Source of the DNA: Gemmata obscuriglobus | GTDB taxonomy: Bacteria > Planctomycetota > Planctomycetia > Gemmatales > Gemmataceae | DNA length: 32,000 nucleotides | Reading direction: 5' to 3' | NCBI RefSeq assembly: GCF_008065095.1 | Contig: NZ_CP042911.1 | Coordinates: 4,800,001-4,832,000, forward strand | Shown here: piece by piece, positions 1 to 32,000 of the stretch | Layout: every line of letters begins with the position of its first letter | How positions within the stretch are numbered: position 1 is the first letter of the stretch | Notes under the pieces: model-generated | What the model saw: the letters and a program-made list of their open reading frames with translations, nothing else | The model's database searches: none | Told to the model about the DNA's origin: nothing | Position numbers and translations under genes: made by a program

Positions 1-1208
1 TTGGCGTATTTCTCTGTTAGGAACGCCTCGATCTTGGATGCAGTGGCCGGTTGAACGCGCGCCGCGTCACGCCCTTCTTTGCGACTCACCTCCGGTAACG
101 GACAGATGCCGTGGTCGGCGGTCATCACAAGAACGTACTTGCCCTTCCCCACTTTGGAATCGAGCGTGTCGAGTAGGCGCTTCATGATCCGGTCGGAGCG
201 AAGCGTCACATCAAGCACCTCTTGCGAATCCGGCCCCCATGCATGACCGACCGCGTCGTTTGACGAGAAACTGAGCGACAGCAGGTCGGGAACGTCGTCG
301 GCCCCCAGTTTCTCTGCGGTGACCGCGGTTTCAGCGAGTTCGAGCAGTAAATCGTTACCGAATGGCGACGTGTAGATTGCGTTCAGGTAAGCGGGTTTGG
401 TTTTCGGGTCGGCCGGCTCGAACGGGTGCGGAAACACACGCCCCTGCCCGGCAGCACCTTTACTCTCACCGCTCACGTCGTCGGGGCCGCTCAGTTTCGC
501 GTAGTCGAGGTCGGCCCGGAACCGGTCCCAGGTCTTGCCGCGCCACCGCTCGGCCGGCTTGATCTTGTTAAAGTCCGCAACCCACGGGTGAACGGCGTCG
601 CGATAAAATGTGGACGTGACGAACTGTCCGGTTCCACCGTCCATCCAATACACCGCGTCGGGCGATTTGCCGCCCGGCAGCGCCGCACCGCGGTTCTTGA
701 GCGAAAGCGCGACCACTTTACCCTTCCCAACGGTGCCGAGCTTAAGCGCGTCGGCAATCGTCGGCTTCAGGAGTCGATTGGGTGATACACCGCCCTTCGC
801 CCCCTTCTTCTCGTCCTCGTCGGTGCCGGCGAGTGTCCGCAATGGCACCTGTTCATGGCGCTCGGAACCAACGCAGTTGACCGACTTGCCCACGCCCCGA
901 TCGAACCAGTCGTTGCCAACGACCCCGTGCTCGGCCGGACCGCACCCGGTCGCGACCGACGAATGCCCCGCGGCGGTGACGGTGTACGCGTAGGGATAAT
1001 GGCAGTTATCGAACCAGGCCCCCTCGTCCGTAATTCGCTTGAATCCGCCCTCGCCAAACTGTGACTTCCAGCGGGCGAGGTAATCGCCCCGGAACTGATC
1101 GAAGTACACGAGTACGACGAGTCGCGGGGGGATGGGTTTGTCTGCCGCGTGGGCAGTGGGCGGTGGAACGAGCGCGGGGAGAGCAACGATGAGAAGGGAT
1201 CGCAGCAC
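1..1208 (-). CDS. alkaline-phosphatase superfamily protein (nucleotide pyrophosphatase/phosphodiesterase-like), secreted; 3' end lies beyond the window
   Basis: Absent from the ORF track because it runs off the left edge. My own minus-strand translation from GTG 1208 (GGAG about 8 nt upstream) gives a signal peptide VLRSLLIVALPALVPPPTAHAADKP. It continues ...VVLVYFDQFRGDYL...YTVTAAGHSSVATG...SFSSNDAVGHAWGPDS...VLVMTADHG. These are the nucleophile and metal-ligand motifs of the AP/NPP superfamily. The frame stays open to position 1. Confidence 0.7.
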   Translation of the reverse strand, partial: MLRSLLIVALPALVPPPTAHAADKPIPPRLVVLVYFDQFRGDYLARWKSQFGEGGFKRITDEGAWFDNCHYPYAYTVTAAGHSSVATGCGPAEHGVVGNDWFDRGVGKSVNCVGSERHEQVPLRTLAGTDEDEKKGAKGGVSPNRLLKPTIADALKLGTVGKGKVVALSLKNRGAALPGGKSPDAVYWMDGGTGQFVTSTFYRDAVHPWVADFNKIKPAERWRGKTWDRFRADLDYAKLSGPDDVSGESKGAAGQGRVFPHPFEPADPKTKPAYLNAIYTSPFGNDLLLELAETAVTAEKLGADDVPDLLSLSFSSNDAVGHAWGPDSQEVLDVTLRSDRIMKRLLDTLDSKVGKGKYVLVMTADHGICPLPEVSRKEGRDAARVQPATASKIEAFLTEKYA

Positions 1209-1675
1209 GCAATGATCTCCAAATAGGGCAGCATCTTCACATTACGACTCGACACCCGGCTCGGAACCGTCATCGCTCCAAGGGAACGCCGCGGCAGGGT
1301 CCGCGCCAAGTCGAACGAAAAGGAGGCGCGGCCGACCTCGGGAGCACACGCACCCATGTTACCCTGACGCCGGGTCATTTGAACGCGCATCAGTCGCGTT
1401 ATGCCCCATTTCCGACTACAGCACGCACGAAAGCCGCATCCGCCAGCCCGACATTCACACATCAAACCACACAGTGGTTGGCACGGCCGTCACGATCGCC
1501 TGCCAAGCCTCTCCTTCGGCCGCCTGAGTGATTTAGTTAGGAACCCTTAGAAAGCGCTTGCACGCAACTCCGGAGTGGGTATCCTCGTGTCGTCGCGGGC
1601 GATCGCACGCCTGCGTTGCGTTCTGTCAAAAGTAGCCACTCTCCTTTTCGGTCATCATCCTGCTGTGAGGCCCTT

Positions 1676-2146
1676 ATGTCCCGGTCCCCCTCTCCGGACC
1701 AGTTAACGCGCCACACCTGGCCACGGTGGGCGTTGGCGGCGTTTGCTCTCGTTGCTCTCGCGGGCTGTTCGAGCGATTCCGTTCAGACGACCGCGAACCC
1801 GACAGAAGAGCGCCTTCGCGCGATCGGCACCGCTTACGGGCGGGCGTCGGACGGGCTCAAACGCCCGCCCCGGAGCGCGGAGGAACTCAAGCGGTTCCTG
1901 CCGGACGTGCCCGGGACCGATCCGGCCAGCGTTCTGGTGTCCCCGAACGACCAGAAGCCGTTCGTAATTGTGGCCGGCGTGAACGTGCGCGAGCTCGGGG
2001 CATCGGACGCGGTCAATGTGCTTGCCTACGAGCAGGTCGGCTCGGGCGGCACGCGGTACGTTGTCGATTCACGGCTCAGCGTGCGTCCGTTTTCCGCGTC
2101 CGAGTTCGAGAAGCTCCGTTTTCCCGCGGATCACAAAAAGCCGTGA
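1676..2146 (+). CDS. hypothetical lipoprotein
   Basis: ATG 1676 lies inside ORF 1616..2146. WALAAFALVALAGCSS is a signal peptide with an LAGC lipobox. The gene sits directly upstream of a DUF1559 gene, a common planctomycete pairing. Confidence 0.6.
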   Translation: MSRSPSPDQLTRHTWPRWALAAFALVALAGCSSDSVQTTANPTEERLRAIGTAYGRASDGLKRPPRSAEELKRFLPDVPGTDPASVLVSPNDQKPFVIVAGVNVRELGASDAVNVLAYEQVGSGGTRYVVDSRLSVRPFSASEFEKLRFPADHKKP

Positions 2147-2207
2147 CGCGTTCGCGCCGCGGCCGGATCGTGTCTCACTCCTTCCGTTACTTTGCCGGAG
2201 GTCGTAC

Positions 2208-3092
2208 GTGTTCTCCCACCCTCTCTCCGCCCGCCGCGCCGGTCGGCGCGGGTTCACGCTGATTGAACTGCTCGTGGTGATCGCGATTATTGCGATCCTG
2301 ATCGGGCTCTTGCTGCCCGCCGTCCAAAAGGTCCGCGAGGCCGCCGCACGAATGTCGTGCGCCAACAACCTCAAGCAGCTCGCGCTCGCGTGCCACAACC
2401 ACCACGACACCCTCGGGTACTTCCCCCAGGGCGGCGACCGGTATTACTCCGCGCGTCTGGGGAGTAACGGGAGCTACGCCACCGCCAGCGCCACACAGGC
2501 GACGAGCCAAACGTGGGGGTGGGGCTACCAGATCCTGCCGTACATCGAGCAGGACAACCTGTGGCGGAACGCGACCGACGCCACCGTCAAGGGCACGGCG
2601 TTGAAGATGTTCTCTTGCCCGTCCCGGCGGGCGCCGACCATTTACAACGGCGGGATGCTCAGCGATTACGTGGCCAACGGCGGAACGACCGGCGAGAACG
2701 TCGAACCGCACAACGGCGTGGTCGTTCGGTTCAACGCCGGCGTCATCCAGCTTCAGACAATCGCCGACGGAACGTCCAACACGATCGTCTTTGCCGAGAA
2801 GTTCGTGTCCAAGGACGTATACACGGGCGGGATGTGGGGGGACAACACCGGCTACTACTCGGGGTGGGGTTGGGACTCGGTCCGGTTCCTGACCAACCCA
2901 CCCGCTCAAGATATCGTCACGACCGATTGGGGCAGTTACGGGCACCGGTACGGCTCGGCGCATTCGAGCGGCTTCCAAAGCGCGTTCTGCGACGGCTCGG
3001 TTCGGAACGTGCGCTACGGGGTGACCACTAGCGCGCTCCAGGCGGCATGCAACCGCGCCGATGGTCAGGTCTTCAGCCTCAACGACCTGTAA
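2208..3092 (+). CDS. DUF1559 family protein with prepilin-type N-terminal cleavage/methylation domain
   Basis: GTG 2208 is preceded by GGAGG (2197-2201). The N-terminus RRGFTLIELLVVIAIIAILIGLLLPAVQKVREAA is followed by SCANNLKQLALACHNHHD. The C-terminal motif is HSSGFQSAFCDGSVR. This is the hallmark of the large planctomycete DUF1559 family. Confidence 0.85.
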   Translation: MFSHPLSARRAGRRGFTLIELLVVIAIIAILIGLLLPAVQKVREAAARMSCANNLKQLALACHNHHDTLGYFPQGGDRYYSARLGSNGSYATASATQATSQTWGWGYQILPYIEQDNLWRNATDATVKGTALKMFSCPSRRAPTIYNGGMLSDYVANGGTTGENVEPHNGVVVRFNAGVIQLQTIADGTSNTIVFAEKFVSKDVYTGGMWGDNTGYYSGWGWDSVRFLTNPPAQDIVTTDWGSYGHRYGSAHSSGFQSAFCDGSVRNVRYGVTTSALQAACNRADGQVFSLNDL

Positions 3093-3513
3093 GTGGCGAC
3101 GCCCGACGCGCGACCCACTTGTGTTTAAACGAGTGGGCAAGGGACGTATTCGCCCGTTCAGCGTGAGTCGGGTTTAACCTCGGACCGTTCCGCGCAATGC
3201 TTCGGAGGGCGCATGACGGCGCTCGCCGTGAAACGCGGAACGCGTCCGTGAGCCCTGACGCGAAAGTCGGAATCGGCATTCGCGCGGCGCCCCGCATCGG
3301 GTATAATGTCCTCACGCGGACAACCAGTCCGCCCGTCAGGAGATGATGCTTTATCGTTCCGCTCGCGCCAGCTCATCTTGGATTGCCCGCCCTGTGCCGT
3401 CCACTCACAGCACCCAGGACTGCTCCGCCGCAACGCGGCTCCTGACCCGGTCACGGCTGCTCCAGCCGTGCGCCGTCCGTTTCCCGGGCCGAAAGCCCAG
3501 AAGAGAGTGCGTT

Positions 3514-3816
3514 TTGAAGAAGCTCTACGTTGGTAACCTGCCGTTCAACGCAACCGCCGACGAACTGCGCGAGATGTTCTCCGCGTTCGGCCGCGTGCTG
3601 AGCGCGACCATTTGCACGGACCGCGACACCGGTAACAGCCGCGGGTTCGCGTTCGTTGAACTGGCGGAGGGGGCCGACGAAGCGGTCCAGGGTCTGAACC
3701 AGGCCCAGTTCGGCGGCCGCAGCCTGACGGTGAACGAAGCCAAGCCCCGCGAGGGCGGCTCGTCCGGCGGATCGCGAAGCGGCGCCAGCCGCAACGGGTA
3801 CTCCCGCAGCTACTGA
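3514..3816 (+). CDS. RRM-type RNA-binding protein
   Basis: TTG 3514 gives MKKLYVGNLPFNATADELREMFSAFG...RGFAFVEL, with RNP2 LYVGNL and RNP1 RGFAFVE. A Gly/Ser/Arg-rich tail follows. The upstream part of ORF 3343..3816 is not protein-like. Confidence 0.85.
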   Translation: MKKLYVGNLPFNATADELREMFSAFGRVLSATICTDRDTGNSRGFAFVELAEGADEAVQGLNQAQFGGRSLTVNEAKPREGGSSGGSRSGASRNGYSRSY

Positions 3817-3838
3817 TCGCCCCTTCGGTAATGAAACC

Positions 3839-3880
3839 GCCGCAGCGCCCTGAGCAATGGGCGCCGCGGCAGTTGTTGTG
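3839..3880 (+). terminator. stem-loop downstream of the RRM gene (possible intrinsic terminator)
   Basis: GCCGCAGCGCCC (3839-3850) pairs with GGGCGCCGCGGC (3859-3870) at 11 of 12 positions. The loop is 8 nt. The stem is followed by AGTTGTTGTG. Confidence 0.4.
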
Positions 3881-3936
3881 AGAGCGCGTCACGCGACTCA
3901 GGGCTTCAGCCGCGTAAGGGACTCGGCAAAAAATAA

Positions 3937-5150
3937 CTATCCCAACGGAGGCAGTTCGTGGCCAGGGATGTCCACGAACCAATCGTTGAGATCCGGCAGC
4001 CGATGAACCTCGTCTTCGACCTGCGCCATTTCCTTTTTCGTCAAGCGGACGCCCTTCGGGTAGGCATCGGTCAGTACCTCAACGGTGGGATGCTTGCCGC
4101 CCCAGGTCATCGACCGGGCGAACCCGAGGACCGCTTCGCGGGTGTCTAACAGATCTCCGCCCCAGTGGTTCTCGAGTACCCCCCAGCAGTGCTCGATCGG
4201 GTTGTACTTGCTGTGGTAGGGCGGGTAATACGCCAGCCGCACGAGCCGCCTCCGCTGACGCGCCAAGGCCACCATCCTCTTGAGGAACTGGGTTCGCCGG
4301 CCTTTGTTCTCCGGCCCGTTGTCTTGGTTGATGACCAGTGTCCGGACCCGCGGGAAGCGCGGCTGGTGCTGTACCCACCAGCGGTCCAGGATGTCCACGA
4401 TGAAATCGCTCGTCACCCGCGACGTCGTGAAGTACAGCCACAGGTCGCTGTCACGCGGCAGCAACAGCCCGTAGGGTGTCAGGACCTCTTCGGCCCGGAA
4501 GTCGTGGTCCGCGGCCTTCGTTCGTACTCGGTTCTTGCCCTTGCGCGAGTACGCCCCCACCTGAACACCGGCTTTCGCGTCCAGCGACAGCCGCAGCGTG
4601 TCGGCACTAGCGTCGGCCTGCGGGTTGATCTCCTTCAGCCGTGCGAAGATGGCATCGGTCTGGGGGATCTTTTTTTGGGCACGCACTTGAGAACCTTGGT
4701 CGGGTGGAACCCGAGGTCGTTGAGCTTGGTGCGGAGGGTTCGCGCCTGGGGCAACTGGTCCGCGCGGTACCCCTTCGTGGCGACCAGCTGACGCCGCACT
4801 TCTTCGGCCGTCAGCCGGGTATACAGGCGCAGGGTGCGGAACCGCGGGTCCGCCTGGCTCTGGCTGGTGACGAGGTCCCGGATGTCGGCCAGCAGGTCGG
4901 GCAATCGGTCCTCGGCACGGTGCCGGCCTCGCGCCGAGAACGCGTCGCGGGCCACGACGCCCGAGTTCAGTTCCCGCATGCCCTTGCGGATGGTGACCCG
5001 GTTCCACCCGAACGCCTCTTCGGCTCGGCGTTGACCGCCGGGACCCAACGCACGCACCACCCGGGCCATGAACAACCGTCGTTGCGCCCCGCGCAGATCG
5101 TTCGCCGCCTCGATCAACGCGGGCGTGAGTGTCTCGCCGAACGGAATCAC
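3937..5150 (-). CDS. ISAzo13-family DDE transposase, encoded in two overlapping frames (-1 shift at an A7 run)
   Basis: The N-terminal frame is 4635..5150 (MIPFGETLTPALIEAANDLRGAQRRLF...KVLKCVPKK). The C-terminal frame ends at 3937 (KKIPQTDAIFARLKEINPQ...LVINQDNGPENKGRRTQF...YYPPYHSKYNPIEHCWG). The two frames overlap at CCCAAAAAAAGATC (minus strand, 4670-4676). Confidence 0.8.
4670..4676 (-). promoter_or_regulatory. A7 slippery run joining the two transposase frames (programmed -1 frameshift, transcriptional slippage, or an inactivating indel)
   Basis: The 0-frame reads GTG CCC AAA AAA AGA. The -1 frame reads CAA AAA AAG ATC CCC CAG and continues the conserved transposase body. Confidence 0.45.
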
Positions 5151-5320
5151 AGCGACCTCCTGCGGGTACCACCGAGAAGGTCATCCTACGATACGAGAAT
5201 TGGGATAGTTATTTTTTGCCGAGTCCCTAAGCTCGACTGATGCCGATTCTGGGGCCGTCCGTGGTGAGGTAACATGAGGGTTGCTGAAGCTCCCATGGCC
5301 CTCGCCCACGGACGGCTGCC

Positions 5321-5817
5321 ATGATTCTACCACCCGAGGCGCACGACCTGGTGCAGGTTCTGGCGCTGCATTTCACCAACCCCACATACCAACGGTTCTC
5401 GACGCTCCTGGTCGGGGCCCTGGTCACGACCGGGCGACGGACCGTGGCCAACCTGTTGCGCACGCTCCGGCACCTGACACCGGGGCACCGGACCGATTAC
5501 CAACGGGTGCTCTCACGCGCGCCGTGGTCCGGGCTCGCGGTTGGGTGCGCCGTGATGCGGTTCCTGCTGGACCACGTGGTCCCTGCGGGCCCCGTGATGC
5601 TGGTCGGCGACGACACGGTCGATGGGCACCCGGGTCGGTGCGTGTACGGCAAGGCCCGGCACCGCGACCACGTACGATCGTCCCACGCCTACACCGCGTG
5701 GCGGTACGGGCACAAGTGGGTGGTGCTCGCCGTGCTCGTCAAGTTCCCGTTCGCCACCCGCCCGTGGGCGCTGCCCATTCTCATCGACCTGTACCGGTCT
5801 CAAGAAGACGACCGTAA
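5321..5817 (+). pseudogene. IS701-like transposase, N-terminal fragment
   Basis: The fragment reads ...MLVGDDTVDGHPG...WRYGHKWVVLAVLVKFPFATRPWALPILIDLYRSQEDDRK. It is interrupted by the IS5-family element. Confidence 0.7.
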
Positions 5818-6706
5818 GTGACTGTCCCATATGTGAGATTTATGCCACCGTGTGGTATTGAAACTCGGCGTCGCCCCCTTTCGGCTCAAGCCGGTTGAGC
5901 ATCAGGTGGATCATGGCCAACTTGACGAACGCCTCCGACGACCGCACCGTCTTCTCCCGGTCCTTGGACAACCGCCGGCACGTCCCCAGCCAGGCGAACG
6001 TCCGCTCCACCGTCCACCGCCGCGGTAACTTCACCCACCCCTTGGCCCCGTCCGGGCGGCGGACGATGACCAGCTCCCACCGGGCGTTCGTCTCGACCCA
6101 CTCGTACAGGGCGTAGTTGTGGTACTTGCGGTCGGCGAACACCCGGCGCACCTTCCCCATCGGTTGCTCGTCCAGCCGGCCGAACAGTTCGGCCGCCGCC
6201 TTGGCATCATCGACGCTCGCGGCCGTCACCAGCACGGCCAGCAGCAACCCCATGGAATCCACGAGGATGTGCCGCTTCCGCCCGTCCACGTTCTTGGCGT
6301 TGTCCCGGCCCCGCTCCTCGCCGCCGGAGGTCGTGTCCACCGACTGGCTATCCACGCTCGCGGTCGTCCGGGGCGAGTACGGCCTCTCGGCGGTGCGGAC
6401 CTTTTTGCGGAGAAGGTCATGGATCGTGTCGCGGGTGCCGTTGTGTCGCCACTCGTCGAAGTACCGCCCGACCGTGGACTTGGGCGGGAAGTCCTTGGGC
6501 CGGTACCGCCACTGGCAACCGGTCCGCAGCACGTAGAAGACCGCGTCGGTGACGTCCCGCAGGGCGGTGGTGCGGGGACGGCCGCCGGGGTACACGGGGA
6601 TGTGTGGCTCGATGAGCCCCCACTGCTCGTCGGTCACGTCGCTCGGGTAGGATTGGGTTCGCATGGACCATTCTACCCACCCAACCGCCACATATGGGAC
6701 AGTCAC
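5818..6706 (-). mobile_element. IS5-family insertion sequence (about 0.89 kb) nested in the IS701-like element
   Basis: Terminal inverted repeats GTGACTGTCCCATATGTG (5818-5835) and CACATATGGGACAGTCAC (6689-6706). It is flanked by TAA (5815-5817) and TTA (6707-6709). Removing 5818-6709 restores the host frame. Confidence 0.85.
5840..6664 (-). CDS. IS5-family DDE transposase
   Basis: ATG 6664 gives MRTQSYPSDVTDEQWGLIEPHIPVYPGGRPRTT...TGCQWRY...VDSQSV...HILVDSMGLL...ADRKYHNY...RWTVERTFAWL. This is the typical IS5 DDE_Tnp_1 layout. The track start at 6706 would lie inside the IR. Confidence 0.9.
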   Translation of the reverse strand: MRTQSYPSDVTDEQWGLIEPHIPVYPGGRPRTTALRDVTDAVFYVLRTGCQWRYRPKDFPPKSTVGRYFDEWRHNGTRDTIHDLLRKKVRTAERPYSPRTTASVDSQSVDTTSGGEERGRDNAKNVDGRKRHILVDSMGLLLAVLVTAASVDDAKAAAELFGRLDEQPMGKVRRVFADRKYHNYALYEWVETNARWELVIVRRPDGAKGWVKLPRRWTVERTFAWLGTCRRLSKDREKTVRSSEAFVKLAMIHLMLNRLEPKGGDAEFQYHTVA

Positions 6707-6709
6707 TTA

Positions 6710-7096
6710 GCGGAACCGGCCGCACCGGACACCGGCGCGGATCATGTGCGTGCTCGTGCGGGCCCTGCTGATCCGATTCCCGAACCGCACGTTCGTATTG
6801 GCCGGGGATGCCGGGTACGGGACCCATGAGGTCGCCCGGTTCGCCCAGCGTCACCGGGACCGACTCACCCTGGTGAGCAAGTTGCACCCCAAGGCCAACC
6901 TGTTCGAGCCCCCGCCCCCGTACTCGGGCCACGGCCGGCCTCGGGTCAAGGGCGCGCCCGTGCCCAAGCCGCGTCAGGTGGTCGATGCGGCCCCGGCGTT
7001 GGCCCCGTTGAAGGTGGGATGGTACGGGGGCGGCCAGAGGCAGGTCGATACGCTCACCGGAACCGGGCACTGGTATAAAGCGGGTCACGGCCTGGT
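6710..7096 (+). pseudogene. IS701-like transposase, middle fragment
   Basis: The fragment reads RNRPHRTPARIMCVLVRALLIRFPNRTFVLAGDAGYGTHEVARFA...TGHWYKAGHGLV. It ends at the insertion of the second IS701-like element. Confidence 0.7.
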
Positions 7097-8572
7097 CTGT
7101 ACTTTCCGCGAATTTGTAGGTCGGGAGGTGATGGTGGGTTCGGAGTAGACGAGTGCCGGCCCGTCCGGGAGGATGGCGTTACCACACGACCAGCCACCCC
7201 GAACGGACACGGCCATGCCATCTGCGCATACTCCGTCCCCGCGTTGCCACTGGTTTTCGGTTCTGGCCGGGGCACTGGATCGGCGCTCGGGTCGGCGGTT
7301 GGCGGCCCTGTTCCTGGGTGTGCTGCTGGCCCGCGGGCGGCACGCCCTGAGTTGCTGGATTCGGGCGGCCGGATTATCGTCCCAATACCGCCGCTGTTAC
7401 CCCACCGCGGCCGCGGTCGGGCGCCGGGTCGAGCGCATCGCGACCCGGTTGTTGGTCGAGATCCTCAAGCCCCTGGTGACCGGGCCGCGGGTGGTGCTGG
7501 CGTTGGACGACACACCGACCGCCCGGTACGGACCGAAGGTACAAGGGGCCGGGGTGCATCACAACCCGACACCCGGGCCGGCCGGGAGCGCATTCGTGTA
7601 CGGGCACGTGTGGGTGGTGCTCGGGTTGCTGGTGGCGCATCCACTGGGTGGGGTCGTGGCTCTGCCCCTGTTGGCCCGGTTGTACATCCGGAAGGCGAAC
7701 CTGGGCGCGGTGCGGGCGACCGATCGGCCCCGGTTCGCCACCAAGCTGGCGATGGCCGTTGACCTGGTGCGGTGGGCGCACGGATGGCTGAAGATGTGGG
7801 GCATGGCGGTGTGGGTGGTGGCCGACGGGGCGTACGCCCAGGGGCCGGTGCTGAAGCCGCTGCGGAAGCTCGGGGTGACGGTGGTGAGCCGGCTCCGCCG
7901 GGATGCGGCCCTGTGCTCGTTACCGCCCGCGCGGGAGCCCGGGCTGCGCGGGCGCCCGCGGGTGTACGGAACGGCACGGATCTCGTTGGCCAAGCGGGCC
8001 GGGCACAACGGCGGGTGGAGCACCGGCACGTTCACCGTGTATGGGAAGACCGTCGAGAAGCGGTACAAGACGTTCGTGGCCACCTGGCGCCCGGCCGGTG
8101 GGGCGATCCGGGTGGTGCTGGTGGACGAGCCCCACGGATGGGTCGCGTTCTTCAGCACCGACCCGGGCGCGACGGTGACCGACATCTTGGAACGGGTGGC
8201 CGACCGGTTCACCCTGGAGACGTGCTTCCGGGATCTCAAACAAGTCGCCGGGACGGGCCAGCAACAGGTGCGCGGGGTGCCGTCGAACGTCGGGTGCTTC
8301 CACCTGTGTGCATGGGCGCACACCCTGACCGAGGTGTGGGCCTGGGCTCGGAACGCGGACGAGTTGGTGGGGCACCGGTCCGCGTCCCCGTGGGACGATC
8401 CGAGCCGGCGCCCGAGTCACGCGGACAAGCGCCGGGCCTGGCAACACGAGCTGTTGGCCGAGGAGATTCGGGCCGTTGTGGGCGAGCACCACGACCACAC
8501 GAAAATCCGCGACCTCGCCTACCGGTGCTTGGACTTGGCCGCGTGAGCACGGCTGATTCGCGGAAAGTACAG
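7097..8572 (+). mobile_element. second IS701-like (IS4 superfamily) insertion sequence, 1476 bp, nested
   Basis: 17-bp inverted repeats CTGTACTTTCCGCGAAT (7097-7113) and ATTCGCGGAAAGTACAG (8556-8572). It is flanked by a 6-bp direct repeat CCTGGT (7091-7096 and 8573-8578). Confidence 0.8.
7173..8546 (+). CDS. IS701-like DDE transposase (apparently intact)
   Basis: A 457-aa ORF. Candidate DDE residues lie in VVLALDDTPT, VWVVADGAYA and RFTLETCFRDLKQ. An alternative start is ATG 7215. Confidence 0.85.
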   Translation: MALPHDQPPRTDTAMPSAHTPSPRCHWFSVLAGALDRRSGRRLAALFLGVLLARGRHALSCWIRAAGLSSQYRRCYPTAAAVGRRVERIATRLLVEILKPLVTGPRVVLALDDTPTARYGPKVQGAGVHHNPTPGPAGSAFVYGHVWVVLGLLVAHPLGGVVALPLLARLYIRKANLGAVRATDRPRFATKLAMAVDLVRWAHGWLKMWGMAVWVVADGAYAQGPVLKPLRKLGVTVVSRLRRDAALCSLPPAREPGLRGRPRVYGTARISLAKRAGHNGGWSTGTFTVYGKTVEKRYKTFVATWRPAGGAIRVVLVDEPHGWVAFFSTDPGATVTDILERVADRFTLETCFRDLKQVAGTGQQQVRGVPSNVGCFHLCAWAHTLTEVWAWARNADELVGHRSASPWDDPSRRPSHADKRRAWQHELLAEEIRAVVGEHHDHTKIRDLAYRCLDLAA

Positions 8573-8578
8573 CCTGGT

Positions 8579-9032
8579 GCCGATCCGCTGGGTATTCGTC
8601 CGGGACACGACGGGCACACACCGGGACGAGTACTTCTTCACCACGGACCTCGGCCTGACCGTGTCGGCGGTCATCGCGATCTACTGCGGCCGTTGGAATA
8701 TTGAGACCACGTTCCAAGAGATGCGCGCGGAACTGGGCCTGGAGACGACCCGCGGGTGGCGCGAGAAGACCGTGTTGCGGGCGGCCCCGTGCCTGTTCGG
8801 GTTGTACACCGTGGTGGCCGTCCTGTTCCACACCCTGCCCGCATCGAAGCGAACCGGGGCCGTGGAATGGCCGGGCAAGACCGTCACAACCTTCTCCGAT
8901 GCGTTGGCGGCGGTCCGGCGGTGGCTCTGGGCCGAGGCACTTTTGCCACAGGCCGGGCAAACCATGGGTCTTGATAAACTCCCGGAGCCCGTACGCGAGC
9001 TCTTGCTTACCACGCTCGCACCCGCCGGATAA
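8579..9032 (+). pseudogene. IS701-like transposase, C-terminal fragment
   Basis: The fragment reads PIRWVFVRDTTGTHRDEYFFTTDLGLTVSAVIAIYCGRWNIETTFQEMRAELGLE. It joins ...GHGLV in frame once 7097-8578 is removed. Confidence 0.7.
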
Positions 9033-9317
9033 GCGTCACAGATTCGGCATCAGTCGAGCTAAGTGCATACGACGCGTGCAGTCCGGCCGTCGTCTCGAAA
9101 CCAGTCGGCGCCAGAATCGCGTCCGCCACCTCGGCCATCTTCGCCGTCGTCAACAAGCCCCGTGGAACGATCCGGCAGCAGTTATCGAGCCTACCGCAAG
9201 GGCGAGGCCAACGAGCCTTGTAGTCAACTCGGCCCGCTCAAGAACGCTTCGCCCGCGACATTACCACCCCGGCGATTTCAGCACGGTGGCTGCCGTGACG
9301 CGGGCAGTCGAGCGGGG

Positions 9318-9875
9318 TCATTGCCTTTTGCGGGCCGCCGCGAGCATGTTGCAGAACAGCTCCCCCTGGCCGAGCGCGTCGTCGAGCGCCCGGTGGGTGT
9401 GCGGCCGGTCCGAGAACCACCCGCGGGGCATGTTGCTCTTCGTCGCGTTGCGGTAGTCGCACCCGAGCGCCACCATCGCGAGCGTCTTCATGTCCAGCGC
9501 CGAGAACGAGAACGGCGACTCGCCGGCGAACCGGATCAGGTACCAGTACATGAACAGGAAATCGAACCCGGCGGGGTACGCGACGAACACCGGCTTGCCG
9601 GGCAGGCCCTTCACCCACGTGACGTACTCGGGCAGCACGTCGGCGGGCTCCCGCGTCCCCTCGCGGCACGCGTCCCAAGCGTGCGGTTGCGTCCTCCACC
9701 AGGCCATCGTCTCGGGGTGCCCGTAGGCGCCGGACAGGGTGCGCAAGTTGGCCTCGAACGTCCCGAGGACCTTCCCACCGGCGGTGAACGCAGCCGACCC
9801 GAAGCTGAGCATCGAGTGCGGGCCGGGGATCGGCCCGTCCGTCTCGACATCGGTGCTGACGTAGATCTCTTCCAT
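9318..9875 (-). CDS. DEDD-type 3'-5' exonuclease (DnaQ/epsilon-like)
   Basis: ATG 9875 is preceded by GGGAGCAGAGGG. The sequence [26 protein letters not shown]...[10 protein letters not shown] contains the Exo I DxE motif and the Exo III HxxxD motif. Confidence 0.75.
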
Positions 9876-10220
9876 CCCTCTGCTCCCCGGCGCCACGCCG
9901 TCAGCGCTCTAACGCCGATCCGCTCGCCCGGGGTCAGTTTACGTGCGGCCGCGGCCGTGTCGCCGCCAGCAGCCCGTCCGGTCCTCTCTGCGCGGTCGCC
10001 GTGACGACCGCGCGGCGGCCTGCGTCTGCTGTCGCACATGGGATCGATTCGTTCGGCTGACCCGAACTGTGCGAACGCGCGGATCGCTCCGGGCGTGCCA
10101 TCGGCACCGGCCACGGATTCGCGGTCCGCCCCCGTTTAGTCCTCAAGCCGCCGGCACCGGCGAATCGATGTGGCCAAAGGCCACAGCACGCCGATCGAAC
10201 CTGAGCACCCGCGCCGAAGC

Positions 10221-10610
10221 ATGAGTACCACGAACGAACCGCCCGCCCTGTACGTCCGAAAGGTCCGCGGTATGGGCCGCGGCGTGTTCGCCGGCCGCGC
10301 CTACCGTGCGGGCGAGGTGATCGAGGAGTGTCCGGTCGTCCGGATTCCGACGCACCCCAAAGGCCCCGGGGGGAAGGCACTCGAGCACTACGTGTTCGAG
10401 TGGGACGCGGGCACCGGTGAACTGGCCATCGCGCTCGGGTACGGGTCGCTGTATAACCACTCGCCGGAGCCGAACGCCCGGTTCAAACCGCGGATGTCGC
10501 GCAACGACATCGTGTTCCGGGCGCTCCGGGACATTCAGGAGGGCGAGCAGATCTTCGTGGACTACCGGTGGGACGCGGCTGAATACGAACAATTCCACGG
10601 GGGCTCGTGA
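10221..10610 (+). CDS. SET-domain protein (putative lysine methyltransferase)
   Basis: ATG 10221. SET signature elements are GRGVFAGRAYRAGEVIEECP, LGYGSLYNHSPEPNA and GEQIFVDY. Confidence 0.75.
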   Translation: MSTTNEPPALYVRKVRGMGRGVFAGRAYRAGEVIEECPVVRIPTHPKGPGGKALEHYVFEWDAGTGELAIALGYGSLYNHSPEPNARFKPRMSRNDIVFRALRDIQEGEQIFVDYRWDAAEYEQFHGGS

Positions 10611-10995
10611 CAGCCGCCAGGACCGCTCCGGTCGTCTCCTACCGCTCGCAACGCGCGGGCGACACGGAGCAATTCACACCGGCTGTCCTGACTACACCTT
10701 AACCTTGCGAGTGTGATTGAACGCACCGCGTCTGCCGGATGCTTGTACCGCCCCGGGGCCACCTGGTGCGTGTTCGGCGCCCTTCGGACACATCGGTCCG
10801 CGTACAATTTCGCATGGCGTTCATGGCGCGACCGGCGCCCTCGATACATCTCGTCGCCCGGCGCGGGGTTACGGTTCGTTTCCGGTTGACACCCCCACCC
10901 CACCGTTTAAGTTCAAGTAAAGAGTGAAAGGTGCGGCCCGCCGCGCGCCATGAACCCTTGAGACCGCACCTTCGGCCACCGCGACGAGGAAACTC

Positions 10996-12591
10996 ATGGC
11001 CAAGACCAAAGAGGCGAGCACCCCGCTGATCTGCGCGGTGGTGTTCTTTGTGCTCACGACCATCGCGTTCGGCGTGATGTGGTACCTCTCGTACTCCGAG
11101 ATGGACACGCACGTGAACAACAAGAAGAACGCGGAGAAGGACCTCGCCGCGATGCGGACCTCGAAGGACGAGGCCGAGCGCCTCGCCCGCGTGTACCGCA
11201 TCCTTGCGGGCGTCTCCCGGGACGACGACGTGCAGGTGGTCACCACCGAGGCCAAGCCGAACGACAAGATCGCGGTCGAGGTGAAGCAGTTCAACGACAC
11301 CCTGATCAAGAAGTCGGGCGTCGCGGACGCTGCGGGGCTGCCGAAGGAGATCGAGCTGTGGGCGATCGACGCGAACGGCAAGGTCGGCACCCCGCCGCCC
11401 GAGGGGCTGATCGGTCAGGTGGCCAAGCTAAACCGAAAGGACACCCTGTACGAGTCCATCGAGAAGGCGCTGGCGAACTACCAGAAGCTGGCTCAGTCGA
11501 TGGTCGACGACGCCAAGAGGCTCCAGGCCGCTGCGGCGGCACTGAAAGAGGCGTCGGACAAGTTCCCGGCCGATGTGAAGAAGCAGGTGGCCGACGTGGT
11601 GGCCGCATTCGACAAACGGACCGAGACGTACCAAAAAGATATGGCCAAAGCGAGCAAGGATCTCACCGACGCCAATGACGCTCGTGAGTTGGCCGCTCGC
11701 GAACTGAGACGGGCCACCGCCAACATTAAGGATCTGCAACAGGACAACCAGCGCCTCGCGCAAGAGGTGAACAAGGGCGACCGCGACACGTTCAGCTTCG
11801 ACGAGCCGCAGGGTAAGATTCTGCGGAAATTGCCCGACGGCGTGTACGAGATCAACCTGGGTTCGGCGGCGAACGTGCGCCCGGGGCTCACGTTCACGGT
11901 GCAGCCCCGCGACTTCCAGGAGAAGGGCCGCGAGTCGCGGATGCGGTCCGTGCGGGTGCCCGACCCGAAGGGCGGGTTCAAGTCGGTCGACAAGTTCATC
12001 CCGCGCGGGGCGGTCGAGGTGTACGAGGTGCTCGGGCCGAACCTGTCTTTGGCCCGGTTCCAGCGGTCCGCGGACCCGCAGAACAGCCCCTACGGGGCCG
12101 AGTTGGACCCGGTCCGCGACGGCATCGTGGTCGGCGACCTCCTGTTCAACTCCGTGTGGCGCAAGGGTGTGGCGGATCGTGTCGCGCTGGTGGGCATCTT
12201 CGATATCAACGGCGACGGCATTGATGACATCGAAACGGTGGTCCGCGACCTGACCAAGATGGGCATCCCGGTGGACGCGTACTTCGACATGAAGAAGCGC
12301 GTGTGGGTGGGCCAGGTGACCGAGCGCACCCGGTACGTGGTCGAGGGGTACTACCCGATCAACTCGGCCACCGACCCCAACCGCGACGAGAAGACCAAGC
12401 TGCTCAACACCATGAGCGCGGCCATCAACGAGACCAAACAAAAAGGCGTGACCGCCGTTAACTTCCGTGACTTCTTCGGCCGCATGGGCTTCAAGTTCCG
12501 CCTTGATGTGGCCGACGACCGGATCAACCAGGCGACCGTCCCGTACCTCAATAACGTGGGCGTTGGTGACCCGGCCCCGCCGGCGCCGTGA
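10996..12591 (+). CDS. membrane-anchored coiled-coil protein, function unknown
   Basis: A 531-aa ORF. It has an N-terminal TM helix (LICAVVFFVLTTIAFGVMWYL) and a long K/E/A/D-rich heptad-like region. The C-terminal domain looks globular. The codon usage looks native. Confidence 0.7.
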   Translation: MAKTKEASTPLICAVVFFVLTTIAFGVMWYLSYSEMDTHVNNKKNAEKDLAAMRTSKDEAERLARVYRILAGVSRDDDVQVVTTEAKPNDKIAVEVKQFNDTLIKKSGVADAAGLPKEIELWAIDANGKVGTPPPEGLIGQVAKLNRKDTLYESIEKALANYQKLAQSMVDDAKRLQAAAAALKEASDKFPADVKKQVADVVAAFDKRTETYQKDMAKASKDLTDANDARELAARELRRATANIKDLQQDNQRLAQEVNKGDRDTFSFDEPQGKILRKLPDGVYEINLGSAANVRPGLTFTVQPRDFQEKGRESRMRSVRVPDPKGGFKSVDKFIPRGAVEVYEVLGPNLSLARFQRSADPQNSPYGAELDPVRDGIVVGDLLFNSVWRKGVADRVALVGIFDINGDGIDDIETVVRDLTKMGIPVDAYFDMKKRVWVGQVTERTRYVVEGYYPINSATDPNRDEKTKLLNTMSAAINETKQKGVTAVNFRDFFGRMGFKFRLDVADDRINQATVPYLNNVGVGDPAPPAP

Positions 12592-12611
12592 TCTGAAAGC
12601 GAAAATCGGTC

Positions 12612-12662
12612 CGGGCCACGGGCCCCGCGGCAATGGTAGATTGCCGCGGGGCCCGTGGCCCG
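12612..12662. terminator. perfect 22-bp-stem hairpin between the coiled-coil gene and pheT
   Basis: CGGGCCACGGGCCCCGCGGCAA (12612-12633) pairs perfectly with TTGCCGCGGGGCCCGTGGCCCG (12641-12662). The loop is TGGTAGA. There is no clear U-tract on the plus strand. Confidence 0.5.
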
Positions 12663-12895
12663 CCTTCGTTCGGCCGGCAATTACGGTTCGGGGTGCCGGG
12701 GCCTTCGGTGCGGATGCGCAGGACATCTCTTCGATCGGCCCCATTGCCCGCATTCCGCACCGCGCGGCGGCGGTTTGCGGGCGCGATCGTTTCCCCCACA
12801 TGCTGATTCCGACCGGGCCGCGAACCACTGCCGGCCCGCGGGCTGTCCCGTAACATGTCAGGCATTCGCACTCCGTGAAGTACAAGGCCGACGCC

Positions 12896-15451
12896 ATGCT
12901 CGTTCCGCTGTCCTGGCTCAAAGACTACGTGCCCCTCCCCGCCGACCCCGGCGCCCTTGTGGAGCGGCTCACCATCGCGGGGCTCGAGTCGTCCGGCGTG
13001 AAGCTGTTCGGGGTGCCGGCCGCCGGCACCTTGCGCGTCAAGCCCGAGGACGCCGGGCTCGTCTGGGAGCGCGACAAGCTGGTCGTCGCGCAGGTGCTCG
13101 AGATCACCAAGCACCCCAACGCCGACTCCCTCAAGCTCGTCAAACTCAACTACGGCGCCGGCGAGCCCAAAACCGTCATCACCGGCGCGGAGAACATCGC
13201 CCCCGGTCAGAGCGGGATGAAGATCGTCCTCGGGCTGCGCGGCTCGCGGTACTTCTTCACCGGCAAGGACGGCAAGAAGACCGTCATGACCCTCGAGCCG
13301 AAGGCGCTCCGCGGCATCGACAACGACGCCATGTGCATGTCGGACTTCGAGCTGGGGATCGCCGAGGAGAGCGAGGGCATCATCATCCTCGACGACGCCG
13401 ACGCCGAACCCGGCACGCCGGTTCAGGACGTGCTCGGCGAGGTCGTCGTCGAACTCGACATCCTGCCCAACATGGCCCGCTGCCTGTCGATGCACGGGAT
13501 CGCCCGCGAGGTCGCGGCGCTCACCGGCGTCGCCGCGACCATCCCGACCCCGGTCGTCCCCGTCAGCCACGAGAAGGTGGAGGGTAAGGTTCACGTCGAG
13601 ATCGCCGACCCGAAGCTGTGCGGCCGGTACACCGCGACCGTCGTCCGCAACGTCACGGTGAAGGACGCGCCGCGGTGGATGCGGTCGCGCCTGCACGCCG
13701 CCGGGATGCGCCCCATCAACAACGCCGTGGACATCACCAACTACGTGATGCTCGAACACGGCCAGCCGCTGCACGCGTTCGACTACGACGTGCTCGTGGC
13801 CCGCGCGGGCGGCAAGGCCCCCACGATCACCGTGCGATCTGCCAAAGCCGGCGAAACGCTCAAAACCCTCGACGGACAGGACCGCGAGCTGTCGCCGGAC
13901 AACCTCGTGATCGCGGACGCCGCCGGCGTGATCGCGCTCGCGGGCGTGATGGGCGGGGCCGAAACGGAAGTGTCCGCCGCCACGAAAACGCTCCTGCTCG
14001 AAAGCGCGAGCTTCGACTTCGTCAGCGTGCGCAAGACGGCGCGGCAGTTCAACCTGTTCAGCGAGGCCAGCACGCGGTTCAGCCGCGGCGTTCACCCCGC
14101 GCTTGCCGGCACCGCGGCCGTCCGCGCCGCGCAACTGTTCCACGACCACGCCGGCGGCGAGGTGCTGGCCGGCGTCGTCGACAGCTACCCCGCGCCGGTC
14201 CCGCGCCAGGTCATCGACCTCAACGCAGGCGACATCGAGCGGCTGCTCGGGTTCAGCATTCCGCCCGCGGAAGTGGCCCGCGTCTTGACCGCCCTTCAGT
14301 TCCAGGTGGAGCCGAACGGCGAGGACGCGTGGGTGGTCACCACCCCGGAAACGCGGCTCGACATTCAGGCCGGGGTCGCGGACCTGGTGGAAGAGCTGGC
14401 GCGCGTGTACGGGTACGACAACCTGCCCGAGCGGCTGCTCCCGCTGGAGCTGCCCGAGCCGAAGGGCAACCGGGCGCTCGAACTCGAAGACCGGGTGCGC
14501 GACCTGCTCGCCGACCAGGGGTTGAACGAGGCGATCACGTACTCGCTCAGCAGCGCGGACGCGGAAGCGAAGCTCCAGCCCGCCGCGCCGCAGCCTGCGG
14601 CCGAAGGGCAAGCGGGAAGCGGCTTCGTCGCGCTCCTCAACCCGCTGTCGCCGGAGCGGGCGGTGATGCGCCGGGTGCTGCTCCCCGGGTTGCTCCAGGT
14701 GGCACAAAAGAACCTCGAAGCGGCGGACAGCGTCGCGCTGTACGAACTCGGGTTCGTGTACCTGCCGAAGCCGGGCGAGCGGTTGCCGGCGGAGCCGCGG
14801 AAGCTGGCGGTCGTGCTGTGCGGTCGGCGGACCGGCGCGGCGTGGGACGATCCGCAAGGCGTCAGCCCCGCGAAGTACGACTTCTACGACCTCAAGGGCG
14901 TGGTGGAAGGGCTGACGGGCGACCTGCACATTCCCGGCGTGTCGTTCGCACCGACGCGCGACGTGCCGTGGTTGCACCCGATGCGCGCCGCCGAACTCCG
15001 CGTGAACGGCGCGGCGGTCGGAACGTTCGGCGAGTTGCACCCAAAGGTGGCGGAGGCGTTCCTCCTCGGCGAGCGCGCCGTTCAGGTCGCCGAACTCGAT
15101 CTGGAAGCGGTCTTGGCCGCGGTGCCCGCGCGGTACGGGTACAAGCCGTTCAGCACGTTCCCGCCCGCCAAGCGGGACGTGGCCGTGGTGGTCGCGGACG
15201 CCACCCCGGCGGAGGCGGTGCTGACGGAGATCCGGACCGCGGGCGGCGACCTGCTGACCGACGCGAGCCTGTTCGACGTGTACCGCGGCGCGGGCCTGCC
15301 GGAGGGGAGCAAGAGCCTCGCGTTCGCGCTGACCTACCGGGCGCCCGACCGCACCCTCGGCGAGAAAGAGATTGCCAAGGCGCACGAGAAGGTCGAGGCG
15401 CGACTGAAAGAAACGCTGAAAGCTCAGATTCGCGGGAAGGATCTCGCCTGA
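12896..15451 (+). CDS. pheT: phenylalanine--tRNA ligase beta subunit
   Basis: MLVPLSWLKDYVPLP is the canonical PheT N-terminus. Also present are the tRNA-binding domain (VVAQVLEITKHPNADSLKLVKLNYG), the B3/4 and B5 regions, and the C-terminal FDVYRGAGLPEGSKSLAFALTYRAPDRTL motif. ATG 12896 is preferred over GTG 12875. Confidence 0.95.
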   Translation: MLVPLSWLKDYVPLPADPGALVERLTIAGLESSGVKLFGVPAAGTLRVKPEDAGLVWERDKLVVAQVLEITKHPNADSLKLVKLNYGAGEPKTVITGAENIAPGQSGMKIVLGLRGSRYFFTGKDGKKTVMTLEPKALRGIDNDAMCMSDFELGIAEESEGIIILDDADAEPGTPVQDVLGEVVVELDILPNMARCLSMHGIAREVAALTGVAATIPTPVVPVSHEKVEGKVHVEIADPKLCGRYTATVVRNVTVKDAPRWMRSRLHAAGMRPINNAVDITNYVMLEHGQPLHAFDYDVLVARAGGKAPTITVRSAKAGETLKTLDGQDRELSPDNLVIADAAGVIALAGVMGGAETEVSAATKTLLLESASFDFVSVRKTARQFNLFSEASTRFSRGVHPALAGTAAVRAAQLFHDHAGGEVLAGVVDSYPAPVPRQVIDLNAGDIERLLGFSIPPAEVARVLTALQFQVEPNGEDAWVVTTPETRLDIQAGVADLVEELARVYGYDNLPERLLPLELPEPKGNRALELEDRVRDLLADQGLNEAITYSLSSADAEAKLQPAAPQPAAEGQAGSGFVALLNPLSPERAVMRRVLLPGLLQVAQKNLEAADSVALYELGFVYLPKPGERLPAEPRKLAVVLCGRRTGAAWDDPQGVSPAKYDFYDLKGVVEGLTGDLHIPGVSFAPTRDVPWLHPMRAAELRVNGAAVGTFGELHPKVAEAFLLGERAVQVAELDLEAVLAAVPARYGYKPFSTFPPAKRDVAVVVADATPAEAVLTEIRTAGGDLLTDASLFDVYRGAGLPEGSKSLAFALTYRAPDRTLGEKEIAKAHEKVEARLKETLKAQIRGKDLA

Positions 15452-15702
15452 TCCCGCGGAGCGACCGCACCGCGGTCCGGGTAGCCGTGCCGCGGTAGCA
15501 GGCGGCGTTACCGAGCGCGGGCGTCAGGCCGTTACGATGCGCAACGGGACGAGCCGGCCGAGGTGTAGTCAGAGCGTAACCGTACCTACCGGAACCTCTG
15601 CGCCGGGTGCGGCTCGCTCGGCGATCCCGTTACCGCACACTCCTGACCGCCGCTCGCGCGGGTGTGCTGTCAGTACGGCTTTGCACGCGAGGGGTCCTGA
15701 AA

Positions 15703-15927
15703 ATGAGCGCCGACATCCAAACCCCGCCGCCGACTGCGGGCGGCGCGAGGCCGATCCCGCCGATCGCGGGCGCCGCCGAGAAGCTCCGCGCGATCGCCGA
15801 GAAACAAGCCACCCTCGGCAAAGCGACGTTCGAAGCGCTGCTCGGGGCCGGTGCGCACCTGTGGGCGTCGGAAGAGGAATTCGAGCGGTTCCAACAACTC
15901 GTACGCGAATCGCGGGGCAAGGAATAG
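15703..15927 (+). CDS. small hypothetical protein, possibly the antitoxin of a degraded TA pair
   Basis: ATG 15703 (MSADIQTPPP...LWASEEEFERFQQLVRESRGKE), 74 aa. Its stop lies 2 nt before a GTG that opens a PIN-like N-terminus. Confidence 0.4.
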   Translation: MSADIQTPPPTAGGARPIPPIAGAAEKLRAIAEKQATLGKATFEALLGAGAHLWASEEEFERFQQLVRESRGKE

Positions 15928-15929
15928 CC

Positions 15930-16106
15930 GTGGCCTTCCGCCTCATTGACACGAACATCGTGCCCGACATCAGGCTGCACCACGCACTTTTGCCCGACTT
16001 GGAGCGAAGGGGCAAGTCGGGCGGTTGCGCCCGTGAGTCCCGCGGGGAGCGCTTACCACACTCGCAATTCGTAGCCGATGGAACGCGACGAATGCGTAAC
16101 TGTTGA
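15930..16106 (+). pseudogene. possible remnant of a PIN-domain (VapC-like) toxin gene
   Basis: VAFRLIDTNIV resembles the conserved PIN N-terminus (xLLDTNV). The remaining 48 aa are not PIN-like. A hairpin TGCCCGACTTG/CAAGTCGGGC lies at about 15991-16021. Confidence 0.3.
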
Positions 16107-16200
16107 CCTGCGTGGCGGTCGCCGTTACCCTCGCGAAAGAGATCGCACCTGAGGGGCCTTCGGCCGCGTGGTGATCGATGACCTTCAAGGATGTTCGCAC

Positions 16201-16555
16201 GTGAACTTGGTGAAGTCCAAAGACCGCGTCGCCGACCACGGGGAGGTGTTCACCCCGGCGTGGCTCGTGGACGCGATGCTCGATCTGGTAAAGGATGAGA
16301 CCGAGCGCATTGATTCGCGCTTCCTCGAACCGGCGTGCGGAAGCGGCAACTTCCTTGTTCCGGTGCTGCGGCGCAAACTCGCGGCCGTGGAACTCAAGTA
16401 CGCGAAGTCTGACTTCGAGCGGCGGCACTACGCGATACTCGGGCTGATGTGTATCTACGGCATCGAGTTGCTCGCGGATAACATCGCCGAGTGCCGCGCG
16501 AACTTGCTGGAAGTCTTCGCAGAGTACTTGGGCCTGACCGCGTCGGACGAACTAC
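16201..16555 (+). pseudogene. SAM-dependent DNA methyltransferase-like gene, 5' part (IS3-disrupted)
   Basis: VNLVKSKDRVADHGEVFTPAWLVDAMLDLV...RFLEPACGSGNFLVPVL contains the FTP motif and SAM-binding motif I of gamma-class N6-adenine methyltransferases. The start could instead be GTG 16168. Confidence 0.6.
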
Positions 16556-16596
16556 AGTGGACCCCATTGTCTAGACCAAAAAGTTGCTATCCTTCG

Positions 16597-17463
16597 CTAC
16601 TGTTTCGTCGGGGCCTTCGTGGCTCCGACGCCATACACCTGAGCCGGGGTGCGGTAGTCCAGGGACTGGTGTAACCGCTCGGTGTTGTAGAACCCGAAGT
16701 ACGCCCGGAGCCCACTCTCCAGGGCCGGCACCGACTCGTAACCCTTGAGGTACACGTCCTCGTACTTGACGCTCCGCCACAGGCGCTCCACGAACACGTT
16801 GTCCAGGCACCGGCCCCGCCCGTCCATGCTCACCGCGACCCCGGCCCGCTCCAATCGCCCGACCCACGCGGCGGCCGTGAACTGGACTCCCTGGTCCGTG
16901 TTGAACACCTCCGGCTTGCCCCGGCCCAAGGCCTCCTCCAGCATGTCCTGGCAGAATGACCCGTCCAACGTGTTGGACAGTCGCCAGGCCACCACGTACC
17001 GGCTGAACCAGTCCATCGTTGCGGCCAGGTACATGAACCCGGTGGGCATCGGGATGTACGTGATGTCCGTGCTCCACACCTGATGGACCCGGTCGATGGC
17101 CACGCCCCGCAACAGGTACGGGTACACCTTGTGCCCGGACCCGACCGACAGCTTGGGCTTGGGGTACAGGGCCTCCAACCCCATGATCCGCAACAGCCGC
17201 TGCACCCGCTTGCGGTTCACCTCGTGGCCCTGGGTGCCCAGCCACGCGGCCAGGCGCCGGCTCCCGTAGAACGGGCACGTCGTGTACTGCTCGTCGATCA
17301 ACCGCATCAGCGTCAGGTTCTCCGCGCTCTCCGGGGTCGGCTCGTAGTACACCGTCGAGCGGTTCAATCCGATCAGCTCGCACTGGCGCCGGACGCTCAG
17401 CTCCGGGTGCTCGGCCTCGATCCGGGCACGCTTGGCCTCAGCCGAGGGCGGCCGATTTTTTTT
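16597..17463 (-). CDS. IS3-family transposase OrfB (DDE integrase domain), expressed as an OrfAB fusion
   Basis: The -1 frame is open from 17463. It reads KKNRPPSAEAKRARIEAEHPELSVRRQCELIGLNRSTVYYEP...WSTDITYIPM...FNTDQGVQFT...CLDNVFVERLWRSVKYE...YNTERLHQSLDY. Confidence 0.9.
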   Translation of the reverse strand, partial: KKNRPPSAEAKRARIEAEHPELSVRRQCELIGLNRSTVYYEPTPESAENLTLMRLIDEQYTTCPFYGSRRLAAWLGTQGHEVNRKRVQRLLRIMGLEALYPKPKLSVGSGHKVYPYLLRGVAIDRVHQVWSTDITYIPMPTGFMYLAATMDWFSRYVVAWRLSNTLDGSFCQDMLEEALGRGKPEVFNTDQGVQFTAAAWVGRLERAGVAVSMDGRGRCLDNVFVERLWRSVKYEDVYLKGYESVPALESGLRAYFGFYNTERLHQSLDYRTPAQVYGVGATKAPTKQ

Positions 17464-17725
17464 TCACCCAGTCGAGTTCCACCTTGAGGCGGCCGATCTG
17501 CTCGTACAACTCGGTCGTCTTGTCTTCCGGGGGGCCGGTGCCCTTCGCCCCCGAGGCGAACACGGCCTCGGCCCCGGTGAGCAACTGCTTCTTCCACCCA
17601 TGAATCAGGGTCGGGTGGACGCCGTGCTGACTCGCCAGTTCGTTGATGGTCTTGTCGCCCTTGAGGGCCGCCAGCGCGACCTGGGCCTTGAACGCCGCCG
17701 AGTGACTCTTCCGCTTGCCCGCCAT
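17438..17725 (-). CDS. IS3-family transposase OrfA (HTH)
   Basis: MAGKRKSHSAAFKAQVALAALKGDKTINELASQHGVHPTLIHGWKKQLL...LKVELDWVKKKSAALG. It ends just after the A9 run. Confidence 0.9.
   Translation of the reverse strand: MAGKRKSHSAAFKAQVALAALKGDKTINELASQHGVHPTLIHGWKKQLLTGAEAVFASGAKGTGPPEDKTTELYEQIGRLKVELDWVKKKSAALG
17456..17464 (-). promoter_or_regulatory. A9 slippery run, programmed -1 frameshift site of the IS3 element
   Basis: The minus strand reads TGG GTG AAA AAA AAA TCG. The -1 frame continues into OrfB. Confidence 0.8.
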
Positions 17726-17787
17726 GGGTTCCCCTTTCCTGGGCCTCCGGTATAGCTTAACCGGCGGTCCAGTTTTCGGGGTCCACT

Positions 17788-18095
17788 ATAAACTCTACCG
17801 CGCCGCGTTCTTCGTTCTGTCGCAAAACCTCGTCCACGAGGACGCACTCACGATGCGCGCCCGCGACGAGCAGCCGATCACGTTCGCCGAGTGGGGCTAC
17901 CTGGGCAAGGGGAAGTTCCAGCGGCGCGATTTCCACTTCGATTTCCTCACACAGTCCTCGACCTTCAGCGCGGAAGGTTCGCTCTTCGCCGACCTCGGCA
18001 AGCACGAGATTTTTACACCTGATAAGACGTACCCACCAACAACCGTAGGCGAACTAGCAATTGCCTACGGCGTTACGGCGAAGAGGGCCGTATGA
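17788..18095 (+). pseudogene. SAM-dependent DNA methyltransferase-like gene, 3' part
   Basis: KLYRAAFFVLSQNLVHEDALTMRARDEQPITFAEWGYL...[17 protein letters not shown]. Deleting exactly 16556-17787 joins it in frame to ...LTASDEL. Its TGA overlaps the next ATG (ATGA at 18092-18095). Confidence 0.55.
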
Positions 18096-19693
18096 GCATA
18101 CAAGTCGACTTCGGGCTAAAGGGCCGCAACCCGGACGTGCTGACGTGCATCGCGAACCTCTCCAATGACGAGGTGTTTACTCCGCCTACGTTCGCCAACC
18201 AGATGCTCGACACCCTGGAAGCGGCCTGGGCGTCAGACCACAACGGCGCAATCCTGTGGGCCGACCCGAAGGTTCGATTCCTCGACCCGTTCACCAAAAG
18301 CGGCGTTTTCCTGCGCGAAATCGCTAGTCGACTCATCAAGGGTTTAGAAGGGTTAATCCCAAACCTACAAGCGCGCGTCGATCACGTCCTGACGAAGCAG
18401 GTATTCGGCATCGCCATTACGCACCTGACGAGCTTGCTCGCGCGGCGCAGTCTGTACTGCTCAAAGCACGCAAACGGTAAGCACTCCGTTGCAAAGTCAT
18501 TCACCACTGACGCCGGCAACGTCTGGTTCGAGCGGGTCGAACACACCTGGCAAGGCGAAAAGTGCCGCTATTGCGGGGCCAACGAGCGCGACTACGAGCG
18601 GGGTGACGGCCTGGAGTCTCACGCCTACGCGCTGCTACACACTGACGATCCTAAATCGCGGCTGGCCGAGATATTCGGAGGGGACATGCAGTTCGATGTC
18701 ATCATCGGCAACCCACCTTACCAACTGGGCAGAGCGGCGGGGACTCTGTAGGCCGTTTTGCGATGCCGATCTATCAAAAGTTCGTTGAGGTCGCCAAGAG
18801 CCTTGACCCGCGATATGTGGTGATGGTCACCCCCTCACGCTGGTTCGCGGGCGGCCGTGGACTTGAGGAATTCAGGCGGGAGATGCTTTCTGATCGGCGT
18901 TTACGTTGCTTGATCGACTACCCGGACTCACGAGAGGTTTTTGCGGGCGTCGATATCGCTGGTGGGGTTTCCTATTTTCTGTGGGACTCGTCTTGGAACG
19001 GTAAGTGCGCCGTTACCAACATTTACGGCAGCATCGCCAGCCCGCCGCTCAGTCGCCACTTGGACGAGTACGACATCCTTGTCCGCTACAACGAAGCGAT
19101 CCCAATACTTGAAAAGGTTCTCTGCTCAACTTCTGATGGTGCATTTGAAAGCTTGTCGAGTCAAGTTGCACCGATTCAGCCTTTTAGCATCCGAACGAAT
19201 TATCGCGGTGAAACCAGTAGCGACGGGATGGTCAACCCAGTGCTCCTCTACCAGAACGGCGGCACCAGTTTCATCGAGCGCGGTGCGATTCCGCGAAACG
19301 CTGAGTGGGTCGATCAGTGGAAGGTGTTTCTGTCTGGAACCTCAGCCGAACACGGTGGACAGGCAGACAAGAATGGTACCCGGCGAGTCTTTTCTTTGAT
19401 TTTGATCGGCAAACCTGGGACAGCTTGCACTGAAACGTATCTTGTCGCAGGCCGATTCGACACCGAGGCTGAAGCTACGAACTTTCGTGCTTATCTCCGC
19501 ACGAGGTTTGTTCGATTTTTCGTTTCGCTCCGAACGAACACGCAGCACTTGTACAGCGAGCGATTCGCCTTCGTTCCACGGCTTCCGATGGACTGCGAAT
19601 GGACCGATGAAGCCCTGTATAAGAAGTACAGACTTACGCAAAGCGAGATCGCGTTCATCGAAAACGTGATCCGGCTGATGCCAGAGGGTGACG

Positions 19694-19701
<8 letters not shown>
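18092..19701 (+). pseudogene. Eco57I-family N6-adenine DNA methyltransferase (Mod-like), split by a frameshift just after the NPPY motif
   Basis: ORF 18092..18751 carries [33 protein letters not shown] (motif I) and [11 protein letters not shown] (motif IV), then stops at TAG 18749. ORF 18763..19701 (MPIYQKFVEVAKSLDPRYVVMVTPSRWFAGGRGLEEFRREML...) continues the same family 12 nt later in another frame. Confidence 0.8.
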
Positions 19702-22231
<2,530 letters not shown>

Positions 22232-22259
22232 AAAAGGGGAGCAGAGCGAAAATGCAAAA

Positions 22260-22293
22260 GGGACTAGAGGCAGCTCGTGTCGCCTCCAGTCCC
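22260..22293 (-). terminator. intrinsic terminator downstream of the tRNA fragment; also sits after the helicase gene
   Basis: GGGACTAGAGG (22260-22270) pairs with CCTCCAGTCCC (22283-22293). That is 11 bp with one G-U pair on the minus-strand RNA. On the minus strand it is followed by TTTTGCATTTTCGCT. Confidence 0.6.
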
Positions 22294-22313
22294 CTTGTGT
22301 CCATTCGTTCAGG

Positions 22314-22368
22314 TGGCCAAGGTGGGACTCGAACCCACACAGGTTGCCCCGCTCGATTTTGAGTCGCA
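22314..22368 (-). tRNA. 3' fragment of tRNA-Leu(CAA), from the anticodon stem to the discriminator; likely att remnant, not a functional gene
   Basis: The minus strand reads CGACTCAAAATCGAGCGGGGCAACCTGTGTGGGTTCGAGTCCCACCTTGGCCA. It shows anticodon loop CUCAAAA, a GNRA-capped long variable arm, T-arm GTGGG-TTCGAGT-CCCAC, and acceptor 3' strand CTTGGCC plus A. There is no D-arm and no matching 5' acceptor strand (GGCCAAG) upstream. Confidence 0.7.
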
Positions 22369-22459
22369 ATTAAGATCGTTGGAATTGCTTGTTTTTCAAG
22401 GGTTTCGTGGCAGTCGGGATCGGGAGGCGACTATTCAACCTCTTGCAGGAGACCCGACA

Positions 22460-23497
22460 ATGGCCCGTCAGAACGCCCCCTGGTATCGTGCGGTCCGGGA
22501 CTGCTGGTACGTGCGGTTCGAGGGCAAGTTGACCAGTCTCGGTGTGAAGGGGAAAGGGAACCAAGAGGCTGCGAAGGCGGCTTTCGAGAAGCTACGGACC
22601 ACACCCAAACCACCCCCGATTACCGCCGGACCCGTCCTTCTCCCCCAAGCGTTCGCTCAGTTTCTCGTGGCGTGCAAACTGTCCCGAAAACCGAACACGG
22701 TGGCCCGGTACGAGTACGACGCTGGGGATTTTGTCAACGACCACCCCACCCTGGAACCTGCTCAAGTGACAGCAGACCACATCCGACAGTGGCTCGCAGA
22801 TCTCGACGTGGGGCAGACCACCAAGGCCATTATGCTCAGGTCAGTGTCCGCGTTCTTCGGCTGGCTCGTGAAGGAAGACAAACTCGAAAAGAACCCCGTG
22901 AAGAAGGTGACCAGACCGAAGACAGCCAGCCGCTCGGACAAGGCCCTGATCTCGGAGGCGGACCACAAGCGGTTGCTGGAAGGGGCGAGCAGAGACTTCC
23001 GTGACGTGTTGGTGGTGCTCCACGGTACGGGGTGCAGGCCGGGGGAGTTGCAACAGATCACTGCCGAAACCTTCAACTACAAAGATCGTGTGGTGGTGAT
23101 TACGGAACACAAGACTGACCACACCGGAAAGCCCCGCCCAGTGTACCTCACTCCGGAACTGGCTGACCTGCTCCACAGCAAACTCGTCAAGTACCCCACC
23201 GGACCGCTGCTGAGGGGAAACAAGGGAGTGCCCTGGACCGGAAGAGCAATCACCGAGTCGATGAAGAAGTTGAGGAAGAAGACCGGGGTGAAGGCCATCG
23301 CTTACGGGTACAGGCACACGTTCGTAACTGACGGCTTGAAGTCCGGACTCAGTAACTCCCAAGTGGCCGCTCTGGTCGGGCACACCACAACGGCAGTGAT
23401 CGATCGGTTCTACAGCCACTTGGGAGCAGCAGGGGACGCTCTGAGGGCAGCATTGAAATTCCGCGAGAAGCCCAAACCGGACGATCAAGCAGCGTAG
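22460..23497 (+). CDS. tyrosine-type site-specific integrase
   Basis: ATG 22460 with AGGAG 8 nt upstream. It has an N-terminal SAM-like domain (KAIMLRSVSAFFGWLVKEDKLEKNP). Catalytic residues lie in HGTGCRPGEL (R), YGYRHTFVTD (HxxR) and LVGHTTTAVIDRFYSH (H, Y). Confidence 0.9.
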   Translation: MARQNAPWYRAVRDCWYVRFEGKLTSLGVKGKGNQEAAKAAFEKLRTTPKPPPITAGPVLLPQAFAQFLVACKLSRKPNTVARYEYDAGDFVNDHPTLEPAQVTADHIRQWLADLDVGQTTKAIMLRSVSAFFGWLVKEDKLEKNPVKKVTRPKTASRSDKALISEADHKRLLEGASRDFRDVLVVLHGTGCRPGELQQITAETFNYKDRVVVITEHKTDHTGKPRPVYLTPELADLLHSKLVKYPTGPLLRGNKGVPWTGRAITESMKKLRKKTGVKAIAYGYRHTFVTDGLKSGLSNSQVAALVGHTTTAVIDRFYSHLGAAGDALRAALKFREKPKPDDQAA

Positions 23498-23505
23498 TGA
23501 AAGAG

Positions 23506-23539
23506 CCCAGGCCAGGACGGTCTGGGTTTCTTTGTTTCT
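23506..23539 (+). terminator. intrinsic terminator after the integrase gene
   Basis: CCCAGGCC (23506-23513) pairs with GGTCTGGG (23519-23526), with one G-U pair. The stem is followed by TTTCTTTGTTTCT. Confidence 0.6.
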
Positions 23540-23610
23540 GGTAGAGAAGACCCGCAACCCGGAGGCAGCGGTCGAAAAAATCGATCATGGGTACTTCCGG
23601 AACCAAGCTC

Positions 23611-24291
23611 TTACCCTTTTGTAGGATTCGCCAAATCGAGCCACAACTTAAACGCCCGAGGGGAGTAGTCAGACTCAGCGAGAATATCGAAGTGTCTAAT
23701 AGCCCAAAACACCATCTGGCATCCTATCAGAGTCGGCAAAACAACATTAGTAATCATTAACCATGTTTGTAGCCAGACTTCAACACCAACTGAACCGAGA
23801 AATTCAATAACCTTGTCGTGTTTTGGATCGGGATGAAACACCTCACCATTAAGAAAGGCGTCAAGAATTTCATGCCCATCCAGTTCCTGTAGCACCTGAC
23901 CTCCTGAGTCCAAACGCCGCAGAGTCACTACAGCAGCATCTCCTTTCATTTTTGGCAAGGCTTCTCTTCTTACGTATGAAGTGAGTTCTCTTAGTTTCAA
24001 GTCATTCGAGCACTCCTCCAGAACATCAACAATCTTTTCCAGATTGAGTGACGGCTTGTCGCTTTTGGCCCATCCTACTTGGCGATACAGAGTTAGAAAT
24101 GACCGATAATCCTCAATATCATAAGTAGAGTGGGTTGTCCGCTCCCCTTCCGGCTTGCTTGCGTCACTAGCGATCGTGTGCGACTGACTCGTGATAGCCA
24201 CCCCAAACCGACAGAGGAGCATTTCGCTTACGACTTTCACGAACTTTCTAAGTTGGTAGTGCGATTTGTGAACGCTCGATACTAACGCCAT
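23611..24291 (-). CDS. orphan hypothetical protein, strongly AT-shifted composition, C-terminal hydrophobic segment
   Basis: The ORF 23611..24321 is open. ATG 24291 (MALVSSVHKSHYQL...) is preferred over TTG 24321. I recognise no motif. The hydrophobic stretch VWLQTWLMITNVVLPTLIGCQMVFWAI lies near the C-terminus. Hand-counted GC of two 60-nt lines is 43-48%. Confidence 0.55.
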   Translation of the reverse strand: MALVSSVHKSHYQLRKFVKVVSEMLLCRFGVAITSQSHTIASDASKPEGERTTHSTYDIEDYRSFLTLYRQVGWAKSDKPSLNLEKIVDVLEECSNDLKLRELTSYVRREALPKMKGDAAVVTLRRLDSGGQVLQELDGHEILDAFLNGEVFHPDPKHDKVIEFLGSVGVEVWLQTWLMITNVVLPTLIGCQMVFWAIRHFDILAESDYSPRAFKLWLDLANPTKG

Positions 24292-24446
24292 CGTAAAGAA
24301 CTCCGAGAAGTAGCTAAGCAACAGAGAGTGCCAACTCCAGCCTCAGCATTACACCATCATCGATCTAACAAATACACTAGCCTCTTTCGTGGAAACTGGC
24401 CCAAAAAGAGGGGCATGTTCTTTCGGCGAGACGTGCATTTCCAGAA

Positions 24447-24457
24447 GGGGGGGGGGG
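24447..24457. repeat. G11 homopolymer tract
   Basis: There are eleven consecutive G at 24447-24457 (AGAAGGGGGGGGGGGATAG). The tract lies in the intergenic region about 125-165 nt upstream of the AT-rich orphan gene on the minus strand. Confidence 0.95.
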
Positions 24458-24746
24458 ATAGAGAACGCCTCTCGCCCCCACAACACCCATAGGTTTCAAC
24501 GCTGGGCTCTGACCGCAAGCCACAAGAATCTTACACAAATCATTACGAAAATTGCACTTGCGATTATTTTCAGGAAAGTACCCAGAATCTTTACTCACCC
24601 TGTATTCCACCCACTCTCAGATACAGAAGTAAGCAACCGGCCCTCTGCCCCGTTTCCTCTTTCTTGTCCCCAGCGAGCACCCAACCGCTGCTGCCCACCA
24701 CGACCACACAGGACAGTAACGCTCGCGTCGAGTTCTCCCGTCGAGG

Positions 24747-25358
24747 TTACTTCTTGCCGGGGGTGAAGGATTTCAACTCCTGCGGAACACAGCCATCCAG
24801 GTCGTAATGCACCTTGACCGGCCCGATCCCACGAGCGTACCAAAAGACGTTATTTCGAGGAGGGTCAATAGCTTTCCCGTTGAGTTCGGTGACTTTGACC
24901 GTGACGTTGGTCGCCAGGAACGTTCCCGCGGGCACCTTCACCTTTTCTGTCCGACCCACGGTAGCACGACCGGTCTGAGCAACGAAATTGTCTTGAAGTT
25001 GATGCTTCACGTCCCAAGAATCGTCGGCCCGAACGGGGAAACGAAGCAGCATCTCGTCAACTCGTGTCGTGGTCAACTTCCGGTAGATCACGTTGCTGCC
25101 GGACACCTCATAAGTCAGTTCCCACGGCTTGTCCACAGTGCTCATCTGCACCCGCACGGTCAGCAGCTTGCTCGTGGGCAAATCCTCGACCTCTACAATC
25201 TCTTCAACGCGATCCACGCATTTCACATCAAACACCCACTTCGTCCCCACCTCTGTCGGCCAGAACGGTTCGTCTTTCATGAGGTGCTTGGGAACGGGTG
25301 CAGCCTCCACCGCGGGCAGAACAGCGAGGACGATCGCAGCCAGTGGAATCCACCGCAT
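24747..25358 (-). CDS. secreted hypothetical protein, paralog 1 (ends LKSFTPGKK)
   Basis: ATG 25358 with AGGAGG 5 nt upstream. The signal peptide is MRWIPLAAIVLAVLPAVEAAPVPK. It shares FWPTEVGTKWVFD, VKVPAGTF, WYARGIGPVK and LKSFTPGKK with the 28805..29362 product. Confidence 0.7.
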   Translation of the reverse strand: MRWIPLAAIVLAVLPAVEAAPVPKHLMKDEPFWPTEVGTKWVFDVKCVDRVEEIVEVEDLPTSKLLTVRVQMSTVDKPWELTYEVSGSNVIYRKLTTTRVDEMLLRFPVRADDSWDVKHQLQDNFVAQTGRATVGRTEKVKVPAGTFLATNVTVKVTELNGKAIDPPRNNVFWYARGIGPVKVHYDLDGCVPQELKSFTPGKK

Positions 25359-25444
25359 GGGAACCTCCTGAAAGACCTCAATAGCGTACCCGAGCCGCCG
25401 TCCGACCTCCACCGAAATCGCCTGCACAGCCCTTCTCGCCCCTC

Positions 25445-25483
25445 CCCCTACCTTTCTCCCAAGACCTACTTGCATCTCAATCC
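25445..25483 (-). repeat. 38-bp motif copy A (faces paralog 1 gene)
   Basis: The minus strand reads GGATTGAGATGCAAGTAGGTCTTGGGAGAAAGGTAGGGG. It lies 86 nt upstream of ATG 25358. Confidence 0.85.
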
Positions 25484-25581
25484 TCGACGATAGCCAACTC
25501 ACCCTCACCCGATCGGTAGTTTAGCCCGACCCGTACTGACGGAGTGGAGTGTGTAAACGGGAGTGGAGGACTGAGAGAAGA

Positions 25582-25620
25582 GGGTCGAGATGCAAGTAGG
25601 AGTTGGAGGAAAGATAGTAG
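25582..25620 (+). repeat. 38-bp motif copy B (inverted partner of A, 98-bp spacer)
   Basis: GGGTCGAGATGCAAGTAGGAGTTGGAGGAAAGATAGTAG. It lies 50 nt from the stop of the minus-strand gene 25671..26054. Confidence 0.8.
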
Positions 25621-25670
25621 CGAGGGCGTGAGATGTGTTGGTGCGTCTGAACAGCCAGCCCGTCTGTAGG

Positions 25671-26054
25671 TCAAGTGTGTTTGCGGTCTGCCGGCTTGAG
25701 TACCTGTAAAGCATCCCGGATCTGAGTCAGCTTCTGCGGGCCGAACTCGATGATGAGGTTGCGGATGGCTTCCGGGATTTCGCTGCTGGTGGCGGTGCAG
25801 AGGTCGTCCAGGATCTGGCGATGAACCGGACCGAGCCCGACCGCAACTCCCCTCTTCCGGAGCGTGTAGTAGAAGGTGAGGATTCGCCGGATGCCATCGG
25901 CCGGAAGCTCGTCGTGGGCCATGCAGTCTTCAATGAACTCGATGGCCGTGTCCACGTCGAGCCGGGTGGTGTACTGCGAGGAGGCGGTGGTGCCGGCTTC
26001 CTGCTTCTTCTTGAGCGATTCCAGGTGGCCGATCATTTCGGTGTTCCGCGGCAC
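25671..26054 (-). CDS. hypothetical protein
   Basis: ORF 25671..26111. GTG 26054 is preferred because AGGAG lies 7 nt upstream. ATG 26036 and TTG 26111 are alternatives. The sequence is protein-like (IGHLESLKKKQEAG...RRILTFYYTLRKRG...) and I recognise no motif. Confidence 0.5.
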   Translation of the reverse strand: MPRNTEMIGHLESLKKKQEAGTTASSQYTTRLDVDTAIEFIEDCMAHDELPADGIRRILTFYYTLRKRGVAVGLGPVHRQILDDLCTATSSEIPEAIRNLIIEFGPQKLTQIRDALQVLKPADRKHT

Positions 26055-26156
26055 GGCCAATCTCCTGGTGCGGAAGGGCTCAGGCCATAAACCTACTAGA
26101 ATTTTCAACACCAGTCAAGTCGCTCCCCTTCAACCGAATCCAGGGGAAGAGGCCAA

Positions 26157-26822
26157 TCACTCGCTGAGGGCGTCGATCAAGTCCTTGAGTTCGTCCGCAG
26201 AGTACGTCGCCAGCAGCGATTTCAGGGTCCGCACCACGGCGAGTGTCGAACTGCCTCCGGGCTCTGAAGTCTGGGGAGCAGCTTTGGGAGAGGGTGCAGG
26301 AACTCGGGCCGGGGTAGAGGTCGGAGGGGCCGGCGACTTCCCTTCGCTCCACTCCTTCTTGACCACCTGCTTGTACGTGCTGAAGTTATTGGGGCTGATC
26401 TCAACCCCGTACTCCTTGGCGAGCAGGGGAACTCCGGTGCTGGCGGTCAGGTCGGGGTTGGCTCGCAGGGCGGCTCGGACGGCATCCATCTTCGACATCG
26501 TACTCACAGGTTTGGTCTCCGGTTGGGGTGCAGGTGTTACAGAAGGGGGTTCTTCGGTCTCAGGCTCTTCACTCAGTAGTCCGAAACTGGGTGGCACGGG
26601 TGCGGGTTCTGATTTCGGAGTGGCGGCAGCAGAGGGGGTGTAACTCTTACCCATCGAGCGGATCTGTGCGGGTGGTGGCTCTTCGTACCGCTGCTTGGCC
26701 GGCTTTTCAAGATCTGCGTCTTCCGTTTGTCCGCCCCACAACCCCGTCTCGAACCCGAACTCGTCCCGCTCGACCTTCTTCTTGGGTGGAGGGGGTGAGG
26801 GTTGCCGTTTGCCCTTAGCCAT
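26157..26822 (-). CDS. Pro/Glu-rich hypothetical protein, divergent from the serine recombinase
   Basis: ATG 26822 with GGAG 6 nt upstream. Low-complexity P/E/S linkers flank two small helical-looking modules, MSKMDAVRAALRANPDLTASTGVPLLAKEYGVEISPNNFSTYKQVVKK and LAVVRTLKSLLATYSADELKDLIDALSE. Confidence 0.6.
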   Translation of the reverse strand: MAKGKRQPSPPPPKKKVERDEFGFETGLWGGQTEDADLEKPAKQRYEEPPPAQIRSMGKSYTPSAAATPKSEPAPVPPSFGLLSEEPETEEPPSVTPAPQPETKPVSTMSKMDAVRAALRANPDLTASTGVPLLAKEYGVEISPNNFSTYKQVVKKEWSEGKSPAPPTSTPARVPAPSPKAAPQTSEPGGSSTLAVVRTLKSLLATYSADELKDLIDALSE

Positions 26823-27099
26823 CAGATCTCCATTGCGGGGCTGTAGCCTCTGCTAACACTCTAAACACAAAAACTGAGATGGTCAAGGAAGTGGAAGTGG
26901 AGAAGCGTTTTATCCCGAACCGGGCACCCGACGATCGACCCCGACCTTATAATCGACCGATTCCCAATACCATTCGGCGAGAGGAAGTCGCGGGAAGACA
27001 CGAGGTTATCAAGCAGGCCCAAGAATTCCACTCGCACCGCATTGAGATTGATATCACTTTTATATCCTACCAGGAGCCCATCCCCTATCAGGTAGTTCC

Positions 27100-28653
27100 A
27101 TGCGTAAGGCTTTCTCCTACGTTCGCTTCTCCACCCCCGATCAGGCTAAGGGAGACTCTTTCCGCCGTCAAACCGAGTTCAGTCAGAAGTACGCGGAGAA
27201 GCACGGGCTGACCTTGGACGAGAGCACTTCCATTCGGGATCTCGGGGCGTCTGCTTTCCGTGGGTCGAACGTCAAGGAGGGGGCTCTGGCTGCTTTTCTC
27301 GAACTGGCTCGGTCGGGGAAAGTGCCTGTGGGATCGGTGCTGATTGTCGAGTCGCTGGACCGCCTGTCGAGGGATCAAATCCGCCCAGCCTTGCAATTGT
27401 TCTTGAGCATCTTGGACTCTGGTGTATCGATCGTCACCGTTCATCCCGAGCGAGAGTACACACCTGCTGACCAAGATCCCATGACCCTGATCGAGCCTCT
27501 GATCTACTTCTCCCGAGCCCACGAAGAGTCGGCCACCAAGAGCAAACGGATCAGCGAGAACTGGGAGCAGAAGCGAAAAGCCGCAGTCGAGAAGAAGACC
27601 CCGATGACTTCCGTTTGCCCCAAGTGGCTGGAGGTGAAAGAGGGGAAGTTCGTACCGGTGCCCGAGCGGGTCGAGTTGGTCAAGAGGATTTTCAGACTGA
27701 CTCTGGAGGGGATGGGCACTTATTTCGTGATTAAGAAGCTGACCGAAGAGGGGATCAAGGGTTGGGGGCGAAACGGGAAGTGGAATACAGCCTACGTGCG
27801 AATGATCCTGGTCGATCGTCGGGTGTTGGGAGAGTACCAACCGAAGAAGTTGGTCGAGGGGAAGATGCAGAATCATGGGGAGCGGATACTGGACTACTTC
27901 CCTCGCGTGATTTCGGATCAGGACTTCTACGCGGCTCTTGGAACGATCAAGAAGCGGAAGGGTAAGGCTGGTAGGGGAGGAGCTTTCAGGGAGAACGTGC
28001 TGTCAGGTCTGGTGTACAACGCTGAGGACGGAAGCTCGATGGCCTACGGAACTCACCGCCACCTCAAACCCTTCCTGAGCAGTACTGCGAGTTACAACAG
28101 CACCCCTCACCCGAAAGGCCGATCGTTCCCGTACCAATTGGTGGAGGAGGCGGTTCTGTCACTGCTCCCCGAGTTGCAGGTCACGACAGAAGCGGCTTTC
28201 GGCTGCGTGGATCGAATTGCGGAGTTGGAGGGGCGTATCGGCGAACTGAACGTGAAGATCGAGAAATTATCAACCTCATTGATGAACTGCCCAGCGGTGG
28301 CCTTTGACGAGCTACTCACCGTATTTGAGGCACTCGGCAGGGAGCGGAAGGAACTGGGGAAACAACTGGAGCAGGAGAAGCGGGCAGCAGAAGCACGAGC
28401 ACCACAACCGCCCGTCGAGCCAAAGACGCTGATTGAGGTTCGCAGGGCATCAGTGGGGGAGTGCCGGAAGTGGCTGAATGCAAAACTGCGTAACGGAATA
28501 CAGGTGCTGGTCGAACGCATCACCATACGGATCGAGAAGCGGTCGCGGGTCGAGAAGGCGGCACGCATTGAGGTCAAACTCAAAAGTGGGGAGTGCCGAT
28601 CGTCCACCGTGCTTCACCCACCCCCACCGCTCCAGACAGAGGCGAGAGTCTAG
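27100..28653 (+). CDS. large serine recombinase (517 aa)
   Basis: MRKAFSYVRFSTPDQAKGDSFRRQ carries the catalytic Ser motif and LIVESLDRLSRD belongs to the resolvase domain. A recombinase-domain region follows (KRISENWEQKR...CPKWL...YFVIKKLTEEGIKGWG...WNTAYVRMIL) and then a C-terminal coiled coil (ELEGRIGELNVKIEKL). Confidence 0.9.
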   Translation: MRKAFSYVRFSTPDQAKGDSFRRQTEFSQKYAEKHGLTLDESTSIRDLGASAFRGSNVKEGALAAFLELARSGKVPVGSVLIVESLDRLSRDQIRPALQLFLSILDSGVSIVTVHPEREYTPADQDPMTLIEPLIYFSRAHEESATKSKRISENWEQKRKAAVEKKTPMTSVCPKWLEVKEGKFVPVPERVELVKRIFRLTLEGMGTYFVIKKLTEEGIKGWGRNGKWNTAYVRMILVDRRVLGEYQPKKLVEGKMQNHGERILDYFPRVISDQDFYAALGTIKKRKGKAGRGGAFRENVLSGLVYNAEDGSSMAYGTHRHLKPFLSSTASYNSTPHPKGRSFPYQLVEEAVLSLLPELQVTTEAAFGCVDRIAELEGRIGELNVKIEKLSTSLMNCPAVAFDELLTVFEALGRERKELGKQLEQEKRAAEARAPQPPVEPKTLIEVRRASVGECRKWLNAKLRNGIQVLVERITIRIEKRSRVEKAARIEVKLKSGECRSSTVLHPPPPLQTEARV

Positions 28654-28684
28654 ATGCAAGTAGGTGTTGGGAGAAACGTATGGG
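28646..28684 (+). repeat. 38-bp motif copy C (overlaps the recombinase stop codon, faces paralog 2 gene)
   Basis: GAGTCTAGATGCAAGTAGGTGTTGGGAGAAACGTATGGG. The TAG at 28651-28653 is the recombinase stop. The copy lies 120 nt upstream of ATG 28805. Confidence 0.85.
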
Positions 28685-28804
28685 TGGCGTGAAGTCCGAG
28701 TCCACGAGGATGGTGAAGTTTGAGATCGGCGACACCCGCCATTTCACAAGTAGCACCCCCTGCCCCGCTCGGGTAAACTGTCGGAGCCCCTCTTGGAGGC
28801 CCTC

Positions 28805-29362
28805 ATGCGACACGTACCGCTGATCGTCCTCGGCCTCGCCCTCCCGACAACCGCCGCTCCGGTCCCTAAAGACGCGGGCAAGAACCTGATCTACTTCCCG
28901 ACCGTCGTGGGTGCGAAGTGGGTGTACGAGGACGAGCGGGGCGGTGAAGAGGCGGTCGAAGTGTCGGCGGTCGAGAAGGACGGGGACGAGTTGGTGGTGT
29001 CTCGCAAGGGGGTGGACGGTACCAGCACGCGGTACACCCAAATGATCGTGTCCACCAAGGGGCTGAGGCAACCCAAGGACGCTTTCAACGACAAGCCCGA
29101 GCCGGTGTGGGTGCTGAAGTGCGGTTTACGGGCCGGAGAGTCGTGGGAAACGCCTTCGGGAAAAAGAACCCTGCACGAGGCGGAAGAGGTCAAAGTGCCG
29201 GCGGGTACGTTCAAGGCTCTGCGGGTGGTGGTGGAAAGCGGAACCGAGACGCTCACCTCGTGGTACGCACCGGGGGTCGGGGAGGTGAAGCGGACGCAGA
29301 AGCGGTGCGGCACGGTGACGGTGATTCGCTCGCTCAAGTCGTTCACACCCGGCAAGAAGTAG
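28805..29362 (+). CDS. secreted hypothetical protein, paralog 2 (ends LKSFTPGKK)
   Basis: ATG 28805 with GGAGG 6 nt upstream. The signal peptide is MRHVPLIVLGLALPTTAAPVPK. It shares YFPTVVGAKWVYE, VKVPAGTF, WYAPGVGEVK and LKSFTPGKK with paralog 1. Confidence 0.75.
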   Translation: MRHVPLIVLGLALPTTAAPVPKDAGKNLIYFPTVVGAKWVYEDERGGEEAVEVSAVEKDGDELVVSRKGVDGTSTRYTQMIVSTKGLRQPKDAFNDKPEPVWVLKCGLRAGESWETPSGKRTLHEAEEVKVPAGTFKALRVVVESGTETLTSWYAPGVGEVKRTQKRCGTVTVIRSLKSFTPGKK

Positions 29363-29415
29363 CACACCCACAACACCAGGAGATTGCCATAAGCACCAGC
29401 CGCCGACCGAGAGTC

Positions 29416-29856
29416 TCACACGCCCGGTCCGTCCGCTGGTTCCCGACTCCCAAGAGACGCCGCATCATCACGCACCACCCCCTTCCGACCAACAAAGGCC
29501 GCAACCAACAAGAGCGAGAGCCCCGTGACGTGCAGCAGGGACACGACAGCGGCAACGACGACCTGCCACCGCCGGAACGCTTCGAACCCCAGATTCTGAT
29601 CTTTGACAGAACTGAAGAGGTAGCCGTGAGCCAGTAAGGCCAATACCGAGGCCAGGAACAGGAGGCCACACGCGACCAGTACGATCACGGAGGGTCTGGG
29701 GTGACGACCGAGTTGGACCAACGAGATGATAAAGCCAATCAGGTACACCGCCAGCAGCGGGGCGTGATACGGGAGTTGCTGAAGCACGTATTCCAGCATG
29801 GTCACGAGAGACGCCCTCCGCAGCCGAACCAGTGTGGAACTGCACCGCTGCATCAT
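29416..29856 (-). CDS. small integral membrane protein, hypothetical
   Basis: ORF 29416..29925. Candidate starts are ATG 29856 and ATG 29799. It has three or four hydrophobic helices (LLAVYLIGFIISLV, VIVLVACGLLFLASVLALLA, VVVAAVVSLLHVTGLSLLLVAAFV). Confidence 0.5.
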   Translation of the reverse strand: MMQRCSSTLVRLRRASLVTMLEYVLQQLPYHAPLLAVYLIGFIISLVQLGRHPRPSVIVLVACGLLFLASVLALLAHGYLFSSVKDQNLGFEAFRRWQVVVAAVVSLLHVTGLSLLLVAAFVGRKGVVRDDAASLGSREPADGPGV

Positions 29857-29922
29857 CCCTGACCCAACCGCTCTTGGCAACTGCCATTCCCGAGTACCGT
29901 GCAGACCGACCGCTACCAAAAG

Positions 29923-29961
29923 CAATAAGCTTCTCCCAACTCCTACTCTGCATCTAGACTC
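29923..29961 (-). repeat. 38-bp motif copy D (faces the 29416 membrane-protein gene)
   Basis: The minus strand reads GAGTCTAGATGCAGAGTAGGAGTTGGGAGAAGCTTATTG. It has a one-base insertion relative to the other copies. Confidence 0.8.
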
Positions 29962-29986
29962 TCAGCCCCTACGGATCAAGGATCTG

Positions 29987-30024
29987 GCGTCTAGATACAA
30001 GTAGGTGTTGGGAGAAACTTAGAG
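29987..30024 (+). repeat. 38-bp motif copy E (inverted partner of D, 25-bp spacer)
   Basis: GCGTCTAGATACAAGTAGGTGTTGGGAGAAACTTAGAG. It lies 19 nt from the stop of the minus-strand gene 30044..30409. Confidence 0.85.
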
Positions 30025-30043
30025 TTGAAGGACGCCATCGCCC

Positions 30044-30409
30044 TCAGTCCCACACCGGTGGTCGGTAGGCCATCACGGAAGCTGCGGTCAAGAGTGCGGC
30101 CAGAGCGGTGCCGAGAACGAACAAAGTCCAACGGGCTCCAACCCCTCCCGTGCGAAACACCAGCAGCCACCCTTCAACCCAAGGACCAGCCCCGAAGCAC
30201 AAGTTGGCACCCAGCCCGTACACCACGAGGTAGATCAGGAACTCAACGTCAGACAGCAGTGACCAGTCGCGACCCACGGCCAGGGTGAGCACCACGACCG
30301 CAGCCAGAATCAGGTTGTACGCCAGCCGGAACCGCTCCCAGGACAGGAACACGGCCCTTGCCGAAGGCTCACTCGCCGGGCTCTCCTGCCACCAATCGGG
30401 CTCGCTCAT
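30044..30409 (-). CDS. small integral membrane protein, hypothetical
   Basis: ATG 30409 with GGAGG 5 nt upstream. The sequence MSEPDWWQESPASE is followed by four hydrophobic helices. Confidence 0.55.
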   Translation of the reverse strand: MSEPDWWQESPASEPSARAVFLSWERFRLAYNLILAAVVVLTLAVGRDWSLLSDVEFLIYLVVYGLGANLCFGAGPWVEGWLLVFRTGGVGARWTLFVLGTALAALLTAASVMAYRPPVWD

Positions 30410-30539
30410 TGGAACCTCCACACACGCACCTGCCACTCGGCCCTCAACACCGAAGCAGACGGATCGGTCCGACACAGACCTCAGCCAAGCACCATCTACC
30501 GATCGCGGCAGCTTCCGACGAGAGATTGGGCAACTCTGG

Positions 30540-31382
30540 CTACCGGCCACAACCTGGACAAACAAAAGCCCTTGAGCGATCGTAAACCGTACCACAGTAC
30601 CAACAGGATGCCACTCGTGGTTGCCCAGACCCTTTAGAACTCCCCACCACCATCATTACGATCAGGAGAACCACTGTGAGCGATGCCAGTACCTTTCCGA
30701 CTTGCAGAGCACCCTCAGTCCACGAACAGCCTCCCGCCCAAGCTACTGCACACGAAACGAGAACAAAACCACATCCGAACAGGACAAAGAACAGTAATAT
30801 TTTAGCCCGCCTAAACTGATCCGGGTCACGGTGACCGAGCAACAAACCGCCCCCACAAACCAACAGGAGAGCGAGCAACCCACCAACAAACCACAAGCCA
30901 AGATTATTGGCCTCTTCGCTTTCTACCTTTGCCTTTCGGGTTCTGACCCTCCCCCGCACTTTCGGTTGTTGCTCCTTCTCGGCACCGTCTACAAGCTCGA
31001 ATTGTACCGGGAGCACCAGCCGCCCTGGAACTGTACGTTCCTCGGGGGACTGCGAGGTGGAATAAGACTTAACTAGAATCCCGAGTCGAGGTGAGCTTGA
31101 CGGAGACGGCACGACAATCGCCTGACCACATCTCAGACAGTCAACTTCCGCACCAGCACTCTGACCATCCACCTTCAACTCCATTAAACAGGACGGGCAG
31201 AGGAACTCGATTCGGGGTTTGGGTGAAGGAGCGGGCGGTTGCGGCGGTGGGGACACTGGTGCGGCGGAAGCACCCGGAACGGTGACCGCGTTACTGCACT
31301 TCGGACAGGCAACCGTCGCACCGGCCCGATCGGCACCGAACGTCAGGCGTACTTTGCAGGCGGGGCAGTGGACAGTGGGCAT
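30540..31382 (-). CDS. zinc-ribbon membrane protein, hypothetical
   Basis: It has three CxxC...CxxC zinc-ribbon units (CPACK...CPKC, CPSC...CLRC, CWYC...CPGC). These flank a proline-rich linker and three or four TM helices. Confidence 0.65.
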   Translation of the reverse strand: MPTVHCPACKVRLTFGADRAGATVACPKCSNAVTVPGASAAPVSPPPQPPAPSPKPRIEFLCPSCLMELKVDGQSAGAEVDCLRCGQAIVVPSPSSSPRLGILVKSYSTSQSPEERTVPGRLVLPVQFELVDGAEKEQQPKVRGRVRTRKAKVESEEANNLGLWFVGGLLALLLVCGGGLLLGHRDPDQFRRAKILLFFVLFGCGFVLVSCAVAWAGGCSWTEGALQVGKVLASLTVVLLIVMMVVGSSKGSGQPRVASCWYCGTVYDRSRAFVCPGCGR

Positions 31383-31550
31383 GGGGGCGAACCACGGCTT
31401 GGGGAGCGGACCGGGGAGTTGCCAGACTAGCGAACGGCGACACTAGCGTAAAGGAACGTTAGGCAACCACCGTCGATCCGGAAGAGGCAAACGAGAGAGC
31501 CGGGGAGCGAGCACCGTCACCGACGGATCAGAGGATCGGGCCAGCCAAAA

Positions 31551-31589
31551 CCCCTACCTTTCTCCCAACCCCTACTTGCATCTCGATCC
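31551..31589 (-). repeat. 38-bp motif copy F (faces the zinc-ribbon gene)
   Basis: The minus strand reads GGATCGAGATGCAAGTAGGGGTTGGGAGAAAGGTAGGGG, 36 of 39 identical to copy A. It lies 168 nt upstream of ATG 31382 and 12 nt after the stop at 31602. Confidence 0.85.
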
Positions 31590-31601
31590 CCGGCCCCCGG
31601 C

Positions 31602-31799
31602 TCAGCACTTGGCAGGCAGAGGAATCTTCTTCAACTGCGACCACACCAGATCCAGGTTGGCCCCAACCTCGGCGATCTCCTCCGGACTCCACTCCACAGC
31701 CATGCCACCGTTCCAGACGGGCCGGACCAGGGCTTCGAGGTGTTCGAGGATCGGTGCGAGCGGACAGGGCGGCGAATCAGAAGACTCGATCGGGTCCAT
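31602..31799 (-). CDS. small hypothetical protein
   Basis: ATG 31799 lies inside ORF 31602..31904. The sequence MDPIESSDSPPCPLAPILEHLEALVRPVWNGGMAVEWSPEEIAEVGANLDLVWSQLKK is protein-like but I recognise no motif. Confidence 0.35.
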   Translation of the reverse strand: MDPIESSDSPPCPLAPILEHLEALVRPVWNGGMAVEWSPEEIAEVGANLDLVWSQLKKIPLPAKC

Positions 31800-32000
31800 A
31801 ATGACGGGAGTGGGGCAGTCGGACGAGGGCGTAAAGGACTGGCGAGGGTTGGCCACGGTGGGCTCCTGCGAGCGGGATCGGACAAGCCGGTAAAAGCCTC
31901 CCAAGCAGTATGCAAAATTCCAATTTAGTACGCAAGTAGATACCGACGATTTTTCAGTTTATTCCGCCTCTTCCTTCTCGTCCGGTTTTTTCATTTGCAA

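Follow-up and report, generated by a model that had tools for sequence, protein, structure and literature searches.

The genomic island of Gemmata obscuriglobus that begins in our window (the whole 32,000-nt stretch analysed) is best explained as an array of gene modules bounded by copies of a single motif and shaped by site-specific recombination over evolutionary time, the copies now being predicted substrates. We put this reading, drawn from sequence comparison, at somewhat below even odds (about 0.45). A large serine recombinase encoded by the island, with LSR1 the candidate in G. obscuriglobus, would act on the motif copies as recombination sites, through which modules would have been inserted, removed, replaced and occasionally inverted; the par2-TM1 unit would be one such module, in one orientation in all available data. 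We infer, as most likely, the use of the copies as substrates, the identity of the acting enzyme and the location of the crossover alike; site anatomy and distribution, collinearity of the genomes, the absence of LSR1 from G. algarum and the inverted spacer are observed.

Motif copies and site anatomy

Every copy falls in a single genomic island, inserted at tRNA-Leu. The window itself holds six (A-F, Table 1) and two more, G and H, lie just past its end, the G. obscuriglobus island thus containing at least eight, in the order - + + - + - + +, with the LSR1 gene among them; in G. algarum the orthologue of this island, likewise at tRNA-Leu, holds 17. A 24-nt core allowing up to three mismatches occurs five times in the window against 0.00 expected, and a 17-nt degenerate core six times against 0.06. 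In a scan of 185,579 species genomes the motif was found only on G. algarum contig 1, at 136-176 kb. A viral collection gave no motif match, and the two metagenome matches come from the same unrelated sequence, which matches the motif once and in part.

Table 1. Features of the G. obscuriglobus island, in window coordinates
Feature	Position	Strand	Size	Remarks
Island left end	22314-23497	+		tRNA-Leu(caa) 3'-part copy and tyrosine integrase gene
tRNA-Leu(caa) 3' part, copy	22314-22366		53 nt	
Tyrosine integrase gene	22460-23497			
par1	24747-25361	-		secreted paralogue, weak DUF3108-like match; downstream of copy A
Copy A	25446-25492	-		central dinucleotide TC; upstream of par1
Copy B	25571-25618	+		dinucleotide AG; right arm with 3 deviations
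p146	25671-26111	-		protein of unknown function, between copy B and LSR1
p221	26157-26822	-		protein of unknown function, between copy B and LSR1
LSR1	27100-28653	+	517 aa	large serine recombinase; Pfam Resolvase and Recombinase domains
Copy C	28636-28683	+		profile of motif; TG centre; arms TCTAGATGCAAGTAGG / TTGGGAGAAACGTAT; LSR1 stop codon inside
par2	28805-29362	+	189 aa in CP025958 annotation	alternative TTG start 28793
TM1	29416-29856	-	146 aa as annotated	membrane protein; 3-4 hydrophobic segments
Copy D	29923-29967	-		profile of motif; AG centre
D-E spacer	29959-29989		31 nt	between TCTAGA hexamers of D and E
Copy E	29976-30024	+		TG centre; back to back with D
TM2	30044-30409	-	121 aa	membrane protein; E-F module
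zn280	30540-31382	-		E-F module; N-terminal double zinc-ribbon region and 3 hydrophobic segments
Copy F	31553-31595	-		GG centre

The motif is an asymmetric site of about 33-40 bp in which near-invariant arms, TCKAGATGCAAGTAGG and TTGGGAGAAAGGTAG, surround a hypervariable dinucleotide. In 21 copies aligned in register AGTAGG never varies and TTGGGAGAA scarcely does, and the two positions between them, at the midpoint of a conserved core spanning -10 to about +23, carry only 0.58 and 1.04 bits. Among the copies of both islands the centres TC, AG, TG and GG are present, plus one longer AAT, and GA, CT, CA and CC have zero occurrences, i.e. there are no reverse-complementary dinucleotide classes. 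The unit is not a palindrome and its arms show no dyad symmetry. In every copy of both islands the left arm is joined to the right arm, and both islands lack any dyad site of attB-like (left-left) or attP-like (right-right) arms. Judged by sequence, this looks like the anatomy expected of a serine-recombinase crossover site.

The copies are all intergenic, at the boundaries of genes, operons and small gene modules, and about half of them are oriented without regard to the direction of the genes. Many of the copies stand in tight inverted pairs, in both -/+ and +/- arrangements, whose RNA or DNA would fold into hairpins; A and B are such a pair, with 94 nt separating their arms. Logan contigs from sequencing runs break at copy F around a common 36-mer. 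The outer arms of C and D (28644-28658 and 29949-29963) are complementary at 15 of 15 positions and the inner arms (28659-28681 and 29925-29947) are 87% complementary over 23 nt. Copy D carries an extra G (1 nt) between GATGCA and AGTAGG, i.e. between the two blocks (GATGCAgAGTAGG), and four deviations in its right arm, and is the most deviant copy in the G. obscuriglobus genome. That the C and D repeats are real, non-random and inverted, with the anatomy of serine-recombinase sites, is supported by these data.

Comparison with the G. algarum island

Apart from the D-E spacer the two species are collinear. The spacer is inverted in G. algarum (26 of 31 positions identical as the reverse complement, with no direct alignment) and is the only inversion found between them. 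Nucleotide homology stops inside copy E and resumes inside copy H, and G. algarum has two modules of its own, of 5.1 kb and 1.7 kb, each between two direct copies where G. obscuriglobus has one. Differences between the species thus coincide with the sites (the breaks in E and H, the added modules and the spacer), in keeping with a site-bounded array, as is the position of motif copies at or near the ends of both serine recombinase genes, described below.

The same comparison also yields observations against it. The centres of the direct copies around the two G. algarum-specific modules are unlike, AG/GG and AG/TC, so that a single crossover at the central dinucleotide cannot simply have produced these copies. 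The tight inverted pairs of G. algarum are perfectly homogenised, and both this and the spacer inversion are explicable by hairpin-mediated template switching or gene conversion, without a recombinase. Several copies decay in one lineage only (B in G. obscuriglobus, G' and F' in G. algarum), which implies that selection on the sites is not obviously strong. Neither a recombinant junction nor a module in another arrangement turned up in the assemblies, the contigs or the two species, and this, with the collinearity beyond the spacer, likewise counts against the array.

The recombinases

LSR1 ends in a TAG stop codon (28651-28653) that is part of the TCTAGA hexamer of copy C. The protein has the architecture of a large serine recombinase, with catalytic and recombinase domains, a zinc-ribbon-like beta region that lacks the zinc-binding cysteines, a coiled coil and a C-terminal beta sheet; Pfam Zn_ribbon_recom is not matched. 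In the AlphaFold model (mean pLDDT 83) beta strands occupy residues 305-344 and helices 367-432. Foldseek aligns the predicted fold with full-length phage serine integrases (E 2e-17), the top hits being serine integrase-att complexes, and with Gin through the catalytic domain only (E 0.03). On its modelled fold LSR1 is an integrase-type large serine recombinase, not a Gin-type invertase of ~190 aa. Its relatives at 28-52% identity occur in phage-like contexts that have no comparable site arrays, a further point against the array, and no directionality factor was identified.

In G. algarum the LSR1 gene and its upstream region are deleted. A different large serine recombinase, LSR2, is encoded there, with Resolvase, Recombinase and Zn_ribbon_recom domains and 22% identity to LSR1, and a motif copy stands 45 nt past its stop codon. 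The tyrosine recombinase of the G. obscuriglobus island scores 40 bits against an integron-integrase cut-off of 265, and its presence is explained by the 53-nt tRNA-Leu att repeat, with which it pairs.

The usual substrates of integrase-type enzymes that have a coiled coil are attP and attB, not identical hybrid sites (PMC3783163), which together with the want of dyad symmetry in the arms again speaks against the array; an enzyme of this type acting on identical hybrid sites would differ from characterised serine integrases. Were the crossover to fall at the variable dinucleotide, C x E, a direct pair, would excise par2-TM1-D, and the inverted pairs D x B, D x G and A x H would each give inversion. 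C and D would probably make a poor recombination pair, since their centres are mismatched (TG against AG) and D has the 1-nt insertion, which falls inside the invariant core.

Genes of the modules

The site-bounded modules encode secreted DUF3108-like, small membrane, LRR and HEAT proteins, and the island also encodes an HTH_3 regulator. The par2 product is small, its N-terminus resembles a signal peptide, and it has a DUF3108-like Pfam match that is weak and below threshold (22.7 bits, cut-off 27); the gene has a core Gemmataceae paralogue that elsewhere adjoins skp/lpxC, and its product is 34% identical to that of par1. Between the two species its dN/dS is 0.04, indicating strong purifying selection. 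Both par2 and TM1 have GC3 of the coding type. A promoter-like TTGCCA-17-GATGAT lies at 29880-29852, inside the C-D segment, and the 66 nt 5' of TM1 are identical in G. algarum at 65 of 66 positions. The products of p146 and p221 share 92-94% identity with their G. algarum counterparts, and the zn280 counterpart there, of 329 aa, is alike in its N-terminal part and differs in its C-terminal part. From these sequence features par2 and TM1 appear to have their own expression signals. Read-through expression from LSR1 is unlikely given the loss of LSR1 in G. algarum, the dN/dS of par2 and the conservation upstream of TM1.

Alternative explanations

The motif might not be a recombination site at all, an unlikely reading: it would be a repeated binding site or RNA element (an operator, insulator or transcript boundary) or a local REP- or MITE-like selfish repeat, and the proximity of a recombinase would be incidental. 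The intergenic placement of every copy at operon or gene boundaries and the HTH_3 regulator on the island would suit such a role, as would the many tight inverted pairs able to form hairpins, the decay of some copies in one lineage only, the LSR1 relatives without such arrays and the failure to see any recombinant arrangement. However, operators and promoters do not usually have a 33-40-nt asymmetric core in which exactly two central positions are hypervariable, and between-species homology breaks fall within copies. Orientation that in about half of the copies ignores gene direction argues against a promoter or terminator, and the single copies C, F, G and H cannot form hairpins. Rfam holds no family for an RNA element, the D/E hairpin giving only a trivial match to a microRNA precursor model, well below its threshold. 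As to selfish repeats, REP/BIME and MITE were both rejected: the motif is confined to one island (136-176 kb in G. algarum) and so is not genome-wide as REP would be, the unit is non-palindromic, and tight pairs occur in both -/+ and +/- arrangements, which the defined ends of a MITE would not give.

A stronger version of the array is doubtful, namely that a large serine recombinase runs the sites as a 'serine-integrase shufflon / cassette array' in which the central dinucleotide sets the partners. The partner sets in G. obscuriglobus would then be TC (A, H), AG (B, D, G), TG (C, E) and GG (F plus an unseen copy), and one enzyme could invert and excise envelope-protein modules along a defined network. 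Such an array resembles the R64 shufflon (Rci, sfx) and p15B Min, where many asymmetric sites in both orientations likewise divide a region with a recombinase gene at its edge, and the G. obscuriglobus island does have at least eight sites, in both orientations, with the LSR1 gene in the array. In shufflons the tyrosine recombinase Rci shuffles alternative 3' ends of one gene, pilV, and in p15B the small invertase Min acts on tail-fibre gene ends. The Gemmata modules, by contrast, are unrelated whole genes spread over 15-33 kb rather than one gene's alternative ends, and where shufflons reorder among clones the two species and the assemblies are collinear apart from the 31-nt spacer.

The initial annotation had proposed instead that LSR1 inverts the 1.3-kb C-D segment as a two-state switch of the Mu gin/G kind that sets par2 or TM1 downstream, which we now consider quite improbable. 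Its description of the locus at sequence level stands in full: C and D are inverted repeats with outer arms identical at 15 of 15 positions, by coordinates and annotation they enclose the convergent genes par2 (+) and TM1 (-), each 66-130 nt inside a copy, TM1 is predicted from its hydrophobic segments to be a multi-pass membrane protein, and the left repeat is fused to the 3' end of the recombinase gene, which terminates inside C. These features favour a switch, as does the D-E spacer, being one evolutionary inversion between motif copies. The likeness to a G segment holds for inverted sites with a serine recombinase and fails for the two-site segment, in place of which there is a multi-site array.

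The proposed switching itself fared less well. Comparison of related assemblies, set beforehand as the point on which the switch could fall, revealed at assembly level a single C-D orientation everywhere: in the complete genome CP025958, the draft ABGO01000147, Logan contigs common to at least 20 runs, and G. algarum. Nor would inversion act as a clean on/off switch, since each inner gene would be co-directional with an upstream gene whichever way the segment lay. Transcription of the inner genes through the recombinase unit is also unlikely, as par2 remains under purifying selection in spite of the deletion of LSR1 and its upstream region in G. algarum, and a conserved promoter-like element lies 5' of TM1 within the segment. 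The unlike centres of C (TG) and D (AG) and the 1-nt insertion in D weigh against the pair, and the integrase-type fold and coiled coil of LSR1 against a ~190-aa invertase.

Mu Gin/G, P1 Cin/C, Salmonella Hin/H and e14 Pin/P do resemble the locus in having a serine-family recombinase gene beside an inverted-site segment, and in that inversion would alter what is downstream of fixed flanks. In Mu G and P1 C it is variable gene ends that are exchanged. The invertases are of ~180-200 aa, with a resolvase domain and a C-terminal HTH, whereas LSR1 has 517 aa and an integrase fold; they use two 26-bp dyad sites, whereas the Gemmata islands have 33-40-bp asymmetric sites in 8-17 copies; their segments hold a promoter or alternative gene parts, such as tail-fibre gene ends, with the crossover sites at the junction to a constant part outside, whereas here the sites are intergenic, 66-130 nt upstream of complete genes; and both orientations are present in their populations, whereas the C-D segment has one at assembly level. 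The logic of Mu gin/G and P1 cin/C is unlikely to be that of this locus.

Least probable, and by our estimate very much so, is that the copies are inert attL/attR-type hybrid scars, in which a serine integrase would have inserted small circular cassettes one after another, C and D being the ends of one cassette that would excise and not invert. Arm-aligned attL and attR partners must have reverse-complementary central dinucleotides, and neither island has distinct attP and attB forms with such hybrid centres: only TC, AG, TG, GG and one AAT occur, GA, CT, CA and CC never, no attB-like or attP-like dyad site is present in either island, and copies of opposite orientation cannot be matched cleanly in pairs. 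In favour of such scars are the integrase-type fold of LSR1, the variation of module content between species, the identity of the C and D outer arms (15/15) that a dyad attB predicts, and the resemblance of C/D to the attL and attR of serine integrases, which have the appearance of one asymmetric hybrid site repeated in inverse orientation (PMC3783163).

Relation to other systems and implications

The phage-type integrases phiC31, Bxb1 and Listeria A118/LI match LSR1 in domain order and predicted fold, and the Gemmata site, at about 40 bp, is of similar length, theirs being of ~40-50 bp with a 2-bp crossover centre that goes unread by the enzyme. They differ in having dyad attP and attB sites, where the Gemmata copies are all of one hybrid type and many per element, and in possessing the zinc-ribbon cysteines that the corresponding region of LSR1 lacks. 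The integron (IntI, attI, attC) is alike in placing small modules of mostly unknown function between repeated recombination-type elements on a mobile island, and in module content that varies between related genomes. IntI, however, is absent here, the island's tyrosine recombinase being tied to the tRNA-Leu att repeat, and attC elements are imperfect palindromes in one orientation, whereas the Gemmata repeats are not of attC type and stand in mixed orientations with genes on both strands.

On assembly-level evidence a Mu-G-like par2/TM1 switch is in any case not to be carried forward. If the sites are relics or regulatory repeats, the result is an ordinary one, a local family of repeats on a mobile island where a phage-type integrase has been left behind. 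Should the sites be active, a large serine recombinase would in nature be serving many sites within one element, with specificity given by the central dinucleotide, a principle so far used in synthetic biology (orthogonal att pairs) and not described in nature. A planctomycete mobile island would then also have a novel means of varying its secreted and membrane proteins.

Results and discussion

Motif copies C and D, which the initial annotation read as inverted repeats enclosing the secreted-protein gene par2 and the membrane-protein gene TM1, are indeed inverted copies with the two genes between them. All 15 nt of the outer arms match (28644-28658 / 29949-29963) and the inner arms show 87% complementarity across 23 nt; in D an additional G separates the two blocks. 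The TAG stop of the adjoining large serine recombinase gene, LSR1, sits in the TCTAGA of C, so recombinase and left repeat are fused as proposed. This anatomy is real and more extensive than first described: six copies (from left to right A-, B+, C+, D-, E+ and F-) occur in the window, whose sequence matches Gemmata obscuriglobus CP025958.1 at 100% identity, and two more, G+ and H+, lie no more than 9 kb past the window end. The frequency of the motif is far above chance: a 24-nt core allowing up to three mismatches gave 5 matches against 0.00 expected, and a 17-nt degenerate core 6 against 0.06.

A pattern scan of 185,579 species, one genome each, found the motif in Gemmata algarum JC673 only (contig 1, 136-176 kb), where the region, assembled out of five sequence pieces, holds 17 copies. 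The viral-collection scan gave zero matches, and the two matches in the metagenome scan were one unrelated sequence with a single partial match. The motif regions of G. obscuriglobus and G. algarum are one and the same genomic island. A copy of the tRNA-Leu 3' part adjoins a tyrosine integrase gene at one end and the intact tRNA gene of G. algarum stands at the other, about 37 kb from the copy, placing the array wholly within a tRNA-Leu-integrated island. The tyrosine integrase pairs with the 53-nt att repeat formed by tRNA-Leu at both ends of the island, which makes it a less likely enzyme for the array and leaves serine recombinases as candidates for the internal sites. On its 5' side the island borders an IS-rich defence-island neighbourhood (window 3937-5184, 7173-8546, 18092-22231) with two IS transposases, an Eco57I-like methylase in two ORFs and an 847-residue T5orf172/ResIII protein.

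Coordinates of the principal features of the island (window, or G. algarum contig L003 or island where stated)
Feature	Position	Strand	Remarks
53-nt exact copy, 3' part of tRNA-Leu(caa)	22314-22366		Island left end, adjoins tyrosine integrase gene
Tyrosine integrase gene	22460-23497		Island left end
LSR1	27100-28653	+	517 aa
Copy C	28636-28683	+
par2	28805-29362	+	Signal-peptide-like N-terminus; weak DUF3108-like Pfam match
TM1	29416-29856	-	146 aa; 3-4 hydrophobic segments
Copy D	29923-29967	-
zn280	30540-31382		Gene of the E-F module
LSR2	L003 3432-5258	+	608 aa; G. algarum island right end; canonical zinc ribbon; 22% identity to LSR1
Motif copy by LSR2	L003 5303-5347	-	45 nt past LSR2 stop
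Intact tRNA-Leu	L003 6733-6813		G. algarum island right end
Near-perfect palindromic pairs	G. algarum island 4653-4823, 7535-7635, 24384-24512, 28216-28333

Alignment of 21 in-register copies shows a left block, TCKAGATGCA, and an AGTAGG hexamer that are invariant or almost so, followed by two positions of only 0.58 and 1.04 bits, after which TTGGGAGAA (AGGTAG) is again almost invariant. The variable dinucleotide is the midpoint of the conserved core, and the arms lack dyad symmetry. Serine recombinase sites have a 2-bp unread centre flanked by recognised arms, and their compatibility and polarity are set by this central dinucleotide (PMC3783163; PMC3936721). We tentatively favour, at a probability of about 0.45, an array of recombination sites tied to a large serine recombinase and delimiting gene modules in the tRNA-Leu island. 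The motif may instead be a binding site for a regulatory protein. Promoter or terminator roles are unlikely, as only about half of the copies agree in orientation with the downstream gene, no sigma-70-like hexamer pair lies inside the motif and single copies form no hairpin. An Rfam scan of 24.5-32 kb found no known RNA family, the D/E hairpin alone matching a microRNA precursor model far below threshold. Confinement to a single island and the mixture of -/+ and +/- pairs are at odds with REP- or MITE-like repeats, and a model of attL/attR scars was rejected because reverse-complementary centres and dyad attB or attP forms are absent. Short GAAGTG / GTGAA repeats, in places as tandem GTGAA runs, occur 5' of LSR1 (window 26880-26907) and beside several sites (window-equivalent 41180-41225; L006 250-275; left flanks of H and of G. 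algarum site 23524).

The central dinucleotides of the G. obscuriglobus copies are TC (A), AG (B), TG (C), AG (D), TG (E), GG (F), AG (G) and TC (H), D being the most deviant copy with a 1-nt insertion and four right-arm changes. If this dinucleotide sets pairing, C and D would not be partners; matching would pair C with E in direct orientation, and D with B and G in inverted orientation. Excision by C x E would leave the chromosomal scar GAGAGTCTAGATGCAAGTAGGTGTTGGGAGAAACTTAGAG and the circle junction GGCGTCTAGATACAAGTAGGTGTTGGGAGAAACGTATGGG, and analogous junctions would mark inversion by B x D, D x G or A x H.

LSR1 comprises Resolvase and Recombinase domains. A PDB sequence search gave zero matches, so fold comparison was required: the structure model (mean pLDDT 83) shows a region rich in beta structure and, after it, a long coiled coil, and its best fold matches are full-length, att-bound serine integrases (E 2e-17 to 1e-13), Gin matching in the catalytic domain only (E 0.03). 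Relatives of LSR1 (28-52% identity) reside on phage-like contigs, often at contig ends, and lack site arrays of this kind. The repeated motif is absent from the contig of the closest (52%, L002); on three more relative-bearing contigs (L007-L009) the surroundings are ordinary and phage-like, and a small gene converges on the 3' end of each recombinase gene. None of 80 viral loci with LSR1 relatives has a comparable asymmetric array, although dispersed or clustered 12-mer repeats occur in four: in two of these the motif is short and palindromic, and in the other two the repeats cluster locally. G. algarum has lost LSR1 and its upstream region in a clean 1.6-kb deletion (window 26991-28591; L005 about 6202-6204), retaining copy C and the final 62 nt of the ORF; it also encodes a distant large serine recombinase, LSR2, with a motif copy close by. 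Searches of the literature for inversions in Gemmata, or for shufflons with a large serine recombinase as driver, returned no relevant work.

The initial annotation proposed that C-D is an invertible segment run by the adjoining recombinase, on the logic of Mu gin/G; C x D inversion would create the junctions GAGAGTCTAGATGCA+AGTAGGAGTTGGGAGAAGCTTATTGC and GAGAGTCTAGATGCAG+AGTAGGTGTTGGGAGAAACGTATGGG. The annotation had itself named a single orientation as one observation that would speak against such a switch, and at assembly level C-D lies the same way round in all assemblies and contigs compared, i.e. the complete genome, the ABGO draft (ABGO01000147.1; L001 / L014; 99.9% identity and 10 gap positions vs the complete genome), Logan contigs and G. 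algarum. The species are 92-94% identical from A to E, and the whole island is collinear in both. We consider a par2/TM1 switch of the Mu G type improbable. Logan contigs, from at least 20 sequencing runs, are continuous from F to the island att repeat, with breaks at F (shared 36-mer GGATCGAGATGCAAGTAGGGGTTGGGAGAAAGGTAG; window 31553-31595; L015, L016, L018, L019) and at the 53-nt att repeat, where the same contig stops exactly 30 nt in, as in a k=31 assembly graph. As both break geometries fit an exact repeat in such a graph, the 36-mer at F probably recurs, identical over all 36 nt, at another place in the genome, a simpler explanation than population heterogeneity. In one run, SRR5887567, contigs (L019, L025) break in par2 (window 29009-29031, 23-nt overlap), which could stem from an insertion or variant present in that sample or from low coverage. 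The ABGO draft (2008) has frameshifts, probably sequencing errors, that cut LSR1 into ORFs of 122 and 390 residues and give par2, 228 residues long there, a spurious 5' extension.

As for the proposed swap of which gene follows the recombinase, whichever way C-D lay, each inner gene would run in the direction of a gene upstream of it (LSR1 at the left, the E-F module gene TM2 at the right); inversion of C-D would not be a clean on/off switch. Between par2 and the orthologous gene of G. algarum there are 22 nucleotide differences but only 2 amino-acid changes, a dN/dS of 0.04 despite the loss there of LSR1 and its promoter region. The interval from D to the TM1 start is identical between species at 65 of 66 nt and holds a predicted promoter-like TTGCCA-17-GATGAT. 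Elsewhere in Gemmata, par2 homologues are ordinary core genes beside skp and lpxC.

Signs of past rearrangement are found at the sites. The 31-nt D-E spacer is inverted between species (26/31 identical as reverse complement, no direct alignment), and the left arms seem to have moved with it. The D and E centres are only 56 bp apart, and this inversion could plausibly have arisen without a recombinase, through gene conversion or template switching at a hairpin. Interspecies homology stops inside E and restarts inside H, and each of two G. algarum-specific modules (5.1 kb and 1.7 kb) lies between two direct copies, with different central dinucleotides, where G. obscuriglobus has one. Four of the five tight inverted pairs in G. 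algarum have turned into almost perfect palindromes whose centres are identical and whose arms agree even past the consensus, vs neither of the two in G. obscuriglobus; this points to gene conversion driven by hairpins in one lineage. Decay affects several copies, in a single lineage only. We also considered whether G. algarum H' had recombined by inversion with the site at 24463 of the island; the left arm is common with G. obscuriglobus H, but the flanks are not homologous, so such an event is unsupported. Two proteins differ between species in one part: zn280 keeps its zinc-ribbon N-terminal part and differs in its C-terminal part, with three membrane segments in G. obscuriglobus vs one membrane segment and a soluble domain in the 329-residue G. 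algarum protein (G. algarum island 7697-8686); likewise par1, the secreted paralogue of par2, keeps its signal peptide but diverges in the mature part.

If activity of the sites were shown, the array would represent a variant form of known site-specific recombination systems.
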